A stretch of DNA of 64,000 nt from an uncultured Synechococcus sp. (lineage in GTDB: Bacteria; Cyanobacteriota; Cyanobacteriia; PCC-6307; Cyanobiaceae). Shown piece by piece: positions 1 to 64,000 of the stretch. The notes beneath the pieces were generated by a model. It saw only the letters and a program-made list of their open reading frames with translations. It did not search any database and was not told where the DNA came from. How positions within the stretch are numbered: position 1 is the first letter of the stretch; each line of letters begins with the position of its first letter. Both the position numbers and the translations under genes were made by a program. The stretch is taken from assembly GCA_913048995.1 (NCBI GenBank), contig CAJWXK010000001.1, positions 8,230-72,229 on the forward strand. Direction: 5' to 3'.

Positions 1-241
1 CAAGCAAGTGCAGCCGAATACACTTTCCGTGGTTTCCAATGCCGTCGAATATTGCAAATCAGCCTGAATTCTCTGGCAAATACTAAGGCAATAGATTCTG
101 TATGGACTGAACCAACTCAGCCTTTGTGTAGATGGCTAAACCTAAACGAAGGCTAATAGGCAGAGTTCAACAGAAAGTGAACCTCGCTTGACGAAGATAT
201 TCCCATGATTAAGTTGAAGAAAAATCATCAGATGAGACATT

Positions 242-1423
242 ATGCATAAATGGGTTCAGTGGCTCTTGCCACAGATGTTCTTCTGCTTGAACTTGGCAGC
301 GGTTGTTGTCTACGCTGTTACGTCGAATAGCCTTGAAACTAACCTCAACCTCACATCAGCACAAATTGGAGGGCTGGGAGGCGCTTATTTCATTGCCTAT
401 GCGCTCTCACAGTTGTTTCTTGGCTCAAGTCTTGGTGCACTACCTGCCAAGTACCTTGTAGGCGTTACGGCATTAGTTTCAGCAGCAGGGTCTTTTCTAC
501 TAAGCGCTGCTGAAAATTATGAAATGGTTTTGGTAGCAAGAATACTGATGGGGATTGGTTTTGGAACTGCAATGGTCGGTGTGATTTATGCCATTGGCAA
601 ATACTTCACCAATAAGTTTGCTTTCATGGTTAACCTCTCGCAGAGCGCGGCTAATGCTGTTGGTGCTGCGATCGGCACATTGGCCTCAATTCCATTACTG
701 CAAAATTTTAGACTGCCTTTTCTTGTTACTGGTTGCCTTTTAGTGGTCAATGGTGTGATGCTGCTTCTGATAACTAGTAATGATGAGAAAAACCCCGCTA
801 ATGAAAGATCTGCTGGCCTGTCGAATCAACTAGTCGATATTGCTGCAAATAGTCAGTTTTGGATCGGTACGATTTACTTTACAGGACTCTTTGCCACATT
901 CTTGGCGTACGCTGACTTATGGAACATTAAATTCCAAATGGATATCTTTAATCAGAATAGTATTGATGCAGCAATGATTAATTCTGGTGTGGCCTGGGGC
1001 TGTACTCTTGGCGCACTGATCAGCGGCATCTGGGCCAACCGTGTTGGGTTCTTGATTCCAGCACGTATTTGCGCATGGATGTCTCTGATCTTGATGGGGA
1101 TTATGTATATCCAACCTCTTGCTGGACTGGCCGTCCCTTTGATGGTTCTGCTTGGTTTCTTTATGGGCGCTGCTCCACTTGGGTTGGCATCAATGAATGC
1201 GCATGTTCCTCGAAAGAGTCAATCCATCGCATCAGCGATCCTCTTGACTGTTGTGTTTCTTGTTGGGGGGCTGTTGATGTCCAGTGTTGGCATGAGCCTT
1301 GCAAACTTACCCTCCGACGCATTTGAAACGTATCGTGTTGGCTTAAATTGGTTTCTTGTGCCGATCGCGATTGCAGCAGTGGCCAGTCTCTTCATGAAGC
1401 CAAGTCGCTACAGTCAGCGTTGA
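242..1423 (+). CDS. MFS transporter
   Basis: 393 aa, about 12 hydrophobic segments, MFS motifs (ARILMGIG, GIWANRVG). Confidence 0.85.
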   Translation: MHKWVQWLLPQMFFCLNLAAVVVYAVTSNSLETNLNLTSAQIGGLGGAYFIAYALSQLFLGSSLGALPAKYLVGVTALVSAAGSFLLSAAENYEMVLVARILMGIGFGTAMVGVIYAIGKYFTNKFAFMVNLSQSAANAVGAAIGTLASIPLLQNFRLPFLVTGCLLVVNGVMLLLITSNDEKNPANERSAGLSNQLVDIAANSQFWIGTIYFTGLFATFLAYADLWNIKFQMDIFNQNSIDAAMINSGVAWGCTLGALISGIWANRVGFLIPARICAWMSLILMGIMYIQPLAGLAVPLMVLLGFFMGAAPLGLASMNAHVPRKSQSIASAILLTVVFLVGGLLMSSVGMSLANLPSDAFETYRVGLNWFLVPIAIAAVASLFMKPSRYSQR

Positions 1424-1675
1424 GATGAATTCGGGACTGATATTGGCATCTGATTGACAGAATCTCATGTTCTGCACTGCGCATGGAGTACGGCTTGATG
1501 GCTATCGCATTTGATCACCTTTGAGATCCCGTGTCTCAGCACCAAGCTTTTATGCAGAGCCAGAATGGATAAGAGTCAATCAACGACTCGGATAACTCTG
1601 TAAATATTCGAAAAAAAGTTTTGCTGCAAGCCTATATCTGGCCAGGGTATTCATAGGACCGCACGACAAGAGCAG

Positions 1676-2980
1676 GTGACTTCAAACACGAAGGCCTACA
1701 GAGCCTCTATCTTTCATCTGCTCGATGACCCTCGTTACAAGAAACAAGCCCATGAGTTCATCGATGACGGGCTGCTGGTCGTCTGTGATGGCAAGGTTGT
1801 TTCAGTAGGGCCAGCGGCAGCAGCTCTGGCAGCGCTGCCTCCTGGTACAGAGGTCACCCAATTTGACGACGGGATCATCACGCCTGGCTTTTTTGACCTT
1901 CACAATCATTTCCCACAGCTGAGCACCGTGGCTGTGTACGGCGAGCAACTCCTGGGCTGGCTGAATGCAATTATCCCTGAGGAAGAGGTCTATAAAATAC
2001 CTGAAGTTGCGACGTCGCGTGCCAAGATTTTTCTCAAGGAATACCTTCGCGCTGGTACCACCACCATGGTCACCTATGGGTCATGGGCAAAAGAATCTGT
2101 CGATGCACTATTTTCTGAGGCTGAGCGCCTGAACATGCGATTGGTTGCAGGTAAGGTTATGGCTAACCGCAATATGCCTGCGGGTATTACCACAACTGAT
2201 CCCGAGAGTGACTATGAAGACAGTGCTGAATTAATTTCGCGTTGGCATGGCCGTGGCCGTCTTGCCTATGCAGTGACTCCACGCTTTGCCATTAGTTCAA
2301 CTCCAGAAGATCTGCACTCGGCTGGGCGTTTGATGCGTGAGAACCCGACCGTCTATATGCAGACTCATCTTTCTGAAAATCCAGACGAGGTCAAGTACAC
2401 CCTAGATCTATTCCCAGGCCATAAGAGCTATCTTGATGTTTACGACCACTTTGGCTTGGTGGGTGACCGTTCCATCTTTGGTCATTGCATCCATCTGGTG
2501 GATGAAGATTTTGCGCGTGTCAAGGAATCTGGCGCTGTGCTTTGCCCTAACCCTCCGTCCAATATGTTTCTTGGTAGTGGACTCTTCAAGTTTCAAAAAG
2601 CTAAAGACTACTCTGTCAGGCTTGCCTTAGGGACTGACTTTGGCGCTGGGAATACCTTCTCGATGCTCAATTCCATGGAGAACTCCTATAAAATGGCTCA
2701 GCTTGATGGTTATTCACTCTCACCATTTGAAGCCTTTTATTTCAGTACGCTTGGCGGTGCAAGAGCCCTCTCTATGGATGACAAGCTCGGTAATTTTGCA
2801 GCGGGTAAGGAAGCAGACTTTGTGGTCATGGATACCTGCTGCACTCCGTTTATCTCATGGCGTATGGAACATGCCAAAACACCGCTGGAGAAACTTTTTG
2901 TGTTGATGATGCTAGGCGACGATCGTGCAATCCAGCGCACTTATGTATTCGGAGAGCTGGTACACAACCGTGATGCATAA
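1676..2980 (+). CDS. guaD: guanine deaminase
   Basis: PGFFDLHNHFPQ, YAVTPRFA, QTHLSEN, GTDFGAG amidohydrolase motifs typical of GuaD. Confidence 0.92.
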   Translation: MTSNTKAYRASIFHLLDDPRYKKQAHEFIDDGLLVVCDGKVVSVGPAAAALAALPPGTEVTQFDDGIITPGFFDLHNHFPQLSTVAVYGEQLLGWLNAIIPEEEVYKIPEVATSRAKIFLKEYLRAGTTTMVTYGSWAKESVDALFSEAERLNMRLVAGKVMANRNMPAGITTTDPESDYEDSAELISRWHGRGRLAYAVTPRFAISSTPEDLHSAGRLMRENPTVYMQTHLSENPDEVKYTLDLFPGHKSYLDVYDHFGLVGDRSIFGHCIHLVDEDFARVKESGAVLCPNPPSNMFLGSGLFKFQKAKDYSVRLALGTDFGAGNTFSMLNSMENSYKMAQLDGYSLSPFEAFYFSTLGGARALSMDDKLGNFAAGKEADFVVMDTCCTPFISWRMEHAKTPLEKLFVLMMLGDDRAIQRTYVFGELVHNRDA

Positions 2981-3195
2981 ACTCATCGTGACTTTCTGAT
3001 GTGATAAGCCTGAGAGTCTTCACCTCTTGGCGGATCCTTGAGATATTGTAGTGCCCTACTCTGAAATCTGTTTAATCCTTCTCTTTGATATGTTGGACCA
3101 ACAGGTCAGTCAAAAATAGGGATCTTGGCCGAGTGAGGTTGTAGCTAACAACATCTGCTGACAGTGTTTCTGCTTTTCGACTCAGCTTTATCTAT

Positions 3196-3240
3196 AAAGA
3201 GCATAAAAGGTGCTTCCAAGAGCAGCTTCAAATGCTCTTT
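3196..3240. terminator. stem-loop between convergent genes, possible bidirectional terminator
   Basis: AAAGAGCAT...ATGCTCTTT 9-bp inverted repeat with inner pairing; a second hairpin TGTCTAC/GTAGACA at 3270-3292. Confidence 0.3.
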
Positions 3241-3330
3241 GCATGTGTTATTTCAGCCATGGCAAAACTTGTCTACTCTGCTGCGGTAGACATTGGTATT
3301 CCTGCGATTGATTTCCACTGGTATTAGTCC

Positions 3331-4677
3331 CTAGGAAAGCATCGGGGCCAGCATTCCGTGTGGGTCAAAGCTCTGCTGGCGCCGACGCAGTGCGCTGAGG
3401 ATGGGGCCATAGGCCAATTCCAACTCAAGGTGATAAGTCGGGGATTCTGGATGTCGTTGAACGATGTAATAATGATTGGCTAACTGTGCCAAAGCTGCAA
3501 AGCAGTCTTCTGCCCACTGAATGGCAGATTTTCCTGCGCTTGGATCATTAGGACCGAAAATTGCTGTGACCACAATTGACCATTCAGCTTGTCGCCCCCT
3601 GTACGCAGAGCTATCAAGGTCAACTGCATTCACAACACCTCCAACGTGTTGAAGATCAATGCGGCATTGGCGATTTGGTGCTGAGCTAATTAAATGCGTC
3701 AACACTTCCGAGATCGATTGGCCCACACCTCGCGGTACGCTGATTGAATACACGCGTGTTTTGATCCTTTGGTATCGGTTAGGGTTTGGAGGTTCAAGTG
3801 GAGGAACGACACCTCCATGCGATGGGAATTCAAATTCTGGAAGTTCTTCCTGTCCAGCAACTATTTCTGAGCAACCTCCAGGCTTCCGTTGAAACTCCAT
3901 CAACGTCCGTTGGTTTTCTATTGCTGCGACGGCATAAGTCAGAATCTGAGCTTTTCTTTGATCTGAGGAAAAACCCAGGATCATTGAACAGGAACCTTGT
4001 TCTGGCAGAGATTCTGCGTTGTTGATCAGCTCCGGCAGTTGCTCGACTGGACAGAGATGTCGTATCACATGCAATTTTCTTCTGGTATCAGTCTTCAGTG
4101 TGACCTCAGTGATTACAGCCAGAAAGACTGAAGCCCCACGCAGCATCATCCACAGTTCTTGGTCGGAATGATCTGCTTTGATCTCAATGCTCTGCCCGTT
4201 GGCCGTTATCCCCCTGATTGCTTCAATGTGATCAAGCGTTAGTCCTAGGCTTCTGCTGAGGTGACCGATGCCTCCCATCGTCAATAGCCCAAAGCCTGGA
4301 GTTAATGATGTGCCGACTGGCAACATGCGCCCTAATGGTGTCAACATCTCAAGTACAGCTCCCATGCTTGCTCCTGCCTGGACTGTGACTAGGTCACCGT
4401 GGCAGGTGATTTTGTTGAGCCCGGCACTGAGATCGAGCATCAACGTTCCGCTTAGCGAGCAAAGAGCACTATGGCTTCCGCTGCAGACACTGATCTGCAG
4501 CTCTTGTTGAAGAGCTAAATGAAGAGCGTCCTGCAGTTCGTCATGATTACGAGGCTGGACGATCAGCGCAGGATTTTCGCCAGCTGCAATGCCATTATTC
4601 AAACTTGCCAATACACGCTCGTAGGCCCCTGTTGCCGGCTCGAGGACCCTTTCCTGGAAGCTCATCAACTGCAACAA
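3331..4677 (-). CDS. FAD-binding oxidoreductase (BBE/VAO-like)
   Basis: PALIVQP...SVCSGSH (RSGGH-like FAD His), GGIGHLSRSLGLTLD, terminal FDP motif. Confidence 0.82.
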   Translation of the reverse strand: MLQLMSFQERVLEPATGAYERVLASLNNGIAAGENPALIVQPRNHDELQDALHLALQQELQISVCSGSHSALCSLSGTLMLDLSAGLNKITCHGDLVTVQAGASMGAVLEMLTPLGRMLPVGTSLTPGFGLLTMGGIGHLSRSLGLTLDHIEAIRGITANGQSIEIKADHSDQELWMMLRGASVFLAVITEVTLKTDTRRKLHVIRHLCPVEQLPELINNAESLPEQGSCSMILGFSSDQRKAQILTYAVAAIENQRTLMEFQRKPGGCSEIVAGQEELPEFEFPSHGGVVPPLEPPNPNRYQRIKTRVYSISVPRGVGQSISEVLTHLISSAPNRQCRIDLQHVGGVVNAVDLDSSAYRGRQAEWSIVVTAIFGPNDPSAGKSAIQWAEDCFAALAQLANHYYIVQRHPESPTYHLELELAYGPILSALRRRQQSFDPHGMLAPMLS

Positions 4678-5302
4678 TCCTCTCTTGCTTCATAGCTCAA
4701 CCCCATGATCCCTTGCCGGCTCGTTTCGAGCCGTAACGCCAAGATCCTATTCTTGTCAATTTCTAATCAGTATCACTCGCCCTATTGTGTTGGTTCACAG
4801 CATTTGTGCTGCTCTATTTTTCTTTCTGGATATTCTTTGTGCTCGCTTAGTAGAGTGTTCGATGGCACATAGCAGGTGCATTCATGCATAAATAAAGCTG
4901 CGAATCCGTCACTCTCACCTTCGGAGCTAACTACAAGTTCGCGTTAGTGATCAGCAATCGAACAAGGCTATGGACATGACAGAAGCAGTCATTAAGTCAA
5001 TATTGAGGATCACTTGCGAGGCTGGCTTTGTTCCTCCCAAGGGGACGTGGGGCAGCTTGTTTTAAACCTATTAGAACCATTTTTAAGCATGAACAGTGCT
5101 TTTCCTTTTTTCAACAGAACTTTTGTGGCTAGTAAATAGATTTACTGCAAGTGCGCCAAGAAACTTGACACAGTTTGGCTTCGGCTCAGTGCACAATCCT
5201 GGGTGTGGAACCTGAACTGCGTGCCCGCAAACACAATCCAACCTGAAGATCAACGCTGCCCTGGTGGCCGGATGGTTGACGCAGGTGAGTCTGCGCAATG
5301 TC

Positions 5303-5692
5303 CCCGGATTGAGCGGTTGGAGGCGCGGTTCAATCCTCTGGCGATTTCCGCGTTGATCGCCAACGTTTTGCGGCTTTTCCTACTTCAGGCCCAGATGATT
5401 CTTTCCAATCCGCTGGCCATCGTCTTGATGGCCATTCCCCTGATCCTCCAGACTCACCTGATTTACTGGATTACGGCCTTTTAATGCGTTCTGCAGGCCA
5501 GCAGCGTTCGATTGCTGCACCTGATGCCATGATCGCCGCTCCAATCTTTTTGAGTTGGCGGTGGCAATCAGCTTGTTCGGTTTGAACTCCGGCGCTGCAC
5601 TAGCCACTGTTGTTGGGGTGCTGGTTGAGGTCCCGGTGATGCTGTCGCTTGTTCAGATTGCGGATCGGAACCAAACGTTTTTTCCTGCGTGA
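5303..5692 (+). pseudogene. acr3: ACR3-family arsenite efflux pump remnant (C-terminal part only)
   Basis: LSNPLAIVLMAIPLILQ then TAA at 5482; after a frame change [38 protein letters not shown] to TGA 5690-5692; N-terminal part absent; start coordinate approximate. Confidence 0.85.
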
Positions 5693-5778
5693 GATTGGCT
5701 GCGAGATGACGTGTGTTCTGCGCACCCGACGGTCTTGCGTGGCCTGAATAACGTCTTGGAGATGAGGGTGGCTGCTTG

Positions 5779-6963
5779 ATGACTGGCCTGCGGCAGGTGT
5801 TCGTTCAGTTCCTCGTTTTGGGCCTGACCTCCTTTGGTGGCCCCGTGGCGCATCTGGGTTACTTCCATGAGCGCTTTGTGCAGCGGGAGCGTTGGATCAC
5901 CGCTGAGGCCTACGCCGATCTCGTCGGCCTCTGTCAGCTGCTGCCCGGACCTTCGAGTTCGCAGGTGGGCATGGGCCTGGGTCTGATTCGGGCCGGCTGG
6001 CTTGGCGGTCTGGCGGCCTGGGCGGGATTTACCTTGCCCTCAGCTGTGTTGATGGTGCTGGCGGCGTCGCTGCTCTCGGCCTATCCCACCTGGATTGAGG
6101 GGGGCTGGGTGCATGGCTTGATGGTGGCGGCTGTGGCCGTGGTGGCGCAGGCCGTTCTTGGCCTGCAGCGCAAGCTGGCTCCCGATCGGCGACGGGCCAG
6201 CGTGATGGTGGCGGCAGCTGTGCTGGTTCTGTTTGTGCCGCGCGTCTGGGCTCAGCTGTTGGCCCTGCTGTTCGGTGGGTTGGTGGGGTTGTGCGTTTTG
6301 ACGCCTCCTGAGCTTGAGCTATCGGCGCCGGAACGTCTCGTGGTTCCGCTGCGGCGCTCTGTGGCGGTGGTGTTGCTTGGTGTTGCTGTGCTGCTGTTGG
6401 TGGCTCTGCCCTGGATGACCGCTGAGGCCAGGCCGCTGCTGCTGCAGCAACTCAGTGGATTCCTGCGCACGGGTGCCTTGGTGTTCGGCGGTGGGCATGT
6501 GGTGCTCCCCTTGCTGGAGCAAGCGCTGGTGCCCAACGGTTGGATTGACCTGCAGCGGTTTCTGGCAGGGTATGGGGCTGCCCAGGCCCTGCCGGGGCCG
6601 ATGTTCAGTTTCGCGGCCTTTCTTGGCTTTGATCTGCAGCCTGGGCTTCAGGGCATCGCCGGTTCTGCGATGGCGCTTCTTACCCTCTTTTTACCCTCGT
6701 TCTTGTTGATTGGTGGGCTCCTGCCCTTGTGGAGTGACCTGGGCCGTTTGGCTCCGATGCGTCGAGCCCTGCTGGGCATCAATGCATCGGTGGTGGGCAT
6801 CCTGCTGGCGGCGTTGTTTCAACCCGTCTGGCAAGCGGGAATCCGGGGCGGCGCTGAGTTCGGCCTGGCGTTGGTTGCGTTTGTACTGTTGGTGAGCTGG
6901 CGGCAACCGGCGTGGCTTGTGGTGCTGTTTTGCGCCGGGGTGGGTGGTTTGACCCTGGCCTGA
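5779..6963 (+). CDS. chrA: chromate efflux transporter (long-chain CHR)
   Basis: LGLTSFGGPVAH, LPGPSSSQ, VFGGGHVV, QALPGP duplicated CHR motifs. Confidence 0.93.
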   Translation: MTGLRQVFVQFLVLGLTSFGGPVAHLGYFHERFVQRERWITAEAYADLVGLCQLLPGPSSSQVGMGLGLIRAGWLGGLAAWAGFTLPSAVLMVLAASLLSAYPTWIEGGWVHGLMVAAVAVVAQAVLGLQRKLAPDRRRASVMVAAAVLVLFVPRVWAQLLALLFGGLVGLCVLTPPELELSAPERLVVPLRRSVAVVLLGVAVLLLVALPWMTAEARPLLLQQLSGFLRTGALVFGGGHVVLPLLEQALVPNGWIDLQRFLAGYGAAQALPGPMFSFAAFLGFDLQPGLQGIAGSAMALLTLFLPSFLLIGGLLPLWSDLGRLAPMRRALLGINASVVGILLAALFQPVWQAGIRGGAEFGLALVAFVLLVSWRQPAWLVVLFCAGVGGLTLA

Positions 6964-6991
6964 TCCATTCCTCTGCAGAATCACTGCATTC

Positions 6992-8104
6992 ATGGGGAGC
7001 ATGGTGGCTGGAGCTGGTGTGAATCCTGCCGATCAGAACTGGCCTTGGTGGCCTCTGCTTCCCCTTTATCCCTATGGCAGGCGCCGGACCCTTAGGCGTG
7101 AACTTGTACCTGGTCAGGTTTGGAGTTTTGAGCAGCTACAGGGGGTTTTCTATGTCGCCGTGCCGATCCGCATGACGGCGATCAAGGTTGACGGGGGGTT
7201 AATGCTGTATGCCCCGAACGCCGCCACTGCTGAGTGCATCGCCCTCGTGCGTGATTTAGAGGCAATCCATGGACCTGTCCTCTCGATTGTTCACCCAAGC
7301 AGTTCAGGCCTTGAGCACAAAGTCGGTGTACCGGCAATGGCCCGGGCGTTCCCGGGAGCTGATGTCTGGGTGACGCCGGGTCAGTGGAGTTTTCCTTTGC
7401 CCCTACCGCTCAGTTGGGTTGGCTTCCCTGCTGGGCGCACGCGGGTGTTGTTTGAGAACGGTGTGCCCCACGGCGATGAATTGCAATGGGAGCCGCTCGG
7501 TCCTGTGCCGCTTGGGCCAGGTCCTTTTATGGAAGCCAGTGTGCTGCATCACGCCAGCGGCACGCTGCTTTGCACCGATGCACTCATTGCGATCTCCGAG
7601 CAGTGGCCTGAATTGTTGGACCTTGATCCAACACCGATGCTGTATCACGGCCGTGACCATGGCGATGAACCAATGGATGACGAGCCGCAGCGACGACGTC
7701 GCGGCTGGAAGCGTCTCGTGCTCTTTGCTACGTGCCTCAAGCCACATGGGGTGGACCAGGTCTGGCGCCGCTTTCCGTTTCGCTGGAGACCAAGTTGGGA
7801 GCAAGATTTTGCTGTAATCAGTCGAGGTGGACGGCTACGGGTAGCACCGATTCTCGAGGATCTCGTCTTTCCTCGTCATCGGCCGCTGATGAGTGACTGG
7901 TTGCGTCGCTGCTCCACCCTCAGCTTCTGCCAGCTGGTACCTGCACATTTCCACGCACCGATTCGATGTGATGGTTCAATGTTTGAGACTCTGGCCCAGG
8001 CCTGGGAGGGCGGGGATTCGGATGATGCGGAAGCATCAGATCGTGCCTTCCTGCGCTCCTTCAACAGGCAAATCGAACGCCTTGGTCTGGTACCGAAGGC
8101 TTAA
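6992..8104 (+). CDS. DUF4336 family protein
   Basis: WPWWPLLPLYPYG, VPIRMT, GLEHK, TDAL, VPAHF motifs. Confidence 0.8.
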   Translation: MGSMVAGAGVNPADQNWPWWPLLPLYPYGRRRTLRRELVPGQVWSFEQLQGVFYVAVPIRMTAIKVDGGLMLYAPNAATAECIALVRDLEAIHGPVLSIVHPSSSGLEHKVGVPAMARAFPGADVWVTPGQWSFPLPLPLSWVGFPAGRTRVLFENGVPHGDELQWEPLGPVPLGPGPFMEASVLHHASGTLLCTDALIAISEQWPELLDLDPTPMLYHGRDHGDEPMDDEPQRRRRGWKRLVLFATCLKPHGVDQVWRRFPFRWRPSWEQDFAVISRGGRLRVAPILEDLVFPRHRPLMSDWLRRCSTLSFCQLVPAHFHAPIRCDGSMFETLAQAWEGGDSDDAEASDRAFLRSFNRQIERLGLVPKA

Positions 8105-8436
8105 AGCTCGATGGGCTCGTCGCCATCTGGGCCAAACATCGAGCTTTCAAGTTCCATGCGCTGCTCCATCTGCCGCAGGAAATAGCCGGTCATCATCGCT
8201 GATGCCAGAAGACCAGCCAGGTTGTCTCGGCTGGTCTGGATCTTGACCTCGAACTGTTCACCAGGCAGCAGGCCCAACAGACCCTGCACGTTGTGGCGAA
8301 TGATCTCTTGAATATCTGGACTGGCGGAGCGGGCGACGCGCTGAAGCACATCCGGGCTCTGCTCCTGGAGGTACTTGATCAGGTCGTTTCCACTGATCGC
8401 GTCAGTTTCCGTGGTCAGAAATTCGGGGTTGAACAT
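8101..8436 (-). CDS. DUF760 family protein
   Basis: NLAGLLASAMMTGYFLRQMEQR. Confidence 0.85.
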   Translation of the reverse strand: MFNPEFLTTETDAISGNDLIKYLQEQSPDVLQRVARSASPDIQEIIRHNVQGLLGLLPGEQFEVKIQTSRDNLAGLLASAMMTGYFLRQMEQRMELESSMFGPDGDEPIEL

Positions 8437-8484
8437 CCGGCCACTGCTGTCGTCCAGGTAACAACCTAACAGTCCCTTCAGCTT

Positions 8485-9048
8485 TTACCCCACCCTTGGT
8501 GCCTTGAGCGGGCCAAAGCCCTGTGGTGGCCAGTAACGCCAGAAGGCCGTGCCAATCAAATCAGTCTCCTGTAGTGGCCCCCAAAGGTGTGAATCGAGGC
8601 TCTCGTTCCGGTTGTCCCCGAGCACCATCAGCTCTCCATCTGCCAGCTTCAGCTCCGGTAGTTCGTATTCCATGGCCTCCGCGGTCCAGGGTTCCTTGAT
8701 GGTGTTTCCGTTGCGCAAAAGCTCACCGCCGTGGACTTCAAGTTCATCTCCAGGAATCCCCACTATTCGTTTAATCAGTGCCGCCTGAGGGTCGTAGCCG
8801 GCGCTCACCAGTGCCTCGGGGGTCTGAAACACCACCACGGCATCGCGTTTCGGTTGCAGTCCAAGGCGGTGCCCCAGCTTGTAGACCAGCACTCGATCCT
8901 GTGGCTGCAGCCCTGGCTGCATCGATTCCGAAGGGATCCAGCGCGGCTCGACCACACCCCAGCGCAGCAGGATTGCTATCCCCAAGACAAAAAACAGTGA
9001 ACGCCACTGGCTCAGACCACTGGACTGCTCATCGGACTTGCTGGTCAT
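8485..9048 (-). CDS. lepB: signal peptidase I
   Basis: IPSESM (Ser), IKRIVG (Lys), GDNRNESLDS; ATG at 9048 chosen over upstream alternative start. Confidence 0.92.
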   Translation of the reverse strand: MTSKSDEQSSGLSQWRSLFFVLGIAILLRWGVVEPRWIPSESMQPGLQPQDRVLVYKLGHRLGLQPKRDAVVVFQTPEALVSAGYDPQAALIKRIVGIPGDELEVHGGELLRNGNTIKEPWTAEAMEYELPELKLADGELMVLGDNRNESLDSHLWGPLQETDLIGTAFWRYWPPQGFGPLKAPRVG

Positions 9049-9098
9049 CGTTTTGGGTCGGCACGCGAGCACAATCGTGACGCGCTGATGCTCCTCGC

Positions 9099-10820
9099 TT
9101 GGATCTGCAGGCCGCTGACAACCTGCGTGCCGCTGAGGCTTTGTTATCGGCTCTGATGGGCCTGGGGCTAAGGCGTTTAGTGCTCTGTCCTGGGAGCCGA
9201 TGCGGACCGCTCGCCTTGGCGGCCTCCCGTTTTGAAGTCCATGGTCTGCAGCTGATCTGCGGAATTGATGAGCGATCTGCAGGTTTTCTGGCTCTTGGGA
9301 TGAGCCGCGCTGATGGTCATCCCACAGCTGTGGTGACCACCTCTGGAACGGCTGTGGCCAATCTGCTTCCTGCAGCAGTAGAGGCCGATCACAGTGCTTT
9401 GCCGCTGCTTTTCATCACTGCTGATCGTCCAGAACGGTTGAAGTCCTGTGGAGCCAATCAGACCGTGAATCAGGAGGCATTTCTGCAACCCTCCTGCCGA
9501 GCGCTTCTCCAGGGTCCGCTCGACGGTTTACACCGAGCGGATGCGCCACGCTTGCAACGCCTAGCAGATGCCGCTTGGCGCCATTGCCTTGGAATTCCTG
9601 CCGGGCCTGTCCACCTCAACCTCGCTTTCGAAGAACCGCTACATGCATCTGCTGAGCTTCCTCGGCCCTCCCAGCCGCTGTCCAGACAATTAGAGCTCCC
9701 CGCTTTTGGGGATCCCATTGACGACCTTGCTCCACTGGACCTTGACCGCCCAGGACTGATCGTTGTGGGTCCCTGGCGACGTGGTCGGGGTACCGGTTTT
9801 GTTGCAGCGTTGCGGCGCCTGGTCGATCGCAGCGGCTGGCCTGTCTTGGCAGATGCAGCTTCTGGGTTGCGCGGTCTGAACCTCCCAGTGATCAGTTCTT
9901 ATGACCTGCTGCTCGAGGATCCCGCTCGAGTGCCTCATCCACATCAGCTTCTCCGCCTCGGCTCGATGCCATCGAGCCGCCGACTGCAGGATTGGCTACA
10001 GCTCCACAAAGGTCCGGAGCTGGTTATTACCGAAGGCGATCCACGCCGTCAGGATCCTCTCGGTAGCGGCGCCCCTCAGTACTGGCAGGGATTGAAGGCC
10101 TGTACAACCTCACTTGCCGCGGGATCTCCTGCACCCGAAAGCTTGCAGTTGCAGCGGGAGTGGCTTCAGGCGGAGAAGCTGACTCAGTGCCGTCTTGATC
10201 AGGCCCTGGCTTTTGCCGGCACCTGCACGGAACCCTCGCTCGCTCGCTCCCTGCAGCAGCTGTTACCGCTCGATTGGCCAGTGATGTTGTCCAGCAGCTC
10301 TCCAGTGCGGGATTGGGAGAGTTTTGCTGCTTCCCCCGAGGGCCATCGCACGATCGTCAGCTTCCGAGGTGCTTCGGGTATTGATGGCACCCTTTCACTT
10401 GCTGCCGGTCTGGCCACTCAGTGGCAGAAGCTTGTTCTGGTGACAGGTGATCTGGCGCTGTTGCATGACAGCAACGGCTGGCTCTGGGGCCAGCAGCTGA
10501 AGGCAGAACTTCGAGTCGTTCTGATCGACAACGGCGGTGGCGGAATTTTTGAGCAGCTGCCGATACCCCGGCAGGGACTTGATTTCTCTCGCCTATTCGC
10601 GATGCCCCAGGCCGTGGACCCTCTGGCTTTAGCCGCTGCCCATGGGGTGTCACAGCGTTCTTGCAGCGCTATGGACCAGCTCGCTGATGACCTCGCTTGG
10701 CTGCTCGAACCCGGCGATCCCATGCGCCTGCTTCGCTGCAGCACGGACGCTGCTGCGGATGCAGTTCTGAGGCGGACACTGCGCCAGCCAGGATGGCCGA
10801 TTGAGCCCCCGCAGGCCTGA
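9099..10820 (+). CDS. menD: SEPHCHC synthase
   Basis: [44 protein letters not shown]. Confidence 0.95.
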
Positions 10821-11671
10821 TGCGAAGCCCTGATAGCAACTACTGGATTCCCTCAGGCGCCTATGAGGACGTCCTGCTGGCCTATGCCGCCGATGAAGGC
10901 ATCGCCCGTATCGCCATCAATCGGCCTGAGAAGCGCAACGCCTTTCGCCCTCGCACCGTCAGTGAGCTCTATGACGCTTTTGCCCGCGTGCGCGATAACC
11001 CAAGGGTCGGTGTGGTGCTTTTTACAGGCGCCGGTCCGGCTGCCGATGGGGTTCATGCCTTCTGCGCTGGTGGTGACCAGTCCGTCCGCGGAGACGGCGG
11101 CTATCTCGATGAAGAGGGAGTCCCGCGGCTCAATGTGCTGGATTTGCAACGTCTGATCCGCAGTCTGCCCAAGGTTGTCATCGCCCTTGTTTCTGGCTAT
11201 GCGATCGGCGGAGGTCAGGTTCTACACCTTCTTTGTGACCTGAGCATCGCGGCTGAAAACGCGCAGTTCGGTCAGACAGGGCCGCGTGTTGGCAGTTTTG
11301 ATGGTGGATATGGCTGTGCCCACCTCGCCCGTCTAGTGGGTCAGCGCAAGGCCCGCGAGATTTGGTTTCTCTGCCGTCGTTATGACGCCCAACAGGCGCT
11401 GCAGATGGGGCTTGTGAACACGGTTGTGCCGCTGTCTGAGCTTGAGCTGGAGGGTGTCCGCTGGGCTCGCGAAATCCTGCAGCACAGCCCGACGGCGATC
11501 CGTTGCCTTAAGGCCGCCTTCAATGCTGATACCGACGGGATGGCGGGTCTACAGGAACTGGCCGGCCAGGCTACCCATCTCTTCTATCGGACCAGCGAGG
11601 GCCAAGAAGGGCGCAATGCCTTTCTCGAGAAACGATCGCCTGACTTTGGCGATGTTCCATGGCTTCCTTAA
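10820..11671 (+). CDS. menB: 1,4-dihydroxy-2-naphthoyl-CoA synthase
   Basis: [26 protein letters not shown]; overlaps menD stop. Confidence 0.97.
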
Positions 11672-11747
11672 ACCCTGACGAATGAATTAAGCGGAGTGAG
11701 ACTCGCGGGACTCACTGGCTAGCAGGGGAGGGATTTCTCCTCTTCTG

Positions 11748-12305
11748 ATGAAAACTCTGCTGGCTCCGTTGGCCCTGCTGCTGGGCCTGCCATCCTTGGC
11801 GTTCGCACCCGTGATGGTGCGTGCCATGCCATGGGATGACCCAGAAGTGGTCATGAAAAAAGAGCCCATCACCCTGCTCGAGCTCAGTCGCAAGTCCAAA
11901 AAGGTGAAGGTCTATCAAGACGGCCAGGTGATCGCCAGCTACCCGGTGGCGGTTGGACGGCCCGATTCACCCACGCCCCTCGGTGAGCACACTGTTCACC
12001 GCATGATGAAGGATCCCGTCTGGTCGAGCCCCTGGTCGGCGCGCAAAGTCAAGCCAAGCCCCCTCGGCCCCATCGGCACTCGCTGGATCGGTTTCTGGTA
12101 CACCTGCGGGCAGCGCACCTCGCTCGATCCGAATCCACCTGAGTTCCGTCCGGGTGCCTGCAATGAAATCGGCTTCCACGGCACAGGTCGCCTCAAAAGC
12201 ATTGGTAAAGCAGCAAGCAGCGGATGTGTACGGATGTTTGACGCAGACGCCGTCGCTCTCTATGACCTTGTGAAGAAAGGCACTCGCGTCCGCGTTGTCG
12301 ACTGA
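11748..12305 (+). CDS. L,D-transpeptidase (YkuD family), secreted
   Basis: signal peptide; YPVAVG, TP, GFHGT...SSGCVR. Confidence 0.88.
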   Translation: MKTLLAPLALLLGLPSLAFAPVMVRAMPWDDPEVVMKKEPITLLELSRKSKKVKVYQDGQVIASYPVAVGRPDSPTPLGEHTVHRMMKDPVWSSPWSARKVKPSPLGPIGTRWIGFWYTCGQRTSLDPNPPEFRPGACNEIGFHGTGRLKSIGKAASSGCVRMFDADAVALYDLVKKGTRVRVVD

Positions 12306-12310
12306 GTTCC

Positions 12311-12898
12311 ATGCGTGCCTTCGCTCCCCTGCTGACACTGCTGCTGGCATCGTCAGCGGTTCTGCCCCTGCAGGCTGGGCCGCTAGAGGACCCTGATCAC
12401 CCTCTGCGCCCCCTAGAGCTCACCTTGGCTGAGCTTCCGCAGGGGGTGCTTCAACGAGCTGGACGCCAGCTCGTGCTGCACCGAGGTCGCCGTCAGCTTC
12501 TGTTGATTGATCAGGGCCAACTGCTGGCCCGTTATCCGGTTGCAGTAGGCATGGTCGGTTGGGAGACCCCCGCAGGCCGCTTTTCTGTCATTAACAAGGT
12601 GAGTGAACCGGACTGGAGCCATCCTCAAACCGGTGACATCGTCCCTGGGGGAACCGAGAAGAACCCCCTTGGGAGTCGTTGGATTGGCTTCTATCGCGAC
12701 TGCGTCGGCCGTAAGGGTTTTGATGGTGAGCGCATGCTTGATATCAAGGGATGCACCACTGCCGGTTTCCATGGCACACCGCACCGTTGGACGGTTGGTC
12801 ATGCTGTCTCCCATGGCTGCGTGCGCCTGTTTGATGAGCACATCAAGGACCTCTATGGCCGTGTCCGCCGTGGCACTCCTGTAACCGTGCTGCCATGA
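12311..12898 (+). CDS. L,D-transpeptidase (YkuD family), secreted
   Basis: signal peptide; YPVAVG, NPLGSRW, GFHGT...SHGCVR. Confidence 0.9.
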   Translation: MRAFAPLLTLLLASSAVLPLQAGPLEDPDHPLRPLELTLAELPQGVLQRAGRQLVLHRGRRQLLLIDQGQLLARYPVAVGMVGWETPAGRFSVINKVSEPDWSHPQTGDIVPGGTEKNPLGSRWIGFYRDCVGRKGFDGERMLDIKGCTTAGFHGTPHRWTVGHAVSHGCVRLFDEHIKDLYGRVRRGTPVTVLP

Positions 12899-12963
12899 AG
12901 CAGATCGACATAGTGAAAACCGATTCCACTCCGTAGAGTCAGCGCCACTTCTGGCCGTCTCTG

Positions 12964-14505
12964 ATGCGCATCCTCTTCGCCGCCGCTGAATGTGCGCCGA
13001 TGGTGAAAGTCGGTGGCATGGGCGATGTGGTGGGGTCGCTACCCCCAGCGCTGGCTGCCCTGGGCCATGACGTTCGCATCATCATGCCGGGCTACGGCAA
13101 GCTCTGGTCACGCCTGAATGTGGACAGTGAGCCCATCTGGCGGGCCCAGACAATGGGTACTGAATTCGCCGTTTTCGAGACCCGCCATCCCACCAGCGGG
13201 CTCACCATCTACCTGGTAGGTCACCCGGTCTTTGATGGCGAGCGTATCTACGGCGGTGAGGACGAAGACTGGCGTTTTACCTTTTTCGCCAGCGCCACGT
13301 CCGAGTTCGCTTGGAACATGTGGAAGCCGAATGTGCTGCATTGCCACGACTGGCACACCGGCATGATTCCCGTCTGGATGCACCAGGACCCCGAGATCAG
13401 CACGGTCTTCACCATCCACAACCTCAAGTACCAGGGTCCATGGCGCTGGAAGCTTGAGCGCATGACCTGGTGCCCCTGGTACATGCAGGGTGACCACACC
13501 ATGGCGGCCGCCTTGCTCTATGCCGATCGGGTCAATGCGGTATCCCCGACCTATGCCCAAGAGATTCGCACTGCTGAATACGGCGAAAAGCTCGACGGCC
13601 TACTGAATTTCGTCAGCGGCAAGCTGCGCGGCATTCTCAACGGCATTGATATTGACGCCTGGAATCCGGCCACCGATCAGCGCATCCCATCGACCTACAG
13701 CGCTGCCGATCTCAGCGGCAAGGCCGTCTGTAAAAAGGCGCTCCAAGAGCGCATGGGTCTTCAAACCAATCCCGATACTTTCGTGATTGGCATGGTGAGT
13801 CGTCTGGTGGATCAGAAGGGTGTCGATCTGCTCCTGCAGGTGGCTGAGCGCTTCTTGGCCTACACCGACACCCAAATCGTGGTGCTTGGGACAGGGGATC
13901 GTCATTTTGAATCTGGCCTCTGGCAGATGGCCAGCAGTCACCCTGGTCGTTTTGCGGCTTTCCTCACCTATGACGATGACCTATCCCGTCTGATTTATTC
14001 CGGCAGTGACGCCTTCCTGATGCCATCTCGATTTGAACCCTGCGGTATCAGCCAGTTGTTGTCGATGCGCTACGGCACGATTCCGATCGTGCGTCGCGTC
14101 GGTGGTCTGGTGGACACCGTGCCTCCCTACGTCCCTGCTGTTCAGGAGGGCAATGGATTCTGCTTTGATCGGTATGAGGCAATTGATCTCTACACGGCCC
14201 TTGTTCGCGCCTGGGAAGCCTTCCGTCATCGAGATAGCTGGCAGATGTTGATGAAGCGAGTCATGGAGTTGGACTTCAGCTGGGCCCGCTCCGCCGTGGA
14301 GTACGACCGGATGTACAGGGAGGTGTGCGGTATTAAGGAACCCACCCCGGAAGCGGAAGCTGTTGCAGCGTTCTCCATTCCCCAGCCTCCAGAGCAGAAG
14401 GCGGCACAGGCCGCTGCCGAAGCTGCTGATCCCAATCCTCTGCCGCAGCAGGCGCCCGGTCGTCGGTTCAATCCTCTGTCCTTGCTGCGCCGCAACGGGG
14501 GATGA
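12964..14505 (+). CDS. glgA: glycogen synthase
   Basis: [22 protein letters not shown]. Confidence 0.97.
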
Positions 14506-15239
14506 GTCCAGACGCAGAGCCCAGGGACAACTCACTGCTGCCGGTTGAATGGAGTTCTCCCTGGAAGCGCCTGCGCCAGGATCTGGCCCGAGATCTTCCG
14601 GCTGTCCTGGCCGCCACGACGCTCCGCTTGCGTGAGCTCTGGCGACGAAATCGAGACGGAGATCTGTCGGTCCCGGGCTTCTGGCCTTCATCGCTGGCGC
14701 CACTGTTCTGGCCCTTGCTCCTGGTGCTGTTGCTGATGGTTCCAGTTGCCCTGCTGTTGATCTGGCCCCGTTCGGCTCCTGGACCAGGCCTGGTTGAGCC
14801 GAGTGCCGTTCCGATCACGCTTGAGCGTCAGTTGGAGCAGGTGATGGATCCACCGCAGCCGTTGCTGAGTCCTGTGAAGCCGGTTGTTCCCCTGGCTCCT
14901 GATCCAGAGCCAGAGTCAGAGTCAGAGCCAGGTGTCGAAGCGGCGGATCTCGCCTCACCTGGGGTTGATCCACTGCTTGAGCTACTCCAGCAGGATTCCG
15001 GTTCCAATCTGGTGGACCGCCTGCACCCTCTGCCTGAGCAAGGCCTGATTGAGCTCTTCCCAAGTCCTGATTTCAACGATCTGTCGCTAGCTGCGCGGCA
15101 GCAGCAGGCTGATGCGTGGTTGGTCCAGCTGCAGGAGGCGGGCTATGAACGACTCGAACTCCATGACGACGACGGGCGGTTGCTTGGTCGCTCAGCTCAG
15201 GTAGGAAGCGGCATGATTCTTTGGATCGCTCCTCAGTGA
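14502..15239 (+). CDS. conserved membrane-anchored hypothetical protein
   Basis: ATGA overlap with glgA, single TM, Pro/Glu-rich linker, [12 protein letters not shown]-terminus. Confidence 0.75.
14904..14930 (+). repeat. hexamer tandem repeat (c/t)cagag x4.5 encoding PE/SE linker
   Basis: ccagag ccagag tcagag tcagag cca. Confidence 0.6.
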
Positions 15240-16642
15240 TGAGTCCGTCCCTCTGCCTGCAGGATCTGGCGCAGTTGTTCGAGGCTCAGCCCCAACGTCG
15301 CAGTGGTCCGATTGATGCTGGAACCCTCAGCTGGATTTTTGAATCGATCAGCACTGACAGTCGGGCGCTCCAACCTGGTGATCTCTTTATTCCCCTGATC
15401 GGTGAGCGGTTTAATGGCCATGATTTTCTTGATGCCGCCGTCAGCATTGGCGTTGCTGCCGCCATCGTCTCCCGTGAATGGAGTGGTTACATCCCAGAAC
15501 AGCTCACTGTGCTTGCTGTGGATGACACCACGGCTGCCTACCAACGCATTGCTCTGGCCTGGCGACGTCAGCTGAAGCAGCCGGTTGTTGCCGTCACTGG
15601 CTCGGCAGGAAAGACGACCACCCGCGAATTGATCAAGGCTTGCTTGGCTCCACTGGGACGGGTCGAGGCCAGCATCGGTAATGAAAACAATGACATCGGC
15701 GTTCCGCGCACCTTGCTCAGGGCACGTTCAGGTGATGGGGCATTGGTGCTTGAGATGGGGATGCGAGGCCTTGGCGAGATTGAACGACTCAGCGTCTGCA
15801 GTGAGCCCGACGTCGCTGTGATTACGAATATCGGCACGGCCCACATCGGCCGTCTTGGAAGTCGTGAAGCAATCGCCAGGGCTAAATGCGAGATCACCAC
15901 GAAGCTCCGCGCCGATGGTCTGTTGGTGATTCCTGCTGGAGATGCTCGTCTGGAGCATGCTCTCGGCAAAATCTGGAGCGGTCGCGTCTGCCGCGTGGCC
16001 ATCGCGGGTGATGAGCTCTCACCTGGTTCCCCACCTGTGGATTTGTTGGGGCAACTTGATGCAGAAACTCTCCGAGTAGATCAGGGCACGAACACCCTTT
16101 GCCGACTTCAACTCCCACTTGAGGGCCGGCACAACGCCCGCAACATGTTGCTGGCACTTGCTGTGGCCCTCGAGCAGGGCATCAGCCCTGAGCATCTTGC
16201 AGGCCTGCATGTTGAGTTGCCTGGAGGCCGCTCACGGCGGCTGCAGCTCAGCGGTGATCTTGAAGGAGTCACTGTGCTCGATGAGACCTACAACGCCTCC
16301 CCTGAGGCGATGTTGGCGAGTCTCGATCTGCTTCAGCAGCAGACTGGTCGCCATTTTGCAGTGCTGGGCACCATGCTCGAGCTGGGTGATCAGAGCGAGA
16401 GCCTTCACTTCGAAGTGGGCCGTCGGGCTGCTCAGCTTGGTCTCGATGGCCTGGTGGTGATGGCTGATGGCGCAGAGGCAGCAGCGATGTTGCAGGGGGC
16501 AGCTGGTCTGCCAAAGCTGTTGCAGGTGCATACGCCCCAGGCAGCAGCGGTACCGTTGCGGCAGTGGCTGCAGCCCGGGGATCATCTGTTGCTTAAGGCC
16601 AGCCGTGGTGTGGCTCTTGAAACCTTGATTCCCCTTCTCTGA
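15239..16642 (+). CDS. murF: UDP-MurNAc-tripeptide D-Ala-D-Ala ligase
   Basis: TDSR, VTGSAGKTTT, EMGM, DETYNASP, KASRG. Confidence 0.95.
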   Translation: MSPSLCLQDLAQLFEAQPQRRSGPIDAGTLSWIFESISTDSRALQPGDLFIPLIGERFNGHDFLDAAVSIGVAAAIVSREWSGYIPEQLTVLAVDDTTAAYQRIALAWRRQLKQPVVAVTGSAGKTTTRELIKACLAPLGRVEASIGNENNDIGVPRTLLRARSGDGALVLEMGMRGLGEIERLSVCSEPDVAVITNIGTAHIGRLGSREAIARAKCEITTKLRADGLLVIPAGDARLEHALGKIWSGRVCRVAIAGDELSPGSPPVDLLGQLDAETLRVDQGTNTLCRLQLPLEGRHNARNMLLALAVALEQGISPEHLAGLHVELPGGRSRRLQLSGDLEGVTVLDETYNASPEAMLASLDLLQQQTGRHFAVLGTMLELGDQSESLHFEVGRRAAQLGLDGLVVMADGAEAAAMLQGAAGLPKLLQVHTPQAAAVPLRQWLQPGDHLLLKASRGVALETLIPLL

Positions 16643-16668
16643 AAACCTGCGTCATCAGCAGCGGTGAA

Positions 16669-18024
16669 CTAAGAGGGGGGGGTGGACCACCCTTGCTTCA
16701 AGAGTTGACGGGCCCGTCCCAGGGCCAGAGCGCCATCAGGGACGTCCTTGGTGAGCGTCGATCCAGCTCCAACAGTGACATTCCTGCCCAAATTGATTGG
16801 TGCCACCAGAACGGAATTCGCACCTGTCTTGGATCCATCGCCGATCACGGTGCGGTGTTTGCTGATCCCGTCGTAGTTGGCGGTGATCGTGCCGGCGCCG
16901 ACATTCACCCTGCTGCCCAGTTCGGCATCTCCGATGTAGCTGAGGTGATTCACCTTTGAACCCTCACCAAGTTGACTCTTCTTGACCTCAACGAAGTTGC
17001 CGATCCTCACTCCCTTACCCAGCAAGGCCTGAGGACGCAGGTGTGCGTATGGCCCGATTCTGCAGCCACTGGACACCTTGGCGCCGTTAAGCATGGAGAG
17101 AACAACGTGAACATCGCTCTCGATCACGCAGTCCTGAACCAGACTTCCTGGTCCGATTTTGCAGCCGTCGCCGATGGTGTTGTTGCCACGGAAGTGGCTT
17201 TGTGGCTCGATGATGACATCACGACCGAATCGCGTGTCCTCGGAAAGCGTGCAACTGGCTGGATCGATGAAACTCACCCCCTCGGCCATCCAGTGACTCC
17301 GCAGCCGCTCCTGCAGCATCCCTTCGCATTGAGCCAGTTGGCTGCGGTTGTTGATGCCGGTGATCTCGGAGAGATCTTGCACGACCTGATGTCCGGCGTC
17401 TCCTAGCAACGACACCGTGTCGGTGAGATAGAGCTCCCCCTGGTCGTTATCAGCACTGAGCTTGGGTAGCACCTGCTTGAGGCGAGGCCAATGGAAGCAG
17501 TAAATCCCAGCATTGATCAGGCTGTTCTTGCGCTGTTCCTCGTTGCAGTCCCGGTGCTCAATGATCTCTCGGACGCTGCCATCAGCTTTTAGAAAGACGC
17601 GGCCGTAGCCGGTTGGATTTTCTAGATGAGCTGTCAGCAACGTCACTGCTGCGCCTGTTTTGCGGTGATTGCCCAGCAATGCATCAAGAGTTTCGCTTCG
17701 CAGCAACGGCACATCGCCATTCAGAACAAGCAGGTCGCCGTCAAAGTCAGCCAGGGGCTCAAGTAACTGCTGCACGGCGTGACCAGTGCCGTTCTGGGGC
17801 TGTTGCAGCACGAATTGCGGCCCACTGGGATGGTCTTTGAGCGCTGCCTCCACTTTCTCGGCCTGATGGCCGACGATCAGGAGCATGCGTTCGGGCTTGA
17901 GTGTTCCGGTGCTTGCCATGACACGCTCCACCAAGGTGGCGCCTGCCAGGGGCTGTAACACCTTTGGCAGATCGCTCTTCATGCGGGTTCCTTTCCCAGC
18001 GGCCAGCACAGCGATGGCGAGCAT
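16669..18024 (-). CDS. glmU: bifunctional GlcNAc-1-P uridyltransferase/acetyltransferase
   Basis: [11 protein letters not shown], hexapeptide repeats, NHLSYIGD. Confidence 0.97.
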
Positions 18025-18033
18025 GGACCCGAA

Positions 18034-18972
18034 TCAGCTGGGCGGGAATCTACCGGGATCTGTTAAGCCTGCCTCCCCCTGCCAGCGGCGGCGCCAGGCA
18101 CTGGTGCTGAGTCCTGTCCCCAGCAGCTGTTTCTGCTGTCTGTCCTGACGGATCTGTTCTGATGTGGCATTCAGCCTTGGGTCCCTGTAGGGCTGAGCCG
18201 CGCGGGTTAGCTGATGTTCGAGCTCCATGGCCGTGAAGGCCTGCAGGGGTGGCTTGAGCTCCAATACCTTCCAGCTCGCGACTGTCCCGCCGCTCCATTG
18301 ATGTGGCCCACTCCCTGTCGGTGGTGGCAAGCCGGCTTGATGCAGGCCAACCAGCTTCAGGCACTGTCGCACTGCTGCTGCTGAGCAGTAGGTGACGATG
18401 CGCCCCTCGGGCTTGAGACAACGCGCCACCAAGGTCAGGAATTCCAAGCTCCACAGTTCGGGGCAGACCCGCGGTGAAAATGCGTCATGGATGACCAGAT
18501 CGCATTGCGCCTCGACCTTGGGCATCAGATTCTGCAGGCTTTGCCGGGCGTCACCCCAGAGCATCGGCCCCGCTCGGCAGCTACCGGTTTTCGCCAGAGA
18601 ATCCAGCAATTCCAGCGATTGCTCGCTGCATTGGCATCTAAAGCGTGGGTCAGCCAGGGCTAGCTGCAGGGGCCTCCGGTCCGATTCCAGTCCCCACCAG
18701 CGCAACTTCAGGTCCAACTTGCGGCAACGATCAAGAAGTTGGGCGGTGTTGGTTCCTGTACCGACGCATAACTCCAGCACGGCCACATCTGACCTTGGCG
18801 CCAATCCTTCCAGTCCAGCTGGAGCCAGGAATGTGGTCCGAGCCTCTTCTATGGCGCCCCGGGCACTGTGAAAGGCCTGATCAAAGGATTCGCTCCAAAG
18901 GCTGAAGCTCCCATCAGCTGTGATGCGCGGCTCCAGCCGTGAATTAGCCGCGCTGCAATCGGTCCAGGTCAT
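18034..18972 (-). CDS. MnmC/MnmD-like SAM-dependent tRNA methyltransferase
   Basis: [34 protein letters not shown]; start uncertain. Confidence 0.8.
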
Positions 18973-20257
18973 CCCAGAAAGTGGGGTAGGAGACCGCCGC
19001 TGCATCAGCGCGGGCGATGTGGGTTTCGCCCTCTGCAACTAAGGCAGCCACCGCAAGGCTCATGGCGACTCGGTGATCAGTTTCGCTATCCACATCGGCA
19101 CCCTGGAGCCGTTGACCACCAGGGATGACCAGTCCGTCATCGGTCTCCTCCAGTTCAGCGCCCATGGCGCGCAGTTGCCTCGCCATGACTGCCAACCGAT
19201 CCGTCTCTTTGACACGAAGCTCTGCGGCATCGGCGATGATGCTGGTTCCTTCCGCAGCGAGAGCCGCCACAGCCAGGATCGGGATTTCATCAACCAGTCT
19301 CGGGATCAGCTCGCCGCCAATGCTGAATGACTTCAGTTCTGCTGGCTTCACCAATAGATCCCCAACAGGCTCTCCGGCCACGTCGCGCTGGTTCTGCACT
19401 TTCAGCGGTGCCTGCATCATCTCGAGCACATCAAGAATCCCCGTTCGGGTTGGATTAAGCCCCACGTTTTCAATGGTTAGTTCGGCCCCTGGCACCAGCA
19501 GACCCGCCACTAACCAGAACGCAGCTGAGCTGATGTCGCCAGGAACAACGACCTGCTGACCCCTGAGGGCCGAGCCTGGTTGAACGACGACGCTCGGTCC
19601 TTTCTCTCCTTGTGGGTTAGAGCTCAGCTCAGCGCCAAAGGCCCTCAGCATGCGTTCGCTGTGATCCCTGGAGAGAGCAGGTTCGATCACCGTGACCGGC
19701 CCATTGGCCGTCAGGCCTGCCAGCAGCAGGGCACTTTTGACCTGGGCGCTGGCTACTGGTGTGGTGATGCAACCACCTTTTAATTCCTTGCCTCGGATGG
19801 CCAGTGGTGCCTTGTTACCCCCTTCGCGCCCGCTGATATCACCGCCCAGTTCTGCCAAGGGTCTCGCCACCCGAGCCATCGGTCGCTGGCGCAGGGAGGC
19901 ATCGCCATCGACGACGAAATGACGGTCAGCTCGCCCTGCAAGCAGGCCAAGCATCAGGCGCATCGTGGTGCCGGAATTGCCGCAGTTGAGAATCTCTTTC
20001 GGCTCTTTGAGGCCATCGAGTCCTACTCCTTGAACCCGCACGATTGATCCGGCCTCAATCGCTGAGATCCCCACCCCCATCGATCTCAGACAGGCTGCGG
20101 TACTGAGGGGGTCTTCGGCTGGCAGCAAGCCTTCGATGGTCGTCTCTCCTTCGGCTATCGCCCCGAAGAGCAGGGCTCGATGGGAAATCGATTTATCGCC
20201 AGGCACACGCACGGAACCCCGCAGGCTGCCGCCGCCGCTGAGGCTGGTGCTGCTCAT
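18944..20257 (-). CDS. aroA: EPSP synthase
   Basis: [35 protein letters not shown]. Confidence 0.97.
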
Positions 20258-20319
20258 GTCCGACGCGAAAGCTGGTCCCATGCTGCAGGACCACCCGGCT
20301 GTAAAGAGATTGCAAAACA

Positions 20320-20333
20320 GTAGCGGTTGCTAC
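20320..20333 (+). promoter_or_regulatory. NtcA-binding site, repressor-like position
   Basis: GTAGCGGTTGCTAC = GTA-N8-TAC, 10 nt upstream of a TATCGT -10-like hexamer (20344-20349). Confidence 0.8.
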
Positions 20334-20356
20334 AGAAAGTCCTTATCGTGAAAGGA

Positions 20357-20408
20357 CGTTGGCCCTAACGGGTGCAGTTCGATCCGCGCCAAGCAACGGG
20401 GACGCGGA
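20357..20408 (+). ncRNA. glutamine-II (Downstream-peptide) riboswitch
   Basis: P1 CGTTG/CAACG, P2 GCCC-TAAC-GGGT, GCAG junction, pseudoknot TCCGCG/CGCGGA; precedes GGAGG RBS and a YRG-motif small ORF. Confidence 0.85.
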
Positions 20409-20426
20409 CTCTGTGTGGAGGTTCAA

Positions 20427-20600
20427 ATGAACATCCTCTCGATGATCAAGGAGCAGCAAGTCAAAGCCCATCGTCGTCATGAGGCTGAACTTCTCATGGC
20501 CAAGGCATATCGAGGAATTGCCTACACCGATGCCCATCACGACGAGCCGGTCACAGAGGCCGCCATGTGCGTCTATCGAGGCAAGGCGTATCCCTGCTGA
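20427..20600 (+). CDS. small DUF4278-like protein (57 aa, two YRG motifs)
   Basis: MNILSMIKEQQVKAHRRHEAELLMAKAYRG...VYRGKAY; strong RBS. Confidence 0.8.
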   Translation: MNILSMIKEQQVKAHRRHEAELLMAKAYRGIAYTDAHHDEPVTEAAMCVYRGKAYPC

Positions 20601-20657
20601 GGCTTGCGCTACCGCTTAATCGCCATACCGTGCATGCATTGAATTGCTGATGCCATC

Positions 20658-20990
20658 GTGCTGCGCAGCTTTGCTTTGGCTGCTCTGATTGTTGCGGTCG
20701 TTCCAGTTGCGGCGGAGCCCTCCCCTCCTCCGGGTCTCTGGCTCCGTCGCGGTTGCCTCAATGGTGCTCAAATGATCTGCCAGTACGAATGGCAGGACGG
20801 TGAAAGCACTCGCTTCCCTCTGATGTACAAACAGGTCCTTAGTACCCGAGCCGGGGCTGGTGAGGATTTTGAGTTCCTTTACCGCTGTACACCAAAACCC
20901 ACAGTGGTTCGAGTCACCCGTGCCGCCTCCCTGGGCAGCCTGCGGCGATGGACATCACCGGCATCCCTCAAGGCTCAGTGTCGTCGCTGA
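20658..20990 (+). CDS. secreted hypothetical protein with 4 Cys
   Basis: signal-peptide-like N-terminus, fills intergenic gap. Confidence 0.55.
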   Translation: MLRSFALAALIVAVVPVAAEPSPPPGLWLRRGCLNGAQMICQYEWQDGESTRFPLMYKQVLSTRAGAGEDFEFLYRCTPKPTVVRVTRAASLGSLRRWTSPASLKAQCRR

Positions 20991-20993
20991 GTG

Positions 20994-21449
20994 TCAACCC
21001 AGCATTAGCCCTCCTTCTGGATCCAAGCTTGCTTCCCAGCTCCGCTGGTCATAAAGCAGTTCAGCCAGTGAGAGTCGCCCAAGCTCACGCTCAAGTGCTC
21101 TCTCGAGCCGCATCAATAACTGTCGCTCCAGCTGATCACCAGCGAGTGCAGATGACCCTTCCGGTTCTGCCCTCTCAGCGGGCATCAGCGTCCGCCGGCG
21201 ACCACCCACCGCATCAAGGACTTTTGCCAACATGACATCCTCCGGCCTTCCCATTAAGCGGTAGCCGCCGCTGCGCCCGCGGCGTGCCTCTACAAGATCA
21301 GCGGCCCTCAATTGCAAAAGCACCTGCTCGAGCCGCGCTTCAGGCAACCCCTGACGCCGAGCAAGCTCCGGACCTGAGATCAGTGAGTCAGGTTGACGGG
21401 AGAGTTCCACAAGGGCCCGCAGCGCAATCGTGCCGGCACGGGTGAGCAT
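20994..21449 (-). CDS. Rrf2 family transcriptional regulator
   Basis: wHTH with LEQVLLQLR...RGRSGGYRL. Confidence 0.88.
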   Translation of the reverse strand: MLTRAGTIALRALVELSRQPDSLISGPELARRQGLPEARLEQVLLQLRAADLVEARRGRSGGYRLMGRPEDVMLAKVLDAVGGRRRTLMPAERAEPEGSSALAGDQLERQLLMRLERALERELGRLSLAELLYDQRSWEASLDPEGGLMLG

Positions 21450-22993
21450 CAGCCGCGCGAGCTTCCCAACCGCTCAAGCACCTGTTCGAGCTGCAATCCA
21501 AACAAGCTGGGATCAGGCTCACCACCACCAAGATCATCAAGCCCCAGCTCTGACCAGCGAGCACTGATGCGCTCTTCCAGGTCGGTCTCCCGACGCAGGG
21601 GTTCTCCCCAGTTGTGCCGTTTCTCTGGCCCCACTTTGGTGGTGGCATCAATGGCCAGGCGTCCCCCGAGCCCGAGCCGCTCACTCGCGAAATCCAATGA
21701 ATCGAAAGGAGTGTCCTCGAGCACAAACAGATCACGCTGTGGATCCACCTGAGCAGCGATGGCCCACACCACCTGACGTGGGTCGCGAACGTTGATGGAC
21801 TTGTCCACCACCACTACGAATTTGGTGTAAGTGAATTGTGGGAGTGCGCTCCAGAACGCCATGGCGGCGCGTCTTGCCTGTCCTGGATAGGCCTTGTCGA
21901 TCGAAATAACAGCCAGCTTGTAGCTGAGCGCTTCCATCGGCAGAAAGAAGTCACAGATTTCACTGACCTGTTGGCGAAGGATCGGCGTGTAGATCCGGTT
22001 CAGCGCAATGGCCAGCATGGCCTCCTCCTTCGGAGGCCGGCCGCTGAAGGTCGTGAGCATCACTGGATCGCGCCGGTGGGTGATGCACTGGAATCTCACT
22101 AACGGCGATGGCTCCTCCAGTCCGTAGAAACCCATGTGATCGCCGAAGGGGCCATCAGGGAGTGTTTCCCCAGGAGTGATTGTGCCCTCCAGCACGATCT
22201 CGCTGTGACTGGGAACATCGAGATTGACCGTGCGGCAGCGGCTCAAATGGACACCTTGGCCGGCATAAAGCCCGGCAAAGAGCCATTCGCTGAGTTGGAC
22301 TGGAATCGGTGTTGCTGCCGCCATCACCAGCAGCGGGTGCACTCCCAGGGCAATAGCAATTTCGAGCTTTTCGCCCCTCTGTGCTGCCTTGCGTAGATGC
22401 CTGGCACCTCCGCGAACACTCAGCCAATGAACCGTCATGCTGCGCGCGTCTTGCTGCTGCAGCCGGTAGACACCGACGTTGGGAACTCCGGTCTCAGGGT
22501 CCTTGGTGATCACAAGTCCGAGAGTGATCACTCGACCTGCATCGCCCGGCCAGGGGCGTATCAACGGCAGGTCGTTGAGGTTGAGGTTGTCTCCTTCATG
22601 CACCACCTGACGACACGGTGGGGTGAGGTCACGGTCAGGTCTGGCCTTGACCAGGTCCCATAAAACCCGTCCAAATGCTGCCGTCTCCTTCAATCCTTTT
22701 GGCGGACGGGGCTGTTGCAGAAGCGCCAAACGGCTTCCTAACGCTTCTAGTTCTTCCACTTTCTCTAGGCCCATGCTCCAGGCCACCCGCTCCACGGTGC
22801 CCAGCACATTGACCGCCAGCGGCATCGGGCTGCCGATGATGTTCTCGAAGAGCAGGGCCGGCCCACCCATGGCGAGCACACGGTCGCTGATGGCTGCCAC
22901 TTCCAGGTCCGGATCGACAGGTGCAGTGATTCGCCTCAGTTGACCTCGGCTCTCGAGCAGCTGAAGAAAGTCGCGCAGGTCTCTCTGCGCCAT
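21449..22993 (-). CDS. ubiD: UbiD family decarboxylase (plastoquinone pathway)
   Basis: [36 protein letters not shown]. Confidence 0.93.
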
Positions 22994-23046
22994 GGCAAGC
23001 GAACGAGTGGGACTACTGTCGCGCACGCAAAAGCCGACTGTTGCCC

Positions 23047-23793
23047 ATGCGCCTCTCCTATTTCCACAGCCCTGATCGGGTCCCTGGCGAGGGGATGGGG
23101 GATGCTGCCGTCGTCATCGACGTCCTCAGAGCCACCACCACGATGGCCTGGGCTCTGCACAACGGTGCCGAAGCTGTCCAGGCTTTTGCAGACCTTGCCA
23201 GCCTCGACGCAGCTGCCGATTCCTGGCCTGCTGAGCGTCGATTGCGGGCTGGTGAGCGCGGGGGCCAAAAACTAGACGGATTTGATCTGGGTAACTCACC
23301 TTTGGCCGTCACTCCGGAGGTGGTCAACGGCCGGCGCATCTTTATGAGCACCACAAACGGAACACGGGCTCTCGATCGTGTGCAGTCGGCACCTTTGCTC
23401 TTCACCTGCGCTCTGGCGAACCGCTCGGCGGTGGCGGCCCGTCTTCTGTCGGAACAACCCAAGACCATTTGGGTGGTAGGCAGCGGTTGGGAAGGGGCTT
23501 ATTCCCTCGAAGACAGCCTCGCCGCCGGCGCACTGATCGAAGCTTTGCTTCGACCAGCTGCAGGGGTTGCCATGGAGCTTGTTCAGCTGGCTGGGAACGA
23601 TGAAGCCGCTGCTGCCCATGCCCTTTGGTTGCAATGGCAGAGCCAGCCAGAGCAGGCACTGCGGCTGGCTTCCCATGGACAGCGATTGCAGCGTCTTGGC
23701 GATCATGATGCCGATCTGGCCTGCTGCGCATCCGTCGACACTCTCACTGTGGTTCCCCAACAGTGCGAACCAGGGGTGCTGCAGTCCTCCTGA
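23047..23793 (+). CDS. comB: 2-phosphosulfolactate phosphatase family
   Basis: [29 protein letters not shown]. Confidence 0.9.
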
Positions 23794-23840
23794 TCCCCAC
23801 CGACGCTGGGTACGATCTCAACATCTCCTGCGCCACGTCG

Positions 23841-24659
23841 GTGTCCAGCTTTCTTGTGGCTGCGCTGCAGCTCACCAGCACCCCTGATCCTGAGGTGAAC
23901 TTCGCCCAGGTTGAGGAGTTGATTGATCTAGCGGCACGCCGCGGCGCCGAACTGGTGGGATTGCCTGAAAACTTCGCCTTTCTCGGTGAAGAACAGCGAA
24001 AACTGGAACTTGCCCCGGCACTGGGACCGCGTTGCAGCAGCTTTTTGAACACCATGGCTCGCCGCTATCAAGTGGCGATTGTTGGAGGCGGTTTCCCGGT
24101 TCCGACAGGTGACGGCACGACGTTCAATCGTGCAGAGCTGGTCAGCAGTGACGGCCAGCTTTTGGCTCAGTACGACAAAATCCATCTTTTTGATGTTGAT
24201 CTTCCTGACGGCAACACATACCGCGAGTCCGCCACCGTTCGTGCGGGTAGTCAGTTACCACCGGTGGCTTCCCTGCCAGGGCTTTGCAGTATTGGACTTT
24301 CGATCTGCTACGACGTCAGATTTCCTGAGGTTTATCGGCACCTCGCGGCTGAAGGAGCTGATCTGTTGACGGTGCCAGCGGCTTTCACCGCTTATACCGG
24401 CAAGGATCATTGGCAGGTTCTGCTGCAGGCCCGTGCCATTGAGAACACGGCCTATGTGCTGGCGCCGGCTCAGACCGGGTTGCACTATGGGCGCCGACAG
24501 AGTCATGGCCATGCCCTCGTCATCGACCCTTGGGGAACTGTCCTGGCTGATGCAGGTGTCGGCCCTGGAGTGGCCATTGCCCCTGTGGACACAGAGCATC
24601 TCCGGCGCGTCCGGGCCCAGATGCCGAGCCTCCGTCATCGCCAGCCAACCCTGCTCTGA
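23841..24659 (+). CDS. carbon-nitrogen hydrolase (Nit1-like)
   Basis: LPE, YDKIHLFD, ICYDVRFPE Glu-Lys-Cys triad; GTG start. Confidence 0.9.
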   Translation: MSSFLVAALQLTSTPDPEVNFAQVEELIDLAARRGAELVGLPENFAFLGEEQRKLELAPALGPRCSSFLNTMARRYQVAIVGGGFPVPTGDGTTFNRAELVSSDGQLLAQYDKIHLFDVDLPDGNTYRESATVRAGSQLPPVASLPGLCSIGLSICYDVRFPEVYRHLAAEGADLLTVPAAFTAYTGKDHWQVLLQARAIENTAYVLAPAQTGLHYGRRQSHGHALVIDPWGTVLADAGVGPGVAIAPVDTEHLRRVRAQMPSLRHRQPTLL

Positions 24660-24667
24660 CGCCCTCA

Positions 24668-25765
24668 ATGCCTGAGCGCAGCCGCCTGGCTGCGGCGGGA
24701 CTGACAATCAGCGCAGCCCTTTTGCTGCTGGCCGCTCAGCCAGTGAAAGCTTTTAGTCGCCTTGCTGCCTGGCGGATTAATGGCGAAGGGGTGCTTGAAC
24801 TGCGGACCTCCCCCAACATCAATCTCGATGCCTTTTATCTCGAAGGTGATGGGCAACGGGGTGATCGCGTGTGGATCGATTTCCCTGGCAGTCCCCAGCG
24901 TCCTCGCAAGATCCGCGGCCGAGGGGCAGTGCGCGAAGTGCGAGTGGGGATGCCTGTGCGTGGTGTCACACGACTCGTGATTGAGTTTCAGCCCGACACC
25001 CAGCTTGATGCCAAGGCTTTGAGCTTGGTGGGGGTGGACTGGGATAGCTGGCGGTTGCGCTTTCCCGTCGAAGAAGCCCGATTCTTTCCCATGGGTGAAG
25101 GAGTGCTGGAGCGCGAGTTTCCAGGTCCTTTGTCACCTGGAACTGCTGTGGCGCCTGGTCAGGCACGTCGACCGTTGCGAACCCTTACGACTGCAAGTCT
25201 TCCCTGGGTTCGGCGAGGGGCCTTTCGCATCGTTCTTGATCCCGGGCATGGAGGCCGTGATCCTGGTGCGATCGGCATCGGGGGTACACGTGAAAAAGAC
25301 GTCGTGCTTGATGTCTCCCGTCAGGTTGCTCAGCACCTGCGCAGCAAGGGGGTACACGTCGTGTTGACCCGTGAAGGCGATGTCACCGTCGACCTGCCAC
25401 CGCGCGCACGCCTTGCGAATCGCTCACGCCCAGATGCCTTTGTGAGCATCCATGCGAACGCCATCAGCATGCGCAGACCCGAGGTGAATGGACTGGAGAC
25501 GTTCTATTTCCAAAGCTTTCAGGGGAAAAAACTTGCCTCTTCGATCCACAACTCAATCCTGAGGACAGTCAGCCGCAAGAACAGGGGGGTTCGGGAAGCG
25601 CGGTTCTATGTGATCCGCAGGACCAATATGCCCGCCTCACTTGTGGAGCTTGGTTTTCTTACCGGCCGGCTCGATGCCGCTGACTTGGCTGACCCTGCCC
25701 ACCGTCGACAGCTGGCACTGGCGATTGCCGTGGGAATCCTCAATTACCTGAGACTGGCCGGATGA
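24668..25765 (+). CDS. amiC: N-acetylmuramoyl-L-alanine amidase (AMIN + Amidase_3)
   Basis: LDPGHGG, EK, SIHAN, LVELGF. Confidence 0.9.
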   Translation: MPERSRLAAAGLTISAALLLLAAQPVKAFSRLAAWRINGEGVLELRTSPNINLDAFYLEGDGQRGDRVWIDFPGSPQRPRKIRGRGAVREVRVGMPVRGVTRLVIEFQPDTQLDAKALSLVGVDWDSWRLRFPVEEARFFPMGEGVLEREFPGPLSPGTAVAPGQARRPLRTLTTASLPWVRRGAFRIVLDPGHGGRDPGAIGIGGTREKDVVLDVSRQVAQHLRSKGVHVVLTREGDVTVDLPPRARLANRSRPDAFVSIHANAISMRRPEVNGLETFYFQSFQGKKLASSIHNSILRTVSRKNRGVREARFYVIRRTNMPASLVELGFLTGRLDAADLADPAHRRQLALAIAVGILNYLRLAG

Positions 25766-26643
25766 CCCTGAGCTCTTCCACAGACCCTCGGAGCCATTCC
25801 CTCCACCGGTTCTCCACGGCTGAGCTCCATGCTCTTGGCTCACAAGCTCGTCTGGGGTTGTTTGATAGCGGCCTTGGTGGTCTGACGGTGCTGCGACGTC
25901 TTCTTTGCCGGCGACCAGGTCATCCCTGTATTTATGTCGGAGATACCGCACGTGTTCCCTACGGCGTGCGATCCCGCCAAGAGATCCGCACCATCGCTTC
26001 GGAGGTTGTGAGTTGGCTGCGCAGTCAGGGTGCGGAGGCCATCGTGATGGCCTGCAACACAACCAATGCCCTCGCCTTGGATGTGGCCCAGAGCGAAGCA
26101 GGTGTTCCTGTCTTGGGACTGATTGACGCAGTTGCACGCCAGATCCACCAGCGACGCGTCGGTGTACTGGCCACCACCGCGACTGCAGCCAGCGGCGCCT
26201 ATGCCCGTGCTCTACGTGCTCAGCACGAGGGAATGCACATTGTCGAGGTCGGTTGTCCTGTCTTCGTTCCTGCCGTTGAGCGTCATGAGCTGGACTCCCC
26301 GGCATTGCGACGGGCAGCGGAGGAGTATCTGGAACCGTTGTTGGAGGCACAGGTAGAGACGATTGTTCTTGGTTGCAGCCACTTCCCCCTGCTTCAACCC
26401 CTGCTGCGTCAGCTGGTGCCCTCAGACGTTCAACTGATTGATCCGGCAGATTCCCTCGTTTCGCTCGTGCTTTCGATGCTGCCGACCGATCAGAGGCCTG
26501 TTGCGATTCACCCTGATCTCAGTGCTTGTGAAGTGGTTTGTACCGGTGATGCCAGTGCTTTTTCCCGCTCTGCTGGTCGCTGGCTCGGCTGCGCACCAGA
26601 GGTGTCAGCGATTTCTCTTCAGTCGGAGGCTCAGGGCCTTTAG
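25762..26643 (+). CDS. murI: glutamate racemase
   Basis: FDSGLGG, ACNT, GCSHF. Confidence 0.95.
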   Translation: MTLSSSTDPRSHSLHRFSTAELHALGSQARLGLFDSGLGGLTVLRRLLCRRPGHPCIYVGDTARVPYGVRSRQEIRTIASEVVSWLRSQGAEAIVMACNTTNALALDVAQSEAGVPVLGLIDAVARQIHQRRVGVLATTATAASGAYARALRAQHEGMHIVEVGCPVFVPAVERHELDSPALRRAAEEYLEPLLEAQVETIVLGCSHFPLLQPLLRQLVPSDVQLIDPADSLVSLVLSMLPTDQRPVAIHPDLSACEVVCTGDASAFSRSAGRWLGCAPEVSAISLQSEAQGL

Positions 26644-26666
26644 GATCGCCCCACTCAGGCAGGACT

Positions 26667-27638
26667 ATGACGACGGTTGCAAAGCTGCTTCAGCCCGTCG
26701 AGTCTGACCTCGAGAACCTTCTGAGTGATCTGCGTACGCTCATTGGTGCCGGTCATCCAATTCTTCAGGCGGCGGCCGAGCATCTCTTCAGTGCTGGTGG
26801 CAAGCGCCTGCGTCCGGGAATCGTTCTACTTCTGGCGCGAGCCCTTGACCCTATTGGTGAGCTAAGCGCTCGTCACCGCCGCTTGGCTGAGATCACCGAG
26901 ATGATCCATACGGCCTCCCTTGTCCACGACGATGTTGTCGATGAGGCCGATACCCGGCGTGGCGTGCCAACTGTTCATAGCCGCTTCAACAGCCGTGTTG
27001 CGGTTTTAGCAGGCGATTTTCTTTTCGCTCAGTCCAGCTGGCATCTGGCCAATCTTGATGACCTTGAGGTGGTCAAGCTGCTGTCTCGAGTGATCATGGA
27101 TCTCGCTGAAGGTGAGATCCGTCAAGGGTTGTACCGCTATGACACCGGTCAGAGCCTTGAGACTTACATCGAGAAGAGCTACTGCAAAACCGCGTCCCTG
27201 ATTGCTAATAGCGCTCGTGCGGCCGGTGTCCTGTCTGATCTCCCTGCCGATCAACTCGACCGACTGCATCGTTTTGGTCGTCAGCTGGGTTTGGCCTTCC
27301 AAGTCGTTGACGACATCCTTGATTTCACTGCAAGTGATGCTCAGCTGGGCAAACCAGCAGCTTCAGATTTGGCCTCTGGCACCCTGACTGCTCCGGTGTT
27401 GTTTGCGATGGAAGAGCAACCTGCTCTTGCCGGTCTGATCGAAAGGGAATTCAGTCAAAGCGGAGATCTGGATCAGGCTCTGGCTTTAGTCCGTAGCAGC
27501 CGTGGCATTCAACGCTCGCGTGCGATGGCCGAGGAGATGGCACGCGAGGCAGGTGCTTGTCTCAGCTTCCTGCCTGTTGGGAGTGCCCGTGATGCTTTGC
27601 TGGATCTTCCAGACTTTGTGTTGAGCCGCTTGTATTGA
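26667..27638 (+). CDS. sds: solanesyl diphosphate synthase
   Basis: GGKRLRP, HDDVVD, VVDDILD. Confidence 0.93.
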   Translation: MTTVAKLLQPVESDLENLLSDLRTLIGAGHPILQAAAEHLFSAGGKRLRPGIVLLLARALDPIGELSARHRRLAEITEMIHTASLVHDDVVDEADTRRGVPTVHSRFNSRVAVLAGDFLFAQSSWHLANLDDLEVVKLLSRVIMDLAEGEIRQGLYRYDTGQSLETYIEKSYCKTASLIANSARAAGVLSDLPADQLDRLHRFGRQLGLAFQVVDDILDFTASDAQLGKPAASDLASGTLTAPVLFAMEEQPALAGLIEREFSQSGDLDQALALVRSSRGIQRSRAMAEEMAREAGACLSFLPVGSARDALLDLPDFVLSRLY

Positions 27639-27917
27639 TCACTGCTGCCGGTAGCGCGGCAGCGTGTCGCCAATTGTCAGCAGGGGCTTGTTGCGCTTGA
27701 ACCAGAGCCAGTCGCGCAGCGGCGGTGTTCTGGCTAGGTCTTTGCGGCTCAAGCCAAGCTTGAGCTTGTTGGCAGCTGATTCCAGGAGATCAAGCATGGC
27801 CTCAGCATTCGGTGCTTTGGCTAAGGCGGCATTCCAGCGCTCATCCCCTTCGATCCCGCGCACGAGTGCACTGATCTTCTGTTGAACCGAAAGGTTGCTG
27901 TAGTCCTCAGCGGCCAT
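27639..27917 (-). CDS. hypothetical protein with weak Nif11-like helical segment
   Basis: 92 aa, ATG start, abuts sds stop. Confidence 0.65.
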   Translation of the reverse strand: MAAEDYSNLSVQQKISALVRGIEGDERWNAALAKAPNAEAMLDLLESAANKLKLGLSRKDLARTPPLRDWLWFKRNKPLLTIGDTLPRYRQQ

Positions 27918-28039
27918 GGCGATCCAATACCGCTGAGGAACGTATCAGACTCGAATTGCCATGGAAACGGAAGAGATGCTGATAAGCAGCAGTTCAACCA
28001 ACATGTCGGGATTAGGAGGAATAAGTCCTTTGAGATGCA

Positions 28040-28273
28040 GTGGCGATGGTAGTGGCCACACCTGATTGCATCACGCTCACCGATCATCGCGGCCACACGC
28101 GACTCGTTTGCGAGCTACCAAGACACATACGTCCAGATGAAATCAGTCGCCTACACCACCAGATCCTGCTGCATTTTCAAGCTGATCTGCTAGATCACAC
28201 GGAAAGCGAGCCCCTACACCTGCCTTGGCCTGAGGTGGTTAGCAGGTTGGAACAACGAATCGGTATTCTGTAA
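28040..28273 (+). CDS. hypothetical protein, His-rich
   Basis: 77-aa ORF filling gap, AGGAGG upstream. Confidence 0.45.
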   Translation: MAMVVATPDCITLTDHRGHTRLVCELPRHIRPDEISRLHHQILLHFQADLLDHTESEPLHLPWPEVVSRLEQRIGIL

Positions 28274-28284
28274 ATTGGTGCCTC

Positions 28285-28584
28285 TCAGCAGGCTGGTGTG
28301 CTGATTCGTTTGCGGAAGATGGTGCGGGGGAAGAGGACTGCCCGTCCCTCTTGTTGGCACGGGTACTGGAGTGTCCTCCAATTGCCTTTCGGTGTACTAA
28401 CTTCTACGCCGATCGGGATGGCCTCCTGTGAGGAATGGCCACAATTGCTCCACCAGCAAAGGGCGTCGTTCCACGCAGACTCAAAAGAGTCGTAGATGTC
28501 ATCAAGTACAGGATGACGTTCACCGTTGAGGTCGGTTAGGCGATAACTGCGACGTGCCATTGAAGCCAGTTGTCGTCTCGCCAT
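28285..28584 (-). CDS. conserved hypothetical protein
   Basis: YRLTDLNGERHPVLDDIY...IGVEVST.G.WRT pattern recalled from picocyanobacterial small proteins. Confidence 0.65.
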   Translation of the reverse strand: MARRQLASMARRSYRLTDLNGERHPVLDDIYDSFESAWNDALCWWSNCGHSSQEAIPIGVEVSTPKGNWRTLQYPCQQEGRAVLFPRTIFRKRISTPAC

Positions 28585-28692
28585 AACCCCCCGTTATCTA
28601 ACCCAACTATGAACGAAAAGAGAGTGTTTGCTGTGGCCTTTATAACTTCTTTCGGTCGATAAAACGAAATTTATCGTATTAGTAACTGTATT

Positions 28693-29190
28693 TTAATGTA
28701 AAGGCCTCACTTCTGCTTCTTGTTGCCTCTGTTGTGGCTCACCCATGTTGAGATCAACGCCTCTTGTGGCTACGACTCCGAAGGCAATCAACCCTGATGG
28801 AACGTAGCGACTTGCGAGCCTTGCTTCCAACTCGCCGTTGACTTCCCTGCTGGGATAGCGCATCAGGACGGTCATAACCTCGCGCTCTGGTAAAAGTTCT
28901 CGCACTAGGGGGGTCAGTAGCCCATCAGGCAAGATGCCCACTTCCCCCCGTCCGAGTCGGTGTTGAAGCACATGGGCAAGTTCATGCTTTAAAACACTCA
29001 AGGCAGAGTTTTTCTTCGCCTGAAGGTTTTGCTTGCACAGAACCACTGCATTTCGGTTGGGATCAAATCCGCCCATTGAAAGCTTGTCCTGGCGGCAGAA
29101 CATCGCTGTTGCATTGAGTTCGATCCCGCCTAGTGCAGCAGCGGCGATCAGGAGGGGCAGCTGAATCAACACAGGACCCTCAGGTAACAA
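28693..29190 (-). CDS. putative zinc metallopeptidase-like protein
   Basis: HELAH (HExxH) plus downstream ELEA; hydrophobic N-terminus; start uncertain. Confidence 0.65.
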   Translation of the reverse strand: MLPEGPVLIQLPLLIAAAALGGIELNATAMFCRQDKLSMGGFDPNRNAVVLCKQNLQAKKNSALSVLKHELAHVLQHRLGRGEVGILPDGLLTPLVRELLPEREVMTVLMRYPSREVNGELEARLASRYVPSGLIAFGVVATRGVDLNMGEPQQRQQEAEVRPLH

Positions 29191-29441
29191 TTAAGACAAT
29201 CTTAAGGCACTAGAGTTTTCCTTTCTGCTGCGAGCGCAACAGTTCATATCTCTGTTTTCTAGCGCCAATGAAATTGCGACTCTTGATTGAGTTTTAATAC
29301 GATGCGGCCAGGATATGGGAGGAGTGCGTTTATGCAGACCTCGAATTACTTTTGTCAATAGGCGGTTCTGCTATTCAGTGACTTGGCAGCTGCGCTGACT
29401 GCAGATCGTGGGGTGTCACGTGAAGGCTCGACCTTGAGGTA

Positions 29442-29459
29442 ATAGTACGCTAGAACTAT
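29442..29459. promoter_or_regulatory. candidate LexA box
   Basis: ATAGTAC-GCTA-GAACTAT, one mismatch from the palindromic cyanobacterial AGTAC-N4-GTACT box, 18 nt before the nuclease start. Confidence 0.5.
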
Positions 29460-29477
29460 AAAGGATTTTTCTGGGCC

Positions 29478-30650
29478 TTGGTTCGCATTCTCCACACCGC
29501 GGACTGGCAGATCGGCAAGCCATATGCCCGTGTGCGTGATCCTGATAATCGTGCCCGGATGCGGCAGGTGCGTTTCGAGTCCATTCGGTCAATGGCCGAG
29601 TTGGTTCAAAACCATCGAATTGATGTAGTCCTGATTGCCGGCGATCTATTCGATTCACCTGGTCCGACAAGCGCAGATGTTGCCCAAAGCTGCAGCGCTA
29701 TCGGTGCACTCCAGGTGCCTGTTCTGGTGATCCCAGGAAATCATGACCATGGCGGTCCTGGGAGTCTTTGGCATCAACGCTGGTTTCAGCGACTTGCTGA
29801 TGAGTTGGCGCCAAATCTCGAGGTATTGCTTAGGCCTGAACCGCTTTGCCGTGCTGGGGTCACCGTTCTGCCCTGTCCGTTGCTCCGCCAGGCTGAAAGT
29901 CTCGATCCGACCAATTGGGTCAGAGGTCTCGATCCCATCGAACTGGGTGATCAACCACGCATTCTCCTGGCTCACGGTTCGGTGCACGGCTTCGGTGCTG
30001 CCGACGGTGATGATGAAAATCCGCCACCGGCGCTCAACCGTCTTGATCTTGAGGCTTTGCCGCAGGGACTTGTGGACTACGTCGCACTTGGCGACTGGCA
30101 CGGACTCAAACAAGTCTCGAGCAACGCCTGGTACAGCGGTTGCCCAGAACAGGATCGCTTCCCACGTGGAGATGATTACCTAAGCGGACAGGTCCTCCTG
30201 GTCGAACTAGAGCGTGGTGCTCGGCCTGTTGTTGAGGTTGCCAAAACAGGTCAACTTCGATGGCATCACCTTTGTCATCGCTGCAACGGTGATCCTGATG
30301 TCAAGGCCTTGAAGTCTTTGCTGCAACGTCAACTTGCTTCACGCAGCGGTGAGGATCTGATGTTGTTAGAGCTCGATGGACAGTTGAGTTTGGCGGCTAA
30401 TCGATCGCTTACAGATCTTCTTGAGTCGTTGGAAGCGCGCTTGTTGCGACTGAAATTGAGGAATCGCCTCCGAATCATTGCTGATGAAAGTGAGACCGCG
30501 GATTTGACAAGCCGTGCCTCTGATCCCTTGGTGGCGCGGGTGGCAGCAGCTCTTCAGGAGCGCTCAAAAACAGACTCTGATCCTGAACAAGTTCTTCTGG
30601 CTCAGATGGCACTTCAGGAGCTCAGCAATCTCTGCTCAGTGGAGCGCTGA
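29478..30650 (+). CDS. SbcD/Mre11/YhaO-like metallophosphoesterase nuclease
   Basis: HTADWQIG, AGDLFD, PGNHD, AHG, LGDWH. Confidence 0.9.
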   Translation: MVRILHTADWQIGKPYARVRDPDNRARMRQVRFESIRSMAELVQNHRIDVVLIAGDLFDSPGPTSADVAQSCSAIGALQVPVLVIPGNHDHGGPGSLWHQRWFQRLADELAPNLEVLLRPEPLCRAGVTVLPCPLLRQAESLDPTNWVRGLDPIELGDQPRILLAHGSVHGFGAADGDDENPPPALNRLDLEALPQGLVDYVALGDWHGLKQVSSNAWYSGCPEQDRFPRGDDYLSGQVLLVELERGARPVVEVAKTGQLRWHHLCHRCNGDPDVKALKSLLQRQLASRSGEDLMLLELDGQLSLAANRSLTDLLESLEARLLRLKLRNRLRIIADESETADLTSRASDPLVARVAAALQERSKTDSDPEQVLLAQMALQELSNLCSVER

Positions 30651-30652
30651 CG

Positions 30653-33205
30653 ATGCGTCTTCGTCAACTCCATCTCTGGCATTACCGCCTGCATCAAGAA
30701 CTTGCACTGGAGTTCGCTCCTGGTCTGACAGTCCTGCAGGGCCGTAATGAAAGTGGAAAGAGCACCGTTGCTGAGGCCATTCACCGTGCACTATTTGTGC
30801 CTGCCCGTAGCGGTGGTGCCGTCATCGAGAGCATGCGCTCTAGGCCAGCAAAAGCTGACCCCCAATTGGAGCTTCAATTCAACGCGGATGGTGCTGAGCA
30901 TGTGCTCTGCAAACGCTTTGCCGGTCAGCGCGGGACGGTCAGTCTGCGGACAGATCTCGGCATGTTGTTGCAGTCTGATGCTGCGGAGCAGGCACTATCT
31001 GAGCTAGTCGGTTCCACCGCTGTTCGGGGCGGGAATGCTGCCCGTCTTAGAGAGCGCTGGGGCCATCTCTGGGTATGGCAGGGTCGTGCGGGTGATGATC
31101 CTTTTGGCTTATCAGCTGAAGCATTAGATCAAAGTCGCTTGCTGCAGCAACTCCAGGCCAGTAATCATTCCACCGTGCAGTCGCCCTTAGATCAACAGGT
31201 GATGGCGTCTGTGCGCCAGCGATGGTTGGCAACACACACCGAGACAGGACGGAAAGTCAGGGCCGGGTCAGATCTTGATCGAGCCCTCAAGGCAGCAACC
31301 CTGGCAAAAACCAATGCTGAGCTGATTCAGGGATGCCATGCCTCCCGCCAAGAGGCTCTCAATGACCATGAATCAGCGCGTCAACAGCTGATTGTCATTG
31401 ATCAGCAGCTGCCACTTTTGCAGCGCTGGGACACTTTAAATTTGCAGCATCAAAAACTTACTGAAGAGATCACTGCGCTGCGTCCGCAGTGGCAACAGGG
31501 GCAGCATGAACTTCAGCGGCGTGTTCTGCTTCAGCACAGAATGAAGCCACTTCTAGAACAACGCGAAACGCTCCGTGCTCGTTTGCCCCAGCAGGAAACC
31601 CACTGGACTCGATGCGATCGGCAATTGCAAGACGCTCTACGTCAGGCAGAACTCTTGCAGCAATTGATCCGTCGTGTGGCGTTGTCAGCTCAGTTGCATC
31701 AACTCGATGACTTTGAGGCTCAACTGCTCAAAGTCGATGAGCAGCTCAAGTTGTTGCCTTCCCTTGATCGAACAGCCGTTGACGAGCTTCGACAGCTGGA
31801 GCGCGAAGAACAGTCCGCTGCCATCACTCTGGCTTCGTTGGTGACCACCCTCGAGGTCTTGCGCGATGGCGGCGGGCTGTGGATTGAGGGTGAGCAGTTA
31901 GAGGAATCCAAGCCTCTGCGGCTGGAACATCCCGTTCAACTCAGCAACGAGGATGGATCGATTGCTCTGAAAATCACCCCAGGTGGTGGTGAAGGTGTGC
32001 ACGCCGCGCGCAGCAGATTAGAAGCCAGCCGTGAGTCACTGATCAGGGCTCTGGATCGTTTGGGTGTCCGTGACTTGGCCCACGCCATTAATGCTGAGCG
32101 CGAGCGTAGTCAGCTTTTGACGGAACATCGTCACCTTGCCCAACAGTTAAGCCAATTCAATCGTCATGCTCTGACTTCACAACTGCGGGCTCTGCCAGAA
32201 CTTCCAGAGGATGAAGAACATGACGCAGAGTCCTTACGGGCGCGCCTGGATTCCCTTGTACCTGTCGGTCGCGAGTTGCGTCAGCAGCTCAATGAGGCCG
32301 AGAGTTCTCTGCGCCAAACAAGGTCGGAACTGGAACGTCTTGAGCAGGAGCTTATGAACGATCGCAGTGCACTTGTGCAGGCCGACACCCTGCTTGAGGA
32401 TCTGCACCGACGCCACGGCGGCCTCGAGGGGTTGGGCGAGCGTATTGGTGCTTTGGAGCGAGAGCTTCAGCAGCTTGAAGTCCAGCGCGCTGAGCTCATC
32501 CCCCAAATGTCACGACTCAATCTGAGTGGGGAAAGAACACCATCGCTGTCTGCTTTGCAGCAACGCCGTGAACTCATGCTGCAACAGCTTGCGGCTAGTG
32601 GGGCACGGCTGGAAGTTGATGGTCAGGTGGATCTTGCTGCTCAGTTGGAGGAAGCTCTCTCTGAGGTGGAGTTCTGCGACAGTGAGGTCGTTCGGTTACG
32701 GCGCGATGCGCTAATGATCGCTCTACTGCAGCAACTGTTTGAAGAGCAGCAGTCTGCAATGGCCGAGCAATACACGGGTCCACTCGCCGATGCCTTGGAG
32801 GGCTACCTCAATCTCCTGGACCTGCAACATGAGCGTATTGGAATGCAGTTCGACAGTCGCAAGGGTTTCTCGGAACTGAGCTGGCAACGCAGCGGTGGTC
32901 TTGCTTGGTCTTTTGCTGATCTTTCCGGTGGTACTCGCGAGTTACTGGCCTGCGCGTTGCGTTTGGCGATTGCTGAAGTGCTTGCTCCTGCTTATGACGG
33001 CTGTCTGCCGGTCCTGTTTGATGATGCTTTTACTAATGTCGACCCAAGCCGTTGGTTAGGCCTCTCCGGGATGCTGCAGCGTGCTGTTGATCAGGGGCTT
33101 CAGGTGCTTTTTCTAAGCTGCGATCCCCAGCTGATTGATGCGCTGAACCCGGAGCACATTCACCAGCTTGGCTCGATCGGGAGCAGTGTTCCGTCTGCGC
33201 TGTAG
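30653..33205 (+). CDS. SbcC/YhaN-like SMC-family ATPase
   Basis: Walker A GRNESGKST, long coiled coil, LSGG, Walker B VLFDD. Confidence 0.88.
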   Translation: MRLRQLHLWHYRLHQELALEFAPGLTVLQGRNESGKSTVAEAIHRALFVPARSGGAVIESMRSRPAKADPQLELQFNADGAEHVLCKRFAGQRGTVSLRTDLGMLLQSDAAEQALSELVGSTAVRGGNAARLRERWGHLWVWQGRAGDDPFGLSAEALDQSRLLQQLQASNHSTVQSPLDQQVMASVRQRWLATHTETGRKVRAGSDLDRALKAATLAKTNAELIQGCHASRQEALNDHESARQQLIVIDQQLPLLQRWDTLNLQHQKLTEEITALRPQWQQGQHELQRRVLLQHRMKPLLEQRETLRARLPQQETHWTRCDRQLQDALRQAELLQQLIRRVALSAQLHQLDDFEAQLLKVDEQLKLLPSLDRTAVDELRQLEREEQSAAITLASLVTTLEVLRDGGGLWIEGEQLEESKPLRLEHPVQLSNEDGSIALKITPGGGEGVHAARSRLEASRESLIRALDRLGVRDLAHAINAERERSQLLTEHRHLAQQLSQFNRHALTSQLRALPELPEDEEHDAESLRARLDSLVPVGRELRQQLNEAESSLRQTRSELERLEQELMNDRSALVQADTLLEDLHRRHGGLEGLGERIGALERELQQLEVQRAELIPQMSRLNLSGERTPSLSALQQRRELMLQQLAASGARLEVDGQVDLAAQLEEALSEVEFCDSEVVRLRRDALMIALLQQLFEEQQSAMAEQYTGPLADALEGYLNLLDLQHERIGMQFDSRKGFSELSWQRSGGLAWSFADLSGGTRELLACALRLAIAEVLAPAYDGCLPVLFDDAFTNVDPSRWLGLSGMLQRAVDQGLQVLFLSCDPQLIDALNPEHIHQLGSIGSSVPSAL

Positions 33206-33768
33206 CGACGTACGACCTGATGAATACCAACATTGGGTTGATGCCAGCGCAGGCCGCAGACAGTACCGACGTTCGATCCTCTGGGTTGTGGGTCGACTAA
33301 AAGCTCTACATCACTGTCGAGTCGCCAGATTTGGTGTAAACCTCGCGATCCGATGCTCACCTCCAACGGCTCAGATGTTGGTATGGCGCCTTGAGCAACT
33401 CGTGACTCGCGAACGTAAACAATGGACTCAACCGTATTGGCACCATGACGAGCTATTAACCGACGTCGCTCCTGGCCAATAACCACGCACAGCTCGGCAA
33501 CCCATGGCAGTGGACCTACACGGGCAGGACCTAGGCTCCAGTCACCGGTTTCAGTGAGTTGCATCTCAACAGGTATCTCACGGAAAGACATGCTCTGGCA
33601 GCGGCCTGTATGCAAGTTGGTGAGTGAAGCCTGGATCACGCCAGCGCTATCGATCACATCAAGACTGGTTGAAAAGCGTTTTTGCTCCACCCCTTTGTGG
33701 TCCAAATGAACAAAACAGCCTCTCCAAGAGCCGCTGTTGAACTTCATCAAGGTTTGGCGATCGTTCAT
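33160..33768 (-). CDS. DUF3598-like beta-barrel protein
   Basis: NSGSWRGCF, RRRL, RRYSADG; ATGA overlap with upstream gene. Confidence 0.65.
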   Translation of the reverse strand: MNDRQTLMKFNSGSWRGCFVHLDHKGVEQKRFSTSLDVIDSAGVIQASLTNLHTGRCQSMSFREIPVEMQLTETGDWSLGPARVGPLPWVAELCVVIGQERRRLIARHGANTVESIVYVRESRVAQGAIPTSEPLEVSIGSRGLHQIWRLDSDVELLVDPQPRGSNVGTVCGLRWHQPNVGIHQVVRRYSADGTLLPIEPSW

Positions 33769-35078
33769 GCGTTGCGAGGTGGATGACGGTTACCGCGCGT
33801 CAGGCCCAGCTCCCAGATTGCAGCCTGTCGTAAGGCCAGAAGCAGCACAACAATCATGGCGATCAAGCCCAGTTGGATCATCAGTGATGATGCGGTCAGA
33901 GCCAAGGCGATCAAAGCCAGGGTGATCAAAACTGGTCCAAGCTGCCGGAATGATTGAAGTCGCCTTAGTGCCACCGAACAGCTGCGGCAGTACTTCGTAT
34001 GACTGTCATAACGATCCAGTAGTTGCTCGAGGCTGCGCTCTTTGGGAGGCAATGTGTCATTAGGGAAGGGAACTCCGCCGTGGCGGTTGATCCAGCCATG
34101 CAAAGCAAGTACATAACGGTCAGAGGTGGTCGGTAGTAGGCAACTTTTGGCGTAGTTGGCGCTACCTCCTCCCCTCTCTACATCACGTTCCTGGTAGTGA
34201 AGAAAGATTTGATCGTCTTCTAATACGCGGTGGTTTCCAATGTGCTGCAGCCACTGTGGTCGAAGCGTGAACAGCCGGGCTGTCAACTTCTGCTGAAACT
34301 GAAACGGGAAGCGTGCAAACAAGCGACACTGGCCTGGTTGTATCGGTGTCGCGTAGACCACGGTCAATATTCGTGCGAACCCCTGGGCGGTCAGGTCATG
34401 CCACATCAGCGCCGGCGCGATGAAAGTGGTGTGCTGAGTCCCGAGTCGCCCCTGGCGTGGACCTTCCTGCCAGATCCCAGTAAAACCGGTTGATCCTTCC
34501 TTGACCAACTCCAGTTCAACCGGCCCGGAATTACTTCGACGACCCACCGTTCCGTGGTGGGTGAAAGGGACATGGCTCACATCAAGAACATTCTCCAACA
34601 GCGTTACGGCGTCATAGGGGAGGTCGCGGAAGGTGTCCTGTACGACCCAGCCCGGCTCATCGAGTAATGGCACCAATGGCAGTGGACGAGTTGCAGCGAG
34701 CTCAGGTGTGCCACTGAAGACGAACAAAAGATCCTGAGCGCTGCGTGTGGCCAATGAATTACACCGTGCTGCCCTAGGTAGTGCGCTTCCTTTTGCTGCT
34801 TGAGGGATCAGGGTGCACTGGCCGTTGCCTTCAAAGCGCCAGCCGTGATAGGGGCATTCGAGATGACCGTCATCGCTGAGTCTTCCCTCGGACAGTGGAA
34901 CTAGTCGATGCGGACATTGATCAACAAAGGCACGCCAAAGATCCTGGTGGCGGTCAAACCAAATCACCAGTGGCTGACCGAGCAGCGTGAAACGCTGCGG
35001 CGCGTTCCGATCAAGATCCCGTAGAAAGGCCACCGGGTACCAGGCCTGGCTCCAAGCGTTAGACCAGCATTCGCTCAT
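33765..35078 (-). CDS. Rieske oxygenase, pheophorbide a oxygenase-like
   Basis: CPHR...CPYHGW Rieske, ENVLDVSHVPFTH mononuclear Fe site, C-terminal CRSC. Confidence 0.9.
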   Translation of the reverse strand: MSECWSNAWSQAWYPVAFLRDLDRNAPQRFTLLGQPLVIWFDRHQDLWRAFVDQCPHRLVPLSEGRLSDDGHLECPYHGWRFEGNGQCTLIPQAAKGSALPRAARCNSLATRSAQDLLFVFSGTPELAATRPLPLVPLLDEPGWVVQDTFRDLPYDAVTLLENVLDVSHVPFTHHGTVGRRSNSGPVELELVKEGSTGFTGIWQEGPRQGRLGTQHTTFIAPALMWHDLTAQGFARILTVVYATPIQPGQCRLFARFPFQFQQKLTARLFTLRPQWLQHIGNHRVLEDDQIFLHYQERDVERGGGSANYAKSCLLPTTSDRYVLALHGWINRHGGVPFPNDTLPPKERSLEQLLDRYDSHTKYCRSCSVALRRLQSFRQLGPVLITLALIALALTASSLMIQLGLIAMIVVLLLALRQAAIWELGLTRGNRHPPRNA

Positions 35079-35614
35079 GCATGAACGTTAGGAAGTAGCT
35101 CCTCGCAACTGAGGTCATCGCGGCGCAGCAAGACGAACAAAGTGCCGTTATTACCGCGGCAAACCCGTAGCTGCTCGTTCAACACTGTGATGTCGAGCCA
35201 AGCCGGGAAGTCCTGATTGATCGCTGTGAGCAAACGTCCCTGAATCGAACCCAATCGCGGCCCGATCAGTCCGCCCTGCCGAAAACGAACCCCCACCCTC
35301 TGTGGTGGTTCCAGTGTCAGCTCAGCCATAACGGCCACGCCGATTAGTGGAGCTATTACGCCGTTGAGGCGCAGCAGATTCATGCCCCTGCCACAGCTGG
35401 GCTGCAAGACCTGAAGGTTCTGCAGCCAGGGCTGCACCTGGAGGTATGGCTGACTACTGCTACTCCAGCGGAGCTCCCAGACGGCTTCCAGTTGATGCCG
35501 CTGTTTATTGAGATCACAAGGATGGTTTCGCTCGAGCGCACTGACCAGCTCATTGATGCGGCTGGCTTGTGGTCGTCGCTGTTCGAGTTCCTGCAGCAGC
35601 GCACCACAATTCAT
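35075..35614 (-). CDS. PAP/fibrillin family protein
   Basis: WELRWSS, WLDITVL, RVCRGNNGTLFVL. Confidence 0.85.
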   Translation of the reverse strand: MNCGALLQELEQRRPQASRINELVSALERNHPCDLNKQRHQLEAVWELRWSSSSQPYLQVQPWLQNLQVLQPSCGRGMNLLRLNGVIAPLIGVAVMAELTLEPPQRVGVRFRQGGLIGPRLGSIQGRLLTAINQDFPAWLDITVLNEQLRVCRGNNGTLFVLLRRDDLSCEELLPNVHA

Positions 35615-35871
35615 CAGTCTTCCGTCAGGAAATTCGCCTCCGATTCCAACGCATGAAGCTGCGCATCGAGGCGCTCTCCCTGTTCATGGCTCTTGCTTGT
35701 GGCCTCGGCAACCATGCGTTCCACCAGTTCCAGCTTTGCTGCCGGGTCACGGATTCCCTCTTGAACTGCCCGGTATTCAGCACGCTGGCGTGCTGTAGAG
35801 GCACTGAGGTGCAGAGCACTTGCCAGTCGCCCACAAGCCACCAGAAAGTCTCGATCGCGGATTCCTGCCAT
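35614..35871 (-). CDS. conserved hypothetical protein
   Basis: coupled to fibrillin start, helical, NFLTED end. Confidence 0.7.
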   Translation of the reverse strand: MAGIRDRDFLVACGRLASALHLSASTARQRAEYRAVQEGIRDPAAKLELVERMVAEATSKSHEQGERLDAQLHALESEANFLTED

Positions 35872-35892
35872 CGCCTTCTCAGAATGACTCCA

Positions 35893-36723
35893 TCATCGCT
35901 GGAGCTGGTTGGCATAAGGTCCAACCCCATCGATGCAGCTGGCACCGCAGCGACAGCCAAGATCAATGGCCTGCTGGCGGCTCCAACCCCCTGCTAAGGC
36001 GGCGGTTACGCCACCTGCGAAGGAATCACCTGCTCCATAGGTATCGCCCAACGGTTTGCCCCTCTCGATGCTGCTGAATCGACCACCTGGTTGACTCCAT
36101 CCACCTTTGCTGCCTTCGGTGGCAATCCTCAGCCTTGGCTGAAGGCTCAACAGCCCCTCTGGCACCTGCTCTCCGGGGTCCAGAGCGCTGCCAATCAAAG
36201 CATCGAGTTGAACACCGGACTGCTCGAGGGTGCCAAGCCCAAGCCTTGGTGTGGCTGTCAGTACCGCGGCTCGACGAGCCAGACGGGTGCCTTCAGCGTC
36301 GGTAGCAGTCAGAAAAATCCCATCACAGTCCTCAAGCTCTTCCCAGGGAAGCGGATCTGCTGCAACAGGATTGAGACGCTTGCCCACCACGGTGATACTG
36401 CGCTCACCGTGGGAATCGACGTAGGTGATCGCCCGGCGGGTTGGTTGATCGCGCCAGATCACCTCAACCTGCAAGCCGAGTTCTTGCAATTGTTGGAAAG
36501 CTTTTTGGCCGAGGTCATCGCGACCAAGGGCTGTGAAGAATCGAGCTGAGCCTGCGAGCTTGGCAAGCTGCACGGCCGTCACGGCACCACCGCCAGCAGG
36601 CTCCGCGAACAGACCTTCCGCATGAAGGATTTCACCAGGACGCGGCAGATGAGGCACTCGCACAAACTCAACCCATTCGGTGTGGCCCACCACCGCAAGT
36701 TTCAGACCAGCTAGGTCATTCAT
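35893..36723 (-). CDS. PfkB family carbohydrate kinase
   Basis: AGGGAVTA, DTYGAGDSF. Confidence 0.9.
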   Translation of the reverse strand: MNDLAGLKLAVVGHTEWVEFVRVPHLPRPGEILHAEGLFAEPAGGGAVTAVQLAKLAGSARFFTALGRDDLGQKAFQQLQELGLQVEVIWRDQPTRRAITYVDSHGERSITVVGKRLNPVAADPLPWEELEDCDGIFLTATDAEGTRLARRAAVLTATPRLGLGTLEQSGVQLDALIGSALDPGEQVPEGLLSLQPRLRIATEGSKGGWSQPGGRFSSIERGKPLGDTYGAGDSFAGGVTAALAGGWSRQQAIDLGCRCGASCIDGVGPYANQLQR

Positions 36724-37148
36724 GCCACGAAGCGGCCGTACATCCAACGTACAAATTGGCCAAGCAAAGGAACAGGACCAAACGTGGGACCGACGAAATC
36801 AAAGTAATCACGATGATCGTTGATTAGTCCATCTTTGTTAAAGCGCAAACGGCTGGTACCTGGATAAACGAACTCCACATTTTTGATCTTGAGCCCCATC
36901 GTCCATTCAATGAAAGCCACATTTCCACTGATGGCGACATCAGCAGGCATTAGCATCACATCATCGCACCTGTTGATCAAATTCTCCTGGGCAGTGAGGT
37001 AAGCCTTGATGCCATGCTTTTCCTGGGTCGGATCGGTGAAGTGGACATCATCGCAATAGAACTCACGCCATTGCGCCTCGCTAGGAGCTGGGGCGCCGTA
37101 GGGCTTCGTGAACAGAGCCGCGAGGTCTTCTGCACTAGGGGCACTCAT
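36720..37148 (-). CDS. SnoaL/NTF2-like protein
   Basis: FYCDDVHFTDP, HRDYFD; ATGA overlap with pfkB-family gene. Confidence 0.85.
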   Translation of the reverse strand: MSAPSAEDLAALFTKPYGAPAPSEAQWREFYCDDVHFTDPTQEKHGIKAYLTAQENLINRCDDVMLMPADVAISGNVAFIEWTMGLKIKNVEFVYPGTSRLRFNKDGLINDHRDYFDFVGPTFGPVPLLGQFVRWMYGRFVA

Positions 37149-37207
37149 CGATTGGTTACAACTCGCCACACCTTTGCTGAATCGCATCGCTCCGCCAAGT
37201 GTGGGGA

Positions 37208-38086
37208 TTACGAATCCACAGTCGTGCGTTTCAAAAAACTCAGAGGTTCACTCATCGTTGCGGAGAACCCAAGCAGTCCCGGGTCTTTCCAGCTGTAAAG
37301 CAATTCACTTTGATCGTTGATCAAGAACGTGGCGCCGCGTTGGGTCATCCAGCGTTCATCTGGCACGTAGGTGCTCCAGTGACCAAGGACCTCGATCATG
37401 TTGCGCAGGCGGATGCTGGCAATCCAAAAAGGCAGTGCCTTTCCCCCCCCGTGATAACCGCGAAGAACTTCACGCAAGGTTCCGGGTGAGCCAATGCCGG
37501 CACACATGGCCAGGAGGTTTGGCCACGGTCCTCCAAAACCTTCAACACCGCTGTATAGACCCAGTTGCCGGTGTAGCAGAGCCTCGGGTTCCAGGCTCAA
37601 TCGCTCTGCGGGGAAGCCGGTGTATTGACAAAACCGTTCCCCACTCCCGCTATCACCGATGCCAACAGCGCGAACATCGATTCCTTGAATATGCAATTCG
37701 GACCAGTGATGCATTAATGCCTGGGCATATTCAACGCTGTCGAAATCACCAAGCTGGCTGAGCAGCACCACCAGTCGTTGTTGACCTTGCGCGAGGGGAT
37801 CAAGTTGTCCCAACCACTGTTCAAGCTCCGTCGGAATCGCGCTCCAGCAATCTTCCTGCTGTTGGGGACCTGCTTTGCTCAATCCTGTAATGCGATTGAA
37901 CAGGGCCCAGCCACCAAGGCTGATTGCAGCAGTCCAGACCAGAAAACTCAGAACACCAATCACAGTGGTATTTCCAGGGCTCAGCAGGCCAGCACGGGCG
38001 AGAACGCTATCGAACGCAACACCCCCTAGGCACCAGAGCAGAACCCAACTAAAGAGAAAACCGATCGCCTGCAGATTTCCGGTCAT
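37208..38086 (-). CDS. AhpC/TSA (peroxiredoxin-like) protein with N-terminal 2-TM segment
   Basis: QLGDFDSVEY, MCAGIGSPGTL, TQRGATF. Confidence 0.8.
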   Translation of the reverse strand: MTGNLQAIGFLFSWVLLWCLGGVAFDSVLARAGLLSPGNTTVIGVLSFLVWTAAISLGGWALFNRITGLSKAGPQQQEDCWSAIPTELEQWLGQLDPLAQGQQRLVVLLSQLGDFDSVEYAQALMHHWSELHIQGIDVRAVGIGDSGSGERFCQYTGFPAERLSLEPEALLHRQLGLYSGVEGFGGPWPNLLAMCAGIGSPGTLREVLRGYHGGGKALPFWIASIRLRNMIEVLGHWSTYVPDERWMTQRGATFLINDQSELLYSWKDPGLLGFSATMSEPLSFLKRTTVDS

Positions 38087-38136
38087 GGGTTAGCAGGCGG
38101 TGGTTGGCCATTCTGGTAGCTCCATGAGGTGATGGT

Positions 38137-38559
38137 GTGACTGATGATCCGATGGTTAGCCAGCTGATCGATCAACTTCAGCTTGAAAGGCATCCGGAGG
38201 GTGGATTCTTTCGCGAGTGCTATCGCTCAGAGCTGGTGGTCCAGCGCGCTGATGGACAACAGCGCTCAGCAGGGACGCTGATCGATTTTCTGCTGCCAGA
38301 TGGCGTGGAAAGTGCCTGGCACCGCGTCTTGGGTGCTGAAGAGATCTGGCATTACAGCGCTGGCTCTCCTCTGTTGCTGAAACGCCAGGACCCAGAAGGA
38401 ATCGTGGAAGAGCTGCGGCTTGGAGGCTTCCCCATGCCGACATGGCAGCGAGTGCCGCCGGGTTGGTGGCAGTCCGCCCGAAGTTTGGGCGCCTGGACTC
38501 TTGTGCAATGCACGGTGTCGCCGGGCTTCAGTTTTGAGGATTTCGAATTGCGTTGCTGA
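38137..38559 (+). CDS. cupin, DUF985 family
   Basis: HPEGGFFRE, SAWHR, EIWH, VSPGF.FEDF. Confidence 0.9.
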   Translation: MTDDPMVSQLIDQLQLERHPEGGFFRECYRSELVVQRADGQQRSAGTLIDFLLPDGVESAWHRVLGAEEIWHYSAGSPLLLKRQDPEGIVEELRLGGFPMPTWQRVPPGWWQSARSLGAWTLVQCTVSPGFSFEDFELRC

Positions 38560-38584
38560 GTGGTTAGTGTCTCGGCGTCCTGGA

Positions 38585-39247
38585 ATGGGTGCTATGGCCG
38601 TTGTCGTTCTCAGCGAGGATCAGCGCCGTAAGTGGGATAGTTCGGATGATGGGTTGTTCTATTCACAGCCACGCTTTGTCCACCACCTCGATGAGGCTTT
38701 CCGTCAAAGGCTCACCAGCCTGTACCGCGAGCGTATTCCTGATGGAGCTGCCGTACTCGATCTGATGAGTTCCTGGGTATCCCATCTGCCCGATGATGTG
38801 CGTTATGGGAGTGTGATCGGACATGGTCTTAATGAACAAGAACTCCAGCGCAACCCAAGGCTGGATCGCTACTGGGTGCAGAACCTGAATAAAGATCAGT
38901 TACTTCCTCTTGATGATGCCAGCATTGATGTGAGTTTGATTGTGGCTGGGTGGCAGTACTTACAACAACCGGAGGCGATTGCGGCCGAACTCCTCCGTAT
39001 TACAAGGCCAGGTGGACAGGTCTTAGTCTCATTTTCCAATCGTATGTTTTTCACCAAAGCTCCGCAGATCTGGGCGGATGGCTCAGATCAAGATCATCTC
39101 GAGTATGTGGCATCGGTCTTGCTTGCCCAGGGATGGTGTCAGCCTGAGGTGATTGCTGAGCAAACTCGCAATGCTGGTATTGCAGGCTATTTTGGCGGCA
39201 AAGGGGATCCTTTCTTCTCAGTGATTGCCCACAAAAATCGACTCTAG
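38585..39247 (+). CDS. class I SAM-dependent methyltransferase-like protein
   Basis: FYSQPRFVHHLD, LDLMSSWVSH, SFSNRMF; start 38585 or 38594. Confidence 0.85.
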   Translation: MGAMAVVVLSEDQRRKWDSSDDGLFYSQPRFVHHLDEAFRQRLTSLYRERIPDGAAVLDLMSSWVSHLPDDVRYGSVIGHGLNEQELQRNPRLDRYWVQNLNKDQLLPLDDASIDVSLIVAGWQYLQQPEAIAAELLRITRPGGQVLVSFSNRMFFTKAPQIWADGSDQDHLEYVASVLLAQGWCQPEVIAEQTRNAGIAGYFGGKGDPFFSVIAHKNRL

Positions 39248-39513
39248 ACTTAATCACTGAATGTGCCAGAGCGAATGAAACTGGGCTAGATATCTGACAA
39301 TTGAGTACAAAAGAAAATTCTTGACTCTTGGTAAAAGTTTATCAACTCTTGTTTTTGGGGCCATCGATCGACAGTTGGTTTTAGTTTATATCCATGTTTC
39401 TTAGGTCTTGAGCCGGATCTGCTGCTCATTATGGTTATGACGTATGAATAAGCCATAGCAAACCTTTATTCCGGCCATGACTTCATCAAGTCAATGAAAG
39501 CTTTGAGCTGCAG

Positions 39514-39603
39514 TCAGGGCAGAGCTTGATCAGCCCAGATGAAGAGACCAGCAAGGCCCAGGAAGCAGCTCATGCCAAGGAGCATGTCATTGATCGAGTC
39601 CAT
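39514..39603 (-). CDS. possible 29-aa membrane peptide
   Basis: MDSINDMLLGMSCFLGLAGLFIWADQALP read by hand; below ORF-track cutoff. Confidence 0.3.
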   Translation of the reverse strand: MDSINDMLLGMSCFLGLAGLFIWADQALP

Positions 39604-39691
39604 GACTGATCTTCGCCTGATCATCAACATTACGGCCCAGCGGTTGGCGGCCCCTGGGTCGTAGCTTGAAGCTCCTCAACCGGTTCAAACC

Positions 39692-40966
39692 ATTAGCTCC
39701 GCTGCAGCCTCAGCCTCTGCCTTCACGGATCTGGGCCTTGGCCCGGAACTGCTCCGAGCCCTTGATGAAAAGGGGTACACAATCCCCTCGCCAATACAGC
39801 AGCAGGCGATTCCAGCGGTGCTTCAAGGCCACGACGTCATGGGAGCGGCCCAGACCGGTTCAGGTAAAACAGCGGGTTTCACTCTGCCGTTGTTGCAACT
39901 GCTGAGTCAGGGTCGACGGGCCCACTCTCGTCAGGTGAGAGGTCTTGTCCTGACGCCCACCCGCGAGCTTGCCCTCCAGGTCCATGAAAGTGTCGTGGCG
40001 TACGGCAAGCATCTGCCACTCGTTGCTGATGTGATTTTTGGTGGCGTCAAACCTGGTCCACAGATCAAACGGCTCTCAGCTGGAGTCGATGTGTTGGTGG
40101 CAACCCCCGGACGATTGCTTGATCTGCAGAGCCAGCGGGCCCTGGATCTCACTTCTGTGCAGCTGCTGGTGCTCGATGAAGCTGATCGCATGCTGGACAT
40201 GGGCTTCATCCGTGACATCCAGAAGGTGATGTCGCTGCTGCCACCTCGGCGACAAAGCCTGATGTTTTCAGCGACCTTCAGTCCTTCGATCCGCAAGCTG
40301 GCTGCCGGACTGCTGCATCAGCCGCATCAGATCGAGGTCTCTCCGCCGAACAGGGCCAATAGCCAGATCGAGCACCTTGTTCACCCTTGTGACATGGTGC
40401 GGAAAATCGAGCTGCTAATTCATCTGCTTCAACAACGAAGCTGGTCCCAGGTGCTCGTCTTTTCAAGGACTAAGCACGGTGCTAACCGTGTGGTCAAAAA
40501 ATTGCAGGACCATGCCGTCCAAGCGGCAGCAATTCATTCGAACAAAAGCCAAGGGGCTCGAACCCGTGCTCTCAGCGGCTTCAAAAACGGTGAGATCAAA
40601 GTTTTAGTCGCAACCGACATCGCTGCTCGCGGGATCGACATTCACCAGTTGCCATGCGTGGTGAATCTGGATCTGCCCAATGTGGCCGAGGACTATGTCC
40701 ATCGCATCGGCCGTACAGGTCGCGCTGGCGAGCAGGGCTATGCCATCTCGCTCGTGGCGGCTGAAGAGGTGCTTTTACTTAAAGCGATAGAGAAATTGAC
40801 AGGCCAGCCCTTGCGCAAAGAGCCCGTGTCGGGATTTGAACCGACCATCTTGCGAGCTGAGCCCCTTGATCTATCCGGAGGCCGAAGTCGACGTCCCCCT
40901 CGAGGTCGTCATCAAAAAGGTCCTGGATCTGGATCTCGACCCCCAAGACGTCGCCGCAGCGCATGA
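39692..40966 (+). CDS. DEAD-box RNA helicase (RhlE-like); probable ATT start
   Basis: Q motif FTDLGL...GYTIPSPIQ lies in frame upstream of the GTG at 39818; AQTGSGKT, DEAD, SAT, HRIGRTGR. Confidence 0.9.
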   Translation: MSSAAASASAFTDLGLGPELLRALDEKGYTIPSPIQQQAIPAVLQGHDVMGAAQTGSGKTAGFTLPLLQLLSQGRRAHSRQVRGLVLTPTRELALQVHESVVAYGKHLPLVADVIFGGVKPGPQIKRLSAGVDVLVATPGRLLDLQSQRALDLTSVQLLVLDEADRMLDMGFIRDIQKVMSLLPPRRQSLMFSATFSPSIRKLAAGLLHQPHQIEVSPPNRANSQIEHLVHPCDMVRKIELLIHLLQQRSWSQVLVFSRTKHGANRVVKKLQDHAVQAAAIHSNKSQGARTRALSGFKNGEIKVLVATDIAARGIDIHQLPCVVNLDLPNVAEDYVHRIGRTGRAGEQGYAISLVAAEEVLLLKAIEKLTGQPLRKEPVSGFEPTILRAEPLDLSGGRSRRPPRGRHQKGPGSGSRPPRRRRSA

Positions 40967-41463
40967 CTTTCACCACACTTGATCAGTTAAGCCACCAGGA
41001 CATTCTTGGTCTGGAACATCGTGCGCGCAAGAACGGCACGGCGATTGCTCCTTCGATGCTGATAGGCAGGTGGTGCCCACGAAAATTATGGGCGGCCGGC
41101 CAGGATCAAGCCAATGCCCTGCAATCCTTAGCGCTCAATCTTTTGGGCGCGGAGCTGGTAATTGAAAATAGCTCCGCGCTGATGCCAGAACCACTTCAGC
41201 TGAGCAATTCGGTCCGCATCGGCCCTTTGATGCTTCGCTTCAGAGGCGCAGCCTGGTTTTCAGGCCGCCGACCCTTGTTGCAGTTCAGATTTGACGAGCT
41301 TGAACTCCGTTTGGGTCCCTGGATTCTGTTCAAGCGTCAACTCCCCAAGCCCGAGCCAAGACGGACACCGTTTTTTGCCCTGATCGGGGTTAATCCTCGT
41401 GGTTGGCTCCTGGCTCGCGGTCGTGGTGGTGGACTGGCGTTGTGGCAGTGCCAGTGCGCTTGA
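40963..41463 (+). CDS. conserved hypothetical protein
   Basis: ATGA overlap with helicase; PFFALI...ARGRGGGLALW. Confidence 0.7.
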   Translation: MTFTTLDQLSHQDILGLEHRARKNGTAIAPSMLIGRWCPRKLWAAGQDQANALQSLALNLLGAELVIENSSALMPEPLQLSNSVRIGPLMLRFRGAAWFSGRRPLLQFRFDELELRLGPWILFKRQLPKPEPRRTPFFALIGVNPRGWLLARGRGGGLALWQCQCA

Positions 41464-41466
41464 ACG

Positions 41467-41691
41467 ATGGCGCTAACAGAACAAGTTCTCCGTGCACGCT
41501 TACTCGAATTTCTCAAATTCCGTGTACTGGCCGCGCAGGAGTCGTTCTTTGACCCTTTCAGCAAAGCTGATGGCCTGGATTCCGAATCCTTCCGTGCTTG
41601 GCTTGCTGGTTGTTGGCCTGAGGCCCTTGCCCTTGCAGATGAAGATCTGAAGCATGTACTCAGTCAGGCCCACAGGCTTTATGTGAATTGA
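41467..41691 (+). CDS. conserved hypothetical protein
   Basis: LLEFLKFRVLAAQE; tight spacing in operon. Confidence 0.7.
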   Translation: MALTEQVLRARLLEFLKFRVLAAQESFFDPFSKADGLDSESFRAWLAGCWPEALALADEDLKHVLSQAHRLYVN

Positions 41692-42387
41692 ATGGACGCT
41701 TCTGCCGACTTGTCAGTCCGAGTGCCTGAGCCGGAGCTGATGAATGAAGAGCTACAGGTTCAGGCTTATGCCGAAGCCGATTTCAGTCAAAGCGACCATG
41801 CTCTTGTTGACTGGATTGCTAAGCGCTGGCCTCAAGGTTTAGGGCCCATGGCGGTTGATCTTGGTTGTGGGCCCGGAAATATCAGCCTGTTGCTCGTGCA
41901 GCGCTGGCGCGATTTAAAAGTGGTCGGGATCGATGGTGCTCCTCAAATGCTTGCTGTTGCAGCAGAGCGACAGAACCATTTAGAGCCACAGGTGTCAGTC
42001 CGTCTCCAGTGGCAACAGGCGTGCCTGCAAAATCATGAACTGGGGTGTGACTACAGCGGGATTGTCAGCAACAGCCTGTTGCACCATCTACATGATCCTC
42101 AGGTCCTTTGGCAGACCTTGCCTCAACTGGGAATTGATGGTGCTGCGGTGGTGATCCACGACTTACGTCGACCAGAGGATGAGTCCGTGCTTAAAGAACT
42201 CATCGATTGCTATGCCGCTGATGCACCGTCTGTACTGAAGCGCGATTACGAAGCCTCATTACGGGCAGCCTTTACTGCCGCCGAAGTGGAGAGCCAACTG
42301 CGGGAGGCAGGCCTTGAATACCTTGAGGTTCTCGAGCGTGAGGACCGCTATCTGACGGTTGCCGGAGTGCTCAGGTCGCCTGGATAA
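41692..42387 (+). CDS. class I SAM-dependent methyltransferase
   Basis: PEPELM, DLGCGPG, SNSLLHH, DLRRP. Confidence 0.88.
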   Translation: MDASADLSVRVPEPELMNEELQVQAYAEADFSQSDHALVDWIAKRWPQGLGPMAVDLGCGPGNISLLLVQRWRDLKVVGIDGAPQMLAVAAERQNHLEPQVSVRLQWQQACLQNHELGCDYSGIVSNSLLHHLHDPQVLWQTLPQLGIDGAAVVIHDLRRPEDESVLKELIDCYAADAPSVLKRDYEASLRAAFTAAEVESQLREAGLEYLEVLEREDRYLTVAGVLRSPG

Positions 42388-42445
42388 CCCAGCCCAGTGC
42401 AGGCGATGCGACAAGCTGGTCGGCCCTGGATCGTTCCGGCCCCCC

Positions 42446-42853
42446 ATGAGCACATGCACGGTCAGCCGCGGTGGCGCTTTGCTGAGCCTTCGCCCCCTTG
42501 TGGTTGAAGCGGAGCTGGACACCGAGCTTTCTGAAGGCAAGAAGGGCCGAAAGACACCAAACAAGCATGGTGGGTTTGGTGGCACAGGGCATGGGAAAGG
42601 GAAAAAGACCAAGAAGAAAGGCACAGGCCTCTCAGCAGCGGATCGCAACCCTCTCGGTAAAGCACCGGACGTTGAAGCGATGAAGGCCAGGGGCTATCTG
42701 CATCTGCCGCTGTCGGGCCGTCTGACCTCTGCTCAAGTCAAGGTTGCCTACAAGAAGCTGGCTGCTTCGCATCACCCTGATCAGGGAGGCGACATCGAGA
42801 TCATGCAGAGCGTCAACAAGGCGCGAGATCTTCTGCTTGGCCTCAATCACTGA
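42446..42853 (+). CDS. small J-domain protein with Gly/Lys-rich segment
   Basis: AYKKLAASHHPDQGG (HPD motif). Confidence 0.8.
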   Translation: MSTCTVSRGGALLSLRPLVVEAELDTELSEGKKGRKTPNKHGGFGGTGHGKGKKTKKKGTGLSAADRNPLGKAPDVEAMKARGYLHLPLSGRLTSAQVKVAYKKLAASHHPDQGGDIEIMQSVNKARDLLLGLNH

Positions 42854-43547
42854 TGCTGCTGAGCTCGCTGCCCGCTCCTGGAACATCCAACCATCGGCGG
42901 AGCCAATTGACGAGGAGGTAGAAGGGTCCTGTGTCGATCAAGGCTGCGATCAACTTGAACACGTAACCGGCTGCAATGAGATTCAGCAGCTGGGGCACCA
43001 CCGGCAAGCTGGTATCAATGGGGAGTACATCACCAGCTAGATGACTGATGAGTACGACAGCTGTGGTGTCCACCAGCTGGCTGATCAATGTGGATCCATT
43101 GTTCCGGAGCCAGAGTGCACGTCCGCCTGTGAGCTGTTTCCAGAAATGGAACAGGCGAACATCAGTGAACTGGGCTGTCATGTAGGCCACCATCGACGCT
43201 CCGACTGACCCAAAAGCCAGACGTTGGACTTCGAAATAAGTCGAACTGTCGGTACCAGGGAGTACACCTCCCAGCCAAAGGATGAAGACAATCCAGCCAT
43301 TCAGCAGCAGGCCAATCCAAACGAGCTGATTGGCTTTGCTCTCACCCCAGATCTCACTAATCAGATCGGTACATAGAAACGTCAGTGGATAAGGCAAAGC
43401 ACCCACGGCGACGATCAACGGCCATCCCCCGATCGCTCCGAGGGTGACAAATCGAGTTAAACCCAGGATGTTGAGCATCGCCATTGTGCCCAGGAACAGC
43501 CCGGAAAGCAGTAGAAACGTCAGATCACGGCGTTCCTGGAGTGTCAT
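42843..43547 (-). CDS. VUT/YhhQ-family queuosine precursor transporter
   Basis: YPLTFLCTDLISE, AQFTDV, LWLRNNGSTLISQLVDT. Confidence 0.88.
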   Translation of the reverse strand: MTLQERRDLTFLLLSGLFLGTMAMLNILGLTRFVTLGAIGGWPLIVAVGALPYPLTFLCTDLISEIWGESKANQLVWIGLLLNGWIVFILWLGGVLPGTDSSTYFEVQRLAFGSVGASMVAYMTAQFTDVRLFHFWKQLTGGRALWLRNNGSTLISQLVDTTAVVLISHLAGDVLPIDTSLPVVPQLLNLIAAGYVFKLIAALIDTGPFYLLVNWLRRWLDVPGAGSELSSISD

Positions 43548-44338
43548 GGCTTGAGGGGACGATGAAAGCTGACGCCGATGACATCAGCGACACCTGATGC
43601 ATAGCGGTTCAGGTCCCGGCTGCGCACGACACCACCCCTAGGGGCTGCATGCAGTCCATGCACCCTGTTCTGCTCTCGCTCCACCAGGCCGACGTGGGTC
43701 ACATCCAGACCGGGGACACTGGTTACCAAGGCAAAGATGTCACCATCACGGAGCATCGGTTCCACTGCTGGAAGACGTTCTAAAGGGATGTAGCTCTGAT
43801 GAACGATCAGGTTCTTCTCAAGAGTTTGGATGCAAAGCAGGTTGCGTTTGTTGCGCAATGGCCTGTAGCTGCTGCTGTGGGTACTCATGTAATTCAACTG
43901 ACGCTGACGACGTTGAGCACCAGGTAACTCTGGGGTGATGTCACGTAACACATTGCTCGCTTCGGCCTGCTGGCTCCAGAGGCTGAAGTAATGCTGCCTA
44001 TGGCAGTAATCGACGAAGCCGCCTCGATAGCGCAAGTGACGCACTCGGTTTTCAAAGGCACTGCGGGTGCTCTCACGGGCCAATGCAAGTAATTGCTCGA
44101 CAAAGAGAAAACAGTCAAAAGCCGTGAGATCGATCTGCAGCTGCTCTGGCCCAGTATCCAAAGAAAAAGAGCGATAGGGACGACCCAGGGATTGTCGAGC
44201 TAACTCGACCATGTGAGCACCAAGCTCTTGCCCAGATGGCTGACCCATCATCTGGCGAAGCAGCTCAGAAGAACCGCCGACATAGACAACAGCGACCAAC
44301 AGTGAGCCCAGTAGAGCCGTCATGAAAACAGCAACCAA
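43544..44338 (-). CDS. DUF1460 NlpC/P60-type amidase-like protein
   Basis: LGRPY, FDCFLFVE (Cys), RQHYFS, LDVTHVG (His), HA. Confidence 0.85.
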   Translation of the reverse strand: MVAVFMTALLGSLLVAVVYVGGSSELLRQMMGQPSGQELGAHMVELARQSLGRPYRSFSLDTGPEQLQIDLTAFDCFLFVEQLLALARESTRSAFENRVRHLRYRGGFVDYCHRQHYFSLWSQQAEASNVLRDITPELPGAQRRQRQLNYMSTHSSSYRPLRNKRNLLCIQTLEKNLIVHQSYIPLERLPAVEPMLRDGDIFALVTSVPGLDVTHVGLVEREQNRVHGLHAAPRGGVVRSRDLNRYASGVADVIGVSFHRPLKP

Positions 44339-44862
44339 CCATCACGGCGGTGAAAGTCTGCGTCTATTCCACCGTGATTTTTAGCCCAGTAACTGATGTC
44401 ACCGTCACGCTTCTGGAGAACGACAGAAAGACCCACTTGAAGCGAATTTGCATCGAGAAGTTCCTGAGGCAATTTGACAGAGAATTCAATCTGACGACGT
44501 ACTGTTTTATCCGTGAGATTCTGCTTCTGGGAACGAAGTGGAGGGATATCAAGTTCAGCGGCGGTAAGCTCACTTCTGTAACTCTCCAGCCGATACCAGT
44601 TCCAGTGTCCACTGGGGCAGAGATTTAGCTCCCAGTAGGGCGAAGTCGATATTGATCCAACAAAAAGCTCCAAGCAGGTGCTCTGCCATAGTCCATCGCG
44701 ACGTTCAGCTGCTTCGACAGGTTCAGGCCATAACAAATCAAAGCCTTGTTTGTACTCAAGTGAATAATTGATCTGCAGTGTTAAACCCTTGCGTTGAATC
44801 AACCCAGTCAGTTCGACGGACTCCCATCCACTCAGGTCAAAAGGGATCAGGCGATAGGCCAT
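44320..44862 (-). CDS. DOMON-like domain protein
   Basis: RRDGLWQSTCLELF, YWELNLCPSGHW, DFH. Confidence 0.8.
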   Translation of the reverse strand: MAYRLIPFDLSGWESVELTGLIQRKGLTLQINYSLEYKQGFDLLWPEPVEAAERRDGLWQSTCLELFVGSISTSPYWELNLCPSGHWNWYRLESYRSELTAAELDIPPLRSQKQNLTDKTVRRQIEFSVKLPQELLDANSLQVGLSVVLQKRDGDISYWAKNHGGIDADFHRRDGWLLFS

Positions 44863-44866
44863 GCCA

Positions 44867-45991
44867 TCAGCGAAGGCGCCCGATCAGACTCTTGATTTTG
44901 TCTTCTTGGGCTTCCACGCTTGCGCAGAGATTGAATTGCACTCTTGCCCTCTTGAGATTCTGGCGTTGATCGCAAACTTTGAAGTAGCGATTTCCCTCAA
45001 GGTGGTCGGTGAAAAAACGTAGTCCCAGTTCAAAGGGAATCAATCGCATAGCATCGAACAGATAGATGAAATCAGCATCAGTGAGGAAGCTACGAGCAGT
45101 GCTGAGATAGCCTTCAAGGATTGATTCGCAAAGCTGTAGATCAAAGACAACGTTTTCTAGATCTGCTGTCTCTTCTCCTAGTGGATTGCAGCCAGAACGT
45201 AGACAATCGCCGATGTCATAATGTACCAATCCTGGCTTGACGGTATCAAGGTCGACCAAGGCAATGGCTTTGCCGCTTTCGGCATCCATCATTAAGTTGT
45301 TGACTTTTGGATCCCCATGAATGGGACGCAACTGCAGCACGCCTTTTTCCTTGGCATCTTCCAAAACTGCAGCAATAGAACGGTGTGAATCAATGAAGTC
45401 CTGGCAGGCCTGCTCTTCTGCATCGAGAGGTTTATTTCGCTGCTTCAGCACTTGATCGTGATGCCTGAGATAAGTCGGGGTGATGTGAAACCCCTCAAGT
45501 GTGTCCTCAAGTTCATCAGCTGGAAGATCACTGATCAGATTGTGGAACATTCCGAGTCCGTATCCCACTTGCCTTGCCTGCTCGATGCTGTCCACCACAT
45601 CCAACGTGACGGCGGCTCCGATGTAGCTGATGCCACGCCAGAAATCGCCATGCTCTTCAACCCAGTGTCCGTCGGTGTGCTTTAAACGAATCACACGAGG
45701 CATCTCCCAGCGACGACCCTCCAGTTCGACAGGAGAATTGCTGAGCTTGTCATCAACATGACGGCTAACAGTCAACAAGTTATGCATGACCCGCTCCGGC
45801 GAACGAAACACGTCAGTGTTGACTCGTTGCATCACAAAGGCTTCGCCTTCAGCCTCATGGGGCTCCACCAGGAAAGTGTCATTGACGTTGCCATTGCCAA
45901 GAGGGCTAATACGACGGATATTGCCACTGGCCACAAATTGGCCGGCAATGCTGCTCAGATTCTGGTTGCCCGGCTGGGATATGGCACTCAA
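44867..45991 (-). CDS. APH-fold kinase, N-acetylhexosamine 1-kinase-like
   Basis: GNGNVNDTF, QRVN, HGDPKVNN, DLDTVKPG, RFFTDHLEGNRYF. Confidence 0.85.
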   Translation of the reverse strand: MSAISQPGNQNLSSIAGQFVASGNIRRISPLGNGNVNDTFLVEPHEAEGEAFVMQRVNTDVFRSPERVMHNLLTVSRHVDDKLSNSPVELEGRRWEMPRVIRLKHTDGHWVEEHGDFWRGISYIGAAVTLDVVDSIEQARQVGYGLGMFHNLISDLPADELEDTLEGFHITPTYLRHHDQVLKQRNKPLDAEEQACQDFIDSHRSIAAVLEDAKEKGVLQLRPIHGDPKVNNLMMDAESGKAIALVDLDTVKPGLVHYDIGDCLRSGCNPLGEETADLENVVFDLQLCESILEGYLSTARSFLTDADFIYLFDAMRLIPFELGLRFFTDHLEGNRYFKVCDQRQNLKRARVQFNLCASVEAQEDKIKSLIGRLR

Positions 45992-46071
45992 CGGGGCTTG
46001 GCGGCGAGGGTCTCAAGTTGCCACCAGTGAGACCATCTAACAGCTGGTTGGGTGCCAGCTCCTGGAATGGA

Positions 46072-46986
46072 TCATGATTGTTCAGTCTCCCAGCGCAGGC
46101 CGCCGTCCTGCCAACTCACAGGATCCTCAATTGGTTCCAGGTGCGTGAACACATGGCAGGGATCTAGTAATTGAGCCACTTCCTGCTCAAGCTCTTCGCA
46201 ATAGTCATGGCCCTGTTTGACACTCCAGTACCCGGGCACCAGGACATGCAGTGCAACAAAGCGACGTGATCCGGCCACACGAGTGCGGAGAGCATGGAAA
46301 TCAATGCCACTTCCTTTACGAGCCTGCAGAAGAGCCTCGAGCTGACGTAGTTCCTGTTCCGGTAGGGACCGATCCATCAGGCCGTTTGCGGTTTCGCTCA
46401 GCAGCCGGAATCCGGTGATGCTGATTTGTACTGCTACGGCCATCGCCACGAGTGGATCGAGAATGCTCCAGCCTGTGAGATGCACGAGCCCGATCGCCGC
46501 GACGATGCCCACAGAAGTCCAAACATCACTCAGTAAATGTTGAGCATCAGCGCGCAGCGTGATGGAGCGAAAGCGTCGTGCAGCCCGCATTAAAAGAAGG
46601 GCCACGCCGGCATTGATGCCTGTGGCAACCAACGAAAGGGCAAGCCCCAGGTCCACCTGTTGCAGGGGGGTTGGATTGGCCAATTGACCGATCGCGGCCC
46701 AGATGATGCCGCAAGCCGCCACGACAATCAGAGCACTTTCAAGGCCGCTGGAGAAGTATTCAGCCTTGGAATGGCCGTAACTGTGAGCTCGATCAGCTGG
46801 CTTTGCAGCCATACCCAAGGCCCAGAACGCGGTCAGCGCTGCAATGAGATTGATGCTCGACTCGAGAGCATCAGATAGAAGGCCTACCGAACCTGTCAGC
46901 CGCCAGGCCAGGGTCTTGATCAAGATGGTGACGATGGCCGCCAGCACCGAGATCACGGCATAAGAACGGGCGGAAGCAAGTCGCAT
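46072..46986 (-). CDS. cation diffusion facilitator (FieF-like)
   Basis: SDALES, HSYGHSKAEY, HLLSD, THLEP. Confidence 0.92.
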   Translation of the reverse strand: MRLASARSYAVISVLAAIVTILIKTLAWRLTGSVGLLSDALESSINLIAALTAFWALGMAAKPADRAHSYGHSKAEYFSSGLESALIVVAACGIIWAAIGQLANPTPLQQVDLGLALSLVATGINAGVALLLMRAARRFRSITLRADAQHLLSDVWTSVGIVAAIGLVHLTGWSILDPLVAMAVAVQISITGFRLLSETANGLMDRSLPEQELRQLEALLQARKGSGIDFHALRTRVAGSRRFVALHVLVPGYWSVKQGHDYCEELEQEVAQLLDPCHVFTHLEPIEDPVSWQDGGLRWETEQS

Positions 46987-47027
46987 CGACGGCGCTGACC
47001 CTCAGGAGAGGTCTATGAGAATTGTGC

Positions 47028-47444
47028 TCAGCTCTGTATGCGCTGCCCACTGATCCGCTCACAACGTTCAGAACAAAGCACCTCGAGATTCGCTCGACGA
47101 GTCAGTTGTAATCGCCGGTAAGCCCACCAGTTGTAAAGAGCATCAACGAGAACACTGATCACGGGCCATCGGGTTGGGGCATAAAGCCAACCGAATCCGA
47201 CGATGGCGTAGGCCTGACGGAACACCTCAACATTGGTAATGACTTCGCCGTCAGAGCGAATTGCATGCATACGACCCATGGCCTGGCGGTAGCTGATTCC
47301 TGCATGGCAATCAGGGTCGTATTCGTCTTCATCAATGTCTGTGAAGGCAATTAACCCCCTTCCAGCATCGAGTCTTCTGAGCGAGCGAACTTCCCGCAGA
47401 CAGAGCGGACAACCACCGTCGTATAGGAGCGTCAGCTCAGCCAC
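47028..47444 (-). CDS. DCC/DUF393 thiol-disulfide oxidoreductase family
   Basis: LLYDGGCPLC; GTG start at 47444 overlaps upstream small gene. Confidence 0.88.
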   Translation of the reverse strand: MAELTLLYDGGCPLCLREVRSLRRLDAGRGLIAFTDIDEDEYDPDCHAGISYRQAMGRMHAIRSDGEVITNVEVFRQAYAIVGFGWLYAPTRWPVISVLVDALYNWWAYRRLQLTRRANLEVLCSERCERISGQRIQS

Positions 47445-47628
47445 CGAAGCTGTCCTTAGGCTTGAGGTTGAGCAGCTCAGCGCCGTAGGCCTCACTCATA
47501 GAAACCTGCAGTTGCCAGATGCGCAGCAGGGATTTAGCCATGTCTCGCAGCTCAAGCAAGTCCTCGCAGCGGTCGATGGCACGCTCATGCATGGTGACCG
47601 TGAACTCTCTGTTGAGGGGGAGAGGCAT
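47437..47628 (-). CDS. NblA-like small helical protein (candidate phycobilisome degradation adaptor)
   Basis: 63 aa; PLPLNREF resembles NblA L-S-L-E-Q-x-F, then two amphipathic helices; HLR1-like site upstream. Confidence 0.55.
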   Translation of the reverse strand: MPLPLNREFTVTMHERAIDRCEDLLELRDMAKSLLRIWQLQVSMSEAYGAELLNLKPKDSFGG

Positions 47629-47641
47629 GTGGATAAATCTC

Positions 47642-47659
47642 TTTTCAAAAGTTTACAAA
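47642..47659. promoter_or_regulatory. HLR1 (RpaB-binding) direct repeat
   Basis: TTTTCAAA-AG-TTTACAAA vs KTTACAWW-N2-KTTACAWW, one mismatch. Confidence 0.6.
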
Positions 47660-47963
47660 GAGTCGATGAGCGTTGTGTGTGCATCGTGCCTGCCTGGTCG
47701 CTCGCTTGATGCGGCCTCAATCCTGGCGTGGGCTGTGAGGCGCCTTCTTAACTCATCTTCAGACCATGGTTGTGCTCAAATCATTGGCCCGCCATTAGAT
47801 AACAGCGGCAATCGGCAGCTTGACCGGTTCCTAGGGCACGGTGAGGCTTGTGATCCGCCTGAAGCCCGTGGAGAAAGACTCAGGTGAACCCTTTGATAGT
47901 TTTCGCGCTGAGGATCAGCTTAAGAAAGGCTGCGCGTAGTTTGGAAATGACGACGCCCTCTCG

Positions 47964-48587
47964 TTACCCCTGGAGGCTGCGCACAAATGCTTCCAATGAG
48001 CCGGCATTGATCCAGCCTGTGGCGATCGTCTTGCTTTCACTGTCGCTGATCCGGCCTCGGTGGATATGGGAAAGATCCGCTGGGAAAATTGCTAGTCGGC
48101 CACAGACAGCATCGACATGATGATCCTGCCAGTGGAATTCGGTTCCAGCGTCGGCAACATCATTCAAGTAAAGAATCCAGGCTAGAACTCGCCGGATGGG
48201 CTGCGTTGCATCTTCAGAGGTCGTCCAATCGGCATGCCAGGCCTTGAAGCCCTCTCCTGGGGAGTAGTGCTGCAGATTGAAGAGCGGCATCACAAACAGT
48301 GAGCGCTCCGGGACGGTCTCCATGAACAGAGGTCGTTCCTTCAGGTAACGGCCGAGTCCTCCGGCAACAGCTCGCATTAACTGGTCACTGATCTGGAAGG
48401 CATCGGGGTCGGATCGATCAAGCCACACCAAAGAGATGTCAGTTGAAACCTTCCGCGGTGATGTCGGGTCATCCCCAAAACTTGCTCCATCACGGTGCAG
48501 ATCCTGCCGCCTCCCGTAGAAATCCAAGGCTGCCTGAGCAGCCTCACTAAGGTCATCGCTGGTGTAAGTGCCGATTAGTCGCATCAA
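47964..48587 (-). CDS. 2OG-Fe(II) oxygenase
   Basis: WHAD (HxD), ILYLND, HIHRG. Confidence 0.87.
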   Translation of the reverse strand: MMRLIGTYTSDDLSEAAQAALDFYGRRQDLHRDGASFGDDPTSPRKVSTDISLVWLDRSDPDAFQISDQLMRAVAGGLGRYLKERPLFMETVPERSLFVMPLFNLQHYSPGEGFKAWHADWTTSEDATQPIRRVLAWILYLNDVADAGTEFHWQDHHVDAVCGRLAIFPADLSHIHRGRISDSESKTIATGWINAGSLEAFVRSLQG

Positions 48588-48631
48588 CGCTCAACGTGGT
48601 TTGAATGGTCTGGCCACCACGCCCCAGCACC

Positions 48632-49210
48632 ATGCTGCCTGTCGTGCTGCCGTTGTTGCTCCTTTCTCTGGCCTGGCTCCAAGAGCTGGTGGATCAACTG
48701 TTCTTCGCAGGTCGCTGGGCGTTGCCAATGGTCCATGGCGGCCCGGTTTGGGGCGTCTTTACCGCACCCTTTAGTCACGGGGACTGGAATCACTTAATCA
48801 GCAACAGCCTCTGGTTCTTGCCTCTGTCCTGGCTTGTGCTGTTGCGAGGGGTGAGGGACTACATCGCTGTATGGATTGGCGTTTATGCAATGGCATTTCT
48901 CGTGTGGTGGCTTCTGCCAGGCGCCAGCCATGGTCTTTCCGGTGTGGTCTATGGCCTTTTGGGTTATCTGCTTCTGATTGGCTGGCTTGAACGACGACCT
49001 TTCAGCGTCCTGCTCTCCATCGGATGCATGGTGGTGTACGGCGGATTGCTGCCGAGCCTGTTGCCATTTTTGACGCCTCCTGGTGTCAGCTGGATTGGCC
49101 ACAGCTCTGGGTTTATCGGTGGAGTTCTTGCGGCCTGGTCAACTGCCCGAAACGAAAAAACGCAAAGTATGCCTAGACCTCAGCAGGGGGCCAGGAATCT
49201 TTGGGATTGA
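48632..49210 (+). CDS. rhomboid intramembrane serine protease
   Basis: HLISN, GLSG, HSSGFIGG. Confidence 0.88.
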   Translation: MLPVVLPLLLLSLAWLQELVDQLFFAGRWALPMVHGGPVWGVFTAPFSHGDWNHLISNSLWFLPLSWLVLLRGVRDYIAVWIGVYAMAFLVWWLLPGASHGLSGVVYGLLGYLLLIGWLERRPFSVLLSIGCMVVYGGLLPSLLPFLTPPGVSWIGHSSGFIGGVLAAWSTARNEKTQSMPRPQQGARNLWD

Positions 49211-49237
49211 TACTGATTTTCTGCTTAGAGAGCGTGC

Positions 49238-49327
49238 ATGATTCAGTTGCTGAACATCACTGGATCAATGGAAGTGTTCGCTGTCGTGCTCGTCTGCTCG
49301 TGGTTCACAATCATCTACTCAGCATGA
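49238..49327 (+). CDS. possible 29-aa membrane peptide
   Basis: MIQLLNITGSMEVFAVVLVCSWFTIIYSA read by hand. Confidence 0.25.
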   Translation: MIQLLNITGSMEVFAVVLVCSWFTIIYSA

Positions 49328-49594
49328 CGAATCAATGCTAAAAAACTGATCGTATTTCAGGCCATGATCGCTGTTGGGGTTAATACCAGCAGGGCTTATT
49401 TAAGCGTTTAAATGTCCTGTATGTCTCCTCAACAGTTCTCACTTGCTCTCATTAAACCGTATTGTTGTCTGTGCATTCAGCAATGACTTGTGATTTCGGC
49501 AGTTGCGGCCAAGTGTGATACGCAGGCGGATGGGCAGACGATTGATGTCCAGATTTCCCTAGGATTGGAAATCTGACTGTCTCCTTGTCGCGTT

Positions 49595-51118
49595 GTGACT
49601 ATCCCCCTACAGGTGGTTTGGTTCAAACGTGACCTGCGAATTCATGACCATCAGCCTTTGCTGGAGGCCTCAAAGCGAGGCCCGGTTTTGCCACTCTATG
49701 TGATTGAGCCTCGACTGTGGGCAGAGCCTGATGCATCTAAACGTCAGTGGGACTTCTGCCGCGAATGTCTGCAAGATTTGCAGCAGCAGTTGACAGCTCT
49801 TGGGCAACCCCTTGTGATTCGCGTAGGAGAACCTGTAGCTGTATTGGATACTTTGTTTAAACAGGGATATATCGCCAAGGTGTGGAGTCATCAAGAAACC
49901 GGTAATTCTTTCACGTACAACAGAGACCGTTCCGTTAGACGTTGGCTTTCACAACATGGAATTCCGAGAGCAGAAAGTCCCAGCAACGGTGTGATTCGCC
50001 GTCTTCATGATCGCAATGGGTGGGCAAGATCGTGGGAAAAGCGCATGGATCAAGAACGTCTCCCTGCTCCGGAATTTCTGCCGAAAATCAATGATCTTGG
50101 CTGCGCTGAACTGCCAACTGCTGATGATCTAGGCCTAGGGGCTGATTTGTGTCCAGATCGGCAGAGAGGAGGACGAAAAGCCGCTCTGGAATTACTGCAC
50201 AGTTTCTTTGATGAACGAGGCCAGGACTATGCCCGCAACCTGTCGAGTCCACTGACTGCCTTCCACTCCTGCTCACGCATCTCAGCCCACCTTGCTTATG
50301 GCACCGTATCAATGCGTGAGGTGGTTCAGTTTGCCCGAGCGCGTCACAGCAGCCGTGCCTTCATCGAGCGTTTGCACTGGCACTGCCATTTCATTCAAAA
50401 ACTTGAGAGTGAGCCGTCGCTCGAAATGCAAAACGCTCATCGGGCCTATGACGGTCTTCGCAAGACCAAACCTGAGCGCCTCAAAGCCTGGGCAGATGGA
50501 CGTACTGGCTGGCCATTTATCGATGCCTGTATGAGAGCTCTGCGCCATACCGGTTGGATTAACTTCCGCATGCGTGCCATGTTGATGTCAGTCGCTAGCT
50601 ATCACCTCTGGATCGATTGGCGTGACAGCGGTGAAATACTCGCGAGATTGTTTGTTGATTACGAACCAGGCATTCACTGGAATCAATGTCAAATGCAGTC
50701 AGGAACGACAGGAATTAATACCGTCCGTGTCTACAACCCCATTAAGCAGGGGCTCGATCATGACCCTAAGGGGATATTCATTCGTTTTTGGGTGCCTGAA
50801 CTCTCAAATGTTCCCTTGGTTCATCTTCATACACCTTGGACCATGAATGCTAATGATCAAGAGCTGGCCCGATGTGTTCTTGGCCAGGATTATCCACTAC
50901 CTCTGATTGACCATGAAGAAGCTGCGAGGCAAGCGCGTGATCGTATCTGGGGAGTTCGTCAAGGTGAATCTTATCGACGAGAGGCCGATGCCATCCAGTG
51001 GAAACACGGCTCTCGCCGTCACTCTGGCTCCAGGCGTGGCAAACAATCGCGGCTTAAGAAACAGGCTCCAGGGCAGCTCAGTCTCGATTTGGGTAAGCCT
51101 CAGATCAATTCCGGGTGA
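49595..51118 (+). CDS. cryptochrome/photolyase family protein
   Basis: WFKRDLRIHD, SRISAHL, TGWPFIDACMR, NFRMRAM. Confidence 0.92.
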   Translation: MTIPLQVVWFKRDLRIHDHQPLLEASKRGPVLPLYVIEPRLWAEPDASKRQWDFCRECLQDLQQQLTALGQPLVIRVGEPVAVLDTLFKQGYIAKVWSHQETGNSFTYNRDRSVRRWLSQHGIPRAESPSNGVIRRLHDRNGWARSWEKRMDQERLPAPEFLPKINDLGCAELPTADDLGLGADLCPDRQRGGRKAALELLHSFFDERGQDYARNLSSPLTAFHSCSRISAHLAYGTVSMREVVQFARARHSSRAFIERLHWHCHFIQKLESEPSLEMQNAHRAYDGLRKTKPERLKAWADGRTGWPFIDACMRALRHTGWINFRMRAMLMSVASYHLWIDWRDSGEILARLFVDYEPGIHWNQCQMQSGTTGINTVRVYNPIKQGLDHDPKGIFIRFWVPELSNVPLVHLHTPWTMNANDQELARCVLGQDYPLPLIDHEEAARQARDRIWGVRQGESYRREADAIQWKHGSRRHSGSRRGKQSRLKKQAPGQLSLDLGKPQINSG

Positions 51119-51582
51119 TGTGGATCTCCCTTGAATGGACCAATAGTCCAGCTGGTGATCCAGCCTCCATAAAAGTGTCCTGGTTGGGGCTTTACGACCT
51201 CTCCTTCAAGGGTGCAGAGATCCACCGACCTTGGATAGAGACTGATCCAACCGCCAAGACCAGAAAAGTGTTCTGAGGGCTGTGGATAGCTCCAGCCGGC
51301 GCGCAGGCGCCTGTCACTACCGTCACATCGGCTGAGGTCCCAATAACTGGCGATGCCCTTCCATTCACAAAGGCTTGGGCGCCCACTAGTTGGATGGAGG
51401 GTTCCATTAGCGAAGCTTTCAGGCGGTAGATAGATGGTGGGTGGGTGGAAGGTTTCACAAACGCGGTAATAACATGCGCTGCTAGCAATTGTTTGCCCGC
51501 CAATCACGACGGTTGCCGCTCCGTTCAATAATTCGATCAAAGGTGGGCGCGGATAATTGGCTACGGCTTCAGGTTTTCGCAT
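51100..51582 (-). CDS. DUF427 family protein
   Basis: ETFHPPTIY, CEWKG.A.Y, WSYP, FYGGWIT. Confidence 0.87.
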   Translation of the reverse strand: MRKPEAVANYPRPPLIELLNGAATVVIGGQTIASSACYYRVCETFHPPTIYLPPESFANGTLHPTSGRPSLCEWKGIASYWDLSRCDGSDRRLRAGWSYPQPSEHFSGLGGWISLYPRSVDLCTLEGEVVKPQPGHFYGGWITSWTIGPFKGDPHHPELI

Positions 51583-51666
51583 CGCTTGCCGAGAACATGA
51601 TGGTCAGCATAGAAATCAGAAAGTCGTTGCTAGAGTTGAGGGCTGGTCAGTCTTTCGTAATTCTTG

Positions 51667-52083
51667 ATGGCAGATCCCTCCAATCTCAGCGCAGTGCTGT
51701 GCGATCCGGAGCGACTAGCCCAGGCACTAAGCCAAGCAAAACTCTCTGAGAAGGAGCTGCACTGGCTGCGCTCGACCGTGCAGCTGAGCTACGGGACAGC
51801 TCTACGTGGAGCTCAAGCTGCTGGGCTGGGTGTTGATGATGCTCCTGCCGGTGAGTCGCCTGGACCCTGGTTGGCCAGCCAGTGGAGTAGCGCCGTCGGC
51901 GGAAGCTGTCACAAGATTGCAAATCAGCTGGGCTGGGAGAAGCCCAGTAAGGGCATGTGGATTGATCTTCTACTTACCTTTGAACGCAAACGACAATATG
52001 AACTCAGTGATCTTCCCTTGATCAACCAGGACACATGTTTTACGTGGAGTGTGCGCCCCCAGTGGCATCAGCTTTTCGGTTAA
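51667..52083 (+). CDS. hypothetical protein
   Basis: 138-aa ORF filling gap, divergent from DUF427. Confidence 0.55.
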   Translation: MADPSNLSAVLCDPERLAQALSQAKLSEKELHWLRSTVQLSYGTALRGAQAAGLGVDDAPAGESPGPWLASQWSSAVGGSCHKIANQLGWEKPSKGMWIDLLLTFERKRQYELSDLPLINQDTCFTWSVRPQWHQLFG

Positions 52084-52308
52084 TTGGATCAATGCGGTCG
52101 GCATCCATCTGGTAACACATACACTGAAATGTGTTGTTTAGCCACCGAATTAAAAAGTAGAATATAAAAATAGGCTGCCTTTGTCTGGTCAAGGGAAGGT
52201 GGAGCATGAATCAGCGGCTACGCAGTGATCAAGCATGCAGCCGCATGTAGCAGATCTTATGTCTTGAACCAGTAATGCGCCTAAGTTGTAAGTTCAAATG
52301 ACTACGCA

Positions 52309-52773
52309 ATGCAGCACAATAGTCGGCCCAAACTGGTGGCCACAGGTATAGCTCCTCTGGGAATCGTGGCCATCGGTGTGGTGCCCATGGGTGTTGTGGC
52401 CATCGGTGTCGTTCCTATGGGTGTGATTTCACTTGGTGCTGTTGGCATGGGGCTCATCAGTGCCGCAGCTGTGAATATGGGCGTTGTTACCGCAGGGATC
52501 ACGACGATGGGCGTCGCCTGGAGTGGGATCGTCGGCATGGGCCCATATCAGTTAGGAACGTCCCAACCACAGCTTGCACAGTCGAAAACCCCTGATTCAG
52601 CGAAGCCCTTCATTTTTGATAGCCGCAAACAGGCTGAAGCACGCGCTACTGAAATGGGATGCAGCGGAGCACACCAGCACGGGCCCGGAGGCAAGCAGTG
52701 GATGCCTTGCAGCACGATGGCTGACTTCATGAGAGTCAGCAGCCCGCAGCAGCCGAGGCATCACCACCACTGA
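52309..52773 (+). CDS. Gly-periodic repeat protein fused to DUF3721-like Cys/His domain with His tail
   Basis: GVVPMGVVAI repeats; AEARATEMGCSGAHQH...WMPC; HHHH end. Confidence 0.7.
   Translation: MQHNSRPKLVATGIAPLGIVAIGVVPMGVVAIGVVPMGVISLGAVGMGLISAAAVNMGVVTAGITTMGVAWSGIVGMGPYQLGTSQPQLAQSKTPDSAKPFIFDSRKQAEARATEMGCSGAHQHGPGGKQWMPCSTMADFMRVSSPQQPRHHHH
52336..52425 (+). repeat. degenerate 30-bp tandem repeat x3
   Basis: units begin gtggcca at 52336, 52366, 52396. Confidence 0.7.
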
Positions 52774-52785
52774 AACCTTGCGGAT

Positions 52786-55380
52786 TCAGGGAACTAAATT
52801 CACCAATTTTCCAGGGACAACAATCACCCGTCGTGGAGCGTTGCCCTCAAGCCATTTTTGGGCAACGTCAGAAGCGAGCGCGAGTTGTTCCAATGCCTCC
52901 TTATCAATATTTGCTGGCACCTCAAGATTCCCTCTCACCTTGCCTTTGACCTGCAGGACCACTGTCACAGTTTCACGAACCAAGGCTTCAGGATCCAACA
53001 GAGGCCATTGCTGTTGGTGCACGCTGCCATTGCCGCCTAGTTGCTCCCAAAGTTCATCAGCCAGGTGAGGTGCGAACGGGGCCAGTAAGACCAGCAATGT
53101 TTGAATAGCCTCTTGCGCCACAGCATCAACAACTGTTGCCATTGAACTGGCCATTGCATTACTGAGCTTCATCAGCTCAGATACAGCAGTGTTGAACTGA
53201 AGTTCTTCACCATCAAGATCCTCGCTGATCGCTGCGATGGCTGTGTGAGTAGCTCGCCTGAGTTCCTGATCGCTTTTGCTGAGTTCTGCAGGCCAACTCA
53301 GCACAGCGGACAAATTCATACCCGACTGTCGAGCTCCATCAGCGAGCCGCCAAATACGTTGCAAAAAGCGATATTGACCTTCCACATCAGCGTCATCCCA
53401 TTCCAGATCTTTTTCCGGAGGTGCCTTGAAAAGGATGAACATTCGCGCGGTATCAGCGCCATATCGCTCGATAACGCTGCCTGGATCAACTCCGTTGTGT
53501 TTTGACTTGGACATCTTTTCAAAGAACACCTCCAACGGTTCGCCTGTCTCTGGATCAAGTGGCTTCGTGGCGTCACTAACAGCAGCAGGTGCCACGTAAC
53601 GACGCGTAGAGGGGTTGCGGTAGGTGACCCCCTGCACCATGCCCTGAGTGAGTAAGCGACGGAATGGCTCACTGCAATTCACTAGCTGACGTTGCTTGAG
53701 AACCTTGGTGAAAAAGCGGGAGTAGAGAAGGTGCAGGATGGCGTGTTCCACCCCACCGACGTACTGATCTACTGGCATCCAGGACCCAGTGGCCTCAAGG
53801 CTGAAGGGGAGCTCGCTATTGCCAGCGTCGGTATAGCGCAGGTAATACCAGCTGGAGCACATGAACGTGTCCATGGTGTCCGTCTCGCGCCGAGCGGGCT
53901 TACCGCACTTCGGACAGGCCACATGAGACCAGCTCGGATGCCGTTCTAGGGGACTGCCACCGCTGCCATCGAGTTCTGCATCAGCTGGCAACTCAACTGG
54001 AAGCTGGTCCTCCGGAACAGGAACAGCGCCACAGTCGTCGCAATGGACTACCGGAATGGGACAACCCCAGTAACGCTGACGTGAAATCAGCCAGTCCCTG
54101 AGGCGATAGGTGATCTTGGCATCACCAACTCCATTGGCAGTAGCCGCTTTAATCACGGCATCCTTTGCTGCTTCTCCCTGAAGCCCGTTGAACTGCTCTG
54201 AATTGACGAGCTCACCAACGTCAGTGAATGCAGCTTCAGGAGCGTCAGATGGTTCCGAAGAACCAGGACTAACGACCACTGTTTTGATCGGCAGGCCGTA
54301 TTGGCGGGCAAATGCAAAATCGCGATCGTCATGTGCTGGCACACCCATGACGGCGCCGGTGCCGTAGTCAGGCAGGACGTAATCGGCAATCCAGACCGGA
54401 ATACGGTCCCCACTGAAGGGGTGGAGAACATATCCACCAGTGGCCACGCCACGTTTTGGCTTGTCCTCTGCCAACCGGTCCTGTTCACTGATCGATTGCA
54501 ATTCCTGACGAAATCGCTCAACCGCAGGCTGCTGTTCGACTGACGTGAGTTCGTCCACCAGCTCATGTTCGGGAGCCAGCACCACATAACTCACGCCGAA
54601 AACGGTGTCTGGACGTGTGGTGAACACATCAACAACCTCTGAACGATCGTCCCCTAGAGCAAACCGAAGAGTGGCTCCGGTAGAGCGCCCGATCCAGTTG
54701 GCCTGCATGGTGCGCACCCGTTCTGGCCAGCCGTCAAGAGTGGCTAAGTCATCAAGCAGTTCATCCGCTACGGCCGTGATCTTCAGGAACCACTGTCGAA
54801 GCTTCCGCTTTTCCACAATTGCGCCGGAACGCCAGGAGCGTCCATCGGCATCGACCTGCTCGTTAGCGAGAACGGTTTGATCAACAGGATCCCAGTTGAC
54901 AGTTGCCTCTTTTCGATAAGCCAGTCCCGCATCAAGAAACTGCAAGAAGAGCCATTGGGTCCAGCGGTAGTAATCCGCTCGACAGGTTGTGACCTCACGA
55001 TCCCAATCGATTGACAGTCCGAGTTGACTGAGTTGTTCTCGCATTTGGGCGATGTTCTGCTCGGTCCATCCAGCAGGATTGACACCCCGTTCGATCGCTG
55101 CGTTCTCCGCCGGCAGGCCAAAAGCATCCCAACCCATTGGATGCAGAACACGCTTGCCCTTGAGACGCTGAGAACGAGCGATCACATCCGTGATCACGTA
55201 GTTGCGGACATGGCCCATGTGCAGATTTCCCGATGGATACGGGAACATCGAGAGCGCATAAAAGTTTTCGCTGCGCTCTTTGCTTGGTTCAGGGGTGCGA
55301 TCTAGGCCCAGTTCGGACCAGAGCTTCTGCCGGCGCGGCTCGAGCTCTGCAGGGCTGTAACGGGTCTCTTGACTGGCCAT
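52786..55380 (-). CDS. leuS: leucyl-tRNA synthetase
   Basis: MFPYPSG.LHMGH, KMSKS. Confidence 0.98.
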
Positions 55381-55389
55381 CGGAGCAGA

Positions 55390-55668
55390 TCAGATCGGCG
55401 GCAACGGCAGCCGCGGCGACGGCATTGTCGCCGCTAGAGGGTCCGCCTCAATTGGGGAGATCAACTCAACACGGCTTCGGCCTAACAGGTCAGGGCGATC
55501 CCGCCCTGTCGAGAGCAGAGCCAGAAATTCGGTGTCCTGCCAAAGCAGTCGGCCTTGCAACTCACGCCCCCCAGCCAGAAGAATCTGTAGCTGCCGCCGT
55601 TGTCGAATCCACTGTTGCAACAGCCGTACCCCCGGCAAACTGGTATCGAGCTCGCGGTCGTGGGCCAT
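55390..55668 (-). CDS. hfq: cyanobacterial Hfq-like protein
   Basis: LDTSLPGVRLLQ, GRLLWQD Sm motif; between dapF and leuS. Confidence 0.8.
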   Translation of the reverse strand: MAHDRELDTSLPGVRLLQQWIRQRRQLQILLAGGRELQGRLLWQDTEFLALLSTGRDRPDLLGRSRVELISPIEADPLAATMPSPRLPLPPI

Positions 55669-55694
55669 ACGATCAAGTCAGATGGGTAGTCCCG

Positions 55695-56762
55695 GTGACA
55701 AGGCCTTTTCGCAAGTATCAGGGACTGGGCAACGACTTCATCCTCATGGATGGCCGCCGCGGTGATCTGCCTGATTACGGCGGGGAGCCGGCTCGCGCAC
55801 TCTGTGATCGTCGCTTCGGTATCGGAGCAGATGGCCTGATCCTTGCACTGCCGCCACAACAGGGCGGAGATGTACGGATGCAAATCCTCAATGCAGATGG
55901 CTCAGAAGCGGAGATGTGCGGCAACGGGATCCGTTGTTTTGCAAGGTTCCTGGCCGATCTCGATGGTTCAGAGGTCGGAATGCATTGGCGAGTTGAAACT
56001 CCCGCGGGCTTGATCATTCCCAAGCTTCTTGATGGGGATCAAGTCACGGTTGATATGGGTGAGCCAATCCTTGAACCTGAAGGGGTACCGAGCACAATCC
56101 CAGCGGGAAACCCCCTTGCTGATGCAGAGCTGGTTGTTGCGGGCGAGCGGGTAAAGGTGGCCGCCGTTGGCATGGGCAATCCCCATGCAGTGGTTGAAGT
56201 GAGCGATCTCGAGTCGATTGATTTTGATCGTCTTGGTCCTGCCCTTGAACAGCACCCGGCGTTTCCAGCGCGCACCAATGTGCATTTCGTCGTAGTCGAA
56301 GCTGCAGACCGCCTCAGAGTCAAGGTTTGGGAACGTGGTGCAGGCCCAACACTGGCCTGCGGCACCGGCGCCTGCGCCACTTTGGTGGCCACACACCTCC
56401 GGGGTTCTTGTGGGCGCAACGCGACTGTTGAACTCCCTGGAGGTCCACTCAAGATCAGCTGGGATGCAACTAACCATCTGCAAATGGCTGGCCCCGCAGT
56501 GCTGGTTTTTAGCGGTTCAATTCCCGATCAACAGAGCGGGAATACAGCACAGGAGAACCAAGCACTGGCAGGGAATGACAAAAACACCGTTATCGATTGC
56601 GCGACAGCCTGCACTGAAGGTTGTCAGCGACCTGATGCATGCCCGAGTGCACAGGCCAGGGCACAAGCACTGGCCTTCCTTGATCAGGTATCCCTAGATC
56701 AAATGGTCAATCTGGCTAACAACTCAGTGGAGGAACGCACCCGCCGTCGCATTGGATTTTGA
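55695..56762 (+). CDS. dapF: diaminopimelate epimerase with C-terminal 4-Cys extension
   Basis: KYQGLGNDF, EMCGNG, ERGAGPTLACGTG; GTG at 55695. Confidence 0.95.
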   Translation: MTRPFRKYQGLGNDFILMDGRRGDLPDYGGEPARALCDRRFGIGADGLILALPPQQGGDVRMQILNADGSEAEMCGNGIRCFARFLADLDGSEVGMHWRVETPAGLIIPKLLDGDQVTVDMGEPILEPEGVPSTIPAGNPLADAELVVAGERVKVAAVGMGNPHAVVEVSDLESIDFDRLGPALEQHPAFPARTNVHFVVVEAADRLRVKVWERGAGPTLACGTGACATLVATHLRGSCGRNATVELPGGPLKISWDATNHLQMAGPAVLVFSGSIPDQQSGNTAQENQALAGNDKNTVIDCATACTEGCQRPDACPSAQARAQALAFLDQVSLDQMVNLANNSVEERTRRRIGF

Positions 56763-57924
56763 GTCCATGCTTTATCTCGATGCCTGTGCGGCCACTCCAC
56801 CGGACGCCAGGGTGCTGGAGCAGATGCTTGAGCGGCAGAAGCGTGTATGGGCTAATCCTTCGAGTGTTCATCCAGCTGGTATCGCCGCTGCCGAACTGCT
56901 GGAGCGCAGTCGGCAGCGATTGTTGAACTGTCTTGGCTGGCCAGATGGTCAGGTGGTGTTCACATCCGGTGGCACCGAAGCTGACAACCTCGCCGTGCTG
57001 GGTCTTGGACGGAGCATGAGTCCAGGGCGTCTCTTGATTTCCCCTTTTGAGCATCCAGCGGTCAGTGCCGCAGCATCGCAACTCCAACTCGAGGGCTGGC
57101 AGGTCGAGATTCTGCCTCTGACGGATCACGGTCAGGTTGATCTCAACGCTCTCGAACAACTACTGGAACCACCAACGCAAATGGTGAGCATCGCTTGGGC
57201 GAGCTCAGAACTCGGAACGCTCCAGCCGATGCATGAGATTGCTGAGCGTTGCGCAGCTACCGGCGTGCCGCTTCACAGTGATGCGGTGCAGGTGATCGGC
57301 CAGCTCCCCCTAGGCAGGCTTGCTCCGATGGGTCCCGATTTGCTCAGCATTAGTGCACACAAGTTTCAAGGCCCACGAGGTGTTGGAGCCTTGGTTCTTA
57401 AACGAGACATTTCGCTTCAACCTCAGCTCGTCGGAGGTGGACAGGAGGCTGGACTCCGATCGGGAACCCAATCGCCCTGGCTTGCAGCAGCCCTCGTTGA
57501 TGCACTGGAGCAGCGTGAATCACAACAACCTCAGCTGGCCCTCCAGCTACAGATCTTGCGGGATGGATTGCTGAATCGTCTGCTCTGCCGATCCGGCATA
57601 AGCCTGAGTGGCAGCACCGACCTAGATCAGCGGCTTCCACATCACATCAGCCTGCTTCTGAACAATGACAAGGGCGAGCCGGTGTCTGGCCGCCAGATTG
57701 TGCGAGCACTCGCTGAACGTGGCGTGGCGATCAGCGCTGGATCGGCATGCAGCAGTGGGCAAGATCAGCCCAGTCCCTCACTTCTGGCCTGTGGGTTCTC
57801 TTCTCGTGAGGCCCGCAGCGGCATTCGTATCAGTCTTGGGCCATGGCTCAAACCCCAGGAGCTCGATGATCTTCCCGGTTTGCTGGAATCAATTGTGAGC
57901 ACTTCAGGCGCCATCGGTTCATGA
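56752..57924 (+). CDS. cysteine desulfurase (group I, IscS/NifS-like)
   Basis: YLDACA, FTSGGTE, SAHKF, GSACSS. Confidence 0.9.
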   Translation: MDFESMLYLDACAATPPDARVLEQMLERQKRVWANPSSVHPAGIAAAELLERSRQRLLNCLGWPDGQVVFTSGGTEADNLAVLGLGRSMSPGRLLISPFEHPAVSAAASQLQLEGWQVEILPLTDHGQVDLNALEQLLEPPTQMVSIAWASSELGTLQPMHEIAERCAATGVPLHSDAVQVIGQLPLGRLAPMGPDLLSISAHKFQGPRGVGALVLKRDISLQPQLVGGGQEAGLRSGTQSPWLAAALVDALEQRESQQPQLALQLQILRDGLLNRLLCRSGISLSGSTDLDQRLPHHISLLLNNDKGEPVSGRQIVRALAERGVAISAGSACSSGQDQPSPSLLACGFSSREARSGIRISLGPWLKPQELDDLPGLLESIVSTSGAIGS

Positions 57925-58595
57925 GTCTTCCCGTCGATCTGGCTGCTGCAGAAGCCCAACTACTCAGCGCCCTTGAATCCGCTCTCACTGAGAACGCCAA
58001 GGGGCGTTGGACGACGGAGATGCGCTTTGAAGGCCTGCGCTTCACTCCTGTCGCTCTGAGATTGCAGCGGCAACTGGATCGTCCCGGACGCCGCTGTCAA
58101 CTGCTCTTTTCTGATGCCGGGGCTGCAGCGCTCGCCAAACGGGATGCACCGGATCAGTCTGTTTCGATCGACAGCCTTGCCGACTGGCTCGCGCGCAACA
58201 TCGATCCGGAGCGCTTGCTGTTGGCGGTGACTCCAGGACCTCCGGATTATGAGGATGTTGAGGCTGTCTGTAGTGGACACCAGGGAGCTGTCGTCCTGCT
58301 CAACGGACGCTTAGAGGATGCTGCAGTGGGGATTGGCAGCGTCGCTCGCGAGCGTCGGCGAGGGTTCATGGCTGCCTGGCGCAGTGCCTATACGCTTCAA
58401 CCTTTGGCAAACGCCGCTCTGCTGCACACGCATCCGAATGATTGGGAGCTTTACAGGCTTGATCCAGATGGGTACCGCCTGGCTGCACGCTTCGAAAAGC
58501 GCCCAGCACCAGAGGAGCTCGATGAAGCCTTGGTGAGCGGTTCGCAGGCCGGACTTCGAGCTGTTGACCGTTTCGTGCGGGAACTCAACGGGTGA
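57921..58595 (+). CDS. DUF1995 family protein
   Basis: DAGAAALA, LNGRLED..VGIG. Confidence 0.8.
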   Translation: MSLPVDLAAAEAQLLSALESALTENAKGRWTTEMRFEGLRFTPVALRLQRQLDRPGRRCQLLFSDAGAAALAKRDAPDQSVSIDSLADWLARNIDPERLLLAVTPGPPDYEDVEAVCSGHQGAVVLLNGRLEDAAVGIGSVARERRRGFMAAWRSAYTLQPLANAALLHTHPNDWELYRLDPDGYRLAARFEKRPAPEELDEALVSGSQAGLRAVDRFVRELNG

Positions 58596-58663
58596 TTCAC
58601 ATCAGTCTCAGCAGGACTGGCGGACCCAACTAAAATTATCCGTAAGAAAATCGCTTTGCATCA

Positions 58664-59188
58664 ATGGCTGAGCAGCAAAACCGCTTGCGAGGCCTCAGTT
58701 TGGTGGATGCTGGCGCTGCTGCGGCAGTTCTACTTGCCGTAGCAGGCGTGATCTGGAGCCCAAAGCTCTCTGGCGCTGTCGCCCGCGCCACAGGTGCAAT
58801 GCAACCAGTTGAGGTGACTGTTGATATCAAACATGTCCCTGCAGCGGACCCACAGGCACTGGTCCAACAGATCAAGAATGACGGTCGCACCAGCTTGGTG
58901 ATTCGAAATCAGCCACACGGTTCGGTTCAGGTCAAAAGCGTCACCCTTCTCTCCAGACAGGTGGCACTGATGACCCCACAGGGAACCATCACTGTTGTGC
59001 CAGATCCCAACAACTCTGATTTCTCCACCTTTGATGCTCGTATTGAGCTGCAAGGGGAAGGTCAATTAAGAGGCGGCGGTGTGGTTCTAGGCAATCAGGC
59101 TCTCAAAATCGGTTCGCCTGTCGAGCTGGAGGGGCCGCTCTATCGAGTCAAAGGCACTGTTAGCGGTATTGCGGTGGAGGGCAACTGA
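58664..59188 (+). CDS. DUF4330 family protein
   Basis: N-terminal TM, IRNQPHG, LKIG..VELEG. Confidence 0.78.
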   Translation: MAEQQNRLRGLSLVDAGAAAAVLLAVAGVIWSPKLSGAVARATGAMQPVEVTVDIKHVPAADPQALVQQIKNDGRTSLVIRNQPHGSVQVKSVTLLSRQVALMTPQGTITVVPDPNNSDFSTFDARIELQGEGQLRGGGVVLGNQALKIGSPVELEGPLYRVKGTVSGIAVEGN

Positions 59189-59190
59189 CC

Positions 59191-60588
59191 ATGACCTCGT
59201 TTCAGCTGCGTCACACATTGCCGCTCTTCTTGCTTGGACTGCCGCTCACAGCACAGGTGGCCATGGCCAGCGGCCTTGAAGATCTTTTGAACAGTATTGA
59301 GCAGGAGTCACTGCAGCGGCTTGATGCCGGCAGCAACGATGAAGCCCTCTCTCGATCCGACCTTGAATCTGCAGAATCAGAAGAGGTCGTGACTGCCCCA
59401 GTGCTGACACCACCGCCGGCTCTCGCTCCGATGGGCCTTCCGATTCAGCACGCCAAAACCTCCTGTCCAGCCTTACAGCAGCAAATCCTTGCCGCCCTCG
59501 GTGCTGAAAAAAGCGCCTGGAGCGTCACCGTCGTTAACAGCCATGGCCGTGTGCTCGCCGATGTCAATGGCGACCGTTCACGGATTCCTGCTTCAAACCA
59601 AAAGCTCGTCAGCACCGCAATCGCCATCGATCGCCTGGGACCGGATCATCGGATCCGCACCGAGCTATGGCAGCTGCCTGACGGAACATTGCGCCTGCAA
59701 GGCGGTGGCGACCCCACATTTGGATTCAGTGGACTTCGCCGTTTTGCCAAACTTGCAGCTGGATCTGGCGGTAGCAGCGGCAACCCAACCAATACACCGG
59801 TCAAGCTGCAACTCGAGGAAGAACCAGCCACCAGTTGGTGGCCAAGCGGCTGGACCAAACCTGATCGTCAATACGCCTATGGGGCCCCCATTACCCGGCT
59901 CGCGTTGACCTCCAATGCCCTGGATATGTCAGTTCGCAATCCTCCCCAGAGGATGCAGCGACTACTGAGCCGCGAAATCAGTCGAAACGGTCGCAAGGCG
60001 CAAGTCAGCACGGTTCCTGCCGGCACCCCAGAGCCTGCAGGGAGCGTGCTGCTCTTCAGCGAGTCATCAAAGTCCATGCATCACCTGATGAGCCTTGCCA
60101 ATGGTGAAAGTCACAATTTCACCGCAGAGGTTCTGCTCCGCGAAGGCACCGGTTCCTGGCGTCTGCGTGAAGCTCAGGGACGAGCACTGAACTGGTTACG
60201 TCAACAAGGAATTCAGGTCAATGGTGTCCGGGTTGCTGACGGATCCGGCCTTGATCGCGGTAATCGTCTGACTAGCCAAATGCTCACAGCCTTACTTCTT
60301 CGTATGGAGCAGCACCCCTATGCCAAGAACTATTTTGCGAGCATGGCAGTGGCGGGTGAGCGAGGCACCCTCCGTTACTACTTTCCAGGTTCACGGTTAA
60401 AGGGCAGATTTGCTGGCAAAACCGGCACGATTCGTGGTGTCAAGGCCGTCTCAGGTCGCTTGAGCACACCTCAAGGTCCTTTGTACGTGAGCATGATCGC
60501 CAACGGGTCCTATGGACCTGTAGCCAGGATGAGGAGAATGCTTGAGGCAAGCGACAAATACAGTGCATGCCTACCGGTTCCTCTTTGA
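59191..60588 (+). CDS. dacB: D-Ala-D-Ala carboxypeptidase/endopeptidase (PBP4)
   Basis: PASNQK (SxxK), SHN, DGSGL, KTG. Confidence 0.93.
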   Translation: MTSFQLRHTLPLFLLGLPLTAQVAMASGLEDLLNSIEQESLQRLDAGSNDEALSRSDLESAESEEVVTAPVLTPPPALAPMGLPIQHAKTSCPALQQQILAALGAEKSAWSVTVVNSHGRVLADVNGDRSRIPASNQKLVSTAIAIDRLGPDHRIRTELWQLPDGTLRLQGGGDPTFGFSGLRRFAKLAAGSGGSSGNPTNTPVKLQLEEEPATSWWPSGWTKPDRQYAYGAPITRLALTSNALDMSVRNPPQRMQRLLSREISRNGRKAQVSTVPAGTPEPAGSVLLFSESSKSMHHLMSLANGESHNFTAEVLLREGTGSWRLREAQGRALNWLRQQGIQVNGVRVADGSGLDRGNRLTSQMLTALLLRMEQHPYAKNYFASMAVAGERGTLRYYFPGSRLKGRFAGKTGTIRGVKAVSGRLSTPQGPLYVSMIANGSYGPVARMRRMLEASDKYSACLPVPL

Positions 60589-60848
60589 GCCCAGCAACTT
60601 GAAGTCGGATGGGGCTCATTGGGATGAGAGGTGAAATTCTGCCGGTTCAGATCACATATTTGATCTTCAAAGCATCAGAGCACTGAAGCAGGTGTCGATC
60701 TGTTAATCAGCTCCTGACAGAACTTGCAGTCCTATGAGGAGGTCTAAAGGGGAAATTATGCCGTTAAGCAGTCAAACAAGACTAGACAGACCTTTGAAAA
60801 GTGATGAGTAGTTCGTTTGCTCACAGCAGAGGCTTAACTCGGAGCAGA

Positions 60849-60874
60849 GGCGACGGCAGTGATCGACCGTCGCC
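60849..60874. terminator. GC-rich hairpin between convergent genes
   Basis: GGCGACGG-N10-CCGTCGCC perfect 8-bp stem; no clear U tract. Confidence 0.35.
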
Positions 60875-60911
60875 AGATGGAACTGGTAGTGATTTCAGTG
60901 GAAACAGAACC

Positions 60912-61841
60912 TCAGCGCTTCCCTCCAGCTGCCTCTTTGATCCGCCCAGCTGATCGGCGGCTGCGGTTGATTGAGACTGTCTTGGAATCTGTTGCAGGCT
61001 GTGTGGTCTCAACATCAGTGCTCTGCAAACGGATCAGCTCGCGGCGGCCGCCAATGACAACCTTGGCCAATTCTTGAAGACGGCTGTCGAGCTCCCCTAG
61101 TACCTGCTCGGCATAACGATTGGCACCTTGCTGCACGGTGGAGGCCTCTTGGCGGCTCCGCTGCATCAGAGATTCAGCCTGTTGTTGCGTGCTCTGACGA
61201 AAAGCGAGAGCTTCCTGGCGAACACGCTCGGCCTCGTTCTGGGTTTCAGCCTGCAGTCGAGCGGCTTCTTGGCGAATTTGCTCAAGTTCCTTGAGACATT
61301 GCTGACGATTCCTCTCGTGGGTCTCTGCCTGGGTGCGCTTGAGCTGTTGATGCTCCTGATCGAGTTGCTGAAAACGAGTGGCAGCCTCTTGTTCCATCTT
61401 TTGGCGACGCTGTGCAAGCTGCTGCTCCATCTGTGCCATAGCGCTCTGATGCTCCTGCTCAGCGCTTGCGATCTGGCGTCGGGTCTGAAGAAGAAGCTGC
61501 TCACCTTGCTGACGAGCCTGTTCACGCAGATCAGTGCATTGACGTTCCGCTTCCTGACGGATGCTCGAGCTGTTAATGAGAGATTCACGCTCACGTCTTG
61601 CGTGGTTGATGATCTCCTCTGCCTGTTTGCGGGCCTGATCGAGGAAAGCTTCGCGCTGGCGGAGCAAGTCAACAGCCCGTTCCAATTCTTTGGGGAGTGA
61701 CTGACGGACTGCATCGAGAATTTCCACCGCATCCTGTTCATTCACCAGGCGACCTCCCGAAAAGGGAACCCGGGTGCCTTCAAGCACGATCTCCTCGAGC
61801 TGGTCGAGTTGTTCCAGTACCTCGAAACGTGCCTGAGTCAT
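60912..61841 (-). CDS. DivIVA-like coiled-coil protein (Cdv3-like)
   Basis: LDQLEEIVLEGTRVPFSG, long coiled coil, GANRYA; downstream of coaD. Confidence 0.75.
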   Translation of the reverse strand: MTQARFEVLEQLDQLEEIVLEGTRVPFSGGRLVNEQDAVEILDAVRQSLPKELERAVDLLRQREAFLDQARKQAEEIINHARRERESLINSSSIRQEAERQCTDLREQARQQGEQLLLQTRRQIASAEQEHQSAMAQMEQQLAQRRQKMEQEAATRFQQLDQEHQQLKRTQAETHERNRQQCLKELEQIRQEAARLQAETQNEAERVRQEALAFRQSTQQQAESLMQRSRQEASTVQQGANRYAEQVLGELDSRLQELAKVVIGGRRELIRLQSTDVETTQPATDSKTVSINRSRRSAGRIKEAAGGKR

Positions 61842-61855
61842 TGCCAACGACCTAA

Positions 61856-62341
61856 TTAACCAACTGGCCGATTAAACAACCTGTGGAGATCTCCTGCCAC
61901 CGCAGCCGGAACCATGTGCTGCACATCGCCCCCAAAACGTGCGACCTCTTTGACGACGCTGCTACTGAGAAAGCTGTAATTCACTGCGGTGGCCATGAAC
62001 AGCGTGTCCACCTGAGCAGAGAGAGAAGCGTTGGTGTGGGCCAGTTGCAACTCGAATTCAAAGTCACTCAGGGCTCGCAGGCCGCGCAAGATCACACGTG
62101 CCTGCTGCTGCAGAGCAAAATCGACCGTCAGGCCCTCAAAGCTCGTGACCTTCACCTGGGGGAGATGGCTTGTGGCTTGAGTCAGCTGCATCAACCTTTG
62201 CTCAAGCGGAAAGCACGGCTCTTTGTTGGGATTGCGAAGCACAGCGACGATCACGACGTCGAAAAGCCCACTGGCCCGTTGAATCAGATCCAGATGGCCA
62301 AAGGTGACGGGATCGAAGCTGCCCGGGTAGAGGGCGCGCAT
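61856..62341 (-). CDS. coaD: phosphopantetheine adenylyltransferase
   Basis: YPGSFDP.T.GH, RGLR..SDFE.E, SSS.VKE. Confidence 0.97.
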
Positions 62342-62379
62342 GGGCGATTGGTTCGGTCTCCTTAGAGTGACGTAACGGG

Positions 62380-64000
62380 TTGAAGGTGGGCACGATTTCG
62401 GCTGTCGGTACGGTCAAACAGCCGCTGGTGCAAGAGCCTGAACGGCTAGACGCTCTGCTCAAGGCTCTTCCATCCGAACCAGGCTGCTATTTGATGCGCG
62501 ATGGGGAGGACCGAATCCTCTACATCGGCAAATCGAAGAAGCTGCGGAGCAGGGTCCGCAGTTATTTCCGGGACGGACAGCAGATCAGTCCGCGCATCAG
62601 CCTGATGGTTCGGCAGGTGGTAGAGATCGAGTTCATCGTCACTGACAGTGAAGCTGAGGCGTTAGCACTTGAGTCAAACCTGATCAAGAACCATCAGCCG
62701 CACTTCAATGTGCTGCTCAAGGACGACAAGAAATACCCCTATCTCTGCATTACCTGGAGCGAGGCTTACCCGAGGATTTTCATTACCCGGCGACGGCGCT
62801 TCCGAAGTCCATTGGATCGCTTCTATGGGCCCTACGTCGATGTCGGCCTACTGCGCCGCACGCTATTTGTCGTAAAGCGTGTCTTCCCACTACGGCAGCG
62901 GCCTCAGCCCCTTCATAAGGACCGCACCTGTTTGAACTACGACATTGGACGCTGCCCTGGGGTCTGTCAGCAGAAGGTCAGCCCTGATGACTACCAGCAG
63001 ACCCTGCGCAAGGTCGCCATGGTGTTCCAGGGTCGAAATGAAGAACTTTTGCAGCTGCTCAACGAGCAGATGCTTCGTTATGCCGAGCGGCTGGATTTTG
63101 AAGCCGCTGCACGAGTGCGCGATCAGCTCCAGGGCCTTGAGCTGCTGACCGCCGATCAAAAAGTCGCACTGCCAGATGCCCAGGTCAGCCGAGATGTAAT
63201 CGCTTTGGCGGCTGATGAACGCGTTGCTGCAGTGCAGCTTTTCCAAGTACGCGCGGGCAAATTAGTGGGCCGTCTGGGATATACCGCCGATGCGGAAGCT
63301 GCTGCCCCTGGATCGATCCTTCAACACGTCCTTGAGGAGCACTACAGCCAGGTTGATCCGGTGGAAATACCTCCTGAGGTCCTGCTCCAGCACACGCTGC
63401 CGGAGCAGGACCTACTGGAGGCATGGTTGCGTCAACGACGTGGCCGCAAGGTCACTCTGCAGAAGCCTCAACGTCAGCAAAAGGCTGATTTGATCGACAT
63501 GGTGGTTCGTAACGCCACCTATGAGCTGGAACGTGCGCAGCGCGGAGCCGAACAACAGCAGCTGTCAATGGAGGACCTTGCCCAGCTGCTTGATCTGGAC
63601 CATCCACCGCGGAGGATTGAGGGGTATGACATCAGTCATATCCAAGGGAGTGATGCCGTTGCCTCTCAGGTTGTCTTCGTCGATGGCCTGCCCGCCAAGC
63701 AGCACTACCGCAAGTACAAAATCCGCAGCAGCAGCATCTCGGCCGGTCACAGCGATGATTTCATGGCAATGGCAGAAATCATGCGCCGGCGTTTTCGGCG
63801 GTGGAGCCAAGCGAAAGCGGAAGGGGCGAGCATCGCGGAGCTTCGAAAACGACCAGGTACCGCATTGCAGACCGATGGCCTGACCGATTGGCCTGATGTG
63901 GTGATGATTGACGGGGGTAAAGGCCAGCTCTCGGCGGTCATGGAAGCCCTACGGGAACTGGATTTAGCCAATGAGCTAGTGGTCTGCTCACTGGCCAAAC
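62380..64000 (+). CDS. uvrC: excinuclease ABC subunit C (3' end beyond window; absent from ORF track)
   Basis: hand translation: PSEPGCYLM...YIGKSK (GIY-YIG), [22 protein letters not shown]; start 62380 or 62386. Confidence 0.96.

Follow-up and report, generated by a model that had tools for sequence, protein, structure and literature searches.

Does a 63-residue open reading frame on a Synechococcus contig encode a divergent member of the NblA family, and is it wired to the high-light regulator RpaB? The frame, here called ORF63 (P0001), occupies positions 47437..47628, stop codon included, on the minus strand of the window, by which we mean the whole 64,000-nucleotide stretch of DNA analysed. 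The source genome (G000) is a MAG of 1.8 Mb, 82% complete and with 59.8% GC. An earlier, sequence-only reading of the stretch had called the frame a cryptic NblA-like gene with an HLR1 site at its promoter. Both elements are where it placed them: the minus strand translates to exactly the residues it gave, and an HLR1-type direct repeat (TTTTCAAAAGTTTACAAA) is found at 47642-47659, 14-31 nt 5' of the ATG at 47628. Marine Synechococcus was long believed to be without nblA. In November 2025, however, several nblA genes, too divergent for general profiles, were reported to be typical of a marine Synechococcus genome, along with one in low-light Prochlorococcus (PMC12695635, Nature).

Is the frame a gene at all? 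ORF63 is a genuine conserved gene and no chance frame, because its orthologues (seven close ones, at 68-97% identity) can be aligned while the flanking intergenic DNA cannot. Its amino-acid sequence is kept across many genera. A profile search of 1.84 billion cluster representatives returned 34 matches, and orthologues are present at E <= 1e-12 in 69 of the 131 genomes of the same (picocyanobacterial) family; 62 of these 69 carry a match at E <= 1e-25. The public sources that name ORF63 all have it as 'hypothetical protein', the closest named source being the MAG Synechococcus sp. MED-G71, and a better annotation is possible.

Is the protein related to NblA? Searches of Pfam, NCBIfam and PDB sequences with the ORF63 protein or its profile gave no NblA match, and none to PF04485 appeared even at E 10 (the Pfam gathering threshold is 25 bits). 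Two of 50 family members do match PF04485, both below threshold. Profile-profile comparison reaches further. The ORF63 subfamily (alignment A3, 31 sequences) matches an alignment of paralogues, some of them from small low-GC genomes (A4, 19 sequences), with 99.1% probability, E 6e-19 and 58 columns. Compared with canonical NblA from 23 other cyanobacteria (A2), A3 alone is not significant (0.9% probability) and A4 reaches 86.8% probability and E 4e-6, but over just 24 N-terminal columns. The merged profile of the picocyanobacterial NblA-like family (A5) gives 65% probability and E 6e-5 over 56 columns by hhalign. The canonical core reads L-S-L-E-Q-x-F ... Q-V..M-S..Q-A-Q.F-L ... Y ... W-G. In that alignment ORF63 has the same residue in 6 of the 20 invariant A2 columns (L, L, F, A, L, Q) and departs from the core at E-Q, M-S, Y and W-G, while it retains the N-terminal pattern L-x-L-x-x-x-F. 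The subfamily has a motif of its own, RAIDxCxD..ELR..AK.LL.AWQLQ, unlike the canonical NblA core, and a C-terminal motif of its own, SE.YGA.LLG. The loop residue Cys21 is conserved in at least 90% of subfamily members.

The two families have complementary phyletic patterns. PF04485 was found in none of 5 picocyanobacterial genomes versus 65 of 76 other cyanobacteria, and the ORF63 family in 25 of 36 picocyanobacterial genomes versus none of 24 others. Relatives also occur in small low-GC, Prochlorococcus-like genomes. Up to four family loci per genome were located by genome search; G000 has three, on contigs C1 (ORF63 itself), C93 and C44.

How does this family relate to the published one? A qPCR primer for the host nblA2 of Synechococcus WH8109 (PMC12695635) has an exact site once among 401 genomes, in genome G276, where it falls within a 52-aa open reading frame. 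Profile A5 detects exactly six loci in G276, the nblA2 frame among them at E 4.7e-13, some of the loci being interrupted by stop codons. Because six loci, nblA2 included, are found in the very genome that bears the primer site, the picocyanobacterial family of ORF63 is, judged by profile, the published WH8109 NblA family. A primer match in the window's own genus was discarded as spurious, as it has 3 mismatches and lies inside a 391-aa frame. As a separate observation, a second NblA-like frame, of 57 aa, precedes the published nblA2 on the same strand at a distance of 35 nt (L065:1256-1623 in G276), a tandem arrangement reminiscent of the heterodimeric nblA1-nblA2 pair of Synechocystis.

ORF63 is, however, not simply one of the six. 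A maximum-likelihood tree sets the ORF63 type in a clade by itself (support 95/91) with none of the six G276 paralogues inside; the weak sister of the clade is a long-branch paralogue, and so few columns make the deep branching order untrustworthy. The ORF63 type turned up in none of 7 genomes of the genus to which G276 belongs, and several other genera have it in each genome sampled. What, then, is new? That marine Synechococcus harbours cryptic, divergent nblA-like genes is already known (PMC12695635). The cryptic character claimed for the gene was largely pre-empted by that paper. What may be new is that an HLR1 site goes with this particular branch, which was not found in the genus of the reference strain.

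Members of the family might also travel with viruses. A siphovirus of Synechococcus CB0101, phage S-CBS4, has in gp072 (L085:1429-1809) the family motif ...RDFSLAVNKKAIEDCTDMQQLKE... in a protein labelled 'hypothetical protein'. The PHROG family phrog_27081, which has no annotation, matches the picocyanobacterial NblA-like family as a whole, with nblA2 at E 2.7e-5 and ORF63 at E 0.009, whereas canonical NblA matches phrog_23930. Some cyanophages may thus carry a divergent NblA of host type.

Does the predicted structure bear out the kinship? The AF2 model of ORF63, built from a 50-sequence alignment (pLDDT 84), consists of a helix at residues 5-20, a three-residue loop and a helix at 24-52. 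A canonical NblA modelled likewise has helices at 9-24 and 27-55, so that the helix lengths are 16 and 29 residues in both. Foldseek returned zero matches for the ORF63 model against the PDB. In an exhaustive VIA-align scan of 48,161 representative PDB chains, NblA structures rank high: 1ojh (PCC 7120) is first (Z 6.2, rmsd 2.3 A, 52 of 52 residues aligned), 2q8v (T. vulcanus) second (Z 5.7, rmsd 1.6 A, 51 aligned) and 3cs5 (S. elongatus) eighth (Z 4.8, rmsd 1.5 A, 48 aligned). Since the model of a bona fide NblA reaches just Z 6.7, 6.0 and 5.4 against these same chains, the modelled ORF63 monomer appears about as NblA-like as can be measured at such a size. A two-helix hairpin is nonetheless a simple and common fold, and a Z of about 6 may reflect the shared arrangement alone and is no proof of homology.

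The modelling also points to a homodimer. The predicted ORF63 pair scores 0.49 versus 0.02 for the best control. Among 30 proteins solved as pairs 20 attained that mark, and among 23 solved as single chains 1 did. Contact agreement between runs is at least 96%, partner pLDDT is at least 74, and residues 21-22 fall within the predicted interface. ORF63 thus probably forms a homodimer, and a dimeric architecture is reported to be kept in the predicted structures of divergent NblAs (PMC12695635). How far, then, does the NblA-like identity hold? Transitive profile homology through the published picocyanobacterial family, joined by the A5 match to canonical NblA, the monomer fold and the predicted dimer, supports it. 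The direct routes failed: the Pfam NblA model, the Foldseek search of the PDB and the comparison of A3 alone with canonical NblA all came up empty, and fewer than a third of the invariant columns are shared.

The second part of the question concerns the promoter. The HLR1 consensus is KTTACAWW-N2-KTTACAWW, that is, (G/T)TTACA(T/A)(T/A)-N2-(G/T)TTACA(T/A)(T/A). The direct repeat upstream of ORF63, TTTTCAAA AG TTTACAAA, reads in this orientation on the plus strand (47642..47659), departs from the consensus by one mismatch and is a putative RpaB operator. With respect to the gene it is inverted, at -31..-14 from the ATG. It is the sole site with <=2 mismatches in the window, where 0.26 are expected. 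The window by itself is weak evidence, not decisive, because 23 of 100 shuffled windows yield at least one such site.

Stronger evidence comes from the rest of the genome and from orthologues. The whole 1.8 Mb holds just four sites with <=2 mismatches, of which that of ORF63 is the best; of the remaining three, one is found in front of an hli gene, one in front of an ftsH gene and one in front of a phycobilisome-linker gene. These three classes belong to the known RpaB regulon, as does nblA in model strains (PMC6525291, PMC4390884). Two of the sites deserve mention in their own right. The match at C50:3390 is 5' of an ftsH-like gene and that at C60:10830 about 170 nt 5' of a rod-linker-like gene, and the two promoters look like candidates for repression and activation by RpaB, respectively. 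The hli genes of G000 have HLR1-like sites 39-42 nt before their ATG. One of them (C44:10566-11092) carries the 2-mismatch version GTTACATCGCGTTACACT, the 18-mer lying at -40..-23 from the ATG; it stands tail-to-tail with an NblA-like paralogue (MAIDPIERSMEQSF...) that clusters with Prochlorococcus-type members and one WH8109-like paralogue (support 99/99).

When the upstream regions of three genomes of the genus are aligned, nothing can be matched apart from the block TTTGTAAnnTnTTGAnAAG, which is exactly the repeat. Across 14 orthologous loci (88,420 positions, both strands) there are five sites with <=2 mismatches, all at -31..-42 from the start codon. A further 20 orthologous loci from other genera add five more, mostly inverted and mostly 24-37 nt before the start, one of them a perfect HLR1 18-mer (TTTACATTACGTTACAAA). 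In total, 10 of 34 loci, from at least 6 genera, have such a site at -5 to -42, a range that includes locus L094 with its doubtful start call; nine are at -24 to -42. No other site with <=2 mismatches was found elsewhere in the stretches of these 34 loci. About two thirds of the orthologous loci have degenerate versions or none, and one subgroup of orthologues sits close behind an upstream gene. HLR1 was not found at the promoters of other paralogues; the C93 paralogue has just the first half-site, at the same distance. As the genome's best match, a conserved block and a motif that recurs at orthologues, the repeat claimed by the sequence-only reading is a real and conserved element.

Is it an operator, or could the repeat be a mere AT-rich core promoter, a -10 box plus start region, with ORF63 outside RpaB control? 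A plausible -10 hexamer, TAAACT (47650..47655, minus strand), is part of the half-site TGTAAACT; it is placed only by reading the sequence and its orthologues, which have TAACGT, TAAAAT or TAACAT at that position. The hexamer overlaps the promoter-distal half-site and the spacer. Many orthologues keep just CGTAAC or TGTAAC, and the lone half-site of the C93 paralogue and the frequency of sites in shuffled windows would fit the same explanation. Selection on a -10 box does not, however, readily account for a second half-site held in 10-bp register across several genera, once as a perfect 18-mer, nor for the fact that this is the best HLR1 match in 1.8 Mb. All <=2-mismatch sites of the orthologous loci, moreover, are at the same place, and the hli genes of G000 have their HLR1 about as far from the ATG. 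We regard a bare core promoter as unlikely. A half-site that includes a -10 hexamer is plausibly what is expected of an operator that occludes the core promoter, yet it leaves room for selection on the -10 box only.

The orientation of the repeat raises another thought. Its consensus reads along the plus strand, and HLR1-controlled small RNAs such as PsrR1 exist (PMC6525291). Might the site serve a divergent plus-strand sRNA instead of ORF63, or ORF63 itself be a chance frame? The 335 intergenic nucleotides that separate ORF63 from the 2OG-Fe(II) oxygenase gene (47629..47963) gave no Rfam match, no consensus sigma-70 promoter, no plus-strand terminator and no conserved plus-strand feature. This DNA is unconserved beyond the site and spans no more than about 57 nt in relatives, and the ORF63 protein is conserved over many genera. 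The sRNA reading was dropped, and either form of this explanation is now barely tenable.

With an operator as the preferred interpretation, in which direction would it act? RpaB itself is encoded in G000 (C83:2004-2771; NF045944 equivalog, 395.6 bits against a cut-off of 330). An HLR1 centred between -38 and +23 from the transcription start site is associated with low-light repression and high-light induction, and one centred between -66 and -45 with activation (PMC6525291). The nblA gene of S. elongatus is a reported RpaB/HLR1 target (PMC4390884). Because the ORF63 site is centred 22 nt before the ATG, it would lie outside the activating window; its position fits the repressing window for 5' UTRs of up to about 45 nt. 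RpaB is thus predicted to bind here, and the gene to be derepressed in high light or stress. No NtcA box (GTA-N8-TAC), the element through which nitrogen controls nblA in S. elongatus, was found near ORF63. Elsewhere the window is rich in such palindromes, six versus 1.44 expected, a number reached by none of 100 shuffles; these NtcA-type sites are at 5132, 20320, 28394, 34152, 35444 and 43252.

What surrounds the gene? Immediately downstream on the minus strand is a gene for a DCC1-like thiol-disulfide oxidoreductase (47028..47444; PF04134 at E 1e-26). Its start is placed by homology (M-A-E-L-T...) at the GTG at 47444, which overlaps the ORF63 stop by 8 nt (GTGGCTGA). In relatives the gene begins either with an ATG 1 nt after the ORF63-type stop or with the same GTG overlap. 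The longest frame, 47028-47495 on the minus strand, would begin with a GTG at 47495 and overlap ORF63 by 59 nt; automatic start calls for this gene are probably too long. Because its start overlaps the ORF63 stop, the oxidoreductase gene is probably co-transcribed and translationally coupled with ORF63. All 6 loci examined in the genus retain this pair, within the order rhomboid / 2OG-Fe(II) oxygenase / ORF63 / DCC1-like / cation-efflux transporter. Outside the genus no conserved neighbours were found, the genes there being for an ABC ATPase, MarC, a hydrolase, a restriction-modification methylase and a methyltransferase, so that the DCC link appears genus-specific.

How might these parts work together? 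We consider it somewhat better than an even chance that ORF63 represents a distinct, widespread branch of divergent NblA-like adaptors, repressed through HLR1 by RpaB and with photosynthetic proteins as likely targets, a function that is predicted. The protein would be a small helix-loop-helix, probably homodimeric. By analogy with NblA, which binds phycobiliprotein subunits and ClpC and causes bleaching, one surface might bind a target and another the ClpC chaperone, which would deliver the bound target to Clp proteolysis; phycobiliproteins or other photosynthetic proteins would be the likeliest targets, and degradation of the phycobilisome a possible role. In low or normal light, phosphorylated RpaB on an operator that overlaps the core promoter would silence the gene. 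High light or redox stress would lift this repression, and the coupled oxidoreductase gene would be derepressed together with ORF63. The proposal of a divergent NblA-like gene under HLR1/RpaB control is, at the computational level, largely borne out, with RpaB control a prediction.

The target need not be the antenna, since relatives of ORF63 occur in Prochlorococcus-like genomes and nblA genes have been reported in phycobilisome-less Prochlorococcus (PMC12695635). Could ORF63, with the same family and fold, serve other targets as a small dimeric adaptor or regulator, or act as a heterodimer with a paralogue, perhaps with redox gating through Cys21? Besides the Prochlorococcus genes, phage-NblA-dependent cleavage of many non-antenna proteins (PMC12695635) and the departure of the subfamily motif from the canonical NblA core would speak for such a role, and Synechocystis NblA1 and NblA2 do act as a heterodimer (10.1101/494369). 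Redox gating would fit because ORF63 appears coupled to a gene for a thiol-disulfide oxidoreductase, whose start overlaps its stop; Cys21, moreover, is nearly invariant in the subfamily, and residues 21-22 are part of the predicted interface. Set against this, the DCC pairing is restricted to one genus, G000 has phycobiliprotein and linker genes, and in model strains RpaB is known to target nblA (PMC4390884). A role away from the antenna is possible but on the unlikely side, and an RpaB-repressed adaptor for photosynthetic proteins is the interpretation that we retain.

The host nblA copies of marine Synechococcus have hitherto had no assigned role or regulator. One widespread branch with an RpaB operator would offer a concrete candidate for host-driven, light-triggered trimming of antenna or proteome in the ocean. 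The boldest version, an RpaB-controlled branch specific to high light, redox-gated via the loop Cys (served by the DCC1-like protein in this genus) and handing to Clp targets beyond or besides phycobiliproteins, is a speculation to which we give little credence at present. If it held, marine picocyanobacteria would possess a light-triggered route, separate from the chlorosis that nutrients drive, for remodelling their antenna or their proteome more widely.

How does ORF63 compare with known systems? Canonical NblA (PF04485; 1OJH, 2Q8V, 3CS5) is of similar size, has the same 16 + 29 helices and superposes over the whole chain of the monomer; its functional form is a dimer in a four-helix arrangement, and a homodimer is predicted for ORF63. 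RpaB/HLR1 control, reported for S. elongatus nblA (PMC4390884), has its counterpart in the HLR1 site of ORF63. Unlike canonical NblA, ORF63 is without a Pfam match and an NtcA box, shares 6 of 20 invariant columns, and has a longer loop with a conserved Cys-x-Asp. With the HLR1/RpaB-repressed high-light genes (hli, PsrR1; PMC6525291) it has in common an 8-nt direct repeat with a 2-nt spacer close to the gene start, although at ORF63 the repeat runs opposite to the gene and the second half-site (TTTTCAAA) is weaker. A further comparison is with NblA1-6 of WH8109 (PMC12695635). By profile they form one family with ORF63, are of about 50-90 aa and undetectable by Pfam, and occur as several paralogues per genome, as do the three in the 82%-complete G000. 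Within that family ORF63 is set apart by a separate clade, a C-terminal motif of its own and an HLR1 site at its promoter.
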